A stretch of DNA of 64,000 nucleotides from positions 52,266,001 to 52,330,000 of the forward strand of contig NC_042998.1 of assembly GCF_006345805.1 (NCBI RefSeq). Reading direction: 5' to 3'. The stretch comes from Octopus sinensis (taxonomy: Eukaryota). This document shows positions 1 to 64,000 of the stretch, piece by piece (the first letter of the stretch is position 1; every line of letters begins with the position of its first letter). The position numbers and the translations under genes were made by a program. The notes beneath the pieces are model-generated. The model was not told where the DNA came from. It saw nothing but the letters and a program-made list of their open reading frames with translations, and did no database searches.

Positions 1-78
1 AGGCTTAATGGTAATTCGTTGACTTTGCGTACGGAGTTCAGATTCTGCCGAGATCCACTTTGCTTTTTATCCCTTTAT

Positions 79-420
79 CCTCCTCCTCCTCCTCCTCATG
101 ATCATGATCATCATGATCATCATCATCATCATCATCACCATCATCACCATCATCACCATCACCACCATCATCATCATCATCATCACCATCACCATCATCA
201 TCATCATCATCATAATCATCATCATCATCATCATCATCACCATCACCATCATCATCATCATCATCATCTTCATCATCCTCATCATCATTTAACGTCCACT
301 CTCCATGTTGGCATGAGAGTGTAGTAGGTGCTTTTTATGTGTTACTGGTATGGGGGCCAGTCAGGCAGCATTGGCATTGACCATGCTCAAATGGTGCTTT
401 TTACATGCCACCGGCAGAGT
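79..420 (-). mobile_element. Internally deleted RTE-LINE 3' tail with expanded (GAT)n tail, seen as (CAT)n on +
   Basis: tttaacgtccactctccatg and gagtgtagtaggtgctttttatgtg match the reverse complement of the 3' end of the RTE copy at 10400-10585. Confidence 0.7.
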
Positions 421-434
421 AGTGCAGAGTAAGA

Positions 435-650
435 TGGCATGATGACTGAATTGTTAGCATGCCAGGCAAAAGGTTTAGCAGCATTTTGGTCATCTTTACC
501 TACTGAGTCCAAATTCTGCCTAGGTTGACTTTGCCTTTCCTCCTTTCAGGGTTGATAGAATAAGTACCAGTTGAGCACTGGGTTCAATGTAATCAACTTA
601 ACCCTTCTCTGAAATTACTGGCTTTTTTGCCAAAACTTGAAGCCAGTAGT
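435..650 (+). mobile_element. tRNA-derived SINE, family B (degraded)
   Basis: Core gttgactttgcctttc..cctttcagggttgatagaataagtaccagttgagcactggg, shared with many copies in the window. Confidence 0.8.
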
Positions 651-657
651 ACAAGGA

Positions 658-908
658 AGATAGTCTATCTCAAATCCCTGGGGAAACCAGAAGAGGACCT
701 GAAGTGATCAAAGGTGAAGGAATAAGAAGGATGTTGGGTATTTTGGTGGTCTCCCATGGAGTACAAGGCTGTTGATCGTCCTATATTTAGTTGTTGTTTC
801 TCATTTATTAACAAGGATTATACATAAACTCATTGTGTGCCCACTCCTTCATCTTTGATCCCTTCAGTTTCTCTTCTGGTTTCCCCAGTGATTCAAGATG
901 GACTATCT
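658..908. mobile_element. Foldback/MITE-like element with ~63-bp imperfect inverted arms
   Basis: 658-720 (agatagtctatctcaaatccctggggaaaccagaagag...) pairs with the reverse complement of 846-908. Confidence 0.7.
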
Positions 909-919
909 CCTTTATGCTA

Positions 920-1140
920 TTGGCCTCAAATATTGGCACATAGCCAGTAATTTCAGGGAGGCATTAAGTCGATTACATCAACCCCAGTGCTCAACTGGTA
1001 CATATTTTATCAACCTTAAAAGGATGAAAGTCAAAGTCAACCTTGACAGAATTTGAACTCAGAATGCAAAGTTGGATGGAATATTGCTAAGCATTTTGCC
1101 CGATGTGCTAATGATTCAGCCAACTTGCTACCTTATCTTC
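920..1140 (-). mobile_element. SINE family B
   Basis: Reverse complement of the family B core: accccagtgctcaactggtac...aaaggatgaaagtcaaagtcaacc...gaatttgaactcag. Confidence 0.8.
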
Positions 1141-1465
1141 CTTATACCATTAACAATCCTTTCATATTTTGCAAGTGTTACTCATTTTCACAATTGGTTT
1201 TGATCCCACGCAATCTTACAATATCAAGTAACAGCTGCTGCTAATATGTTGTTGATAGCCTACGCTGGCAAGCAGTCACTCTGTTCATCAAAGTTTCAGC
1301 CATTGGCATAAATCTGTAATGTGTTTTCAATATAGGTTATTACAAATGAATCCTTTCATATAAGCAATTTGTCCATTTAAGTTGAGGACTTCCATCTCTT
1401 GATGAATTTTCTTCGTTATATATATTCATCTCTTGATATTAAAATCATTAATATTCAACAATATA

Positions 1466-1885
1466 GGCGTAGGTGTGGCTGTTTGGTAAGTAGCTTGCTT
1501 ACCAACCACATGGTTCCGGGTTCAGTCCCACTGCATGGCACTTTGGGCAAATGTCTTCTACTATAACCTTGGGCTGACCAAAGCCTTGTGAGTGGATTTG
1601 GTAGACGGAAACTGAAAGAAGCCTGTCATATATATGTATATATGTATATATATGTATGTGTGTTTGTGTATATGTTTGTATGTCTGTGTTTGTCTCCCCA
1701 ACATCACTTGACAACCAATGCTGGTGTGTTTACATCCCCGTAACTTAGCGGTTCGGCAAAAGAGACCGATAGAATAAGTACTAGGCTTACAAAGAATAAG
1801 TCCTGTGGTCGATTTGCTAGACTAAAGGTGGTGCTCCAGCATGGCCACAGTCAAATAACTGAAACAAGTAAAAGAGTAAAAAAGT
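1466..1885 (+). mobile_element. Full-length tRNA-derived SINE, family A
   Basis: A-box-like tggctgtttggtaag, B-box-like ggttcagtccc, internal (TA)n/(TG)n tract, 3' end ccagcatggccacagtcaaataactgaaacaagtaaaagagtaaaa. Confidence 0.9.
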
Positions 1886-2137
1886 AATTGCAGATGTTGT
1901 ACTTGAGACCAAATTCTCTTTCTCCAGATGATTGTATGAGAACCATGATAGCTGAAATTTGCAATGGCATTTTTAAGTGTTATAATTCTTATTTGGAACA
2001 GTGGATTTCGAAGCAACTAAAACTATAAGTAATAGCATGTAAATATTGTGTAAAAAACCCCCACTTTTGATTGAAAAATTCAAAGATTGCTCACAAGACA
2101 CAAATCCACATCTGTAAACATGATCAACCTTTTATTA

Positions 2138-2336
2138 TTAACCTTTTAGCATCCAGATTACTCTGTCAAATTTAATGCTTATTTAATCACATTGTTTTGT
2201 ATTAAACATGTATTATCGTGTAGCTTTGAGATTTCAAAGATGTGATTGTTTATTTTTTGGACATTCCAGGGTTGATGTGAAAGACCACATAGAATATTTG
2301 AGCTGGATATGGTTGGTTTGAATGTTAAAGGGTTAA
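2138..2336 (+). mobile_element. TTAA-flanked ~200-bp MITE (piggyBac-like termini)
   Basis: ttaaccttttagcatcc...atgttaaagggttaa; homologous copies near 5240, 35195, 57230 and 58640. Confidence 0.75.
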
Positions 2337-3017
2337 GGCTGAATATCAAACCAGCAGCCTATTTTCTTATTGATTTACGACAAGTTTGAACTTCTGTGCT
2401 GTTAATTAATGTCCCTTCTTTTTTCAATTGTTTTGAATAGCTGAAGAACTTATAATTCTACAGAAGGTAATTTATTTACAATATCATTCCAACATATATG
2501 AATAAAAGTCATTTGTTTATCAATTTTGCAATTGAGCAGAACCTATTAATAATAAAGAAGAATCTGTTTCATGAATAAACAGTGAATGAGGTGTCAGAAT
2601 GGATAACAAAGCTACTGCAACACTGTCTTTCATTTTCTTAATTAAATCAGTAGATTGACTGATAAAGGAAAACATTGATATAGTTTAACTTCAAACGAGG
2701 GTGCATCATTTTCTGCAAAATTTTTAATCCTTTTTAATGATATACATTTAACTCAATGAAGCTTTAGAGTTCCTTGGGAAGTAGCAACAGTCAGTCAGGA
2801 TCTTGCAGTATTTTGCCATTTCTACAAATATGACTGAGGAATGATAACTCAGTTACATTTGAATTTATATTTCTTGGAGTTGGTGGCCATTAACATAAAC
2901 AATTCAAAACTGGAGGAGATTGGAGTGGAATGAAAGTTGGTGACAATGGTCTGATGATGAAAGCTGTAATGTATTGGCCCTGTTATCAGAGCCAGAACAT
3001 CTGTACCATAATTCCCA

Positions 3018-3228
3018 GGCATCTCTGGTAAGTTCACTGTCATCAATTCACTGCAAGGAAAGTTCACCGTTTTTTTGTTGTTTTTTTTTCAATAAAATAG
3101 CTTTTAACAATTAATGGTGAGATACTATGTATATATTTTCTTGGTAAACTTTCCTTGCGGTGAACTTTCCTTGCGGTGAACTTTCCCTGTGATGAATTGA
3201 TGGTATTGAACTTACCTGTAAGCATCCT
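3018..3228. mobile_element. Small foldback element with subterminal ggtgaactttccttgc repeats
   Basis: ggtaagttcactgtcatcaattcactgcaaggaaagttcaccg is inverted at cggtgaactttccctgtgatgaattgatggtattgaacttacc; motif tandemly repeated at 3143-3190. Confidence 0.65.
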
Positions 3229-3772
3229 TAGGAGATGGGCGAAAGGAAAATGGGTACATGGGTAAGAAACATGAAGATGGAGTAATGACATCAGAGACTG
3301 AACTGAGAGTACCCTGGTGGGGTATGGGCTGTAGCACAAGCTCACCATAGTAGTTGCATTGGAGGTACTCCACCTTTGACCCTGAAGATGGGCATATTCC
3401 TTTTTTTATTCAGAGTTGAGTGAGAGCTTTACTTCTTGGGCACTTGAATGAAAAAATGACAAATTTTTCTTGTGGCTCCTTTTATTTTCCCCACATATCA
3501 CCAACACATCAAAATAATGAACTATTCTTATTAAATTCTTAATTTCTCTCATTATTCTGCTGAAATCACAATTCTATTTGTAACTAAAAACTGATCATGT
3601 AAATTGATATAATTCCTTGATTCAAAAATTGTAAAATGTCGGTCTCAGAGAGGCTGGGTCACTTAACATCACATTGAACAAATGGCTGGCTGTACTGAAC
3701 TGATAATTTCTTTGAAGTTAGCCTAAAATCTCACAAATTACAATGTAAGATACATTTAGCTGTGTATATCTA

Positions 3773-4000
3773 TTAACCCTTTAGTTACTGTATTTATTTT
3801 GAGACGCTCTGTGTTTCTTTCAATTACTTTAACTATAACAAAGAATTTAGTAAAATAACTTGGTTATCAGTTAGCTAGTGTTAGGAACAGAAATTGTGAC
3901 TAAGGTTTGGTAGAAGGTTTTAAATCACAACTTATGAAAACAAGACACTTGTACTCAGAGCCAGAGCCGGTTTCAGCTGGGTTGGTAATAAAAGGGTTAA
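3773..4000. mobile_element. TTAA-flanked MITE, second family
   Basis: Ends ttaaccctttagttac...gtaataaaagggttaa. Confidence 0.7.
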
Positions 4001-4702
4001 TAGTAGATGTATAGCTAACCACTAAATTCTTTTTGTAAAAGTTCACAACCTGTGAACTCCATGAGAACTTTGAAGGGTAGTTAAAAACCTTACCTAGCAG
4101 TTTATTATTTTCAACTTCAATGAATTTGTAGTGTTTATAAGTGCGATTCCAAGAGGAACAATGTGTAGCTATAGCTTCCACAAAAATTCTTAATCCTGAG
4201 ACAGTGAATGCTCAAAGTTTTGAAAGTTTGTTAAATAAACTATTAAATTTCAGATCAACAGATGCATTGGACTCAGTTAAGGGAAGAGTTTATCTTTGAA
4301 AGTCAGTCTGATGTGATTGAAATTGTGATAATGCAAGGGTTACAAAAATGGTAGCATGAAATATTCCAAGAACAGCAAAATTTTATTCCAATCTTTATAA
4401 TTCTCTTTCAAATTACATTAATTGTATTTTCATCTACAGATTGTGTCTTTGGAGAAGATTTGGAGGAAGATTCTATTGTTTACAAATATTACAAATCAAA
4501 GATAGTTCATTATCGCTATCAAGAATCCATCATTGATTGTGTGGATTTGAAGAACTCAAGAGAAATATTTGATGGGATGACTCTGCCCATACTATTAGTT
4601 TTTGACATACCTTTGCAAATATTTACTACATAACTAGCATCTTTTACTTAAGTCATTGTTTATCAACCACAGGGTATCTTTTGTGATCATGGTATCAATT
4701 CA

Positions 4703-4945
4703 TAAGGCAACAAACTGGCAGAAACGTTAGCAAGCTGGGCGAAATGCTTAGCGGTATTTCATCTGCCGCTACGTTCTGAGTTCAAATTCTGCTGAGGTCG
4801 ACTTTGCCTTTCATCCTTTCGGGGTCGATTAAATAAGTACCAGTCATGCACTGGGGTCAATATAATCGACTTAATCCGTTTGTCTGTCCTAGTTTGTCCG
4901 CTGTGTGTTTAGCTCCTTGTGGGTAGTAAAGAAATAGGTATTAAT
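4703..4945 (+). mobile_element. SINE family B (first-half monomer)
   Basis: ctggcagaaacgttag...gagttcaaattc...gtcgactttgcctttcatcctttcggggtcg...ttgtgggtagtaaagaaataggtatt. Confidence 0.9.
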
Positions 4946-5237
4946 TCATAACAAAATCAAAAACGATTTCACCACAGTAGCAAAACAAAGATTGTAATCA
5001 TTCATAATAATGCTGTCCATAAGGCTAAGAGAGAACTTTAGTTTGCAGAAATGGCATCTTGTAACATAATGGTTTCCTCAGTTTTACAAAATAAGTTAAA
5101 ACTAAGGTAAACTACCTTTTGATTGGTTTCTCTTAGTCTTTGGCATGATGCATCTCTAATGGTCTCTTCCACAAATAGTATAGAAATTTTATATTTTGAA
5201 ATTTGTCAAAGAGAATTAACAAACCTTTTAGCAATTA

Positions 5238-5445
5238 AGCTCGCCATATCTGGCCCAAATGGTTTACCTGTTTTATGTTCGAAGCAGCCGGCTATGGCTT
5301 CTCACATGTTCCCTACAATGTCATTCTAAAAATAAACAAACATTGAAATCTTAAAACTACAAGATTAAACATTATTATTTCAAAACAATGTGAGTAAATA
5401 AACATTGCATTTAACAGAATAATCTGAATGCTGAAAAGTTGTAAA
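5238..5445 (-). mobile_element. TTAA-type MITE (family of 2138-2336)
   Basis: gccatatctggccc...acaatgtcattctaaaaataaac...aataatctgaatgctgaaaagttg is the reverse complement of that family. Confidence 0.65.
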
Positions 5446-7699
5446 ATGTTGAGACTGTTGCTTCAATGAATATAGTCTAATTCATCTACTTAGTATATAA
5501 TTTGCTGCTGGTAAATTTAGAAGCAATGCAAGTTTTTGTGCTTAAACAGTACATGAAGACATCTTCCCTGTCCTTTTCTTACTTTCAAGCCACTCTTTTT
5601 AATCATTGCAACTAGTTATCCTCCCAGACTTAATAGAAATAATTCCAATGTCTCGTTCTTATTTGGTTTCATAAGATATCTTTCAACTTAATTTAGAAAT
5701 TTATCAGAAACCTTTGCAGCATTATTATCTTTTAATATGGGAGAGATGATTCTTATTGATTACAGATGATTATAGTAACTTCCAAAGTGTTAAAATTGTT
5801 ATAATCCATAATTTCAAGCAGTCAATATCCAACCATAGAGGAACTTCATGTTCTTCAGAAGTTCTCAGTTAATGGAGTTGTTTATCTGTCTTTTATAATA
5901 AATTGCAAACTGATTTAGTACATATGAGCGTGGGATTCTAGTGATCTCACATAATTCTGCTATTAATTAATAACATAAAAATATAAGACATTTGTTTTGT
6001 TTGATAAAAATACACTTGGCATTTTAAATAATTCATACTCCTATTTCATCCAAACCACTTAGTTCACTTAATTAAAAATGATTTTTACAGCAGTCTCAGC
6101 TCATAAATAAAAACTAATTATATTTAATGCTGAAAATGGATATTAATAAGATCATTTTTTCCCAGCATAATTCTTTTCTTTGTTTCAGATAATGCTTAAA
6201 TTTTTTTTTTTTTATGGATAAAATTGATTTAATATATTAAGTAACACTTGGTTGAATTTAGCAGTCACAGACTGTAGTTGATAATCATGAGAGAATATTC
6301 TAGAATGGAAAGAAAAATAATCCTTGTATGGCTAACGCATTTTCTGTCTATGAACTAGTTAGAGCAGCTGATGGTTGATATGAAACTGTTGTATAGACAA
6401 TGTAGATGAGACAACTGAAAAAAACAGCATAATAGCACAATATTTTGCTCTAAATAGATGATGGTATCTAGTCACCAACTCTTTGTCTGCCAAAGTTTTA
6501 TTAATTTTAAAGATTTTCTTATCTCATTTCTTCAAGTCTTACTGAAGAAACCTGTCTGTCTAAACCTAATAGAGTTCAGCAGATTTTGTCTGAATTGACT
6601 GGCCTCCCTGACAATGTCTGACTTAATCAACACTCTCTGACAATGGTATTAGTCTTGTTGATGATGTGTATCCACATGAAAATAGTGCACATTCGTCTGC
6701 AAACCTTGTTGATGAGGATTCAGATGGAGACGAACCAAAATCCAATTCTAAATCCAAATACCATCAATAGATATATTGATCCATTTCACCATTCATTAGG
6801 CTAAAATAAGCACAATGAAAAAAAATGACAGAATCTTATATTTGTTAATCAAAAAGTCTTCCAAAAAACTTTCTATTGTTGAAGAATTGCAGTAAATGGA
6901 GAAATGAGTTCCATTGGTTAAAATATTGCTCAGAAAATGATGGAACATGTTGTGTACATGGTGCTGTATTCTATGATTATTTATTGGTTGCTACACCTGT
7001 ATATTTGTTCATGTTTCATTTTTTCAATGATTGCCTGAGATGAGAAACATGGTATCACTAACATCCATGAAAAAGGCATCAAGTAGTAAATAAATGGAAT
7101 TCACAGTGTATAAATTCTTCATGAAACTGATGAAAATTGGAGATTCCATATCATTAATTTATCAAAAAAAAATAAACATACCCCCACCCCCAAAAAACCA
7201 CAGAAACAGTGCTCTCAATATTTAACAAAATTATTCAAGTTACCAAAGTGAATGTACAGTTGTGCAGATTATGAGACAGAAAAACACAGGGGTTTAAGTG
7301 ATTTTCAGTATTTCATTGGGTGGAAAACCAAGTTTGATCCCATTTTAAGAAAATATTTGGAGAAATATAAAAAAAAATATTCCACATATCAATCACCACA
7401 TTGCAAAATATAGTTATCTATTACTGTACATAAGAAATTAAGTCATTATATTAGCAGTTGGCCTGAACATAAAAAATACCATATGACAGTTATCTATGTA
7501 CATCTGATACGTTTGCAAAGAAAAAAATGTTAAATATTTTCTGGGGTTTGTGGAAGTTGTCCAAACTAATGCAAAATTAATAGCAAATACAATTGCATAA
7601 AATCCAGACAAGTTATATAGACAAGGATACAATGGCTGCTTTACAGTAACTGTAGGATATAGAAGAAAATCCATATTTTTTAATACTCAAAAGCAAGGC

Positions 7700-7870
7700 A
7701 TGAGCATGGCTATGTAGTCAGGAAGCTTGCTTCCTAGCTACATGGTTTCAGGTTCAGTCCCACTGCACAGCACCTTGGGAAAGTATCTTCTGCTATAGCC
7801 TCAGACTGACCGAAGCTTTGTAATTAAATTTGGTAGGCCTGCTGTGTGTATACATGTGTGTGTAAGCGCT
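7700..7870 (+). mobile_element. SINE family A, 5' half
   Basis: ggcatgagcatggctatgtagtcaggaagcttgcttcc...ggttcagtcccactgc...aaatttggtag. Confidence 0.75.
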
Positions 7871-8364
7871 TGTGCTTCCTAACTATTGCTCCTATTCACT
7901 GAAATTAGTGATAAGGTACATCCTGCCAGGGACACAATGACTGTGTGGATAAGATTATCATGATCATGGTTTCTTTTGGAATATGATTTAATTAACTTGC
8001 CCCCTCTCCTGAATTTATTGGCTTTTTGTCAAAATTTGAAGCCAATATTTCTCTACATAGTGGTATTGCTTTTTGCTTATGTTAAAATTTGAGATGTCAT
8101 TTGATTGAATTTGCAGGAAACTATATGCTGAACTTGTAGAATAGTTAGTGTAGAACCTTTACTTATAGCACGAGTACAATGAAACTGATAAAGTGTAGAA
8201 AATATTTCAGCAATAATATTCTTCAGTATTAATTGCTTAGGATATTTGATATCTGACTGGCTGCCATTTCATTGACTATTTATGGACACCATGTTAATTC
8301 TTTTGCAACTATTTTTGCCCAGTTATTAATATCATGAAACAGAATAGTCATGTCTTTGGTCTAC

Positions 8365-8780
8365 TTAAACTGATATTGATTCTTGTACTTGATTATTAAC
8401 CATCTTACTAACAATAACTCTGAGCACCTTTTCAAACTCCACCTGTCTAACGCCCGGGGACATGTTTACAAAGTCAGAAAACAGCACAGCTCCCATGACT
8501 TTCAGAAGCTAAGAGTTGCTGAAGTATGGAACAAACTGCCAGCATCAGTTGTTAGTTGTTGGAGCACTGCACCCTTCAAAACTTCCATGCTTCCTGAGAT
8601 TCGCCGACACAATACCTGATTTTCTCCCCTCCATACACATGCAAGCATGTATCTGACTCATACACTGTTCACTTCCCAGACATTTGTACATTACTGCATA
8701 TACTTTATACACACTTTTGACAAGTTGTGGGGCACCTGAGCACTGTATACAATAATTTCATTATTATTATTTTATTATGC
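8365..8780 (+). mobile_element. CR1-type LINE 3' end (RT C-terminus, 3'UTR and (ATT)n tail)
   Basis: Translation ARGHVYKVRKQHSSHDFQKLRVAEVWNKLPASVV...FK matches the CR1 TRGH..K..R....WN.LP..VV..FK motif; short ATT tail at 8760-8777. Confidence 0.8.
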
Positions 8781-9034
8781 ACAATTTCTTAATAATACTG
8801 AATATTCTGTTAAACTACCAGTAATGGTTGACTAAATCCAAGTAAAACCTAAATGACAACCAGTGCGAATAACATGTCTTTTCATAATATTCTTTATGTT
8901 TAGCATTGTCCAAAAGAAACTTTGATAAACTTATCAGAATAGCTATGGCATACTTGAAGGAAGGTCTATTTTTGTAGCTTTTAACGATCACTTTTGTAGT
9001 TGATGGGAGTGAGAGTGCACAAAATATTTTGTAC

Positions 9035-10585
9035 CTAGATATAGCAGAATCACTACCGGAACTAGAAAAGAAATTTCGGGTGTGGAAGCAAGGGTTAGAA
9101 TCAAAGGGCCTTAGAGTAAATGTAGCGAAGACCAAAGTTATAGTAAGCAGAAAGGCGAACTCAGCACACACACACCCTCGGGCAGGTGACCCTGCTCGAT
9201 CTGTAGGAAAGGTGTAGGTAGAAACTCCATAAGATGCACCCAATGTAAGCTATGGACGCATAAGAGGTGCAGCAACATCATAGGGAAATTAACTGATAAG
9301 ATAGCTTTCATGTGCGGCAGATGCACAGGGACAATAGACACCACAGACACTCAGAAAACAGATTCCATTACACTCCAGGGGGGAGAAACTAGAAGTAATT
9401 GATAGTTTTCGCTACCTGGGTGACCAAGTTAGTAGTGGAGGTGGATGCTCAGAGAGTATCACCACTGGAATACGAATAGCCTGGGCAAAGTTCAGAAAGC
9501 TCCTACCCCTACTGGCGACAAAGAGTCTCTCACTCAGAGTGAAAGGTAGATTGTATGATGCATGTGTGTGAACTGCCATGCTTCATGGTAGTGAAACATA
9601 GGCTGTGACTGCAGAGGACATGCGTAGACTTGAAAGAAATGAAGCTAGCATGATCCGCTGGATGTGTAATGTCAGTGTGCACACACGACAGAGGGTAAGC
9701 ACCCTGAGAGAAATGCTGGACATAAGAAGCATCAGATGTGGTGTGCAAGAGCAACGCTTGCGATGGTATGGTCATGTACTGCGGATGGATGAGGAGAGAT
9801 GTGTGAAAAAGTGCCACTCCCAGACAGTTGAAGGTATCAGGGGGAGAGGTAGACCCAGGAAGACATGGGATGAGGTAGTCAAGCATGACCTCAGAGCATT
9901 GGGCCTCACTGAGGCAATGGCGAAGGACCGAGATCTCTGGAGATATGCTGTGACTGCAAAGACCCGGGCTGCTTCCTGCACCAGTTCCGCATAGCCCCTG
10001 CCCATTCAAAGCACCCTGGATTCCAGAACGTCCTGCTGTGCTTGAGGAGACCTGTTGAGTCAAGTACATGAACATGAACATCGAAATAAATATCAATGGA
10101 AATAGTAGTTGTGATACCTGTGCCGGTGGCACATAAAAAGCACCATCTGAACGTGGCCATTGCCAGCGCTGCCTCGACTGGCTTCTGTGCCGGTAGCACA
10201 TAAAAAGCATCATCTGAATGTGGCCGATGCCAGCGCCGCCTCGACTGGCTTCTGTGCCGGTGGCACATAAAAAGCACCATCCGAATGTGGCTGTTGCCCG
10301 CGTCGCCTTGGCTGGCTTCCGTGCCAGTGGCACGTTAAAAGCTCCAACCGATCGTGGCCGATGCCGGACCCCCCCTGGCACCTGTGCAGGTGGCACGTAA
10401 AAAGCACCCACTACACTCGCGGAGTGGTTGGCGTTAGGAAGGGCATCCAGCTGTAGAAACTCTGCCAGATCAGATTGGAGCCTGGTGCAGCCCCTGGCTT
10501 CCCAGACCCCGGTCGAACCGTCCAACCCGTGCTAGCACGGAAAATGGATGTTTAATGATGATGATGATGATGATGATGATGATAT
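9035..10585 (+). mobile_element. 5'-truncated RTE-clade LINE: broken RT C-terminus, 3'UTR with 67-bp tandem repeats and (GAT)n tail
   Basis: Translations WKQGLESKGLRVNVAKTKVI, F(R)YLGD and MRRLERNEASMIRWMC..LRWYGHVLRM..RGRGRPRKTW..DRDLWRYAV; frameshifts and stops present. Confidence 0.92.
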
Positions 10586-11521
10586 ACAGTTTAGATTATT
10601 TTTCTAAATTCTGCTTTTCTGTTTACTTTCACACTCATGGAAGAGAAAACATCATATCTCTGTTTGCATAATTTGTCAACTGACATCCCTGAATCTTTAA
10701 GATTCTTGTCAACTGCATATAATATTGATTCCACACCATAAACTTTATGTAAAGCTCACACTACAAGTTGGCAAAGTCTAAACAAAACCAGACTGATTTT
10801 CAGTCAGACTAACATAAAAATTTCATCAAGGAATGAATATATGAAACAGAAACACTACATAATTGGCTATTTGGCTAAAAAGTCATCTCATATCACTAAT
10901 ATATCTTTGTATCATAAGTGATTGTCCAAGAGGAATGTCTGACCCAGAAAGCTCCTTGGTTTCAGAAAGTGCAGATGTGGTTGAAATAAATAATTTCTAA
11001 CTTCATATATTAAGTCAAAATGGAATGCTTTATTGTTATTCTTGCTATTTTGTAGAAAACCATTCATAATATGCTCAACTGATACTTCATTTTATCAACC
11101 CCTAAAGGATGATAGGCAATGTTTGCCTCAGCAGAACTTGAACTCCTGTAGTGAAGATATTAAACAGTCCCACAGCGTGGCACCTTGGGGAAGTGTCTTC
11201 TACTATAGCCTCGGGCTAACCAAAGCCTTGTATATGAATTTGGTAGACAGAAACTGAAAGAAGCTCATCGTATATATGTATATATATATATACATATATA
11301 TATATACAAATAGATGAGTGTATTTTACCTTGTTAACAATTAACACGGAAAAATAAATAAATAGTTACCAGGGCAGCAAAAATCTCACAAGTAAAGATGT
11401 TGTAACTCCTTGTTTATAAAGGTTGAAACTTTGTGTTTGCGTTGAATATTAATAGCGTTCTGTCTATCGCTATACGAATCCATCATTTTTTGCTAAAATG
11501 TTGTATTGACGAGTTTCGTTT

Positions 11522-11616
11522 TTTCACTTTCCCGAAGAGAAGATTGCATTGTTTATATCTTTTATTCTTTTGAATAAGTATCAGTGGAATTTTCGAAACA
11601 TATGTAGAAAGTAAAA
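11522..11616 (+). ncRNA. Type I hammerhead ribozyme motif (variant core CCGAAGA, GUA triplet) in a ~350-bp Penelope/retrozyme-like element at ~11300-11655
   Basis: Stem I TTTCACTTTC/GAAAGTAAAA; core CCGAAGA 11532-38; 13-bp stem II with one mismatch; GAAAC-ATAT-GTA 11595-11606. Confidence 0.7.
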
Positions 11617-11693
11617 TATTTGTTTAAACCTGCGTTAACTCCATTTTTTATTCATATATATATATACATATATATATACATATATATATATAT

Positions 11694-11853
11694 ACACTCT
11701 CGGAGTGGTTGGCGTTAGGAAGGGCATCCAGCTGTAGAAACACTGCCAGATCTGACTGGACTGGTGCAGCTTTCGGGCTCCCCAGACCCCAGTTGAACCG
11801 TCCAACCCATGCTAGCATGGAAAGCGGACGTTAAATGATGATGATGATGATGA

Positions 11854-11855
<2 letters not shown>
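11694..11855 (+). mobile_element. RTE 3' tail fragment
   Basis: cactctcggagtggttggcgttaggaagggcatccagctgtag...gcggacgttaaatgatgatg. Confidence 0.85.
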
Positions 11856-11948
<93 letters not shown>

Positions 11949-13099
11949 TATATATATATGTACATGTGTATATATGTTTGTGTGTCTGTGTTTGTCCCCC
12001 CAACATCGCTTGACAACCTATGCTGGTGTGTTTACATCCCCGTAACTTAGCAGTTTGGCAAAAAAAATGATAGAATAAGTACTAGGCTTACAAAGAATAA
12101 GTCCTGGGGTTAATTTGCTGGACTAAAGGCGGTGCTCCAGCATGGCCACAGTCAAATGATGAAACAAGTAAAAGAGTAAAATAGTAAAAGAGATCCAAAA
12201 TGTGCTTTTGCTTTCGCTAACTGTTTATATATGAACTTGTTACTCTGTTTTCTGCTAATTAGTTCAATAAAAAAAAACGAAGATCTATTATCTGTGCAGT
12301 GAAGAGTGAACACATGATGTTGAAGAACCATGAAGGAAGAAAGATTCAATGGTTTAGCACCAGTAAATATTCATCAAAATGACCAGAGAGTTCACACCCT
12401 TTCAAGCCAATAATGAAGAGAATATTCTACACAGATTTGATTCTAAATGTAAAACTTCCTAAGATATTTGCAAATCAAGGATATTCTTATTATGTAGTGT
12501 TTATATTTTAAATTATCTTTAATTGCATTTTAGCAAGTTTTTTAAACATTTGAAAATGGTATCCTTTGAAGTTTTGCCTTGGCTAACTTCTGAAGCTGGC
12601 TTTAAGTTTCAGTTATTTCTGAAAATAATTAACGAACCTGGAGAAAGTTTGTTTAAATAACTAATTTTTTGGTTATCAAGCCGGAAAATTACTTATCAAG
12701 AGGCTCTTAAATTAAATTAAGTCAGAACGTTTTAATTGAAGTATGAACATTTTATAATAGGGATTTTTAGTGTAACAGAACAAGTGGCAACTTCAGGCAA
12801 GTTTGTATCAAATGGATTATGTAACTATATATTTATGGGCAATGTTGTCAAATATGAACTCATTGAACATCTGTGACGTCTGCTACAAAATAGAAGGTAC
12901 TTTTACAAGCAAAATGTCATTTTGCATAAGTAACTGCTATGATCAATCAAACTGAGTTAATTGCTAGTTATAAGCATAAAATACAATACCTTATAATTTT
13001 TGTAGCTATGTGTGGGAAGGAGGGGAAAAGGGAGAGAAAGAATTATAGTAGAAGGGAAGGGGAGAACTGAAGAAAAAGAGAGGATGAGTGCACTCTTAT

Positions 13100-13870
13100 T
13101 GGAGTGATCCAACATCTCAGTCTCCATGGGTGTGAGCTGCAGAAATGTCATTACGGAGTGGTAGTCAATGAATTCAACCTGCATCAATTATCCAGCAACC
13201 AATGCACAGGCTGATTTCCTTGGCACACCACTCTGAATGACATAATTAGAAGGGGCCTTGATGTAGCTGGCTTCCCATTTCAACTGGAGCCAATAGGTCA
13301 TGACTGTGGAGTGCTGTTCAAGAATTTGGACCTGGAGATCTCCATTTCCAGTGACTTCAAGGGCCACCTCCCAGTGGTGTCGGGCGTCAACGAAGAGCCC
13401 TCGACTGCAACAAGACGACCTTTTTTTTTCCAAGGTCTGGGGTCTCCCGCCCTTAAGCCCTAGACCATCCCCTAATCATCCTTACCCGCCTTGTTGCTTA
13501 ACAACAACAACAATGACTGTGAAGGTTGTTAAATACCCCAATGGAACAACCTTCTCGTTTGAGGGAAGCAGATCCCTAGATGTGACATGCAGTGACACAT
13601 CCTTTGGTTCCAATCTTGCTGCATCTGCTTCAAGCTTGGGTGTTGTCACCTGTAATGCAAAAAATAAAAAAAATAAATGCAGAGGCCTGACTGGCTGCTA
13701 TCAGTTTGTGCTAGTGGCCATCAAGACCTCAGGTGTTCTTGGACCCTACACTACTGATTTCCTCCATGAAATCGGGATAACAACAGCCCACCTGAGAAAT
13801 GAGACTCATGAAATGGAGTGGCAGCTGTCGTGAATGTCGTTGGCCATTCTCCATGTCAATACCATTGCAA
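13100..13870 (+). mobile_element. CRE-clade-like non-LTR retrotransposon relic (zinc knuckle plus restriction-like endonuclease)
   Basis: HTTLNDIIRRGLDVAGFPFQLEPIG, then KYPNGTTFSFEGSRSLDVTCSDT and YQFVLVAIKTSGVLGP...FLHEIG; interrupted by a 204-bp insertion. Confidence 0.75.
13309..13512 (+). mobile_element. Short retroposed insertion with (ACA)n tail and 9-bp TSD
   Basis: ATGACTGTG at 13300-13308 and 13513-13521; 3' end ttgcttaacaacaacaaca. Confidence 0.75.
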
Positions 13871-14139
13871 TCATGACGGTGGGGCATGGCTGAGCACATC
13901 ATTGCCTGCCATCTTCTTCCCACCATCTTCTTCTGCTTAACATCTCATTTTTTCCTTTTCTTTTTCTGCATATTGAACAGGGCCATTTGCCAGCTGGAAT
14001 GAGAATCTTATCTCCTTTCTTGCTAATAGAAAATTTAGTCTTAGCTAAATAACACCAACATTTCATTTTAACAGATATATTCACCAAAGTTACATTAAAA
14101 TATCTTGAAATGCTAAAGAGTAAATTTATTCAATAAAAT

Positions 14140-14785
14140 CACAATTGGCTTCAACCACAGCCTCCAGACAACTTCAGAATCCCCTGCAGCTCTTCTGGAT
14201 GATCTCTTTGTCTAAGTTGGTGAATGCTACCATAATCCTTGCCTTTAGTTCATCTTTGGTGTTACAAGGAATTTTGTTGATCTCTTGCTCAACTGCACCC
14301 TACACATAATGGTCAAAGGGGTTGCAGTCTGGGGAGTTAGGTGGCCAAATGTTAGGGTTGATGTGGTCGTAGAAATTGTCTGACAGCCATGACTGGGTTC
14401 TCCTGCTTGTGTGGCATGGTGCAGAGTCCTGTTGCTAGACATAAGGTTTTTCAATGGCCACTCTCTTGGCCTAGAGCAGCACTACTTCCTCCAGGCACTT
14501 GATGTAAGCCTCCGTGTTGAGTCTGAGGCCGGGTGGGAAGATGAATGGATGCATAACGTTGTCATCACTAGTGATCACTCCAAACATGATGATGTTGGCT
14601 GGAGGTTTGATTTTTATCCCTTTCAGAACACGTTTTGGAGACATAGCAAACCAATGGTTGTTCGGTGTGTTCACCATCTGATCCTGGCTGAAATTTTTTT
14701 TGTCTGAGAAAAACCAAAGCATGTTCAGTTGGAAGGGATGCTTTAGTTTGTTGAAAAGCTTTGTGGTATGGTCTTTCCTCTTGTC
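14140..14785 (-). mobile_element. Tc1/mariner DD37D (maT-like) transposase pseudogene
   Basis: PYV*QQDSAPCHTSRRTQSWLSDNFYDHINPNIWPPNSPDCNPFD gives 37 residues between the 2nd and 3rd catalytic D; stops and frameshifts present. Confidence 0.88.
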
Positions 14786-15013
14786 GGTGAGCTGGCAGAA
14801 ACGTTAGCACGTCGGGCGAAATGCTTAGCGGTATTTCGTCTGCCGTTACGTTGTGAGTTCAAATTCCGCCGAGGTCGACTTTACCTTTCATCCTTTCGGG
14901 GTTGATAAATTAAGCACCAGTTACGCACTGGGGTCGATGTAATCGACTTAATACCTATGTCTGTCCTTGTTTGTCCCTTCTATGTTTAGCCCCTTGTGGG
15001 TAATAAAGAAATG
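14786..15013 (+). mobile_element. Young SINE family B monomer with 21-bp TSD
   Basis: GGTATGGTCTTTCCTCTTGTC at 14765-14785 and 15014-15034; CpGs intact. Confidence 0.92.
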
Positions 15014-15494
15014 GGTATGGTCTTTCCTCTTGTCTTTAATCTTTGGATATTTTTAAATATGCTAAGCCACTGGTTTTAATTGATTAATATCAATTTCTAC
15101 CCTTATTATTTAATTATATATATATGTATGTATATATGCATGTGCCTTTGTTGTCCACCTCCACCACCACAGGGTTTTAAAAAATAACTCCTTGGGTCAA
15201 TTCATTCAGCAAAATATTCTTCAAGGCAATGCTCCAGCATGGCCACAGTCTAATGACTGAAACAAGATAAAAAATAAAAGTAGATGTTATCCAATGATGT
15301 AGTTAGTGCATTTATCCCATTTTGGTCAATAAAACAATGTGAGGGTGGTGTTGATTCAATTGACTTCACTCCCTTGCTGCTTTTGAATTAGTAGTTATGT
15401 ACCAATGTTAGAAATCAACATTTCCTCTTCGGATATATTGACAATTAGATTTAAATGAAATGTGCTTGCATGGTTCTATCCTGTTTCAGCTAAT

Positions 15495-15970
15495 CCACCA
15501 CCACCACCACCACCACCACCACACCACCACTGTAATCATTAACACCACCATAATCATCACCACAACAATAACCACCACCACCACCACCACCACAACCACT
15601 ACAATGACAACTACTACTACCACCTCAACCACAACCATAACTACCACTGTCACAACCACCAACAGAACCATAGCCACCACTGCCACAACCATCACCACAA
15701 CTGTAACCACCACCACCACCACAACCATTAGCATTACCACAACCACCTCTACTACTACTACCATCACCAGTGTAATCACTACAACTACCATTATAACCAT
15801 CATCACTGCCACCACAACCACTACAATGACAAACACTACTAGCACCTCAACCACAACCATAACCATCACTGCCACAAGCACAACCACAACCATCACCACC
15901 ACTGCTACGACCATTACCACAACCGTAACCACCACCACCAAAACCACCACTATTATAACTACTAACACCC
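15495..15970. repeat. Cryptic (ACC/ACA/ACT)n trinucleotide repeat
   Basis: Mixed trinucleotide tract with internal duplications; gives spurious poly-Thr/poly-Val ORFs. Confidence 0.9.
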
Positions 15971-16093
15971 ACTTATGAGCATTCATATAAAAATTCAATT
16001 TAAAATTTCAAGTGAAAACAATAAGAAAGAAATTCTTAAATTGCAGTTCATGGCTTTTTGTCATCATCATCCTCATCATCATTATTATTATTG

Positions 16094-16157
<64 letters not shown>

Positions 16158-16650
16158 ATTATTTTTGCGTCTACTTATCTTTCTCAAAATGCTTAAATCT
16201 CAACATGTTCACAAGAAAATACCATTTATTTGGAACTGTTATCAAAATATTCTTGGGGAAAAAGTTCTTGACAATTTAATCAGATTTGGCACATAATCAA
16301 TTATTGCAGAAGATCTGACAAATCTAATAAAATATTGTATTTGCTGAACCAGACAAATGATTATCTTGACAAAAGTTCACATATCCATACTTTTGTCAAT
16401 CGAAAATGTACTTTGTTGAAGGATAAAAATAAAAATAAAAATGAATAAACTAAAATAAAAAAAAAGACAAAATATCCACAAAAAATGCTGTAATTGTTTA
16501 GTAGAAATAGATCTAAAATGTTTTAGTTTACTGCTTTTTTGGATTCAAAGGATAATCGTTTCTTGGTTTCCTTTGTTTTGGAGAGAAAAGAAATAGGTTA
16601 CTAGCTACAAGATTTACTGGGAATTGCCCGTTGATTAGCACCATCGCCAA

Positions 16651-16697
<47 letters not shown>

Positions 16698-16839
16698 CTG
16701 ATGTTGTAATCGTAATCATCATCAACACCATCGTCATCATCATCATCATCATCATCATCATTTATTGTTATCATCATTGTCATCCCTCTTGTCATCATCG
16801 CTGTCATTGTCTTCATCATCATTATCATCATTTACTCTT

Positions 16840-17248
16840 TACCCTTCACTCTTTTACTTGTTTCCGGCATTTGACTGCGGCCATGCTGCAGCACCGCATT
16901 TAGTCGAGCAAATCGACTCCAGGACTTATTTTTTGTAAGCCTAGTACTCATTCTATCAGTCCCTTATACCGAACCGCTAAGTTACAGGGAAGTAAACACA
17001 CCAACATCGGTTGTCAAGTTATGTTGGGAGGACAAACACAGATACACAAACATATACACACATATACACATACATATATATATATGTATATACATATATA
17101 CGATGGTCTTCTTTCAGTTTCTGTCTACCAAATCCACTCACAAGGCTTTGCACGGCCCGAAGCAATAGTAGAAGACACTTGCTAAAGATACCATGCAGTG
17201 GGACTCAACTCGGAACCATGTGGTTGGTAAGCAAGCCACTCCTGCGCC
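16840..17248 (-). mobile_element. Full-length SINE family A
   Basis: Reverse complement from ctcttttacttgtttc to ggtaagcaagccactcctgcgcc. Confidence 0.88.
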
Positions 17249-17259
17249 TACTTTACATC

Positions 17260-17752
17260 ATCATTGTTAATCATCATCATCATCATCATCATCATCAGTA
17301 CTGCTACCCCCACTGTCACCACCATTGCTACCACTGCTGCTGTCTCTATTACCCCCACCCTTGCCACTGCTGCTGCTGTTACTGCTGCCAGTGCTCTTGC
17401 TCTCATTGTCACCGTCACATCATCATCATCAATGTCATCATTACCACCACCATTTCAACCACCGCTCACCATCTACCAGCATCACTACCACCAATTATCA
17501 TCCACTACTACCACCATTATCATCATCATCATCATCAGCATCGTCAATGCCACCACCATCACTACCACTGCCTTCATCATCATCATCATCATCAGTGACA
17601 TCATCATCATCATCACCACTGTGATCATCCTCAGTGCCACCACAATCACCTTCATCATCAATACCACTACTATCACCACCACTGTAACTAGAACCACCAC
17701 CAACACTACCATATCACCACCAACACTAGCATCACTACCATCACTGCCACTG

Positions 17753-17787
<35 letters not shown>

Positions 17788-17895
17788 GCCATCGTCATTG
17801 TCATCATCATCATCATTATCATCATCGACATCGTCAATGTCATCATTATCAATGCCACTGCTGTTGCTACCATGACCACTACCACCATGACTACC
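17260..17895. repeat. Complex (CAT/CAC/CTG)n low-complexity tract
   Basis: Trinucleotide mosaic. Confidence 0.9.
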
Positions 17896-18074
17896 CTCAT
17901 TTTTCTTGCTTACTGTTATTTACCTTTTGTGTAAGAAATGTAAAAGATGAGGTTTTTATAATCAAATACAGATTCATTTAATTTCACTTCAAATAAATCT
18001 ATTTCTATTAATCTTTGTGATAACTCTTTTAAATATAAGGTCAATAAGATACTATTTTTAAGATTTTTAACTAG

Positions 18075-18228
18075 GCACAACTGTGGCTGTGTGGTAAGAA
18101 GTTTGCATCTCAGCCACATGGTTCCAGGTTCAGTCCCACTGCATGGCACCTTGGGTACATGTCTTTCTACTATAGCCTTAGACTGACCAAAGCCTTGTAA
18201 ATAAATTTGGTTGATGGAAACTGAAACA
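18075..18228 (+). mobile_element. SINE family A, 5' half
   Basis: gtggctgtgtggtaagaagtttgc...ggttcagtcccactgc...ggaaactgaaa. Confidence 0.8.
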
Positions 18229-18329
18229 TCACCAGTGGTATCTCTGGGATTTCTGTTGGTTTGGGGTCTTTCAATATCAGACCCCACTTGCACAGCTGAC
18301 CCAATTAGAGGGAGCAAGTCCTGGCTTGC

Positions 18330-18740
18330 ATCCCAAAAGCAGCAAACCACTGGTCTGCCCTCTTTATCCAAAGCCCTTTTGTGGCCTTCTCTGCACTTTC
18401 AGTAATGGAATTTATAGCCTTTTCCTTTGCTGTACCAGTAACTCCAAGTCCAGTCAGTAGTTTGCAGAATGAATGCCCCGCAAAACCTCAACACTCCACT
18501 ACTATTATCGAGCAACATGCCTTCCACCCCTGGTTTCTGCACTGCTCTACCAGTTCCTCGCATTTAACAACGTTAACAGTAGAAAGAAGTACAGGTTCTG
18601 CTTGGCTGGAAAAAGAATCATACTAAAGAACTCTTTCTGTCCATGTATCTACTTTAAATGAAAAAGCAAGGTTTTCTGCTCCAACCCTTATGAAGACAGA
18701 TTTGTCCTAGCAAACTGACTGAAAACACTATGACTATAAA
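18330..18740 (-). mobile_element. HERO-like non-LTR retrotransposon relic, REL endonuclease C-terminus
   Basis: Minus-strand KCEELVEQCRNQGWKACCSIIVV-EC*GFAGHSFCKLLTGLGVTG..KAI..ESAEKATKGLWIKR resembles the recalled HERO consensus (KYEELV.QC...GW....VEVGCRGF...AE.AS.WLWIKR). Confidence 0.7.
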
Positions 18741-18982
18741 CATTAGAGCACTACCACTGTTCCCCAACCCTATCACTGAAATCTGAACAATTAATACAAG
18801 ACTTGCCACACTCAACTGTGAGGTATATATACATGTAGACACACTATCCATGTACACAACAACACAATGTTAAAATTAGTCCTGTCCCAACTTTCCCATC
18901 TCCACTTCACACCACTTTGCATCTTATCCACTGTAAACGAACCTTACCCTGGGCCTGCCCAACAAGTAAATATTCCCCATAC

Positions 18983-19385
18983 CACGTGCCTGTGTGGTAA
19001 GAAGTTTGCTTCTCAACTACAAGGTTCTGGGTTCAGTCCCACTGTATGACACCTCGGGGAAGTGCTTTCTATTATAGCCTCAGGTAGGCCAAAATCTTGT
19101 GAGTGGATTTGGTAGACAGAAATTGAAAGAAACTCATCTTATATGTGTAAGTGTGTTTGTGTGTGTTTGTCCCCAACTTCTGCTTGGTAACTGGTTTTGG
19201 TGTGTTTATGTCCCCATAACATAACAGTTCAGCAAACAAGACTAGTAGAATAACTACCAGGTTATGGGGTTGATTTTTTCGACTACCAATACTGGAGTTG
19301 ATTCATTCGACTAAATTTCTTCAAGGTGGTACATCAGCATGGCCGTAGTCTAATGACTGAAACAAGTAAAAGATTAAAAGATTGT
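18983..19385 (+). mobile_element. SINE family A (diverged)
   Basis: Head tgtgtggtaagaagtttgc; tail cagcatggccgtagtctaatgactgaaacaagtaaaaga. Confidence 0.8.
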
Positions 19386-19699
19386 ACCATGGAGATAATT
19401 TTTACTCCCAAGTCAAGAGGCATAATTCGAATGAGCTAAAAAAATTTTTTCTTCCTGTATTTTGACCTGAACGTTTTCATTCTAGTTTTTACAATTGCTG
19501 TAAAACCAGTAGACTCTTGACAAGAGTCAAAAACTCAAAACATTGATGTCTGAGATTCCGACACTGATCGGACTGGGTGTTTTCACACCTTTTAATTATA
19601 AGAGAAATATTTTCTCCATGGTAACTGCAGTGTATTTGCTTTTAGTAGTTGAAATATGTGACAAACATGTTTCAGCTAACCTAAATATATCATGGCGAT

Positions 19700-20005
19700 G
19701 ATTATCATCATCGCTTAACGTCCGCTTTCCATGCTGGAATGGGCTGGACGGTTTGACTGAGGACTTATGAGCCAGATGGCTGCACCAGGCTCCAATCTGA
19801 TCTGGCAGAGATTCTACAGCTGGATGTCCTTCCCAACACCAACCACTCCGAGAGTGTAGTGGGTGCATTTGCATGCCACCAGCATGAGGGCCAGCCAGCA
19901 GTACTGATGATGGCCATGCTCAAATGGTGTTTTTATATGCCACCTGCACAGGAGCCAGTCCAGCAGCACTGGCAACGACCTCACTCGAATGTTGCTTTTC
20001 ATGTG
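19700..20005 (-). mobile_element. RTE 3' tail fragment
   Basis: ttaacgtccgctttccatgctgg...ccaaccactccgagagtgtagtgggtgc plus degraded 67-bp units. Confidence 0.8.
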
Positions 20006-20266
20006 CCTATATATATATATATATTGTATGTCTCGTTTCTTTGTTTGTTTTTTTCGTTGTTCGAAAAAAGTTTGTCTCTATGTTTTTGTTTTTATGTTTT
20101 CGGTTCTCATTGTGTTCAATGTTTTTTTTATGTGCTGTACCCATATATGCATGTATATATACATATATATGTAGGTATGTACATATACGTATGTATATAT
20201 GCACACACACACACACACACGTATATATATATATATATATATAAACATATACATACATATATATAC

Positions 20267-20324
<58 letters not shown>

Positions 20325-21769
20325 TAATGGGTTTCTGTACTTTCTCACTTTCTCTGCCAAAATTCCATTGATAACAGAATGATAAAAACACCTACCCAGT
20401 ATGTTATACATTGAGAATAAACTTGGAACCACATGATTACACGATTGGGAAATACACTTCTAAATAACACACACTATTTCTAATTACATTTTGACAAAAA
20501 AAATATAATAATATTTTTCATAATAGAACATTCTGTTATGTGACCTTATATTATATTTTATTCAATGCAGCCTTCAAATATATAGAGATTCCTTTTTCTT
20601 GAAGGACCTTAGCAGTTTTCTTTTACTGATATAAAGTTTCCATATGATATACGTAAGAACATCATATGTTTGAGTCCTGATTCAGAATTATTGATTATTT
20701 TTTATCTTTGTTATTTTATTTATTTTTCATATTGAAAGCTTTCTCTCTCTCTCTCTCTCTTCAAGATTTTTAAGGAATACAGTGAATTGAATATGTCTGA
20801 GAGGACAATAGTTGTTAAATATAGTAATAGTTGAATGCTACAATTTCATCTAATCTCTCAACACATTTTTTCTATTCTTTCAGTCTTTCCATATATTTCT
20901 AACCAGTTTTGTATCACCAAAATTATAACATGCAGTGGATCTAATATTGCCTCAGTTAAAGTATGTTGAATTAATTATTATTATTCGTTTGTTCATTTTC
21001 ATGCTAGTATTTGTTTCCCTATGCTAGATGCTAGTATAAGCTAGATGCAAAGGAAGGATGCACAAAGAAATTATGTGCATGCATTCATGTATTTATTTCT
21101 GAATGTCTTGGTATTGACAAGTAGCAATAATGTGTGTGTATGTCCTGAAGCTCAACTGTTCAACATGTGAAAAGTCGTGAAATATAATAAATAAAATACC
21201 TTTAACAATAAGATGAATAGAATGAATGGAAAGTTACTTGACTGAAAAGAGTAGTTGTTCACTTTTGATTCACCATACGTTTATTGTGAAAAACTTGTAT
21301 TGGACATGATGATCCAATGAAAAACATGAGCAATATCAGAAAGTTCTGTTCATAGTAATAATATGTGTGTTCTCTGGAAATCAAGAATATTACTGCAAAA
21401 GCAGGGAACATGCTAGTGTTAGGACTGACAGCACTTTTAAATTTTTACTCACTCATTCCAGAACAAATCTGATTGGTCAGATATGTGGTGATGTCATCAT
21501 TTGAAAATCCATCAGTTGTTGATGCATAATTTTATTAGATAAATTTTTGCTGACATCATAACTCAATCTACCAAAAGTCCAGTTGTTGTTTGCAAAACAT
21601 TTTCTAATTGAAAAAAAAAATTCAACTCCAGGGTTTGAACTAATATGTAGACTTGTTGCATACTTTAGTTGAAAACAAGGAGAAGTTGGAATCAAGAAGA
21701 GCATTTGGTCATGCAATATTGCTTCAAAAAGTCTTATCCAACGTTTGCTTGTATGAAAACATTGGATGT

Positions 21770-21857
21770 AAAAATGATGATGATGACAATGACGATGATG
21801 ATGATGATGATGATGACAGTGATGATTAGAATGATGATGATGACAGTGATGATTAGA

Positions 21858-21896
<39 letters not shown>

Positions 21897-22018
21897 CTAA
21901 TGACGATGATAGTGATGATGATGATGATGATGATGACAGTGATGATTAGAATGATGATGATGGTGATGTTACTGACGATGATGATGACGATGATTAGAAT
22001 GATGATGATGATGATGAC

Positions 22019-22063
<45 letters not shown>

Positions 22064-22250
22064 GATGATGATGACAGTAATGATTAGAATGATGATGATG
22101 GTGATGCTAATGACGATGATGATGATGATTAGAATGATGATGTCAATGATGATAACAACAACGACATTGACGACAATGACAATGATGACGATGATGACAG
22201 CAACAATGATGACGACGACAACAATGGTAGTGATGTCAGTAGCGATGAAG
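21770..22250. repeat. (GAT)n microsatellite with higher-order gacagtgatgattagaat motif
   Basis: The interruption gattagaat recurs about six times within the (GAT)n tract. Confidence 0.9.
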
Positions 22251-24499
22251 GCAATAAATGGCGACTGTGTTTCTGTATGATTTTGTATGCCAAGCAAATT
22301 CTGACAATGGCCACAACAAAAGAAAGGCACGGTGGATTCAGTCAAAGTGCAATAACCAGTGTTCTACTGCAAGAGTTATTGCTGCCATGCAAACACTGCA
22401 CAATATCTTCGGAAGAGAGTGGGGCAGGAGCTATAGTGATTATTGATGCAACTGCTGCTGTTTTCGTGCATCTGCTCGCCTGGACTGAGTAGGAAGAATG
22501 AATAACGTTCATTAGATGATGTTTGTTACAATTAGTATGTTATCATTGGCTCTAACTTAAGAATAAACTAGGTTACATATATAAGAAAGATTTACTATTT
22601 TTATTAAATCATTTAAGTAAACAGCTCATAGTCACTATCCAGAGGCTGTTTATATCTTTCGTTTGCTTTTGTCCATTTATTTCATTTAAAATTCTGATTT
22701 CCTTTTCAATCTGCCAGAGACTTTAAAAAAAATTTTGTTTCCATATTGATTGTTTCTGCGATTATTGCTTCTAATTAATTATCTATCTAATTGTGTATGA
22801 TTGAAATAATCTCATTTATCCTCTTCAAAATATGCTGCACCATACTGGTTTCTTTATTGAAATAACATGATAATTAAGAGATACTTAACTATCATTTAAA
22901 TAAAGCTGTCTTCATCATCATCATCATCATCATCGTCGTCGTCGTAGTCGTCGTCGTCGTCATCATTATCATCATCATCATCATCATCAATACTGCTACT
23001 GCTGCTACTTGTAATAATAGTAATAATGATTTCTTTTATAGGCACAAGGCCAATAAGTACCAGTGAACAACTGGAGATCAGCATAATTTCAGCTGTTCTC
23101 TTTCTTCTCCAAAATTTCTGGTCTTGTGTCTCTATAAGAAATCATTTTCCAAGTTGAAGATGTTTGAAGAACATTTTGAGTATTCACCAAGACAAACAAT
23201 ACCAGACTTTCAGATTACTTAACACTTAAAACAAGGTAGATGGCTTTCCCCAGTCTTTTGCAAGCTAACATGTCATAGTTAGGTGTGGGATGATTAAATG
23301 CATGTGGTCTGGGTTAGTGTGGAAGCAGGGGGCATCTGTTTAACTGATATTAGTTCATTGAGTTCAGTTGTGGTGACTACTATTGAGGCCAGAATTTCTG
23401 AGCTCTATTCATTCATTCTCTCTCTGGTCAATCCAAGATTTTCTGTTGCTTTTGGTTAGCGTTGATCAAGTGGTGTGATTGTGGTGTTTTGGAAAGGCAT
23501 GGACTGAGAAGAGATAAAATATGATATTCCTAAACATGGATTGAAAGTTAGTGGTCCTAGACATGAGCAGCAGTTGAGGTGGTAATACTTTTAGAGTGGA
23601 GCTATTTATGCCCTAACAGGAACTGGAAGCTCAGATTTCTCTAGTGATGTACAGGCTAGTTTTGGAGCATCTCAGTCATTTATATTAGAGGGTGACTGGA
23701 ATATTATCTTAGACACATGCACAGATTGTGTTAGAGTAACTGATAAGAGAACAAGTGTAAGTGTTCTGTAAATCTTCTCAAGTTTTTCCAGTTCATTGAC
23801 AGATATTGTCTGGATTTCTGGACTACAAGGATGTGAATCCAGATAAACTGTAATGGGTAATCCAGGTCATACTGAAGCATAGTTTTCATTAAGTTAATTG
23901 ATAAGGAATAATGTAAGTTGTCCATTGCTTAAGAATTAGCTTCACAGAACATAAATTCATAGTGTATAGCCAACTGAGATAAAATAAAAAAAAAAAACAG
24001 GGTCCTTTGTATTAGAAACTGAATGCGTCTTTCCCAAAGTGCAAAGATTTCAGGGTTCAGAAAATTAATTAGGCAAGGATTGAGGGTCACAATTATTAAT
24101 AACAGTTTGTGTGTCCTACTAAAAATGAAAACAGGAGCAGAATCTATGCATTTTAGTAAAGCTGTAGCAACAGAAACTAAAAAATTAGAGAAGGGATCAG
24201 TCAATTAAAACTGAACAGAAAAGGTATTATTTACTACATGATTCTGACGTGAAAGATATTTGATTACTATCTCAACACAAAATACAAAGGGGGCATTATT
24301 TATTCTAGGGTACAGGCTCTGAAAAATGAAGGTGCCATCACCATTAGATGGGATTGTGTAGTAGAGATGTTGTGTGGCTGCAAATCTATAATTCAGTCTT
24401 TGGCAGACTGCAGCAGGCTGACACTATCCAATTCCAAGAAGATGTGTATGGTTTTCAGTGGCACTTTGCAAAACTTTGTGAGGAATGATAGACTAGAAA

Positions 24500-24745
24500 T
24501 GGTGGACTTCAGTGCCTAAGTAGACATTCTGCTGGAATTGTCAGCCAAAGATTCAGAATTCTATGAAACACCTATTGCAGTTGATGAAACAGCAAACATG
24601 TTGATCAATTCAGCAGTGAGCAAATTGTTGGGGCTGGATGGTCTGTCCAATAATTGTTATTATTACATACCAAATGTGTTTTTTACTCTCATGAAGCAGC
24701 TATTGGAAAACTGTTGCTATTGGAAAACTGGGAATGTTCCAAGTC
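24500..24745 (+). mobile_element. Possible Tx1/L1-type LINE fragment
   Basis: KLLGLDGLSNNCYYYIPNVF resembles the K(S/A)PG.DG...EFY motif upstream of LINE RT domains; weak. Confidence 0.35.
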
Positions 24746-24774
24746 TTGTTAGTTTATGTATTTATTAATTGTCT

Positions 24775-26240
24775 TTATTTTATTGAAAGATTTATACATA
24801 AGATATTTTCACTGTCTGCTGATATAATTTCTGTGTGCTGTGTATATTTGTAAGTTCTTGTGTTTTGGTTATATATTTTTCTACAACATTTTAAATGATT
24901 TGCAAACTATTATCTTGTTACAAAGATTGTTTCTGTTCTCAGTCTCTATATTCTGTTTTTTCTATTTTCCAGATTTTTCTATTTTGGATAATCTTTAAAT
25001 TTTTTTTAGAGAAACATGTATCATTTGTTAGAGCACTTCCTTTTCTAGTGGTCCTTCACAGCTACATCTAGTTGATTTACCCTGATATCCCTGTCCGTAT
25101 AAAATGGCATACCCCAGTGTATAGTCACCTTGTCATCTTAAATATTCTCTGATTTATGTTTTATCTCAAGATTCTAAAATGTTGGGCATACTTTCCATTG
25201 TCTGAAATGTATAAAAATATATGTATCCCAGAATATAGACACTTTGACATTCTTTGAAACCTTTTATATATGTTTGAACCATATATTCCTATTATAATGA
25301 TGTCATAGCTTCCACTGATGAATACCCTCAACCTTGTCATATATTTTTATTTACCACTAACTCTATCAAATACTTTTATTTGCCACCATCTCTGTCATCT
25401 ACTCTTATTTATTTCGTTTTGCTCAGATAGTCTTCTATAAACCAATATGGTCGATTGTTTATTCAAAGTCTTCTCATATTGTACTGCTACTTTCTCTACT
25501 CTGCTTCATTATATAGTTTTTAGTAGTCCCACCTTTGAGGCTTCGGCTTCTGGTATTAATGTTTTTTTCATTTCAACTCTGCTCTGTCTTGTTCATTTAT
25601 AACACTATATGGGATTTTATTACCAACATCCTACTTTAATTATTATTTTTTAATAAGGTGCCAAACTGGCAAAATCTGCCAAGGTCAATTTTGTCTTTCA
25701 TTCTTTCAGTACTGGTTAAGTACTGGGGTTGATGTAATTGACTAGACCTCTCCACAAAATTTTCAGGCCTTATATCTATAGTAGAAAGAATGATTAATTC
25801 TTAGTCCTTGTTATAGCTGTGTGATAGTTTAGCCTTTGTTGCATATTCACTTTTGTTTGACTTTGTTCATGTTCTGTAAACTGTTTATATTCTCTATCAT
25901 CATCATTTCCATTATCTCCAACTGTGGAGATAATATATATATTTTATATATGTTTGAACCATATATTCCTATTATAATGATGTCATAGCTTCCACTGATG
26001 AATACCCTCAACCTTGTCATATACTTTTATTTACCACTAACTCTATCATACACTTTTATTTGCCCCCATCTCACCAGAGAATTGATATCTATTACCTTAT
26101 TTTTGGTATTCATTTCAGTTTTAAATATTCATCTGATGTGTCTTTAGTATTCTTTTGCAGCTTTTTTGCTTATTGTTACATTTGTACATTACTCTTTCTT
26201 GTTCTTTAACTACAATATTATTTATAACACTGTTTAGATA
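24775..26240 (-). mobile_element. Degraded R4/Dong-like retrotransposon (REL region and upstream)
   Basis: Minus-strand DIRVNQLDVAVKDH*KRKC and KYITKTQELTNIHSTQKII..ILC..LSI resemble R4-clade (R)PDIVV.DH and QK.ALLGTAHIL motifs; internal duplications present. Confidence 0.55.
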
Positions 26241-26394
26241 GTTGCCTCTGTAGTATGAATCTATGTTATTGAACCTACCTCATGTTTAATTTCATCAGCT
26301 GTACTCTTCCATGCTGGCTTAGGGTATTAATTTTGGAATTTTCCTTCTCCTAAATTGATTGCTTTCATTGTAGCCAGTAAGCTCAAACTAAGGA

Positions 26395-26730
26395 GCCCAA
26401 CATTTTGGAATCATGAGGGAAATGAGGTGATATAAACATACATCAGAGAATGTTTAAGATGATGATAAAGTGACCATACTCTGGGGTATGCCATTTTACA
26501 CAGTCAGGGAGATCAGGGCAAATCAACTAGATATAACTGTCAAGTACCAGTAGAGAAGGAAGTGTCCTAAAAGATGATACATAGATTTTTGAGAAATTAT
26601 CCAAAATAGAAGAACCTGGAAAATTGAAATAACCAGAATATAGGGATTGAGAACAGAAAAAATCCCTGTAATAATAAATAGACTAGTTTGGAAATCATTT
26701 AAAACCACCATTTTGAATCAGAATAGTAGT
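26395..26730 (+). mobile_element. R4/Dong-like REL fragment, inverted relative to 25065-25195
   Basis: LWGMPFYTVREIRANQLDITVKYQ*RRKC resembles LWDMPI.TDREI.ANRPDIVV. Confidence 0.6.
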
Positions 26731-27894
26731 AATTAAGGGATGCTCCCCACAACTCCAGAACTCCCAAACTGGAGACTCACTTCCAGATGCAGTTTAATGT
26801 AATACCCAGTTTCCTTTTATTCATGACTGTATTTTGTTATAATTAACCATGACCTTCTAGTCGTAAAAGGCCTTTACTCTCTTGAATACTTTATAAATAT
26901 AATCTATCTTTGTTATCTTTTGGGTGGAATATTCAAAATTCTGTCAGCATTTTCATTTTCAAGTCTTGCTAATTAATTTAGTTTCTAGCTAATAAGTTAC
27001 ATCTGAAACTTATTAGTAGAAAAACCAGAGAATTGATATCTATTACCTTATTTTTGGTATTCATTTCCGTTTTAAATATTCATCTGATGTGTCTTTAGTA
27101 TTCTTTTGCAGCTTTTTTGGTTATTGTTACATTTGTACATTATTCTCTCTTGTTCTTTAACTACAATATTATTTATAACACTGTTTAGACTAATTCTCTT
27201 ATTTCTAAAATTACATTGGTGGTTTTATTAATTTTACACTCGGTGCAATTTTCCTTACCAAATATCACAGTCAGTTTTGCTACTAAATCCATGCACACAA
27301 TACAGTTGATATTCCAGCAGTTTGTTATACAGTTGGAAGTCCTTCATATACAGGAAATAGTTGTTAGTCATTCTATACGACCTTATCAGTAACTAGAAGA
27401 ATGAGCATATTGACTAAATGAGACAGCTCAGCATTTTTCATAAACTAAAGCTCCCCACCATTCCTACTGTAGCGGTGAGGGGATCTGAGAAGATTGAAAA
27501 TGGATTGAATCAATTGCCATTTTTATAAAATTAAGATAGCTTCCAAACTTTTTAAAATTTGTCAAACACCTTGGTGAAGAATGAAGAATTATAAGGATGC
27601 ATAATTTAATTTGTTATCTCCTTGATTAAGAAAAGAAGGGGTTTGCAGAAAATTTCACTAACAATTGAATGTTTGGTGGATGTTATTGCTTGTTTCTTTG
27701 AAAACTTTTCTGTTAGCACCAGATTGAAGAGGAAAAGAAAAAAGACTGGTTTCATTCACAAAATCTCTTGTAATTGTTTGAATCTCTCAAGTTGTCTTCA
27801 ATTTACTTGTTAATGCACCTGCTCCTTGATGAAGCTATCTTACCCATGAATAATGGTTTGATGGAATCATTAGAATGTCAGACAAAAATGTGTT

Positions 27895-28460
27895 GCAGTA
27901 TTTGTTTTGATTCTTTTTACATCCTGAGATCAAATGCTGCTGATGTCAACTTTGCATTTCATCCTTCTGGGGTCCATTAAGTAATCTGTAATGTGCCTGT
28001 CGATTTCTGAGATTTAACAGAATTTGAGACCTTGTGTCTACATATGAGGTAATAATTGTTGTCATCATCATCATCATGGTGTTGTCATTATTATTATTGT
28101 TGTGGCGGTGAACTGGCAGAATTGTTAGCATGCCGAGTTCAAATTCCACCGAGGTTGACTTTGCCTTTTGTCCTTTCGGGGTCGATAAATTAAGTACCAG
28201 TTGCGTACTGGGGTTGATCTAATCGACTGTTCCCCTCCCCCAAAATTTCAGGCCTTGTACTTAGAGTAGAAAAGAAAATGCTTGGCAGTATTTTGTCTGT
28301 CTTTACGTTCTGCATTCAAATTCCGTTGGGGTAGACGTTGCCTGTCATTCTTTCAGGGTCAAAAAAATGAGTACCAGTTGAGTACTGGAGTTCATGTGAT
28401 TGACTAGCCATCTCTCCTCAAATTTCAGGTCTTGAGCCTATAATAGAAAGGATTATTATT
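27895..28460 (+). mobile_element. Cluster of SINE family B cores in tandem
   Basis: Three copies of gtcaactttgc..ttcatcc/gactttgccttt..cctttcggggtc. Confidence 0.8.
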
Positions 28461-28521
28461 AATATCATCATCATCATCAACATCATCATCATCATTATTA
28501 TCATTATTGTTGTTGTTATTA

Positions 28522-28577
<56 letters not shown>

Positions 28578-28689
28578 CATGACAAAATGGCAAACTACAG
28601 CACACATGTAATCACGAAAACATAACAAGCAACAATGTCACTCAGTACACTCCCTCATGAAGGTCACTGCTAGCTCTCACAGTACATGC

Positions 28690-28765
28690 ATGCAACTGTG
28701 TGCTGCCATCTGTTGGTGTGTTATAGAACTAGTCCGGGAACTTTTTGATACCACTTCATGTAGAA
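28690..28765 (-). mobile_element. Mariner-like terminal fragment
   Basis: Reverse complement tacatgaagtggtatcaaaaagttcccggactag resembles mariner TIRs; gccatctgttgg subterminal motif. Confidence 0.45.
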
Positions 28766-29970
28766 AAAGTGCTCTGTGAGTTGTGTTACTATTTGTGGGA
28801 TGATGATTGTGTTTGCATGGGTTGTGTGAATAATGTTATGGCTTTTATTGCTAAATGATGGTTGTGCAAAACAATCATTCTTAAGTGGTGGTCATGACCC
28901 TCATGGGGTCTTGGAATTTTCATGAAGAAGACTAAAATTTGTGTGCTTTGTTTATTAGAGTATTTTATGTGTATAAAAATATATACTTAAAATAAACACA
29001 GGAAGAAATTTATCTACAAAATATAAAATGTAAGTTCTGAAATGAAAGTTGAACATAAATGGAACAAGGGTAGTCCTAACTTTTCTTTCTTTTTCTTCAT
29101 TTTCTTCTTTTGTTCTTTAATTTTTTTTTTCTTTTGATACTCATATTTCACTCTGGGAGCAACAATATTTAATGGCTGTTATATTTTGTAAAAACATTTG
29201 TTGATGGTTTGCACATGTGTGGCTATGTGGTAAGAAGCTTGCTCTCCAACCATATGGCTCTGGGTTCAATTCCACTGCATGATCCCTTGAGTAAGTACCT
29301 TCTGCTATAGTCCCATCCCAACCAAAGCCTTGTGACTGAATTTGGTAATGAAAACTGAAAGAAACTCATCACATATGTGTGTGTGTGTGTGTGTGTTTTA
29401 CTGTTTCCATCATGCAAGGAATGTCCTTTGTTACCTATCTTCCATGGAAATATCTCTGGTTATGAGGAAAAATTACTTTCCTTGGAAACAGGTGAGGGTT
29501 GCCTCAACATAATTTTGTCAAAGCAATGTGAGCATGGAAATGTGAATGATAAAATGATAAAACAACAACAATTGATGAAGCAATCAAATTTTACATTCAA
29601 GAGTTTTTCTATTTTGTTTTCAATATTACGTTTCGTAAGATTAGTGTAATGAAATTTTTATATGATAAAGATTTTTAGTGTATTTGGTCTTGTGTCTTGT
29701 GGTACTTAGGAGTCTGAGTTTTACAGCTACATGTGTATTAAACCCTTTGTTATATTTTTAGTGAATGATGTTGCCTTTTCCACAAATGATTTTGAAAATA
29801 ATGAAAATATTATTAAATTAGGCAGCAAGCAGGCAGAGTTGCTCCTCCCTCAAACTTTCAGACTTTGTACATATAGTAGAAAGGATTAATAAGGATTATA
29901 TATTATATATATAATTATATTACAAACATTTCATATATATATATATATATATGAACATATATATATATAG

Positions 29971-30180
29971 TAATAAATAACAAGAACTTTTGGATGGAAA
30001 TTCAAAAATCCTTTAATGTGTTGTTACATATTTTCCACTGACCTCATGGATTAATTGTGTTTCCCATCCATGGGAAATTACAAATATGATTTGCAAAAGC
30101 TATGGATTTTAAGGGAGAATGTACATAGCAATGTATTTAAGGAGTTATGAATTTCCATCCAAAAGTTCTTGTTATTATTA
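29971..30180. mobile_element. 210-bp MITE-like element with ~33-bp TIRs
   Basis: taataaataacaagaacttttggatggaaattca ... tgaatttccatccaaaagttcttgttattatta. Confidence 0.75.
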
Positions 30181-30350
30181 TACTTGTCCAATGCTATAGC
30201 ACCAGACTAATAACCATTCCATAAAATGACACTGGAAGATGGAAACAATGAGCGGTAGCCAAAATAAACAGCATAGGAGCTTTTATGAGTGCACTCAAAA
30301 ACATTTCACATAAATAGACTTAAAGTACCTACGTACATACATACATATAT

Positions 30351-30899
30351 GGTGGCTGCCCCCTCGTTATTGAGTATGGCCATTGCACGAAGCTTAATCA
30401 ATGTCGTTATCGTGCAATGCCTGTGAAATAAGATTTTTTTTAAAGTGTGGAAAGGCTGTGCACTGAGTCAATCCCACTCACTAAGCAACAGTAGCCATAA
30501 TCCGAAAAGAAGAACAAGTCAACATCATCAGTAACCACTGAGCCGCAGGTTTTATGTCGGAGTTATCCCAGTTACCTGAGTTACCTTCTCCTCGAAGGAT
30601 ACCCTAACAAAGGCTAGGAGTCCTTCACTCCCAATGGTTTAACCGCGCGATTGGGTATTCAGCCCGATTATTTCTGTGTCCCCATACATGATACACCCTT
30701 AAGACATTTATTGGATGGTCGTTGACTCTCAAGAGTTCCTCCGCCCTTTGATGAGTTTTGTTTTTCATCCCGCAGGGTGTCCAATAAACACCCTCCTCAC
30801 CAAGCAAGCTTGGTGGGGTGCCGGTTTAGTCGCCGACGACCCGACCATGCAACAGGTTGTACTGGGTTACATGTTACCAGTAGCACTCGAAAGTGACCA
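30351..30899 (-). mobile_element. GC-rich structured repeat, probable 5'UTR of an RTE-like LINE
   Basis: Minus-strand ggagaaggtaactc...ataaaacctgcggctcagtgg resembles RTE 5'UTR motifs; several hairpins; flanked by (TACA)n. Confidence 0.45.
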
Positions 30900-31194
30900 T
30901 ACATACATACATACATACATACATACATACATAAATATCACAGACGTCTTTCAGTTTGCCAAATCTGCTCACAAGGCTTTGGCTGGCTTAGGGCTACAGT
31001 GGAAGTAGAAGACACTTGCCCAAAGTGACCTGCAGTGGGCCTGAGTTTAAAATCCTGTGGTTGGGAAGAAAACTTCTTAACCGCACAGCCATGCATTTGC
31101 CTATGTTTAAATGCTTAAATTTATCAAAGAACACACGGAAGAAAACATTGCCGAACTAATAGTTTCTAAGAAATCTGGATACCGTAACATGAAT

Positions 31195-31960
31195 AAGAAG
31201 CACAATACTTTTTCTTTAATATGGATTTACTTTTGCTCCTAAGTATACAAAGCACCAGCAAGTCTACCTAATTTGTGATGAGTATTTGGTGAATGATTGC
31301 ATGAAGCCTGCGAAATTAGAAAGCCATCTCGATACTAGACATGCTTCCTCTGCAGGCAAATCTTTTATCATCATTAAAATCTTTTGAAATACATAAATAG
31401 TGTTTTTTAAAAACACAAATATCAGTTCAAGAAAATGTACTGTAAAACATCATATGGAGCTTAATATTTTGTCACAAAAACCTCAAGAGCCATATACAAT
31501 TATCAAGAATTTGTAATGCCCAGCAGCAGGGAAAATTACAGAAATTATTTGTGGAATAATCAATGCAAACAAAATAAGAAGAATTTCACTGTTAAATGAT
31601 ATAGTATGCAAAAAAAAAAAAAAAAAAAAAATAATAACAATAATACAAAGTTGCAGGAAAAAGAAATAACCAATTTGTGTAACTAATGAAAGAATCAAAG
31701 TAGTAAATTTGTGATTCAGATGAATAAATTGGTCGACATTAAAGAATGATGTTCAAATATTCCGATCTAAGATATTCCCATGAATGCAGTGTGCATAAGA
31801 TCTTACTGCTTTGATGCTCATTAGATCAACATACAACAGGTGGAGATATTTTCTGCAAAGACAGTATTTTTTAAGGAGGTAAGTCTGAAATGGAATAATT
31901 ATGTTGGTGTATGTATCAGTGCTGCAACAGCAATGAAGGGGGAAAACAGAATTTTAAGTA
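31195..31960 (+). mobile_element. hAT (Buster/Charlie-type) transposase relic
   Basis: YGFTF...LICDEYLVNDCMKPAKLESHLDTRH (BED finger) and ..EFVMPSS..KITEIICG..ANKIRRISLLND match Buster-type C..L.NESMKP.KL.RHL.T.H and SLSNDT motifs. Confidence 0.75.
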
Positions 31961-32009
31961 CATCCTACATTCACTCATTGTAGGGTTCTTTGAGGATCAT
32001 CAATGATTT

Positions 32010-32420
32010 TCCTTTACTTGTTTCAGTTATTAGACTGTGGCCATGCTGGGGCACTGTTTTTAGTCGAGCAAATCGACCTCAGGACTTATTCTTTGTAAGC
32101 CTAGTACTTATTCTATCAGACTCTTTTGCTGAACCACTAAGTTACGGGGATGTAAACACACTAGCATTGGTTGTCAAGCAATGTTGAGGGGACAAACACA
32201 GACACACAAACATATACACACACTCATACATATATAAATATATATACATATATACGATGGGCTTCTTTCAGTTTCCATCTGCCAAATCCACTCACAAGGC
32301 TTTGGTCGGCCCGAGGCTATAGTAGAAGACACTTGCCCAAGGTGACACGCAGTGGGACTGAACCTGGAACCATGTGGTTGGTAAGCAAGCTAGTTACCAC
32401 ACAGCCACTCCTACGCCTAT
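32010..32420 (-). mobile_element. Full-length SINE family A
   Basis: Reverse complement from tttacttgtttcag to cacagccactcctacgcc. Confidence 0.9.
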
Positions 32421-32439
32421 AATCATTAATGACTTTTTT

Positions 32440-32755
32440 TTACTTGTTTCAGTCATTAGACTGTGGCCATGCTGGGGCACTGCTATGAAGAATTTTTAGT
32501 CAAATGAATTGACCCCAGTAAACATATTTGTTTTGAGCCTGGTACTTATTCTATCAGTCTCTTTTGGTAAACTATTAAGTCACAGAGATACAAATACACT
32601 CACACCAGTTGTCAAGCAGTGATGGGACCACACACACACACACATACACAAATGGCGGGCTTCTTACAGTTTCTGTCTACTGAATCCACTCGCAAGGCTT
32701 TGGTCAGCCTGAAGCTATAGTTGAAGGAAGCAAACGTCTTACAACACAGCCACAC
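32440..32755 (-). mobile_element. SINE family A (internally deleted)
   Basis: tttacttgtttcagtcattagactgtggccatgc...acaacacagccac. Confidence 0.8.
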
Positions 32756-32849
32756 CACAATAATATAGATGCAACTAAAATTACCAACCTTATTAATAGT
32801 TATACATTAAATATCTACCTGATCATAATTCTAAACTAGAATGAGATAT

Positions 32850-33085
32850 AGAATTCTTTACTACCCACAAGGGGCTAAACATAGAGTGGACAAACAAGGA
32901 CAGACAAAGGGATTAAGTCGATTACATCGACCCCACTGCATAAGTGGTACTTATTTAATCGACCCCGAAAGGATGAAAGGCAAAGTTGACCTTAGCGGAA
33001 TTTGAACTCACAACATAACGGCAGACGAAATACCGCCTAGCATTTCGCCTGGCGTGCAAACGTTTCTGCCAGCTCTCCGCCTTCA
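32850..33085 (-). mobile_element. SINE family B monomer
   Basis: ttctttactacccacaaggggc...cgtttctgccagctctccgcc. Confidence 0.9.
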
Positions 33086-33835
33086 AATTAGAATGTGATA
33101 TAGGCACCAAGGTATTCAAACTTTTGCTCTAATATTTCTTATGTTTTTACACTCTTCATAATATCTAGTGCACCAGTTATTTTTGGTACTGTTTTCTTTC
33201 AAACCTTACATCTTACTTATTTGGCATTTAAGACCTTTGTACTTTGATAGTTTCTCAATTCTATTCAAGTGATTTTTTGTGGTCAGATAAATCATCGTTG
33301 TCTATGAAACAAAATGCATAGATTTTTATAAGAGAGTTATAGTTTGCTTGAAGCATTGTAACATCAAAGAAGGTAAAAAGAGAAAATAGAAAGCTCCTGA
33401 CAGTGCAGAAAGTTTAATAAAAAAAAATCTTTGTATTTCAGGTACAAAGGCTCATCTTCAGAAGAAAAACAGTCTGGGAAATGTCCAGTCATGTAGGTTC
33501 TGTTAACCCATTCAAATCCCACTAGCATTATGTATAGACAGCATTATAGATTTTTTATAAATGACTCTGATAAATATATCTAGACGATTCAGCTTTTCTT
33601 TTATTGTTGTTTTTGCAGCAACAACAGTAGTAATAACAGCAGTAGCAGCATCAGTAGCAGCAACAGTACTAGTTGTCATCATCCTCATTTAATGCACCTG
33701 TGTTCCTTACTAGTATGGGTTGAATAGTTTGACAGGAGCTGGCAAGTCAGAAGACTACTAAAAGCTATACTGTCTTCACATGGTTTTTATGGCCAGATGC
33801 CCTTCCCAATGCCAGTCATTTCATAGCATGGACAA

Positions 33836-33885
<50 letters not shown>

Positions 33886-34310
33886 TTGCTTGTCAGTTGT
33901 TTGACCGTAACCAGTTGAGCATGTCCCTTAGTGGCTGACGATATGTGCATCTCTGATCATGAGCAGAAGTAGTGGGGTAGCATCATAGCCATGTGTTGAG
34001 AGGGATTCTTTGGGGTTTGAATAGTTCACCTCTGGAAACATGGGTGGTTCTTTCAACATCCTTAAACAACCCTTATTCAGGGACCGTTTGAGCGGGATGG
34101 GCTACTCAACCTGAAGAAAATTCTAACTGGGCCCCACCTGCAAGGTCATGTGCTGTTTATCTTGATATGAGATCACCATGTCGCGCACATATGGTTGTGA
34201 TGCATGTGCCTGGTGTACCTTTATCAGACGGGTAGTCATGATGGGTATATTGGGCTTCGTATATTTTACCCCAGTGTCACTTTGATGGCATGAACTGCTC
34301 TCTCACTCAA
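33886..34310. repeat. ~430-bp interspersed repeat embedded in (AAT)n, copy 1
   Basis: Homologous to 52955-53363; (AAT)n on both sides. Confidence 0.85.
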
Positions 34311-34429
34311 TGATAATAATAATAGTAATAATTTACCTCTGTTTGCCTGAGTTACCTATTTATTCGTAGACAACATGTTACAAAGGGATTATTTAATTGT
34401 GTGCACATATACTTTATATAGCAATATTT

Positions 34430-34812
34430 TTTTACTTGTTTCAGTCATTTGACTGTGGCCATGCTGGAACACTGCCTTCAAGTTGAACAAATCGACCACA
34501 GGACTTATTCTTTGTCAGCCTAGTACTTATTCTATCAGTCTCTTTTGCTGAACTGCTAAGTTACGGGTATGTAAATACACCAACATTGGTTGTCAAGTGT
34601 TGGTTGGGTAACAAACACACACACACACACAAAGACACACATGCACACACACACACACACACGACAGGCTTCTTTCAGTTTCTGTCTACCAAATCCACTC
34701 ACAAGGCTTTGGTTGGTCTGAGGCTATAGCAGAAGTCACTTGCCCAAAATGCAGTGGGACTGAACCCATAACTATGTGGTTGGGAAGCAAGCTTCTTACC
34801 ACACAGCCACTC
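34430..34812 (-). mobile_element. SINE family A
   Basis: tttacttgtttcagtcatttgactgtggccatgctgg...gcttcttaccacacagccac. Confidence 0.88.
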
Positions 34813-35194
34813 ATGTAGTAATAATTAAAAAATTCATTAATTACAAGAACCCTGTAAGAGTACTTTTCTGACAGGTGCACATGTACTTAGAAAACAAAAG
34901 GCTCTGCTTGGTTTGCAAATTCTCTATGCCCAAAAAGCTGTTATAATTAGTCCACCATCAAGCTGAATCCAATCTCTCTCTCTCACCTATAATTTTATAT
35001 ATATCCATACACCTAATTTTCTACCCTCATGCATACACAAACACACTCATCTATATATATATAATTGTGTGCATATGTATCTATGTACATACACACTCAT
35101 GTTCTCTCTCCCCCTCTCCCTTTCTCATCCCCTTTGTCCCTCCCCTCTGCTCCCTCCCTCCCTCCCTCCCTATTGTATATCTTATTCAAGTTTT

Positions 35195-35400
35195 TGTTTC
35201 TTTCTTGTTTTACCGTTTGACATTCAAATTACTCTTTCAAATGTAATGCTTTATTTATTCGCATTGTTTCAAATTAATCATGCATTAGCCAGTAGCTTTG
35301 AGATTTCATTGATCTGATTGCTACCTTTTAAATTGACATTGTAGTGTAGTTGTGAGAGGCAAAATCTGGCCAGGCCAAATGCTAAAGCATTACATATTAA
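35195..35400 (+). mobile_element. TTAA-type MITE (family of 2138-2336)
   Basis: ttaccgtttgacattcaaattactc...gtagctttgagatttc...gctaaagcattac. Confidence 0.6.
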
Positions 35401-36134
35401 TTTTCCAAGAATAATTCCAATCTCTTTAAACTCACAGTACTCACCCCAGAATTCCCCCTTGGTGTATGTGAGCTTACAATGCCCTCAAGAGGGCTTTATC
35501 ACAACATCTATTCAAAATAATATTAGATATTATAATAACCAATTTGAGTCAGAAAAGAGAGGATTTGAATCACAGATCAATTCTTGCTGGGCAGCTATAA
35601 TATATTATGATTACAGTAAAGTATATTTACCATTCTCTTTTCTCAAATGAATTGCTATAAGTTTATTTCTTCTGTTTTAATTTACTATTTAATCTTCATA
35701 AGATAATATATCATTATCAATCACTTAGTGTCAAAGGGATTAGATTATTTCACTAATGTTCACAACAGCAAAGGTGTCCCATTTAAAATGCAATTTGGTG
35801 TTTGTGACAAGAACTAATTCTATGAATGCAAAAGCAAAATCATATTATAGAATCTATTTTGAAGAGACGGAATGGTAAGCACTCTGTCATGTTATAAGTA
35901 ACAAAACCATCCAATGAAGCTATATTTATGGGGTTTCATTTTATCCCAAATTAGTGCTTATAATGTCAAATATCATTTTAAGGTGGTTAACTAGCAGAGC
36001 AGTTAGCATATTGGATAAGATGCTTTGCAGCATTTACTCCAGCTCTCCTCATAATGAGTTCAAACCCTGTGAGGCTGTTTCATTTTTGTGGGCTCAGTAA
36101 GATAAAGTACCAGCCCAGGGCAAAGGATTATCTT

Positions 36135-36475
36135 TTATCTTTTATCTGTTGCAGTCATTGGACTATGGCCATACTGGGGCACTACCTTCAAGGGTTTAGG
36201 TAAACAAATTGACTCTTGCACTTATTATTTTACTGATCTTATTTTGTTGATCCACTAGGTTATTAGGATGTAAATAAACCAACATTGGTTATCAAGTGGC
36301 AGTGCGAGACAAAAACAAACATGACGATATGCATACATGTAAATATATACACAAAATAAGCTTCTTTCAGCTTCTGCCTACCAAATCTACTGACAAAGTT
36401 TAGGTTGATCCAGGGCTATAGCAGAAGACACTTGCCCAGGGTGCAATGCATTGGGACTGAATCCAAGACCACACT
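36135..36475 (-). mobile_element. SINE family A (diverged)
   Basis: gcagtcattggactatggccatactgg...ttgggactgaatccaagaccac. Confidence 0.75.
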
Positions 36476-37340
36476 TTGGCAGAATTTTCAGTGTTAGTGG
36501 AAGGTATCTTGTGCTATTTACTCCTGCTGTTCGTACTCTAAGTCCTAGCATGGTAGATTTGATCTGTCATCTGTTTTACCTTCATTAACTAGTCCTTTGG
36601 TGCCTTTAACAGAGTTCACACTGTTATGAGTATTCAGACAAGGTCTCCTGTTTGCAGATTCATTACTTCTTTTCTTCACTCTCAGCGACCCTGAAGCAAT
36701 AGACAAAGGCTTTTGCTCTCTGACTAAATAATAAAAAAAATTTCTTTGCAGTTGTTAAGAAGTTTGCTTCCCAACTACATGGTTCTGGGTTTAGTCCCAC
36801 TACATGGTACCATGGGCAGCTGTCTTCTACTATAACTTCAGGCCTACCAAAGCCTTGTGAGTAGAAATTGAAAGAAACCCACTGCATATATTTATTCATT
36901 TGTGTGTGTGTGTGCAGCTGGATGCCTTTCCTGTCACCAACCATTACCCATTTCCAAGAAAGGTAATATTTTCCCATAACCAGACATGTTTTCATGGAAG
37001 ATTGTGAATGAAGGACAATTGCAAGACGTGATATTTGTTCACAAATCCTATTATGCAATGCCAAGGCAAGGAGACAGTAACATGGACACCCCACCACACA
37101 TGCATATGTGTGTCTGTATATATATATATATATATATATATTTGAGTAGTTGAATGAATTATCTTATTAAGGATAATTCGAAAGATAACCAATACTTGGG
37201 TAGCAAATTCACATCAGAAAGAACACGGTTGAAGCTACGTCACTAGGGCATAGACTACGTGCTTTCATGCAGAAATTTGTATGTTTATTTTAAAAATATA
37301 AGTTTATGAAAGAATGGAGTTGAACTACTTGTTAACAAAT

Positions 37341-37439
37341 TTCCTTTATTTTCGACATATGTTTCGAAGGCTGCATATTCCTAATTCCGAAGGAATAAGG
37401 AGTACATTATGCAGATTTCTCATCAGGAAAGGCAAGGAA
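37341..37439 (-). ncRNA. Type I hammerhead ribozyme motif (canonical core, GUC triplet)
   Basis: Reverse-complement copy of 37518-37616. Confidence 0.8.
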
Positions 37440-37517
37440 CTTATGTCGACATCAAAATGCACAAAAAACTTTTAGCTGACTGCTCTCAAAGAGCCCATGG
37501 CGATAATGACTCATAAG

Positions 37518-37616
37518 TTCCTTGCCTTTCCTGATGAGAAATCTGCATAATGTACTCCTTATTCCTTCAGAATTAGGAATATGCAGCCTTCGAAACATAT
37601 GTCGAAAATAAAGGAA
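37518..37616 (+). ncRNA. Type I hammerhead ribozyme motif (canonical core, GUC triplet)
   Basis: TTCCTT-GCC-TTTC / CTGATGA 37531-37 / stem II GAA..CTGCATA...TATGCAG..TTC / GAAAC-ATAT-GTC 37592-37603 / GAAA-ATA-AAGGAA. Confidence 0.82.
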
Positions 37617-37654
37617 ATTTGTTAACAAGTCGTTCAACTCCATTCTTTCATAAA

Positions 37655-37715
<61 letters not shown>

Positions 37716-37759
37716 TATATATATATATAATATATATATATATATACACATGTATATAG

Positions 37760-37955
37760 TTGGAATTTATAAAAACAAAAAAGAACAAAAGACGAAGACA
37801 AGTGTGTAAACAACAAACAGGTGCATTAGTTTAATGCTCAGGAAGGTGAGAAAGTCTTTTACATTTTGAGCCTATGCTCTTCAACCGAAAGGAACATGAG
37901 AAAATAAACAGAGAGAATGAAAAAGTTTAGTGGCTAGCGGTCAATCATGGCAATA
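37760..37955 (-). mobile_element. Decayed copy of the 61050-61260 element (hammerhead core mutated)
   Basis: aaagtcttttacattttgagcctatgctcttcaaccgaaagg vs aagtcttttacgtttcgagcctacgctcttcgacagaaag at 61150. Confidence 0.75.
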
Positions 37956-38013
37956 ATATACATATATATATATATATATATAATCAAAATAAACAACAGT
38001 ATATCAAGTAGTG

Positions 38014-38101
38014 ATGCAGTACGACAGTTTCAAGTGGCTCTATTTAATTGAACAATGCAACCATTACATCAATTTAAAAGCAGTGCCATCATCAGCTGCA
38101 C
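38014..38101 (-). ncRNA. Type I hammerhead motif with long stem II (GUA triplet)
   Basis: Minus strand GTGCAG-CTGATGA-[57 nt]-GAAAC-TGTC-GTA-CTGCAT; 6-bp stem I. Confidence 0.68.
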
Positions 38102-39210
38102 AAATAAATAGAATTTTAACCAGTTGGACACATTAGTATAATTTTTCTCATATACTTTGACAGAGTAAGAAGATGGAAAAATTCATGTTGTCGCTATTGT
38201 AACTAAGAATAGACTACACTGCCAAGAATGGCAAGAAGTCCACTGGGGTCATAGTTTGTAAAGGATTGTGATTCATTTCTAATTCATTTATCTCTTTATC
38301 ACCTACTAAATGTAAGACTAGTGGAATGTGTCTGTTTAGAACGAAGGGCAAGAGTAAGTTGACAGCTCATGGCTAGATTTGGTCATAAATATTGTCATAT
38401 GTATCCCTTTTCCTCAGGGAGGAAAGAAGACATTAGGAGTGGTCAATTGGATATAAAGTAATTGTATATAAAAGGGGGCTGGTTAGGGGAAAACTCTAAA
38501 TCATGACATTAATTACCAGGTAAAGGGGCAAGACACTAATAAAACCTAGGATGTTAATATAGAGGAAATTCTATCTTAGGGTATTATGGGTGATTGTTTA
38601 TAAACAATATTGTTATGTTGTATAAAGATAAAATTTAAGATTTTCAAAAATGATATCATAACCAAATAATAGGCAAACTGTATGTATATATCAATTATAA
38701 ACATTAAAAAGGAAAGATTACATAGAATCAGTTTACTATTCTTTTATGTACTTAATTAATTAGTTATTAGGTGGTATCTGTAAAGACTGTTCAGGGAATT
38801 TACTTATGGAATACTAGAAAGATAAACATGCTATCAATATATTAATTATAAGCCAAGAATTAGAAAAATAAAGATGTGTACAGATACACACACATATTTA
38901 TATATATGCATACATGCACACATACAAAAATATTTCTATGTTTATATGGATATAGAATAACCAACTTGCATAGAATTAAGTAACTGAAAAGTATCTATTT
39001 ACAAAACAAGAAAAGTAACAATTCATAAGGGATAAGAGGTTAATAGGTTATGCACATATATGCATATATACACATATACAAATATTTTTATGTTTATATG
39101 GATATAGTATAACCACCTCATATAGAGTCAAGTAGCTGAAAAATCTCTGTTTAAAAGGAGTAACAACTTATAAGGTTAATAGGTAAGGATATCAAAATAA
39201 GAAAACAAAA

Positions 39211-39906
39211 TACCATAAATCCTCGAGTATAATCCGCATTTTTTCCCCAAAATTTAAAGGTCAAAATCCCTAGTGCGTACTATATACAAGGTTAAAAATG
39301 AAAGTTATTTTTTAAGCAATGTCCAATTCTTTATTTGCTGTCCGGCAATGTTTATTCAGATGCATTTTGTGATGGCGGGCAAGAAAATACCTTAAGCTAA
39401 GCCTGAAAGCAATGAAATCATAAAAGAAACATCCATAACTTGCAGTAAGCAACATTTATTAAAATAAAAGTATTCAGAAATAAATGAAAGTGAATCTTCT
39501 GATGTTGACTATGAATCTGACGATGACGGAGATTTACACTACAATGATGCTGACATGTTTACGGAGGAACAAATTATTTGATGCAGAAAGTGATGTTGAA
39601 TTTGAAGGATTTGAATAAATGTTTTTGCTTTGCTTTTGTAACTGATAGTGATAAATATGTAAAGGCAATTTACTTAACATTTATTTTTCCCTGATATTTT
39701 CTTTATTTTCTGTAAACAAAATGCACAAAAAAGCTACATGTTTGCATTATGTTATATATACAATAATAATAAAGGACGTTACCATATACATTTTTACAAA
39801 CCAAGGATGTTATATAGACCTCCTTGACTCAAGTTAGAGAGGTACAGCCCCCTAAAAATCCCCTGTGTCTTATACTCAAGGGGACTATACTCGAGGATTT
39901 ACAGTA
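39211..39906 (+). mobile_element. Non-autonomous Tc2/pogo-like DNA transposon
   Basis: TIRs taccataaatcctcgagtataa / ctatactcgaggatttacagta; internal acidic remnant ending ESDVEFEGFE*. Confidence 0.75.
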
Positions 39907-40669
39907 ATAGGAATTTATAGAAAATGATAATAAATACATATAACCTACATTTAAAGAGACAGGATATTAAAATTTGAGGTAGAGAAGAGATAAAGGTAAC
40001 CCGAAAAGAGATAGGTAGTTAGGTATGGGCATAGTGAGAGCAGTTAGAGGTATTCAGACAGAATAGATTTTATAAGTTGTAATGTTACAGGTGCTATTAT
40101 ACAATGATTTTATAGTTTCTAGCGGGTATATAACTAGGAGACATACTTACATAGAGTCATTACCAATATACATAATATGATCAGTAGGACAGAACATCAC
40201 AGAAAGGAAAAAATAGTGTAATTACTAAAAATATGAAGTCAGACTAACTAGGCAGGAGTTATCATGGGATAGTAATTATATATAACACACCACATACCAT
40301 AACATATAGCTTATAACATATGCAATACAATTTGATTTACCATATAACATAATATCCCATGATTTTATTATATTTAATACTAGAGGGTAAGTTTATAACA
40401 GATATGACACCAAAATTAATTTCCACCACCAAAACTCAAGTATGGCACCTACAATCGCTAATTTCGCAAATACTTAAATGTACAGGTGACACTGTGTATG
40501 CATGATACCCTTATGTCTAATCTATTATTAATTAGGTTGTTCTTGATTCTGTTGCTTATTTTGATTTCATTCACCTTCAAACTGTGTGGATAATACCAGA
40601 CTGACTTTGGTGCTTCAACTTAAGTACCTAATTCAACTGAATCTCAATTATATATATCATTATATATAT

Positions 40670-40865
40670 CAGAATCATTAGCATGCTGGGCAAAATGCTT
40701 AGCAGCATTTTGTCTGCCGTTAGGTTTTGAGTTTGAATTATGCTCAGCTCGACTTTGCCTTTTATGCTTTCAGGGTCGATAAAATTAGTACCAATTATGT
40801 ACTGGGGTCAATGTAATCGACTTAATCCCTTACCCCCAAATTTGTGCTTCCAGTAGAAAGGATTT
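40670..40865 (+). mobile_element. SINE family B
   Basis: agaatcattagcatgctgggc...ctcgactttgccttttatgctttcagggtcgataaaattagtacc. Confidence 0.8.
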
Positions 40866-40930
40866 ATTAAAGTTGAAAAATTGTAACACACTGACATTCA
40901 GATTTATTATTTTATATATAAAGTGCATTT

Positions 40931-40969
<39 letters not shown>

Positions 40970-41228
40970 ATGTATTTAAGAAAGCAAAAAATAAAACAAA
41001 AATGATAAAAGCAAAAGGTTAAATGTGTGTGTAAAAGAATTCAGTGTTCAGTATGTTGGTTCAATATATTGGTTCAGTGTTCAGTATGTTAGCCACAAGA
41101 ATTTCTTTGTGTCTCTTTCTCTCTCTCTCTTTTTCTTTCTTTCTTTCTCTCTCTCTGTGTCTATCTTTGCCACCGTCCTCACTGTCTCTATGCCCCAGCA
41201 TGAGGAATTTTTTGTACCTAACTATATA

Positions 41229-41935
41229 TATATAAATAATCAGAATAAGCAACATGGATATCCAAAGTAGTGTAGTACAATCGTTTCATGCTACTTCATT
41301 TTATTAAACACTGTAAGTGTTACATCAGTTTTAAAATGTCGTGCAATCTTCAGCCACATATAGAATTTTTTTAATTAAACGGACACTGCACATTTTTATA
41401 CTTATTTTATTTGCCAACATTACAAAGAGGGTAGATATATAGACAGAGAGGTTAATTTCATCTTTAAGAACATGGTGGTAGTATGTCCTTCTCCATCTAT
41501 AGATTTTTTATCACTGAGTTCGCTATGTTATTTAGATCTATCAGTGGGGAGGGGGTTTCTATTCTTGGTTCAATGGAGACAAACAAGAATTTGTTCTATT
41601 TATAGATAGAGGAAGGGTAGTACTAATGTCAAAGCCATAAATCCATCCTCATTTAGAGGAATTTAACTTAGGCATATTTGAATGTATTATAGCAAAAGTT
41701 AGTAGGCCGAAGTTAGTTGGGTAGGGGGAATAGAGACTACTAATGCTCTAGAGGTTTCTAATGTCCCTTACCATTTAACAGCCATAATTCTGCTTTTGAA
41801 GTTTAAATAAATATAATTTAGATAGTTTTCCAAAGGATTCCAATAAATTTTAGAATCTTATATAGGGATAAAAAATATAGAAATCATTGCACTACACTAC
41901 TTTGGATATCCTTGTTGCTTATTTTGATAATAATA
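41229..41935. mobile_element. Penelope-like fragment with a full terminal repeat and a truncated inverted copy
   Basis: 41229-41287 pairs with 41880-41933 (~52 bp, about 85% by eye); hammerhead at 41271-41358. Confidence 0.6.
41271..41358 (-). ncRNA. Type I hammerhead motif with long stem II (GUA triplet)
   Basis: Minus strand TGTGG-CTGAAGA-TTGCAC...CATTTTA...TAAAATG..GTAGCAT-GAAAC-GATT-GTA-CTACA. Confidence 0.68.
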
Positions 41936-42009
41936 ACCCCATTTGACTTATATGGATAATACCATACCAAATTCTGATGCCTTTAACTTAAGTACCATAT
42001 TCATCTGAA

Positions 42010-42064
<55 letters not shown>

Positions 42065-43197
42065 AGGCTTCAGTTTCTATCTATCAAATCCATTCACAAG
42101 GCTTTGGTCACCATGGGTCTATAGTAGAAGACATTTGTTCAAGATGTCACATAGTGGGACTGAACTTGGAACCATGTAGTTGGGAAGCTTCTTACCAAAC
42201 AGCCCCACCCACACTGTAACAACAACAACGACAACAACAACAAAAACTAAAACAAGTCACAACTAGGATTCAAAAACCTAATTATTGATTTAATTTGCTC
42301 AGAAGTTAACTGTTATATTACATCATTTTAAATAGATACTTTAATGTTAACCTTATACTTGACATAAACAGGACATTGACCATCGCATATCTCTCAATCA
42401 GTAAATGTAGCACAAAATGTTCTATGATTTCTTATTTTTATAGAAGTATACATCCTTAAGCACAGATAAAGTGGCGTTCACATAAGAAACAGAACAAAGA
42501 AAATATATACCAGTAGTTTATCAAACAGACGCACATTTACAAAGATAAAATCACGCACCAATAAAAATTTTGGAAGTTTTTCTAAATCACTCGTTTTCGT
42601 GTGGGTCGATGAGTATTTATTTAGTTCATAAAATGCTCATATTTATCAATTTTTTCCAAAGCACATAATTTTGCCAGTAAGCATGGATATCCTTCAGCAA
42701 AGTCTATAGCTAGTCAATAATGAAATAACTGAGAGTTTGGGACTGAGTTATTGATAGAATCAAGATAGACAAGACTAGAATATTGAGAGGAAAAAAAAAA
42801 CAAGTAAACAAAAAATTATGCAAAGATGTACAAAGAGAGAACAAAAATGCTTTCTGATCTTGTCAATAAAGAAAACTAACACAAAAATATCAAATGTAGA
42901 AAAGAATATATACATAATAATAATACAATGCATGTTTTTTTTCTCAATAATAATCTTTACAATATGTGTGTGTGTGTGTGTGTATGCATGCATAAATGCA
43001 CATATGTATGCAAATATATATATATATGTAAATGGAAGCGAATGTGGTGTGTGGTGGTGTGTGTCTATATACACACATATATGTATTTGTGTATGTCTAT
43101 ATATACACACACACACACACATATATACACATGCACACATATACACACGCATATACATATCTACATACATACATATATATATATACATATATGTGTA

Positions 43198-43235
<38 letters not shown>

Positions 43236-43682
43236 TGTATATATGTGTGTGTGTATGTGTGTGTACGTGTGCATATGTGTGTATATGCTTGTGTTTGTAT
43301 GTGTGCATGTGTGTGTAATCTGTACACACATCCTTACTATCATGCACACATGCACGCACGCACGCACACACACACGCACACAAATATATTTTGATTTCAC
43401 TGTTGGGACTAGTGGTTGCAAATGTAAGGTAAAATACATTATGTTTATAAACACTCTGCACACGAACTCCATAGCCTAAAACAATAGCTGAACATTTCAT
43501 GGCACACACAACAAATAATACAACATAATATGAGATAGGCATGTTTGTGCAATTAAGAAGGTTGCTTCCTAACCATGTGGTTTTGAGTTCAGTCCTGTTG
43601 CATGGCACTTTGGACAAATTTCTTTTACTACTGTTTCAGATTGACCAAAGCTTTGAGAGAGAAGAACCCTGTCATATATATA

Positions 43683-43734
<52 letters not shown>

Positions 43735-43866
43735 TAAAGGACATAATAAGTATTTTACGAGAAAAATAATTAAAAAATTAATTTACAAAGGTGTCATAAG
43801 TTCTATTATTATTATCAAAATAGTTATATTGGATAATATTAGAATTAATGACACCTTCGTAAATTA

Positions 43867-43898
<32 letters not shown>

Positions 43899-43963
43899 TA
43901 TATATACATATATATAGATGTATATTAATCGAAGTGTACAGTATCATATATCCATTACGGCCG

Positions 43964-44045
43964 ATCTTACCAATTGGTTTTGCATTAGGAGTTCAATGGT
44001 GTGTTAGGTAACATCCAATTATGTAATCCTGCACTCATCAGAGAT
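43964..44045 (-). ncRNA. Degenerate type I hammerhead motif (G12 missing)
   Basis: Minus strand ATCT-CTGATGA-GTGCAGGA...TCCTAATGCA-AAAC-CAATTG-GTA-AGAT; perfect ACCAATTGGT palindrome. Confidence 0.6.
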
Positions 44046-44795
44046 GACAGTTATAATGCACACTCACACACACACGCACATATATTCGCATGTGCATGCA
44101 TGTCAGGTGTAGTCTTTTGACTCTTCTAAGGAGAGTGTAACTCCAAATAAGAACTGTCTCTGACTGTAACAACTCATCAAACCCATGCTAACATGGAAAG
44201 TGGATGTAAAATAATGGTGGTGATGATGATGATGAGGACAACGATGATGATGAAAATGTCAATGACGATGATGACGACCTGAACATTGTCGTCATGGGAA
44301 TGATCATCATCGCCGTCGTCATCATCATCATCATCATTATCATCATCATCATTGTATATACAACAATAGTTGCGCACAACATGATATCTGTAGCAATTCC
44401 TGAAAGTATTATATATTATGCACAACAATAACGAAGCACTATGACCAAACGCATCATAATGTGTACAACAATAATTGAACACACCATTATAATATACCAA
44501 CATGATTAAATTCAACAATAACACATCACAGCACGATGTTTGAAATAATAACAATTGACCACCACAACAGTGCATAAGCAATAACTGTACACAGTGATAT
44601 TGTACAATACACATCCTATTGTCTTAATACACAGAAAATGCTGAACTTTGTTACTGATATTACATTAGTGATATCAATGCTCTGCTGACATTAGAACATG
44701 TTAACATTCTTTAGTATAACAGCATTGCAGATTATAATATTCATCATCATCATCATCATCATCATTTAATGTCCACTCTCCATGGGTTAGGTCAG

Positions 44796-44945
44796 GGGTT
44801 CTCAACCATTTTTTATTTATGGACCTCTTTGATAACTATTTTATTCTGGTGGACTCCCACAGCCATTCGATGTTTAAAAACTAGCATTTTAGAAATGTCT
44901 TTTAAAATTTCTATTTTGTTTTCCACACATTAACCTGTATAAGTT
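44796..44945 (+). mobile_element. hAT-like MITE end
   Basis: caggggttctcaacc terminal motif typical of Charlie/hAT MITEs. Confidence 0.5.
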
Positions 44946-44954
44946 GAACTATAG

Positions 44955-45680
44955 GCGTAAGAGAGGCTGTGTGGTAAGTATAGGCGTAGGAGTAGCTGTG
45001 TGGTAAGTAGCTTGCTTACCAACCACATGGTTCTGGGTTCAGTCCCACTGCGTGGTAACTTTGGTAAGTGTTTTCTACTATAGCCTTGGGCCGACCAAAG
45101 ACTTGTGAGTGGATTTGGTAGACGGAAACTGAAAGAAGCCCGTCATATACATGTATATATATATATATGTGTGTGTATGTGTGCATATATATTCCACGGT
45201 CGGATTGGTGTATGGCTGTTGCCAGCCTCGCCTGGCACCTGTGCAGGTGGCACGTAAAAAGCACCCACTACACTCATGGAGTGGTTGGCGTTAGGAAGGG
45301 CATCCAGCTGTAGAAACATTGCCAGATTAGACTGGAGCCTGGTGCAGCCTTCTGGCTTCCCAGAACCCCGGTCGAACCGTCCAACCCATGCTAGCATGGA
45401 GAACGGACGTTAAACGATGATGATGATGATGATGATATATATGTATGTGTGTGTGTATATGTTTGTGTGTCTGTGTTTGTCCTCCCAACATTACTTGACA
45501 ACCAATGCTGGTATGTTACATCCCCATAACTTAGAGGTTTGGCAAAAGAAACTGATAGAGTAAGTACTAGACTTACAAAGAATAAGTCCTGGGGTCGATT
45601 TGCTTGACTAAAGGCGGTGCTCCAGCATGGCCACAGTCAAATGACTGAAACAAGTAAAAGAGTAAAAGAGTAAAGAGTAT
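44955..45680 (+). mobile_element. SINE family A with an RTE tail (45195-45435) nested in its internal microsatellite
   Basis: Head ggcgtaggagtagctgtgtggtaag (partly duplicated), RTE tail with gatgatgat, SINE 3' end agtaaaagagtaaaagag. Confidence 0.88.
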
Positions 45681-46361
45681 GTAAAACATTAGAGAAAGGA
45701 GCCTAAATGTTTTTTGCCATACATACCAAGGCATCCAGTTATAAAAATCATGCCAAAACAGACAATTTGGTGTCCATTGTCCAATCTTTCATCAGAATGA
45801 ACTAAAACAGACCAGGAAAATACACATGGATAGAAGAGTTGCTGAAGAGGTCACAAATGTGTGATGAAAGATTTCCAGACAATAGACATAGGATAAAATA
45901 ATAATAATAATAATAAACAAGTGAAGAATGAATACATAGTGCAATGACTATCTTGAAATATATTAATATTGTGTTTTCTTTTCCTTTTATGCAAACTGTG
46001 AAATTTAGCCCAAACACCCTGGAATATCACCTCTGACATTCATTTACAGCCACTCAAATTGGATTCTGGTAGTGTATTGTAATATCTGATTCCATCAATC
46101 AAATCATTTACATTAATGTAGACTAAACCATCACTCACTAATACATAAAATCTGATATAAAAACTTAAAGCATTTATAAACTTCACCATCATTCCTAATA
46201 ACTCCAGTAAAAACTCACTTCTAACAGATATATCTATCTACATATGATTTTGTTCACGTCAGTGTGTGGTGGCTGTGCATGTGTGCACATATGTATGTGT
46301 GTGTGTGTGTATATATATATATATGTGTGTGTGTTGTGTATGTACACATATATATATATAT

Positions 46362-46437
<76 letters not shown>

Positions 46438-46526
46438 CATACATACATACATACATACATACGTATATATATATATAATATATATAGATATATATATATA
46501 TCTGTCTGTCTGTCTTTCTGCCTGCT

Positions 46527-46560
<34 letters not shown>

Positions 46561-46574
46561 CATATATATATATA

Positions 46575-46762
46575 TGGCACGTAAAAAACACCCACTACAC
46601 TCGCGGAGTGGTTGGCGTTAGGAAGGGCATCCAGCTGTAGAAACACTGCCAGATCTGACTGGGCCTGACGAAGCCTTCCAGCTTCACAGACCCCAGTTGA
46701 CCCGTCCAACCCATGCTAGCATGGAAAACGGACGCTAAACGATGATGATGATGATGATGATA
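46575..46762 (+). mobile_element. RTE 3' tail fragment inserted in (TA)n
   Basis: ggcacgtaaaaaacacccactacactcgcggagtgg...aaacgatgatgatg. Confidence 0.85.
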
Positions 46763-47239
46763 TATACAGACACACACACGCACTAAATATATTTATTATA
46801 TCTGTTGGTTTTCCATTTTTAGGCAACACGTAATGGTTCCCTTTGATATTAGTTTTGTTTATATCGTTATTTTTCCCCAAGAAATGGAACTAGATTTTTT
46901 TTTAACTTTATATTTTTATTTTCTACTTTTTTCTGTTTTTTTTTTTATCCTTTTCATGGAAATCGAAATATTGAAATATTTTCCTGTTTACCTCTCTAAA
47001 AGAATACATTTCTCCTACCCAAGTCTCTCTCTCTTTAACATTCTCCTACCCCACCCCAATTTTCTTACTATTTCCTCCATCGCTTTATTTACTCTGATGT
47101 CAGACAGTAATCATGTTTTCTTCCATAAATTGTAAAATTCTCAAAGATATGTTTTGGCAAATGGCAGCTATTTTGTGTTTTAATTAATTACAAGTATATT
47201 TTCCTCCAACTTCTCCTCCTCGTCCCCATAGTTGTTGTC

Positions 47240-48275
47240 ATCATCATCATCATCAAACATCTGTTCTCCCTCCTGGTTTGAGAGGAGCCGGCCAGTTGAA
47301 GAGCTGTCTGGGCTCCATGTCTGTTTTGTTAAGGTTTCTATGGTTAGATGCCCTTCCTAACACCAACCATTTCACAGAATGTACTGGGTGCTTTTACACA
47401 GCATATGTACAGGCGTCTTTATGTGCCACTGGCATGGGTGCGAGCTGGCAGAAACGTTAGTGTGCCGGGAGAAATGCTTAGTGGTATTTCGTTCTGAGTT
47501 CAAATTCCGCAGAGATCAACTTTGCCTTTCATCCTTTCGGGGTCAATTAAATAAGTACCAGTTACGCACTGGGGTCGATAAAATCGACTTAATCCGTTTG
47601 TCTGTCCTTGTTTGTCCTTTCTGTGTTTAGCCCCTTGTGGATAGTAAAGAAATAGGTATTTTGTCTGTCTTTATGTTCTGAGTTTAAATTCCGCCAAAGT
47701 TGACTTTGCCTTTCATCCCTTCGGGGTTGATAAATTAAGTACCAGTTGTGTACTGGGGTAGATCTAATCGACTGGCCACCTCCCCCAAAATTTCGGGGCT
47801 TGTGCCTAGAAAAGAATAGACATGGGTGCTTTTTATGAGGAACCATCACCCACAAGCCCACAAGATTAGGATTGCTCAGCTGAAGATAGATTCAAGGGAC
47901 ATGTCTGTATGTAAGGACACAATTTCACTTAGCTTGACATATCTTCTGAAGCACAGAAAACCACTAGAAGTTTCCGTCCTCTCTCATCCCCTCTGTGAAG
48001 CCTAACATCTGAAGCTACTTTGTCAGCACTTCATCCCATGTTTTCCTGGGTCTACCCCTTTCACTCATTCCGCCTGCAGTGAGAGATCAGCACTTCTTGA
48101 TGCAGCTGTCTTCATTCATATGCATTACATGACCATACCATCATATTCTTCTCATTTACATACTTCATCTGATGCCTTGTGTTCCTAGTTTTTCTCTAAA
48201 ATCCCTTACACTTTCTTGTATATGCACACTGACATTATCCATCCAGCAGAACATACTGACTTCATTTTATCTTGG
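47240..48275 (-). mobile_element. Degraded RTE LINE 3' portion interrupted by the SINE dimer
   Basis: tcccatgttttcctgggtctacccc (GRPRKTW on minus strand), cacactgacattatccatccagc; tail at 47240-47440. Confidence 0.7.
47441..47820 (+). mobile_element. Dimeric SINE family B (two cores joined by a linker)
   Basis: Cores at ~47515 and ~47695; linker ttaatccgtttgtctgtcc...gtaaagaaataggtatt. Confidence 0.85.
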
Positions 48276-48520
48276 AAATAATTTAGAATCCGTTTTTTTT
48301 TTTCCTTTTTTTTCTTCAGCAATTGTTGTTATTCAAGACAGTATCATTGTTTTGGTTTTGTTTTCAGCAATTGTGTTGGTCAGTGTTGTGATCCTCTATT
48401 GTGGTGTTGGTCAATTTAGGAATCTTCTCATGTGTTTGTCCATGTTACAATCAGTTGTTGCTGCATTGATCATGTTATGTTACGATATTGTGGCATTGAG
48501 CAGGATGTGTTCAACTATTG

Positions 48521-48567
<47 letters not shown>

Positions 48568-48587
48568 TGAGTGTGTATATATAAGAG

Positions 48588-48747
48588 ATTAAAATGACAA
48601 AGGAATTAGAAATTATGTTAGCTGTTTCTGCTATAAGATACAATGCACTCATAGGTGAATGCTTGTGCATCAACCTAGAGCTTCATCAGAGCTTCAAAAA
48701 TGAATGGTACTTCATTTTTGAAGCTCTTATTTCCTTGTCATTTTAAT
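48588..48747. mobile_element. Small foldback element with a 16-bp perfect internal hairpin
   Basis: Ends attaaaatgacaaagga / ttccttgtcattttaat; hairpin gagcttcaaaaatgaa-tggtac-ttcatttttgaagctc. Confidence 0.6.
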
Positions 48748-49679
48748 AAACTAAAAGCACCCACTACACTCTCGGAGTGGTTGGCATTAGGAAGGGCATC
48801 CAGCTGTAGAAACTCTGCCAGATCAAGATTGAAGCCTGGTGCAGCCATCTAGCTCACCAGCCCTCAGTCAATCGTCCAATCCATCCTAGCATAGAAAGCG
48901 GACGTTAAACTATGATGATGATGCCAAAGCTGACACTTGAGCTTGGCACCATTCTTTAGTTTGCTGGATCCGCTCAAACCAGCCAACTCATGCCAGCATG
49001 GAAAATGGACTTTAAATCATGATGATGACAATAATGAATACGACGACAGCAATGATGATGATGATGATGTGTGCACATGCGTGTGTGTGTGTGTGTGTGT
49101 GTGTGTGCATTCCATTGTGTTCAGTTATCACTGTCTATACAATACTGTATTCACTTATTGTTTCAGTGAAACTTTTGTGCTCATTTAATATTTTATTGGT
49201 CAAGTTATGTCCATCAATTATTTGCATTAATCATACTTTTCAGCCTTGATCAGAATGTGCTTATCCGTTGTTTATGTTCAAACAGTGTCTTGTTGATTAT
49301 GTTGCATTTATCTGTCGTTATTTTGATGTTTTAGCGTTTAACCATTGTTTTCTTGATGATATTGTGTTCAGCAATTGTTGCAGCCATTCATCATACTTTT
49401 GAACTCCTCCTAATTATCATATCTAGTTATGACTGTCCTCAGTTGCACTTATGTGAAACGAGATACGTTGTTATATGTTCAGCAAGTTGAGTTGATATTT
49501 CTCTGCAATTCTCTCATTAGGTTTCCCAATGTTAATCAGTTGAATAATTCATGCAGTAACTCTCAGAACACTGGAAATTAATTTTAAAATCTCTTTGCAC
49601 TTAGGCTGAAGAAACTGACAGCAATAAATACAGTTACAAGGAAAATAATAAAACCTTTCTGTCTGTTTATATACACAGG

Positions 49680-50095
49680 CACAGGCATGGCTGTGTGGTA
49701 AGAAGCTTGCTCCCCTTACCACATGGTTCTGGGTTCAGTTCTACTCTGTGGCACCTTGGGCAAGTGTCTTCTACTATAGCCTCAGGCCAACCAAAGCCTT
49801 GGGAGTGGATTTGGTAGATGGAAACTGAAAGAAGCCCGTCATATATATGTATATGTATTTATGTATGTGTGTGTCTTTGTGTCTGTGTTTGTTTCCCCAC
49901 CATCACTTGACAACCGATGTTGGTGTGTTTATGTCCCCATAACTTAGTGGTTCAGCAAAAGAGACTGATAGTATAAGTACTAGGCTTACAAAGAATAAGT
50001 ACTGGGGTCAATTTCTTTAGCTAAAACCCTTCAATGTGGTGCTCCAGAATGGCTGCAGTCAAATGACTGAAACATGTAATAGAGTAAAAGAACAG
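49680..50095 (+). mobile_element. Full-length SINE family A
   Basis: ggcatggctgtgtggtaagaagcttgc...gactgaaacatgtaatagagtaaaag. Confidence 0.88.
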
Positions 50096-50719
50096 CATGG
50101 TTGTCTCCCCCTCACCCCACATAATTATCGTATAGAAGGTTTAATGATTTTAAAAAGCATCGTGCATTCAATAATTTTTGTTTTACTTGGTGGGTCTGGT
50201 GGAAGGGCCAGTGCTAGTGATCTTCTCAGCCTCTTGAGGATGAATTTCTTTTTACATTTAGTCAAAAGGAAGGACAAACCTCAAGGCCACTGAGGCTGTT
50301 GGGAGAGAGGAAAGAAGATACACTCAGATTGCAAACCTGCCTTGAATAATTGCTATCAAGTGGGATCTGTTAAATTTACCAGGGCAGGTGGCGAGTAGCT
50401 GTATTAAACTGGACAACAAATTATTTTTCAATTTATGCTCTAAGCAGACCACAGTGGGATTCAAAATTTGGAATACAAAGAATTCAATAAATATTGCAAA
50501 GCTTCCTGTCTGATACTCTAAAGATTCCAAGAATCCATTACTCTATACTGGTGTTCTGTTTATCAACCTTGAAAGGATGAAAGGCAAAGTCGACCTTGGC
50601 AGGAACTGAATTCAGATTACAGGAAGCAAGAATAAATATTATATGATATTTTGTCTGATGCATCTACTAATTCACCACTTATATTCTTTCATATAATACA
50701 TATTCATCCAATATTTATT

Positions 50720-51395
50720 TACCGTAAGACTAGGCAAGCCATGTGAGATTGTATCTGTTGCGGATGTCAGTGTCACATAATTGCTCCATTTAAAAGTACC
50801 CTTCAATCGTTGGGTAATATGCCGTGCTTGTGAAGACCTCATAAACCAGGTGAAATCATAGTTGTGGCTGATGCCATTGCCACATGACTGCCACCAGTGC
50901 CGGTGGCACGTAAAATGCACCATTTGAGTGTGTCAAATGCCAGTGCTTCCTGACTGGCTCCCATACCAGTGGCACATAAAAAGCACCCTTCAAGCATGAC
51001 CGATACCAGTGCTGCCTGACTGGCACCTGTGCCAGTGGAACATAAAAAGCACCATCTGAGCATGGTCGATGCCAGTGCTGCCTGACTGGCTCCCATTCAA
51101 CTGTGACTGATGCTAGTGCCACCTGACTGGTACCCGTGCCAGTGGCATGTAAAAAGCACCATTCGAGTGTGGTTAATGACAGTGCCACCTGACTGGCTCC
51201 CATGAAAGTGGGATGTAAAAAGCACCCACTACAATCCCAGATTGGTTGGCATTAAGAAGGGCATCAGGCTGTAGAAACCTTGCCAAATCAGATTGGAGCC
51301 TGGTGCAGCCTCCCAGCTGGCCAGTCCTTAGTCAAACTGTCCAACCCATGCCAGCATGAAAAGTGGGTGTTAAATGACAATGATGATGATGAATC
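50720..51395 (+). mobile_element. Diverged RTE 3'UTR with about six degenerate 67-bp units and tail
   Basis: Repeated gtggcacataaaaagcacc..gccagtgctgcctgactggc; terminal ccagcatgaaaagtgggtgttaaatgacaatgatgatg. Confidence 0.8.
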
Positions 51396-52087
51396 ATGAA
51401 TTGAAAATTAGATAGTATAACTGCATTATTTAACTAAACAAAGCACATACTGTTTGATTCTGTTTACATAGCTGGGAAATATATATGACAATTCTGATAT
51501 ATAATCTATGTGAATACATCTATGATATAGTTCTACCCATATAGGAGAAACTCTATCAAGAGCCAAACAAGAAACCCTACAGATCTAGGATCACCCTGAC
51601 CTTCCAAAATACAATCCCTTGCCCAACTGTTTTTCTCCAATACACACCTTCCTTCACAATAACCATGTCTGCCACTGTCACTAACCGGTTTGATAAATTC
51701 ATTGGGAGAAAGTACTTCTCTCACCAACCTCACTTTCCTTTTGAAGTGGAATTTTAAAAAGCCATTGAGAGTTTGACCAATCCTTTTGGCCTTGTCCACC
51801 ACACAACCTCTTTCAAATAATCGTTTCTAGCACAAGCATAAGGCCTGAAATTTTTTAAAGGTGGTGGGGTTAGTACAGTAGCACTTGATAGTTTCTTTGT
51901 TTTTTCAGTCTCAGTGGATTCAATGGCAAAGTCGATCTTGATGAATTTGAACTTAGAACAAATGATGCAAGGCATTTTATCTGAGGCTTTAATGATTCTG
52001 CCTATCCACTAGTCTTAATAATCATTTCTTATTTTGGCACAATGCCAGCATATTAGAGGTGTGGTGAAGTCAATTACATCAACTAGT

Positions 52088-52144
<57 letters not shown>

Positions 52145-52633
52145 CTTTTCTACGACCACAAACCTGAAGGCACCATCGAAAATAGAAATGCAAAGATCCT
52201 ATGGGATTTTATGATTCAGTGAGACCATGAGATACAGAATAGGAAGCCAGACATAGTCTTAATTGAGAAAGAAAACTCTGCTAGATCATAGATATAGCAT
52301 GCCCAGCTAACAACAAGGTATGCGATAAGAAAGAAAGAAAAGTCGAGAGATTTGACAGGTTAGCTTGGGAAGTGAAGCGTTGTGGTCGAGGAAAAAGGTA
52401 GCAGTAGTACCAATAATTGTCAGAACCCTGGGAACAGTGAGTAAAAATCTTGAGAAGTAGGTAGAACAAATAGGGGCTGCAATAAGGGTGGAGCACTAGC
52501 AGAAAACAGCACTACTTGGAACCACTCAAATACTCCAGAAGGTGCTTGAAAAATAAGAGATGTTGCCTTAGTTCACTGGTAGTGAACAGCTGACACTGTA
52601 GTACATCTCCAGCATTAGAAGCTGTGCAAAGAC
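52145..52633 (+). mobile_element. 5'-truncated R4/Dong-like retrotransposon (REL endonuclease and 3'UTR) in (AAT)n
   Basis: KILWDFMIQ*DHEIQNRKPDIVLIEK..C*IIDIACP..KKERKVERFDRL..VVPIIVRTLGTV..QKTALLGTTQILQKVLEK*; (AAT)n on both flanks. Confidence 0.85.
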
Positions 52634-52885
52634 AATAAATGATAATAATAATAATAATAATAATAATAATAGTAACAAACCTTTCTATAATAGAAATAAG
52701 GCCTGAAATTTTGATAAAATATGTACCAGTTGAACATGACCCAGTGTTCAACTGGTACTTATTTTAATGACCTCAAGAAGGATAAAAGGTAAAGTTGACC
52801 TCACTGGAATTTAAACTCAGGATGTAAAGAGCCAGAACTATTGCATCAAAGCATTTTTCTGACCCTTCAGTAAATCAGTGAATCC

Positions 52886-52947
<62 letters not shown>

Positions 52948-52954
52948 TGATGAT

Positions 52955-53363
52955 GACCTTAACCACTTGAGCATGTCCCTTAGTGGCTGACGATATGTGC
53001 ATCTCTGATCATGAGCAGTAGTAGTGGGGGAGCATCATAGCTATGTGTTGAGAGTAATTCATTGGGGTTTGAATAATTCACCTCTGGAGACATGAGTGTT
53101 TTGTTCATCCTCCTTAAACGACCCTAATTCAAGGACCTTTTGAGTGGGATGGGTTACTTGATCTCAAAAAATTCTAACTGAGCCCCTACCTGCAAGGTCA
53201 TATGCTGTTTATCTTGATATAAGCTCACCATGTCGCACACATATGGCAGTGATGCATGTGCCTGGTGTATCCTTATCAGACAGGTAATCATGATGGGTAT
53301 ATTGGGCTTCATATATTTGTATTCCAGTGTCACTTTGATGGTATGCACAGCTCTCTCACTCAA
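52955..53363. repeat. ~430-bp interspersed repeat embedded in (AAT)n, copy 2
   Basis: Homologous to 33886-34310. Confidence 0.85.
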
Positions 53364-53379
53364 TAATAATTGTAATAAT

Positions 53380-53775
53380 CCTTTCTACTATAGGCACATG
53401 GCCTGAAATTTGTGGGGAAGGCACCAATCAATTACATCAACCCCACTGTTTCACTAGTACTTAATTTATCGACCCTGAAAGGATGAAAGGCAAAGTCGAC
53501 CTCAGTGGAATTTGAACTCAGAACATAGTGAAGGCCTAAATACCTATTTCTTTACTACCCACAAGGGGATAAACACAGAGCGGACAAACAAGGACAAACA
53601 GATTAAGTCGATTATATTGACCCCAGTGTGTAACTGGTCCTTAATTTATCGACCCTGAAAGGATGATAGGCAAAGTTGACCTCAGTGGAATTTGAACTCA
53701 GAACGTAGCGGCAGACAAAATACCGCTAAGCATTTCGCTCGGCGTGATAACGTTTCTGCCAGCTCACCGCCTTAG
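53380..53775 (-). mobile_element. Dimeric SINE family B
   Basis: Two cores (gaccctgaaaggatga..ggcaaagtcgacc) separated by the linker ttctttactacccacaagggg. Confidence 0.85.
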
Positions 53776-53795
53776 AAATAATAATAATGATGATG

Positions 53796-53842
<47 letters not shown>

Positions 53843-53869
53843 AATAACAACAACAGTAATAGCAATCCT

Positions 53870-54085
53870 TTCTGCTATAGGTACAAGTCCTGAAATTTTA
53901 AGCGAGGGGCCCAGTTGATTAGATCGACCCCCCCAGAACACAACTGGCACGTAACTTATCGACCCTGAAAGGATGAAAAGCCAATTCGACATCAGCAGAA
54001 TTTGAACTCAGAACATAGCGAAGGGCGAAATACTGCTAAGCATTTCATCCAGCATGCTAACAATTCTACCAGCTCACCACCTTAG
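53870..54085 (-). mobile_element. SINE family B
   Basis: cctttctgctataggtacaagtcctgaaattt...ctaccagctcaccacc. Confidence 0.8.
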
Positions 54086-54660
54086 TAATAATAATAATGG
54101 TAACAACAACAACAACAACAACAACAACAGCAGCAACAGCAACAACAACAACAATAATAATGATAATAATGATAATGATGATAATAATTGCAACAACAAC
54201 ACATAGAAGGTTGTTGATGCTTACATTTCATCTTCCATTCAAATACATTTCTGTTAACAATGGATTTTGAAAAGGCTACGTATTGAGATTATTAAATAGC
54301 TATAGTTATTATTGAGATGACAAATGATCTATGATAAATTACAGAGACTAGGTTTTTGTTGCTATAAATAACGATGATTTGATTAATTCTTAACAAAGAC
54401 AAGATAAATTAGTGTTAAATCTGTCTGTATATCAATGTGGGTGTGTGTATGTGTGTATGTGTGTGTGTGTGTATGCGTGCACACATGCACGTGTGTGTGT
54501 GTGTGTGTGTATATGTGTTTGTGAGTAGATATAAGAAATTGTCTATGTTAGTATGTACATATATATATATATATATGTGTGTGTGCGTATGTGTGTGTGT
54601 GTGCATGTATTTGTGTGATGCAGGTGCCTGCATATATTATATATAATATATATACTACTG

Positions 54661-54706
<46 letters not shown>

Positions 54707-54993
54707 AAATAATAAAAGACAAGACAGACAGACCATTGTAGTTGATAAGGGAAATCATTTGTAAATTCAGAGATGTCATGGCAATTATCTTAATATCTTT
54801 CCTATTGCTTTATTTATTTATTTATTTATTTATTCATTTAATCTTGTTTACTTCTTTTGACTTCTTCTGAGAAAAAATTTTAAACTTGGAATAACAGAAC
54901 AAGGAATTGCGATAAATATTTCAAGAATACAGAAAGGAAAAGATAATATGCTTTGTGAGTGGAATTGATAGGTAGAAACTGAAAGAAATCCAT

Positions 54994-55100
<107 letters not shown>

Positions 55101-55239
55101 ATATATATGCACACACACACACACATATATATATATACTATCTATCTATATATATATGTAAGTGTATGTGTATATATATATATATAGATAGATAGATATA
55201 TATATGTATATATATGTATATATATACATATATATATAG

Positions 55240-55296
<57 letters not shown>

Positions 55297-55578
55297 CATA
55301 CACATATATAGGTTTCATGTTAAGAGAAGTAGGAAAATATCCTAGAGTCTTAACAATTTTGTTCACTTCCATTTTGGAAATCACAGCCTATATGTATATT
55401 ACATGTACATATATTATGTGTGTGTGTGTGTGTGCATATATCTACATATATATAGATATATATATATATGCACATGCACAAACACACATACACATACACA
55501 CACATATGTATTTGTATGTATGTGTGTGTGTGTGGGTGTGTGTGCGTGTCTGCATATCAATATATATATATATATTTA

Positions 55579-56876
55579 TATATTGGATCATCCCATGAAT
55601 AATACGGGTTTTTTATACTTCTTTTATTTTTCAAAATTAAAAGAAACAAAGTTCTTTTTTAATCTAAACTATACTCTCCTTTATTTTCTACAATGCCCTT
55701 CCATCTATCTGGTAGACTTGCAAGACCCCTCTTCCAAAATTCACTTGTCCTTGACAAATAATGCTCCTCCAGTACTGTTTCGACCTCATCTACAGAATTC
55801 ATATTTTTCCTGCCCAAAAGATTTTGGAAACAGTGCAATAAATGATAATCAGAAGGGGGCAATGTATGGCAAATATGGTGGGTGGGGCATCGTTTCCTAT
55901 TCAAACTGCTTCAGCCTTTAGAATGTCATCCTCACAGTATGTTGCTGAGTATTATCCTGATGGAAGAGCACCTTTTGTCTTGAAACCAAAGACAGTCGTT
56001 TTCCTTCAAGCACTGACTTACGCCAGTCAAGCTGCTCGCAGTAGATCTCCTTTGTTATTATTTGGTTTGGGTTTAAAAGTTCAAAGTGGACTAAACCTTT
56101 CATATCCCACCAGACAGATGACAACACTTTACGTGAGTGAATACCTTCCTTAGCCTGGAGTGCCAGTGTTTCTCCTATCACTACTCACTGTCTTTGGTGC
56201 TTGGCATTTTTTATAGAGAACCTATGTCTCATCACTAGTCACTATTCAGTCCAAAAAAGGTTCATTCATGAGATGTGACAGTAAAGAAGAGCACAAATTC
56301 ACTCTCTGTGTGCAATTAGACTCGGAAAATTTGTGAGGAACCCATCAACCCAATTTGCTGACTTTTTAAATGTCATGCAGGTGTCAATGAATGTCTGAAC
56401 GATCCAATCCAAGCTTCTCAGCTAGTTCCTCAAAGGTTACAATGGGATTTTGTTCCACTAGGGTTTGCAGGACATCCTCGTTGCACTCTACAGATCTTCC
56501 AGGATGAGGCTTGTCTTCTAGGCTGTAGTTTCTAGCTCAGAATTTTAGGAACCACTGTTGATACTGGCTTACTCTTATTGACCAATCCCCATATACTGCA
56601 TTAATATTCCTTGCACTTTCTGTTCCATTGTTGTCTTTATTGAACTCATAAAACAAAATATGCCAAATATGCTCCTTTGTCACTTCCATTATAGCTTTGG
56701 GAAAATAACTGTTAAAATCGAAGTGCACACTTCAAAACTTGCACTAAGAATAAGTACAAGGTAAAATTACTACCTGCTGTTATAGCAAGTTGATGCAGGT
56801 AGTTTATCCCATTCCCCTTCGACTTTTAGTTCATGCAATTGAAAAAAGTGCATTATATATGTGATGACCCAATATA
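55579..56876 (-). mobile_element. Full-length degraded mariner transposon with both TIRs
   Basis: TIRs tatattggatcatcccatgaataa / ttatatatgtgatgacccaatata; MEVTKEHIWHILFYEF, KVLSSVWWDMKG, LFHQDN, PSDYHL..RW..IVEN.GEY. Confidence 0.9.
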
Positions 56877-57227
56877 TATATATATATGATTGCGTTTTCC
56901 AGTTTTTGTCTATCAATCCACTCACAAGGCCTGGGGCAGTATTTGAAGACACTTGCCCAAGGTGCCTTGCAGTGAGACTGAACCTGTAACCATGTGATTG
57001 GGAAGCAAGCTTCTTAACAGTACTACTACTACTGAATGTCAAATTTCTTCAAATCCCCCAACTTATTCTTACAAGGATAGAAGTTATAGCACAAAAGAAA
57101 TTCTGTTTGTTTATGAGTTATATTATGACAATTTTAGCTACTGATGAAGAAATAAAGTAAACAAATTCAGGAAATTTGTCTAATACTTAAGAACAGATAC
57201 GGCTGTCCAAAGATTCTAACTGGAGAA

Positions 57228-57457
57228 ATTTAACACTTTAGAATTCACATTCTTCTGTCAAAAGTAACGCTTATTTTTTCACATTGTTTTGATTTAATCA
57301 TGCATTATCTTGTAGCTAAGATTTTGATGAGGTAACTGTTAATATTTTAGAATAACATTGTAAGGTACGTGTGAGAAACCACATCTGGTTAGTATGAACA
57401 TAAAACAGGTGGAATATTTTGGCTGGATATGGCAGGATTAAATACTAAAGAGTTAAC
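57228..57457 (+). mobile_element. TTAA-type MITE (family of 2138-2336)
   Basis: tttaacactttagaattcacattc...ggatatggcaggattaaatactaaagagttaa. Confidence 0.65.
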
Positions 57458-57479
57458 AGTTGGATAGGAATATCTATAT

Positions 57480-57885
57480 GTTACTCTTTTACTCCTTTAC
57501 TTGTTTCAGTTATTTGACTTTGGCCATGCTGGAGCACCGCCTTTAGTCGAGCAAATCGATCCCAGAGCTTATTCTTTGTAAGCCTAGTACTTATTCTATC
57601 GGTGTCTTTTGCCGAACTGCTTACTTACAGGGACGTAAACACACCAGCATCGGTTGCCAAGCGATGTTGGGAGGACAAACACAGACACACAAACATATAC
57701 ACACATACATACATATATATACATATACGACGGGCTTCTTCCAGTTTCCATTTGCCAAATCCCCTCACAAGGCTTTGGTTGGCCTGAGGCTATACTAGAA
57801 GACACTTGCCCAAGGTGCCATGCAGTGGGACTGAACCTGGGACCATGTGGTTGGTAAGCAAGCTACTTACCACACAGCCACTTCT
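57480..57885 (-). mobile_element. Full-length SINE family A (young)
   Basis: ctcttttactcctttacttgtttcag...gctacttaccacacagccac. Confidence 0.92.
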
Positions 57886-58639
57886 GTATGTATGTTACCA
57901 TGCAATTATTTATTCAGGAATAAATTCCGGCTAGTCACTGTTTCATTCTTTGTCAGTTCTTTTATACTCTGCTGCCAAATCACTGGATTCCTAACCTGTG
58001 CAGTACTGATGACATGGTATTTTTAAACTGAAATGTCACTTACATTATGAAAAAATATAATTGTGACTCAATGTTTTTTGGTCAAACTATTATCTTATTG
58101 TTTATCAGATTTAATTATCTCTAACAATTCTCTCTCTATCTTCAAAATCTTGACTACTTGAGCTTTATTTCTAATCTGTTTTCAGTGTTTTAGTCATAAT
58201 AAATTTCCATGGTTTTGCTAAAGAAATTGTTATAATTTATTCTTTTGCCTGCTAATTTACATATTAGCTCTGTTTCTCTTTCTCTTTCTTATCTCTAGCA
58301 TATCTTAAAAATTCTAACCAAAACTGATAGCTGTTTTGTGATTAATCAAGAGACTTTTGGTTGCATACATATTCACAAATATTTGCAAAAACATATGCAA
58401 AAGATTGAGAAATACTTCAATGTCTGCCTGAATTAGTATCCTGGAAAGTGATATGCTTCAGATGAACTAAACAAAATGTTAAGTGATAATCAATATTACA
58501 ATTTAAAATTGGAAAGAGAAACAGGCCTTGACCATGTATTTAGATAGTCCCTGCCAGTCTCCTGAATTAAAGAACAATAAGTGAAAATTCCATCAGTGTA
58601 GCTGTCTCATTTTTGTCTGAAAAATGATACTTTGTATTT

Positions 58640-58835
58640 AAACCAGTCACAGCCAGACCAGATATTCTACCTGTGCTATGTTCAAACCATCTAGATCTGG
58701 CCTCTCACACCTACCTCACAATGTCATTCTAAAAATAAACAATCACATCATTGAAATCTTCAAGCTATGAGATAATGCATGATTAATTTAAAAAGCACTA
58801 CATTTGGCAGAGTAATCTGAATGCTAAAGGGTTAG
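58640..58835 (-). mobile_element. TTAA-type MITE (family of 2138-2336)
   Basis: ccagaccagatattc...acaatgtcattctaaaaataaac...aatctgaatgctaaagggttag. Confidence 0.65.
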
Positions 58836-58984
58836 TTTTGTTTTAGCAGTCAAATTCCATTCTGAAAGATCCCTAATTCACCCACTAAATGCCACTAGAA
58901 AATTCTGGTAAATTTAGTCAACCAGATCTCAGAAAAAAAGAGGAAAAATGATAATAGAAAAGGGACAATATTAATTTCTTACTA

Positions 58985-59848
58985 ATGTGCTGTCAAGTTT
59001 CATGAATTACCTTTTTTGGGACCGAATAGTGACTGGTGACGAAAAATGGGCTCTCTACAAAAATGTTAAGTGCTGAGAGAGTAGGTAGGGTGAAAGGAGA
59101 AACACCAACATACCACGCTGAAGAAGGTCTTCACCCACTTAAGGTGTTGTTATCTCTTTCGTGGGATGTGCTGTCATGTTTCACGAAAGACCCTTTTTGG
59201 GACCGAATAGTGACTGGTGATGAAAAATAGGCTCTCTATAAAAATGTTAAGTGCTGAAGAGAGTGGGTAGGGAAAGGAGAAACATCAACATACAACGATG
59301 AAGAAGGTCTTCACCCACTTAAGGTGTTGTTATCTGTCTGGTGGGATATGAAAGGTTTAGTCCACTTTGAACTTTTAAAACCAAACCAAACAATAACAAA
59401 GGAAATCTATTGCAAGCAGCTTGAGTGGCCAAAGTCAACACAAGAAGAAAAAAGGACCATCTTTGGTTTCAAGACAAAAAGTGTTCTTCCATTAGAATAA
59501 TGCTTGGCCACATACAGTGAGGCTGACATTCCAATGGTTGGAGCAGTTTGAAAGGTAAACGATGCCCCACCCACCATATTCACTGGACATTGCCCCATTT
59601 GATTATTTTTTATACTGCAATCTTCAAAATCATTTAGATGGGAAAAGCGTGAATTCTGTAGATGAGGTCAGAATAGTACTGGAGTGGTATTTTTTGTCAC
59701 AGACAAGGGAATTTTGGACAGATGGAAGGGCATTGTAGAAAATGAAGGAGAGTATATTTTAGATTAAAAAAGAACTTTGTTTATATTAATTTTGAAACAT
59801 AAAAGAAATATAAAAAAGAATGTATTATTTATGGGATGACCCATTATA
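58985..59848 (+). mobile_element. 5'-truncated mariner with an internal ~181-bp tandem duplication
   Basis: FWDRIVTGDEK twice; KVLLSVWWDMKG; 3' TIR ttatttatgggatgacccattata. Confidence 0.88.
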
Positions 59849-59931
59849 TACATACATACATACATACATATATAAAGACATACATACATGTATATACATA
59901 CATACATTCATTCATAGATAGATAGATAGAG

Positions 59932-59988
<57 letters not shown>

Positions 59989-60194
59989 CATTGATAGATA
60001 GATAGAATGACCATGGGATTGCACCTAGAAAGTTCCCTTCTGAGGTACAAATCTGGCTAAGGTTGTTTATGGAATACCAGCAGTCACCCATGCATACAAG
60101 CCTCCCCTCTCCATGCCACTGATGTTATCCAAAGGAAAAGAAATTAAGAATGTACAGGAAATAGACTTCTTCTCATGTCTGGTGAGGAGCCTTA

Positions 60195-60480
60195 AAAGTA
60201 TTTGGTAGTTTCCGTTCCTTAGGCAATCAAGTTAGCAGTGGAGTCGGATGCTCTGAAAGCATAGTTGCTTCAATAAGAACGGCAAGGGTAAAGTTCAAAG
60301 AGCTTTGGTAACAGAGTGAAAGGCAGATTTTATGATGCTTGTGTATGAACAACTATGCTATGTAGCAGTGAAACATAGGTTGTCACTGAAGAGGACATGT
60401 AAAGGCTTGAAATTAATGAAGCCAGCATGCTCCACTGGATGTACAATGTCAGTGTGCATGTATGGCAGAGAGTAAATGTT
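60195..60480 (+). mobile_element. Degraded RTE RT fragment
   Basis: Homologous to 9400-9690 (caagttagcagtggagtcggatgctctg...gccagcatgctccactggatgtacaatgtcagtgtgc). Confidence 0.75.
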
Positions 60481-61049
60481 CTATCTCCACACATAACATA
60501 TATTAGATACATTTTTGACTAGTGATTCAAGCTGATCAAAGCATTAACAGAAACCAATAAAAACATTGCTGTAATTTGACAAAACCACCAATGAAGAGTC
60601 AACACAATTCTGAAAAAAAAAAAATATAGCTTTATAAAATGTCAAAGAAATTTGGCTAAGTGACAGTAGAAACCAATAAAATGTCAAGACAATTGATATC
60701 ATGTCAGTACCAACTGATAAAACATCGATGCTGGCTGTCAAAATGTCAACACAAGTTGACAAAATATCAATGCCAGCTCTAAAAACTGCGGAATTTGCCA
60801 ACAAATTTTGCTTATTGCTTATTCAATGTCAACATTAGGTAAAATGAACAATTAAGAAAAAAATATGCAAATGTATCCTCCATCGCAAGTGATTTTTGCT
60901 GTCGTTTAAACATAGGTTAACCTTGATTGAAGAAACCCTTGATTAAAAATATTCACTGCATTGGCTATCTCATCTATTTCCAGAGACTACATTAACCAAA
61001 ACACTTTTAGCTTCTTACTACACAGCCATGCCTGCACCTATAAATATAT

Positions 61050-61260
61050 ATATATATATAAAGGGAAAGTTTACGAAAATAAACAAAAGACGAAGGCAGG
61101 TGGAGTACAAACAAGCAAATGTATTAGTATAGCACTCAGGAATAGAAAAAGTCTTTTACGTTTCGAGCCTACGCTCTTCGACAGAAAGATACACAGAAAA
61201 AACAAGGAGAGAAACAAGGAGAGAAAAAGAGGAGAGAAAAACAAGGAGAGATACACAATA
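61050..61260 (-). mobile_element. Short TA-flanked repeat carrying a minimal hammerhead
   Basis: Relatives at 37760-37955 and 62030-62160; (TA)n on both sides. Confidence 0.7.
61152..61189 (-). ncRNA. 38-nt minimal type I hammerhead-like motif (variant core CUGUCGA plus extra A)
   Basis: Minus strand TCTTT-CTGTCGA-A-GAGC(GTAG)GCTC-GAAAC-GTA-AAAGA. Confidence 0.6.
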
Positions 61261-61274
61261 TATATATATATATA

Positions 61275-62025
61275 TATATATATCATCATCATCATTTAAC
61301 GTCCGCTTTCCATGCTAGCATGGGTTGGACGGTTCAACTGGGGTCTGGGGAGTCTGAAGGCTGCACCAGGCCAGTCCCGAGAGTGTAGTGGGTGATTTTA
61401 TGTGCCACCGACACAGGTGCCAGACGAGGCTGGCGAACGGCCACGCTTGGATGGTGTTTTTTATGTGCCACCGACACAGGTGCCAGACGAGGCTGGCAGA
61501 CAGCCACGCTCGGATGGTGTTTTTATGTGCCACCGACGCAGGTGCCAGATGAGGCTGGTGAACGGCCACGATCGGATGGTGTTTGTTACGTGCCCACAGC
61601 ACGGGGCCAGTTGATGTGGTACTGGCTACGGCCACGTTCGGATGGTTTTCTTATGTGCCACCGGCACTGGTACCACAAAGATACAAATTCCATTGATGTT
61701 CATCTATTTTGATTTGTTTTGATTTGTTTTGATTTTCACTTGCCTCAACAGGTCTTCACAAGTGTCACAAGAAGGAAGGTATGCACAGGTGGACTGACTA
61801 CGTCCCAGGTAGGGGCCACAGGTTATGGCCTGACTAGTCTTGCCGGGTCTTCGGATGGTGTTTTTATGTGCCACCGACACAGGTGCCAGATGAGGCTGGC
61901 GAACGGCCACGATCAGATGGTGTTTGTTATGTGCCTACAGCACGAAGGCCAGTCGATGCGGTACTGGCTATGGCCACGTTCGGATGGTTTTCTTGTGTGT
62001 CACCGGCACTGGTACCACAAAGATA
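61275..62025 (-). repeat. Tandem array of RTE 3'UTR monomer with 54-bp subrepeats and (GAT)n tail
   Basis: Junction ccgggtcttcggatgg at 61843-58; about 1.5 monomers. Confidence 0.85.
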
Positions 62026-62340
62026 TATATACAAAAAACATGCAGAACAAAAGACAAAGATGGGTGTATAAACAACAAACAGATGTATTAGTTTAATGCT
62101 TGGGAAGTGAGAAAGTCTTTTACAACAGAAAGCCTACAACAGAAAGGAACACAGAAATAAACAGATGCATATATGGGCACAGGATATCACCAACAGTGCA
62201 AATAACATGAAATGCATAAACGAGACAAAAAATGGAAAAACTGGACAAGTAAACACAAAGAAAGGACCCTTTGACAGTTGTTGGCTGTCTATCTACTCCT
62301 CATTCCAAGCATTCATACATACATACATACATACATACAT

Positions 62341-63372
62341 CTGGCCTCCGTGCTGTGGGCACGTGCCGGTGGCACACAAGAAAACCATCCGAACGTGGCC
62401 GTAGCCAGTACCGCACCGACTGGCCTCCGTGCTGTGGGCACGTAACAAACACCATCCGATCGTGGCCGTTCGCCAGCCTCATCTGGCACCTGTGTCGGTG
62501 GCACATAAAAACACCATCCGAAGACCCGGCAAGACTAGTCAGGCCATAACCTGTGGCCCCTACCTGGGACGTAGTCAGTCCACCTGTGCATACCTTCCTT
62601 CTTGTGACACTTGTGAAGACCTCTTGAGGCAAGTGAAAATCAAATCAAATCAAATCAAATCAAATCAAATCAAAACAAATCAAATAGATGAACATTAATG
62701 GAATTTGTATCTTTGTGGTACCAGTGCCGGTGGCACACAAGAAAACCATCCGAACGTAGCCGTAGCCAGTACCGCATCGACTGGCCTCCGTGCTGTGGGC
62801 ACGTAACAAACACCATCCGATCATGGCCGTTCGCCAGCCTCATCTGGCACCTATGTCGGTGGCACATAAAAACACCATCCGAAGACCCGGCAAGACTAGT
62901 CAGGCCATAACCCGTGGTCCCTACCTGGGACGTAGTCAGTCCACCTGTGCATACCTTCCTTCTTGTGACACTTGTGAAGACCTGTTGAGGCAAGTGAAAA
63001 TCAAATCAAAACAAATCAAAATAGATGAACATCAATGGAATTTGTATCTTTGTGGTACCAGTGCCGGTGGCACACAAGAAAACCATCCGAACGTGGCCGT
63101 AGCCAGTACCGCATCGACTGGCCTCCGTGCTGTGGGCATGTAACAAACACCATCCTATGGTGGCCGTTTGCCAGCCTCATCTGGCACCTGTGTCGGTGGC
63201 ACATAAAATCACCCACTACACTCTCGGAGTGGTTGGCGTTAGGAAGGGCATCCAGCTGTAGAAACACTGCCAGATCTGACTGGACTGGTGCAGCCTTCGG
63301 GCTCCCCAGACCCCAGTTGAACCGTCCAACCCATGCAAGCATGGAAAGCGGACGTTAAATGATGATGATGAT
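62341..63372 (+). repeat. Tandem array of ~361-bp RTE 3'UTR monomer with terminal tail
   Basis: Junction ccatccgaagacccgg at 62514 and 62875; ends gcggacgttaaatgatgatg. Confidence 0.88.
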
Positions 63373-63500
63373 ATATATATATATATATTAATAAAAGGAA
63401 TTCCAACCTTGTCTGATTTTCACGTTTTATTTACAATCTTATAATGATATAATATAATAAAATAAAATAGAATAATAGAATGTTAAATGTTCATTCTGAT

Positions 63501-63545
63501 TGAACTAGTACTTTCATGCATTAAATTATGCAATCTTCAGGTTCA
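63501..63545 (-). ncRNA. Minimal type I hammerhead motif (CUA triplet)
   Basis: Reverse complement of 63600-63644. Confidence 0.7.
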
Positions 63546-63599
63546 TGTAGTAGTGGTGACAATCATGCTTCACAATTTTTGACGGTCACCACTACTACA

Positions 63600-63644
63600 T
63601 GAACCTGAAGATTGCATAATTTAATGCATGAAAGTACTAGTTCA
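63600..63644 (+). ncRNA. Minimal type I hammerhead motif (CUA triplet)
   Basis: TGAAC-CTGAAGA-T-TGCAT(AATTTA)ATGCA-T-GAAA-GTAC-TA-GTTCA; AGTACT palindrome. Confidence 0.72.
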
Positions 63645-63829
63645 ATCAGAATGAACATTTAACATTCTATTGCTCTATTTTATTTTATTATATTATATTA
63701 TCTTATATTATATCATTATAAGATTGAAAATAAAACGTGAAAATCAGACAAGGTTGGAATTCCTTTTATTAATATATTCTTCTATACAAAATCACACACA
63801 CCCGTATATATATATATATATATATATAT

Positions 63830-64000
63830 CATCATCATCATCATCATCGTTTAGCGTCCGTTTTCCATGCTAGCATGGGTTGGACGGTTCTACTGGGGTC
63901 TGTGAAGCCAGAAGGCTTCATCAGGCCCAGTCAAATCTGGCAGTGTTTCTACGGCTGGATGCCCTTCCTAACGCCAACCACTCCGTGAGTGTAGTGGGTG
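63830..64000 (-). mobile_element. RTE 3' tail fragment (runs off the window)
   Basis: catcatcgtttagcgtccgttttccatgctagc...ccaaccactccgtgagtgtagtgggtg. Confidence 0.85.

What the first reader, a model, noticed from the sequence alone, without database searches (positions are those of the whole stretch)
37297..37660. 364-bp near-perfect palindrome with a canonical hammerhead on each strand
Seen: 149-bp arms with two mismatches around a 66-nt spacer, flanked by TA. Each arm has a fully canonical core (CTGATGA; G10.1-C11.1; GAAAC-ATAT-GTC, predicted cleavage after 37603 on +). Stem I is 4 bp plus a 3x3 internal loop plus 6 bp. Known: inverted partial terminal repeats are typical of Penelope insertions. 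Inference: any read-through transcript contains one ribozyme plus its own antisense. It would therefore choose between self-cleavage and a ~149-bp dsRNA hairpin (an ADAR or Dicer substrate). Arm identity suggests a recent event.
Basis: partly seen in the sequence, partly recalled or inferred. Interest (0 to 1): 0.8.

Follow-up and report, generated by a model that had tools for sequence, protein, structure and literature searches.

The report
Head-to-head Penelope-type hammerhead insertion
A 364-bp near-perfect inverted duplication in octopus-like DNA carries a Penelope-retrotransposon-type hammerhead ribozyme motif on each strand, and it is most likely an ordinary two-sided retrotransposon insertion into a TA microsatellite rather than a new RNA switch.

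Summary
The arms 37297-37445 and 37512-37660 are 149 nt long with 2 mismatches and a 66-nt spacer. Each arm encodes a complete type I hammerhead on its own strand, with cleavage after 37603 (+) and after 37354 (-).

My own descriptor finds only these two sites in 64 kb, against 0.023 expected by chance. Rfam RF00163 aligns end to end at 22.7 bits, below its cut-off of 34, penalised by a 50-nt insertion in helix II. Helix III is one base pair plus AUAU, so it reads CAUAUG. [quoted passage not shown] It has a mutated core and also ends directly on (TA)n.

The window is octopod DNA.

The best reading is a 5'-truncated 3' end of a PLE, or of a PLE-dependent element, copied from both strands of a cut (TA)n target. 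PLE insertions are known to form inverted copies like this.

The proposed choice between self-cleavage and dsRNA is lopsided. The full hairpin folds at -255 kcal/mol against about -20 for the ribozyme fold, and this ribozyme class needs a second sense copy.

This is a new member of a known kind. No parent PLE was found, and no genome-wide copy survey was possible.

The parts
37297..37660 (.). The unambiguous (non-TA) element is 37300-37657.
37297..37445 (-). Left arm: a 5'-truncated element copy in minus orientation, with its 3' end pointing left
   Evidence: nhmmer 37301-37444 minus strand, E 4.9e-46
37341..37439 (-). Minus-strand type I hammerhead domain. Core is at 37426-37420 and predicted cleavage is 3' of the C complementary to 37354.
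   Evidence: RF00163 22.7 bits, 37348-37432 minus strand
37446..37511 (.). 66-nt asymmetric centre. It is probably the extra 5' extension of whichever copy is longer, but its orientation is unresolved. It has no similarity to the arm or to anything else in the window.
37512..37660 (+). Right arm: a 5'-truncated element copy in plus orientation, with its 3' end at 37657 abutting (TA)n
37518..37616 (+). Plus-strand type I hammerhead domain: helix I 37518-37530 / 37604-37616, CUGAUGA 37531-37537, helix II 37538-37591, GAAA 37592-37595, helix III C-AUAU-G 37596-37601, and cleavage after C17 at 37603
37658..37758 (.). (TA)n microsatellite, the presumed insertion target. The insertion sits at its left edge.
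11511..11655 (+). Diverged solo relative of the arm. Helices I and II are kept, the core is mutated to CCGAAGA, the cleavage site is GUA, there is no inverted partner, and its 3' end abuts (TA)n at 11656.

Best explanation
This locus is a dead-on-arrival, two-sided insertion of the 3' terminal ~150-215 nt of a hammerhead-bearing Penelope-like element (PLE), or of a short non-autonomous element that PLE machinery mobilises. It sits at the edge of a (TA)n microsatellite in an octopod genome. Proposed mechanism (inferred): the GIY-YIG endonuclease cuts the TA repeat. Both exposed 3' ends prime reverse transcription on the 3' region of element RNA. The two cDNAs stop early, at about 149 nt and about 215 nt, and are joined head to head. 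That gives two arms with identical outer ends and an asymmetric 66-nt centre. The hammerhead on each strand is simply the ribozyme that this family carries near its 3' end, copied twice in opposite orientation. Its 1-bp helix III with an AUAU loop (CAUAUG) means it can cleave only after pairing with a second sense copy, as a double hammerhead. At this locus any read-through RNA folds into a 149-bp hairpin instead, so the ribozymes are almost certainly silent passengers. Shown here: the anatomy, the motif, the conservation pattern and the TA association. Inferred: the link to a PLE, priming from both strands, and ribozyme inactivity.
For: (1) The motif is complete and is not a chance match. (2) Helix III is the palindromic minimal type described for PLE and newt-type hammerheads that work as dimers (PMC4209133; PMC6765202; PMC7229834). 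Two copies of the 99-nt domain cofold as a double hammerhead with an 8-bp intermolecular helix III, at -48.0 kcal/mol against 2 x -20.3 for two monomers. (3) A second, independent family member at 11511-11655 is 61% identical in alignment columns. The GAAA-to-C17 block is 92% identical, and TTCGAAACATATGT is the longest identical run. Helix II is only 50% identical yet stays paired: 93.8% of cells pair, 4 pairs are compensatory, and slid controls give 30-54% with 0-2 compensatory pairs. This is the pattern expected of a structured RNA, not of transposon terminal inverted repeats (TIRs). (4) Both independent 3' ends (37657 and 11655) abut (TA)n. The per-position chance of that is about 0.0023 each. 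A (TA)n insertion bias is documented for Naiad PLEs, with the same microsatellite bias hypothesised for the Neptune clade, and canonical PLE hammerheads lie near the 3' end (PMC8557442). (5) The solo copy has no inverted partner, so the inverted arrangement belongs to the insertion event, not to the family. (6) PLE insertions are typically 5'-truncated and often have an adjacent inverted 5'-truncated copy (PMC8557442). A purified PLE protein cleaves and extends both target strands in vitro (PMC11167929). (7) The window is octopod DNA, and Penelope elements are abundant in octopus genomes (PMC8967140).
Against: No PLE reverse transcriptase or GIY-YIG coding sequence was found among the 20 ORFs scanned, which included those within about 6 kb of the element. 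No parent element could be retrieved, so the PLE link rests on resemblance. There are only two independent family members. The Rfam score is below the gathering threshold and would be E~0.6 at the scale of the whole window. Helix II, at 54 nt, is far longer than the 6-8 bp described for PLE minimal hammerheads. The left end keeps only ATAT of the presumed TA target. Self-cleavage is untested. A DNA-level fold-back duplication of a solo copy would look the same.
Confidence: 0.65

Rival explanations
1. A solo 5'-truncated copy inserted first, and the second arm arose later by a DNA-level event such as fold-back or template switching during replication or repair. On this reading the palindrome has nothing to do with the retrotransposition mechanism.
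For: The arms are near-identical with an asymmetric spacer, which replication fold-back also produces. A 10-nt palindrome, ATGTCGACAT, sits exactly on the junction between the left arm and the spacer (37443-37452) and could mark a switch point.
Against: Both outer ends fall at exactly the same element position, which is the element's 3' terminus. That is what two priming events on the same RNA end predict. A fold-back duplication would have to stop precisely at the element boundary. Inverted partner copies are a documented PLE signature (PMC8557442).
Confidence: 0.15
2. It is a non-autonomous DNA transposon (MITE) with ~149-bp terminal inverted repeats and a TA target-site duplication, moved by a Tc1/mariner-like transposase. 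The hammerhead match is incidental.
For: The size (358-364 bp), the long inverted arms and the TA flanks fit a palindromic MITE.
Against: The only other family member is a single arm with no inverted partner, even though an arm profile recovers that copy at E 1e-31. The outer terminus is not conserved between copies, while the catalytic block is the best conserved part and helix II covaries. The TA flank is part of a 100-bp (TA)n run, so no duplication can be called. A full hammerhead is expected only 0.023 times per window by chance.
Confidence: 0.08
3. The locus has been taken over by the host. It is transcribed, and the competition between hairpin formation and ribozyme cleavage, or the hairpin alone, produces a regulated dsRNA that feeds ADAR editing or small-RNA pathways.
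For: A 149-bp perfect duplex is predicted for any read-through RNA. Both ribozyme cores are intact, and the two arm mismatches lie outside the core.
Against: There is no evidence of transcription. The energetics are extremely one-sided, -255.5 against about -20 kcal/mol. This ribozyme class needs two sense copies and each transcript has one. The intact cores are explained by the insertion being young. In vitro, hammerhead mutants of a PLE did not affect insertion, and no cleavage-site read ends were seen in RNA-seq (PMC11167929).
Confidence: 0.07
4. It is a DNA copy of a small rod-shaped, viroid-like or retrozyme-like circular RNA that carries a hammerhead in both polarities.
For: The size (~360 nt), the rod-like fold and one hammerhead per polarity resemble ambisense hammerhead circular RNAs. 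Animal retrozyme monomers are ~170-400 nt and AT-rich (PMC7229834).
Against: There is no tandem or permuted arrangement. The ends of the DNA copy are not at the cleavage sites. The arms form a perfect duplex rather than a quasi-rod. The solo relative has one arm and the same 3' end on (TA)n, which fits a linear retroelement end.
Confidence: 0.03

Closest known systems
Hammerhead ribozymes of Penelope-like elements (pLTR hammerheads; Cervera & de la Pena 2014, PMC4209133; Lunse et al. 2017 as cited in PMC6765202)
   Same: Both are type I with a full catalytic core and a G10.1-C11.1 pair. Both have an extremely short, palindromic helix III that implies cleavage as a dimer. Both lie near the element's 3' end and are associated with 5'-truncated and inverted copies. 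The element also sits on a (TA)n target, as described for some PLE clades (PMC8557442).
   Different: Helix II here is a 54-nt imperfect rod rather than 6-8 bp. [quoted passage not shown] No reverse transcriptase or endonuclease ORF, and no direct pLTR pair, is present at or near the locus.
Animal non-LTR retrozymes (Cervera & de la Pena 2020, PMC7229834; Li et al. 2026 preprint, 10.64898/2026.07.22.740005)
   Same: Both are short, AT-rich, non-coding units carrying a type I hammerhead. Retrozymes are related to PLE pLTRs and are thought to depend on PLEs.
   Different: Retrozymes are defined by direct tandem repeats, so that two sense ribozymes excise a monomer that circularises. Here the two copies are inverted, so no unit-length RNA can be released.
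Newt satellite 2 / axolotl HHR_Amex1 hammerheads
   Same: [quoted passage not shown]
   Different: Those sit in ~330-bp tandem satellite repeats and have the conserved loop 1-loop 2 tertiary contacts. Here the internal loops of helices I and II are not conserved in the second copy.
Palindromic MITEs with a TA target-site duplication (Stowaway / Tc1-mariner derived)
   Same: The overall shape is the same: ~360 bp, long inverted arms and TA at both flanks.
   Different: The family member at 11.5 kb is a solo arm. The termini are not the conserved part, and an RNA structure is conserved instead.
L1 twin priming (inverted 5'-truncated LINE-1 insertions; cited from general knowledge)
   Same: A second priming event on the other target strand creates an inverted segment within a single retrotransposition event.
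   Different: In L1 the inverted piece comes from a more 5' part of the RNA. Here both arms are the same 3' terminal segment, as is typical of PLE insertions.

Membership tests
Hammerhead ribozyme, type I | Conserved core nucleotides C3 U4 G5 A6 N7 G8 A9 ... G12 A13 A14 A15.1-U16.1, with H17 at the cleavage site | tested here: met
   CUGAUGA 37531-37537, GAAA 37592-37595, U16.1 37602 and C17 37603, with the same on the minus strand
Hammerhead ribozyme, type I | Three helices around the core, with helix I open-ended | tested here: met
   Helix I is 4+6 bp, helix II is 3+7 bp plus a distal hairpin, and helix III is 1 bp (2 bp counting A15.1-U16.1). The MFE of the 99-nt domain contains helices I and II, and the hammerhead-constrained fold lies 2.3 kcal/mol above the MFE. 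Four compensatory pairs are seen against the 11.5-kb copy.
Hammerhead ribozyme, type I | Score at or above the Rfam RF00163 gathering threshold (34 bits) | tested here: not met
   22.7 bits, model 1-45/45, E 0.0011 in a 116-nt search. The model is matched over its whole length and the penalty comes from a 50-nt insertion in helix II. There is no hit in searches of the whole window or of 561 nt.
Hammerhead ribozyme, type I | Site-specific self-cleavage | not testable with these tools
   Needs in vitro transcription of monomer, tandem-dimer and full-palindrome constructs
PLE-associated hammerhead | Very short helix III with palindromic 15.2-16.2 / loop 3, implying a dimeric active form | tested here: met
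   CAUAUG at 37596-37601. The cofold MFE of two domains is a double hammerhead with an 8-bp intermolecular helix III. The feature is described in PMC4209133 and PMC6765202.
PLE-associated hammerhead | Location in the pLTR or 3' region of an element encoding a PLE reverse transcriptase and GIY-YIG endonuclease | tested here: inconclusive
   Pfam on 20 ORFs, including those within about 6 kb, found no RT or GIY-YIG domain. No octopus PLE sequence could be retrieved for comparison. A short truncated insertion is not expected to carry the ORF.
PLE insertion architecture | 5' truncation, an adjacent inverted 5'-truncated copy, and a microsatellite (TA)n target | tested here: met
   Head-to-head arms share an outer terminus and have unequal inner ends. 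Both family 3' ends lie on (TA)n. The architecture is described in PMC8557442.
Animal non-LTR retrozyme | Direct tandem repeats, each with a sense hammerhead | tested here: not met
   The two copies are inverted. The arm profile finds no further copy in the window, and Tandem Repeats Finder reports no array at the locus other than the flanking (TA)n run.
MITE (TIR DNA transposon derivative) | Both terminal inverted repeats present in family members, with termini the most conserved part | tested here: not met
   The solo copy at 11511-11655 has no inverted partner. The outer ~10 nt are not conserved, while the catalytic block is 92% identical. This rests on only one extra copy.
MITE (TIR DNA transposon derivative) | Defined target-site duplication (TA) | tested here: inconclusive
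   The right flank is a ~100-bp (TA)n run and the left flank ends in ATAT, so no duplication can be distinguished.

The most novel reading that the evidence does not exclude
The inverted pair is an expressed long-hairpin RNA locus in an octopus, an animal with exceptionally heavy A-to-I editing. On this reading an internal or flanking promoter yields either a 149-bp ADAR/Dicer substrate or, from transcripts that start inside the element, a free sense hammerhead that cleaves in trans-dimers. Penelope-type two-sided insertions would then be a recurrent source of ribozyme-gated dsRNA genes.
Probability: 0.05. Interest if true: 0.6.

Novelty: new member of a known kind. Interest (0 to 1): 0.3.

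Why it matters
The locus is a clean, young example of a known phenomenon: two-sided, head-to-head insertion of a Penelope-type element end, carrying its dimer-dependent hammerhead, into a TA microsatellite. It has three practical uses. First, it shows that Rfam's type I model misses this variant at default settings because of a 54-nt helix II, so genome scans for hammerheads in cephalopods will under-count such elements. Second, the shared outer termini and the unequal inner ends are the footprint expected if both target strands prime reverse transcription, as shown in vitro for one lizard PLE. A genome-wide catalogue of such pairs could test that mechanism in vivo. Third, such insertions create long perfect hairpins that could feed dsRNA pathways. 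None of this changes current understanding unless expression or cleavage is demonstrated.

Tried and rejected
1. More family copies from public DNA. Scans of metagenome contigs and viral contigs for TTCGAAACATATGTHGAAA gave 34 loci, none with a CUGANGA core upstream, so all are chance matches.

2. Copies found through incidental ORFs. Exact look-ups of the 63-aa and 53-aa arm ORFs found nothing on record. A homology search with the 63-aa ORF found no candidate.

3. A shared 'module A' upstream of the arms (37144-37296 against 11308-11470). The pair aligns collinearly from the TA boundary with score 52, against 31.7 +/- 6.1 for shuffles. However, a scan of the whole window shows chance scores up to 58 in AT-rich DNA, and nhmmer finds no relation. 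Rejected.

4. The idea that those upstream segments are old inverted arms. Alignments were not significant (p~0.07 at best), and the arm profile does not detect them. Rejected.

5. Assigning the spacer to one arm by comparison with the solo copy. The scores are 114 and 108, which is not decisive. The spacer has no similarity to the arm or to anything else.

6. A PLE coding remnant nearby. Pfam found none in 20 ORFs.

7. Exact look-ups of the window's LINE-like ORF to place the window in a named assembly. Not on record.

8. One 20-kb Octopus vulgaris locus (L035) contains no arm copy.

9. Supplements of PMC8557442 are not held, and PMC5785218 is not held.

10. I did not use the lizard PLE consensus from the supplement of PMC11167929 as a query. 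The top hits would have been vertebrate copies, not the octopus parent.

Full report
OBSERVATION

The repeat finder gives arms 37291-37445 / 37512-37666 (155 nt, 97% complementary) separated by 66 nt. Comparing 37297-37445 with the reverse complement of 37512-37660 gives 149 nt with two mismatches (37326/37631 and 37388/37569) and a 66-nt spacer at 37446-37511. The outermost TAT/ATA of each arm merges into the TA-rich sequence around it. The right flank is a ~100-bp (TA)n run (37657-37758), and the left flank reads ...TTTAAAAATAT. The unambiguous element is therefore 37300-37657, and 'flanked by TA' cannot be read as a target-site duplication.

THE HAMMERHEAD

- Helix I 5' strand 37518-37530.
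- CUGAUGA 37531-37537.
- Helix II 37538-37591, closed by G10.1-C11.1.
- GAAA 37592-37595.
- C-AUAU-G 37596-37601, then U16.1 at 37602 and C17 at 37603.
- Helix I 3' strand 37604-37616. Helix I is 4 bp, a 3x3 loop, then 6 bp.
- The mirror image on the minus strand is 37341-37439, with cleavage after the complement of 37354.

A generic type I descriptor that I wrote finds only these two sites in the 64 kb. Markov-1 random windows give 0.023 hits per window.

Rfam at gathering threshold finds nothing in the window, and a 561-nt search at E<=10 also found no hammerhead. When only the 116 nt around each domain are searched, the filters are laxer. RF00163 Hammerhead_1 then aligns over its full length (1-45/45) to both arms at 22.7 bits, E 0.0011, against a gathering score of 34. 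It treats 50 nt of helix II as an insertion. The Rfam model therefore recognises the motif end to end but scores it below its curated cut-off. At the scale of the whole window that score alone would not be significant.

FOLDING

The 99-nt domain has an MFE of -20.3 kcal/mol that already contains helix I and the whole of helix II. Enforcing the hammerhead skeleton costs 2.3 kcal/mol. Two copies cofold at -48.0 kcal/mol into the classic double hammerhead, with an 8-bp intermolecular helix III (ACAUAUGU) and helices I formed in trans.

That matches the literature. [quoted passage not shown] They are inactive as monomers and cleave, often weakly, as dimers (PMC4209133; PMC6765202; PMC7229834).

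The complete palindrome RNA folds into a single hairpin of -255.5 kcal/mol.

A SECOND FAMILY MEMBER

BLASTN, a pattern search and an nhmmer profile of the arms each find exactly one more relative in the window, at 11511-11655 on the plus strand. It is 61% identical to the arm in alignment columns. The conservation is uneven:
- The GAAA-to-C17 block is 92% identical, and the longest identical run is TTCGAAACATATGT.
- Helix II is only 50% identical.
- The outer terminus is not conserved.

On the alignment of the three domains the hammerhead helices are 93.8% paired with four compensatory pairs. Versions with the 3' partners slid by 1-3 columns give 30-54% paired and 0-2 compensatory pairs.

This copy has a mutated core (CCGAAGA, so U4 is lost) and a GUA site. 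Rfam does not recognise it. It is a decayed copy of a family whose ancestor had this RNA structure. It has no inverted partner, and its 3' end abuts a (TA)n run at 11656.

The chance that a given position is immediately followed by a TA run is about 0.0023 in this window. Two independent 3' ends on TA runs are therefore not a coincidence.

CONTEXT

A LINE-like ORF at 9602-9991 has a 71%-identical relative annotated in Octopus vulgaris. A 20-kb O. vulgaris locus shares 211 interspersed-repeat matches of 78-93% identity with the window. The window is therefore octopod DNA. Penelope elements are among the abundant, expanded retroelement families in octopus (PMC8967140).

No reverse transcriptase or GIY-YIG domain was found in 20 ORFs, including those within about 6 kb of the element. 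The palindrome is thus an orphan fragment, not the end of a resident full-length element.

WHAT IT MOST LIKELY IS

PLE insertions are highly 5'-truncated and often carry an inverted 5'-truncated copy next to them. Canonical PLEs carry their hammerhead near the 3' end. A (TA)n insertion bias is documented for the Naiad clade, which lacks canonical hammerheads. The same microsatellite bias has been hypothesised for the hammerhead-bearing Neptune clade through a shared endonuclease linker (PMC8557442). A purified PLE protein cleaves and extends both strands of its target in vitro, unlike R2 or L1 (PMC11167929).

The anatomy here is what two priming events on one cut site would leave. Both arms share the same outer terminus, which is the element's 3' end. 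They have unequal inner ends, which accounts for the 66-nt asymmetric centre. The insertion sits at the edge of a TA repeat.

The arms differ by 1.3%. This fits one recent event, since the other family member is only 61% identical.

I put this at 0.65. The link to a PLE rests on resemblance, because no parent element could be retrieved.

RIVALS

- Later DNA-level fold-back duplication of a solo insertion (0.15). It would have to end exactly at the element boundary. The 10-nt palindrome ATGTCGACAT on the junction between the left arm and the spacer (37443-37452) is the only hint for it.
- MITE with long terminal inverted repeats and a TA duplication (0.08). The solo relative, the non-conserved termini, the conserved catalytic block and the covarying helix II all argue against it. 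This rests on one extra copy.
- Host-adopted dsRNA/ribozyme switch (0.07). There is no evidence for it.
- DNA copy of an ambisense viroid-like circle (0.03). There is no evidence for it, and the anatomy argues against it.

It is correct that each transcript would contain one ribozyme plus its antisense. The 'choice', however, is not balanced, for three reasons:
- The hairpin is more than 200 kcal/mol more stable than the ribozyme fold.
- The antisense arm is transcribed first on either strand.
- This class of hammerhead needs a second sense copy, which a transcript of an inverted pair does not contain.

In the one PLE studied in vitro, hammerhead mutations did not affect insertion, and no RNA-seq read ends mapped to the cleavage site (PMC11167929). 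I therefore expect these ribozymes to be silent at this locus. Whether the locus is transcribed is unknown.

NOVELTY AND LIMITS

This is a new member of a known kind. Its one unusual feature is a 54-nt helix II, which hides the motif from default Rfam scans.

The main limit is that no eukaryotic genome could be searched by DNA. Attempts through metagenome and viral collections, incidental ORFs and one octopus locus all came back empty.

Noticed in passing
window 45842-45895 (+): A relaxed minimal-hammerhead scan picks up CTGAAGA-g-GTCACA-aatg-TGTGAT-GAAA. It has the unpaired base after position 9 and the 6-bp helix II described for PLE minimal hammerheads. Helix I is only 3 bp and helix III is not palindromic, so it may be a chance match.
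   Followed up: no
window 37443-37452: A perfect 10-nt palindrome, ATGTCGACAT, sits exactly on the junction between the left arm and the spacer. It shares the 8-mer TATGTCGA with the hammerhead cleavage-site region (37598-37605). Alignment of the spacer to the arm is not significant, so this is either coincidence or a microhomology footprint.
   Followed up: partly
window 9602-9991 (+): A 130-aa open frame resembling the C-terminal tail of a non-LTR retrotransposon protein. It is 71% identical to a 'Hypothetical predicted protein' of Octopus vulgaris and 63-76% identical to ORFs on short ENA metagenome contigs. It was used only to place the window taxonomically.
   Followed up: partly
window 10118-10408, 50903-51203, 61391-61675: Arrays of a 62-67-bp tandem repeat (GTGGCACATAAAAAGCACCATC...) lie inside an interspersed repeat that also occurs in the O. 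vulgaris locus L035 at about 4149-4494.
   Followed up: no
window 11270-11307 and 11656-11697; 37115-37143 and 37657-37758: Both hammerhead loci lie between two TA runs, 348 bp and 514 bp apart. The sequences between the left TA run and the arms (11308-11510 and 37144-37296) looked weakly alike, but the similarity did not hold up in the window-wide and nhmmer controls. Their origin is unknown.
   Followed up: yes
whole window: The window is very rich in microsatellites. There are 58 perfect (TA)>=5 runs covering 1.7% of the bases, plus many trinucleotide arrays. GC content is 36%. No Pfam domain was found in any of the 20 ORFs tested.
   Followed up: partly
window 11700-11855: A GC-richer block (ctcggagtggttggcgttaggaagggcatccagctgtagaaac...) ending in (ATG)n lies between two TA runs, immediately after the solo hammerhead copy. 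It looks like a SINE-type interspersed repeat.
   Followed up: no
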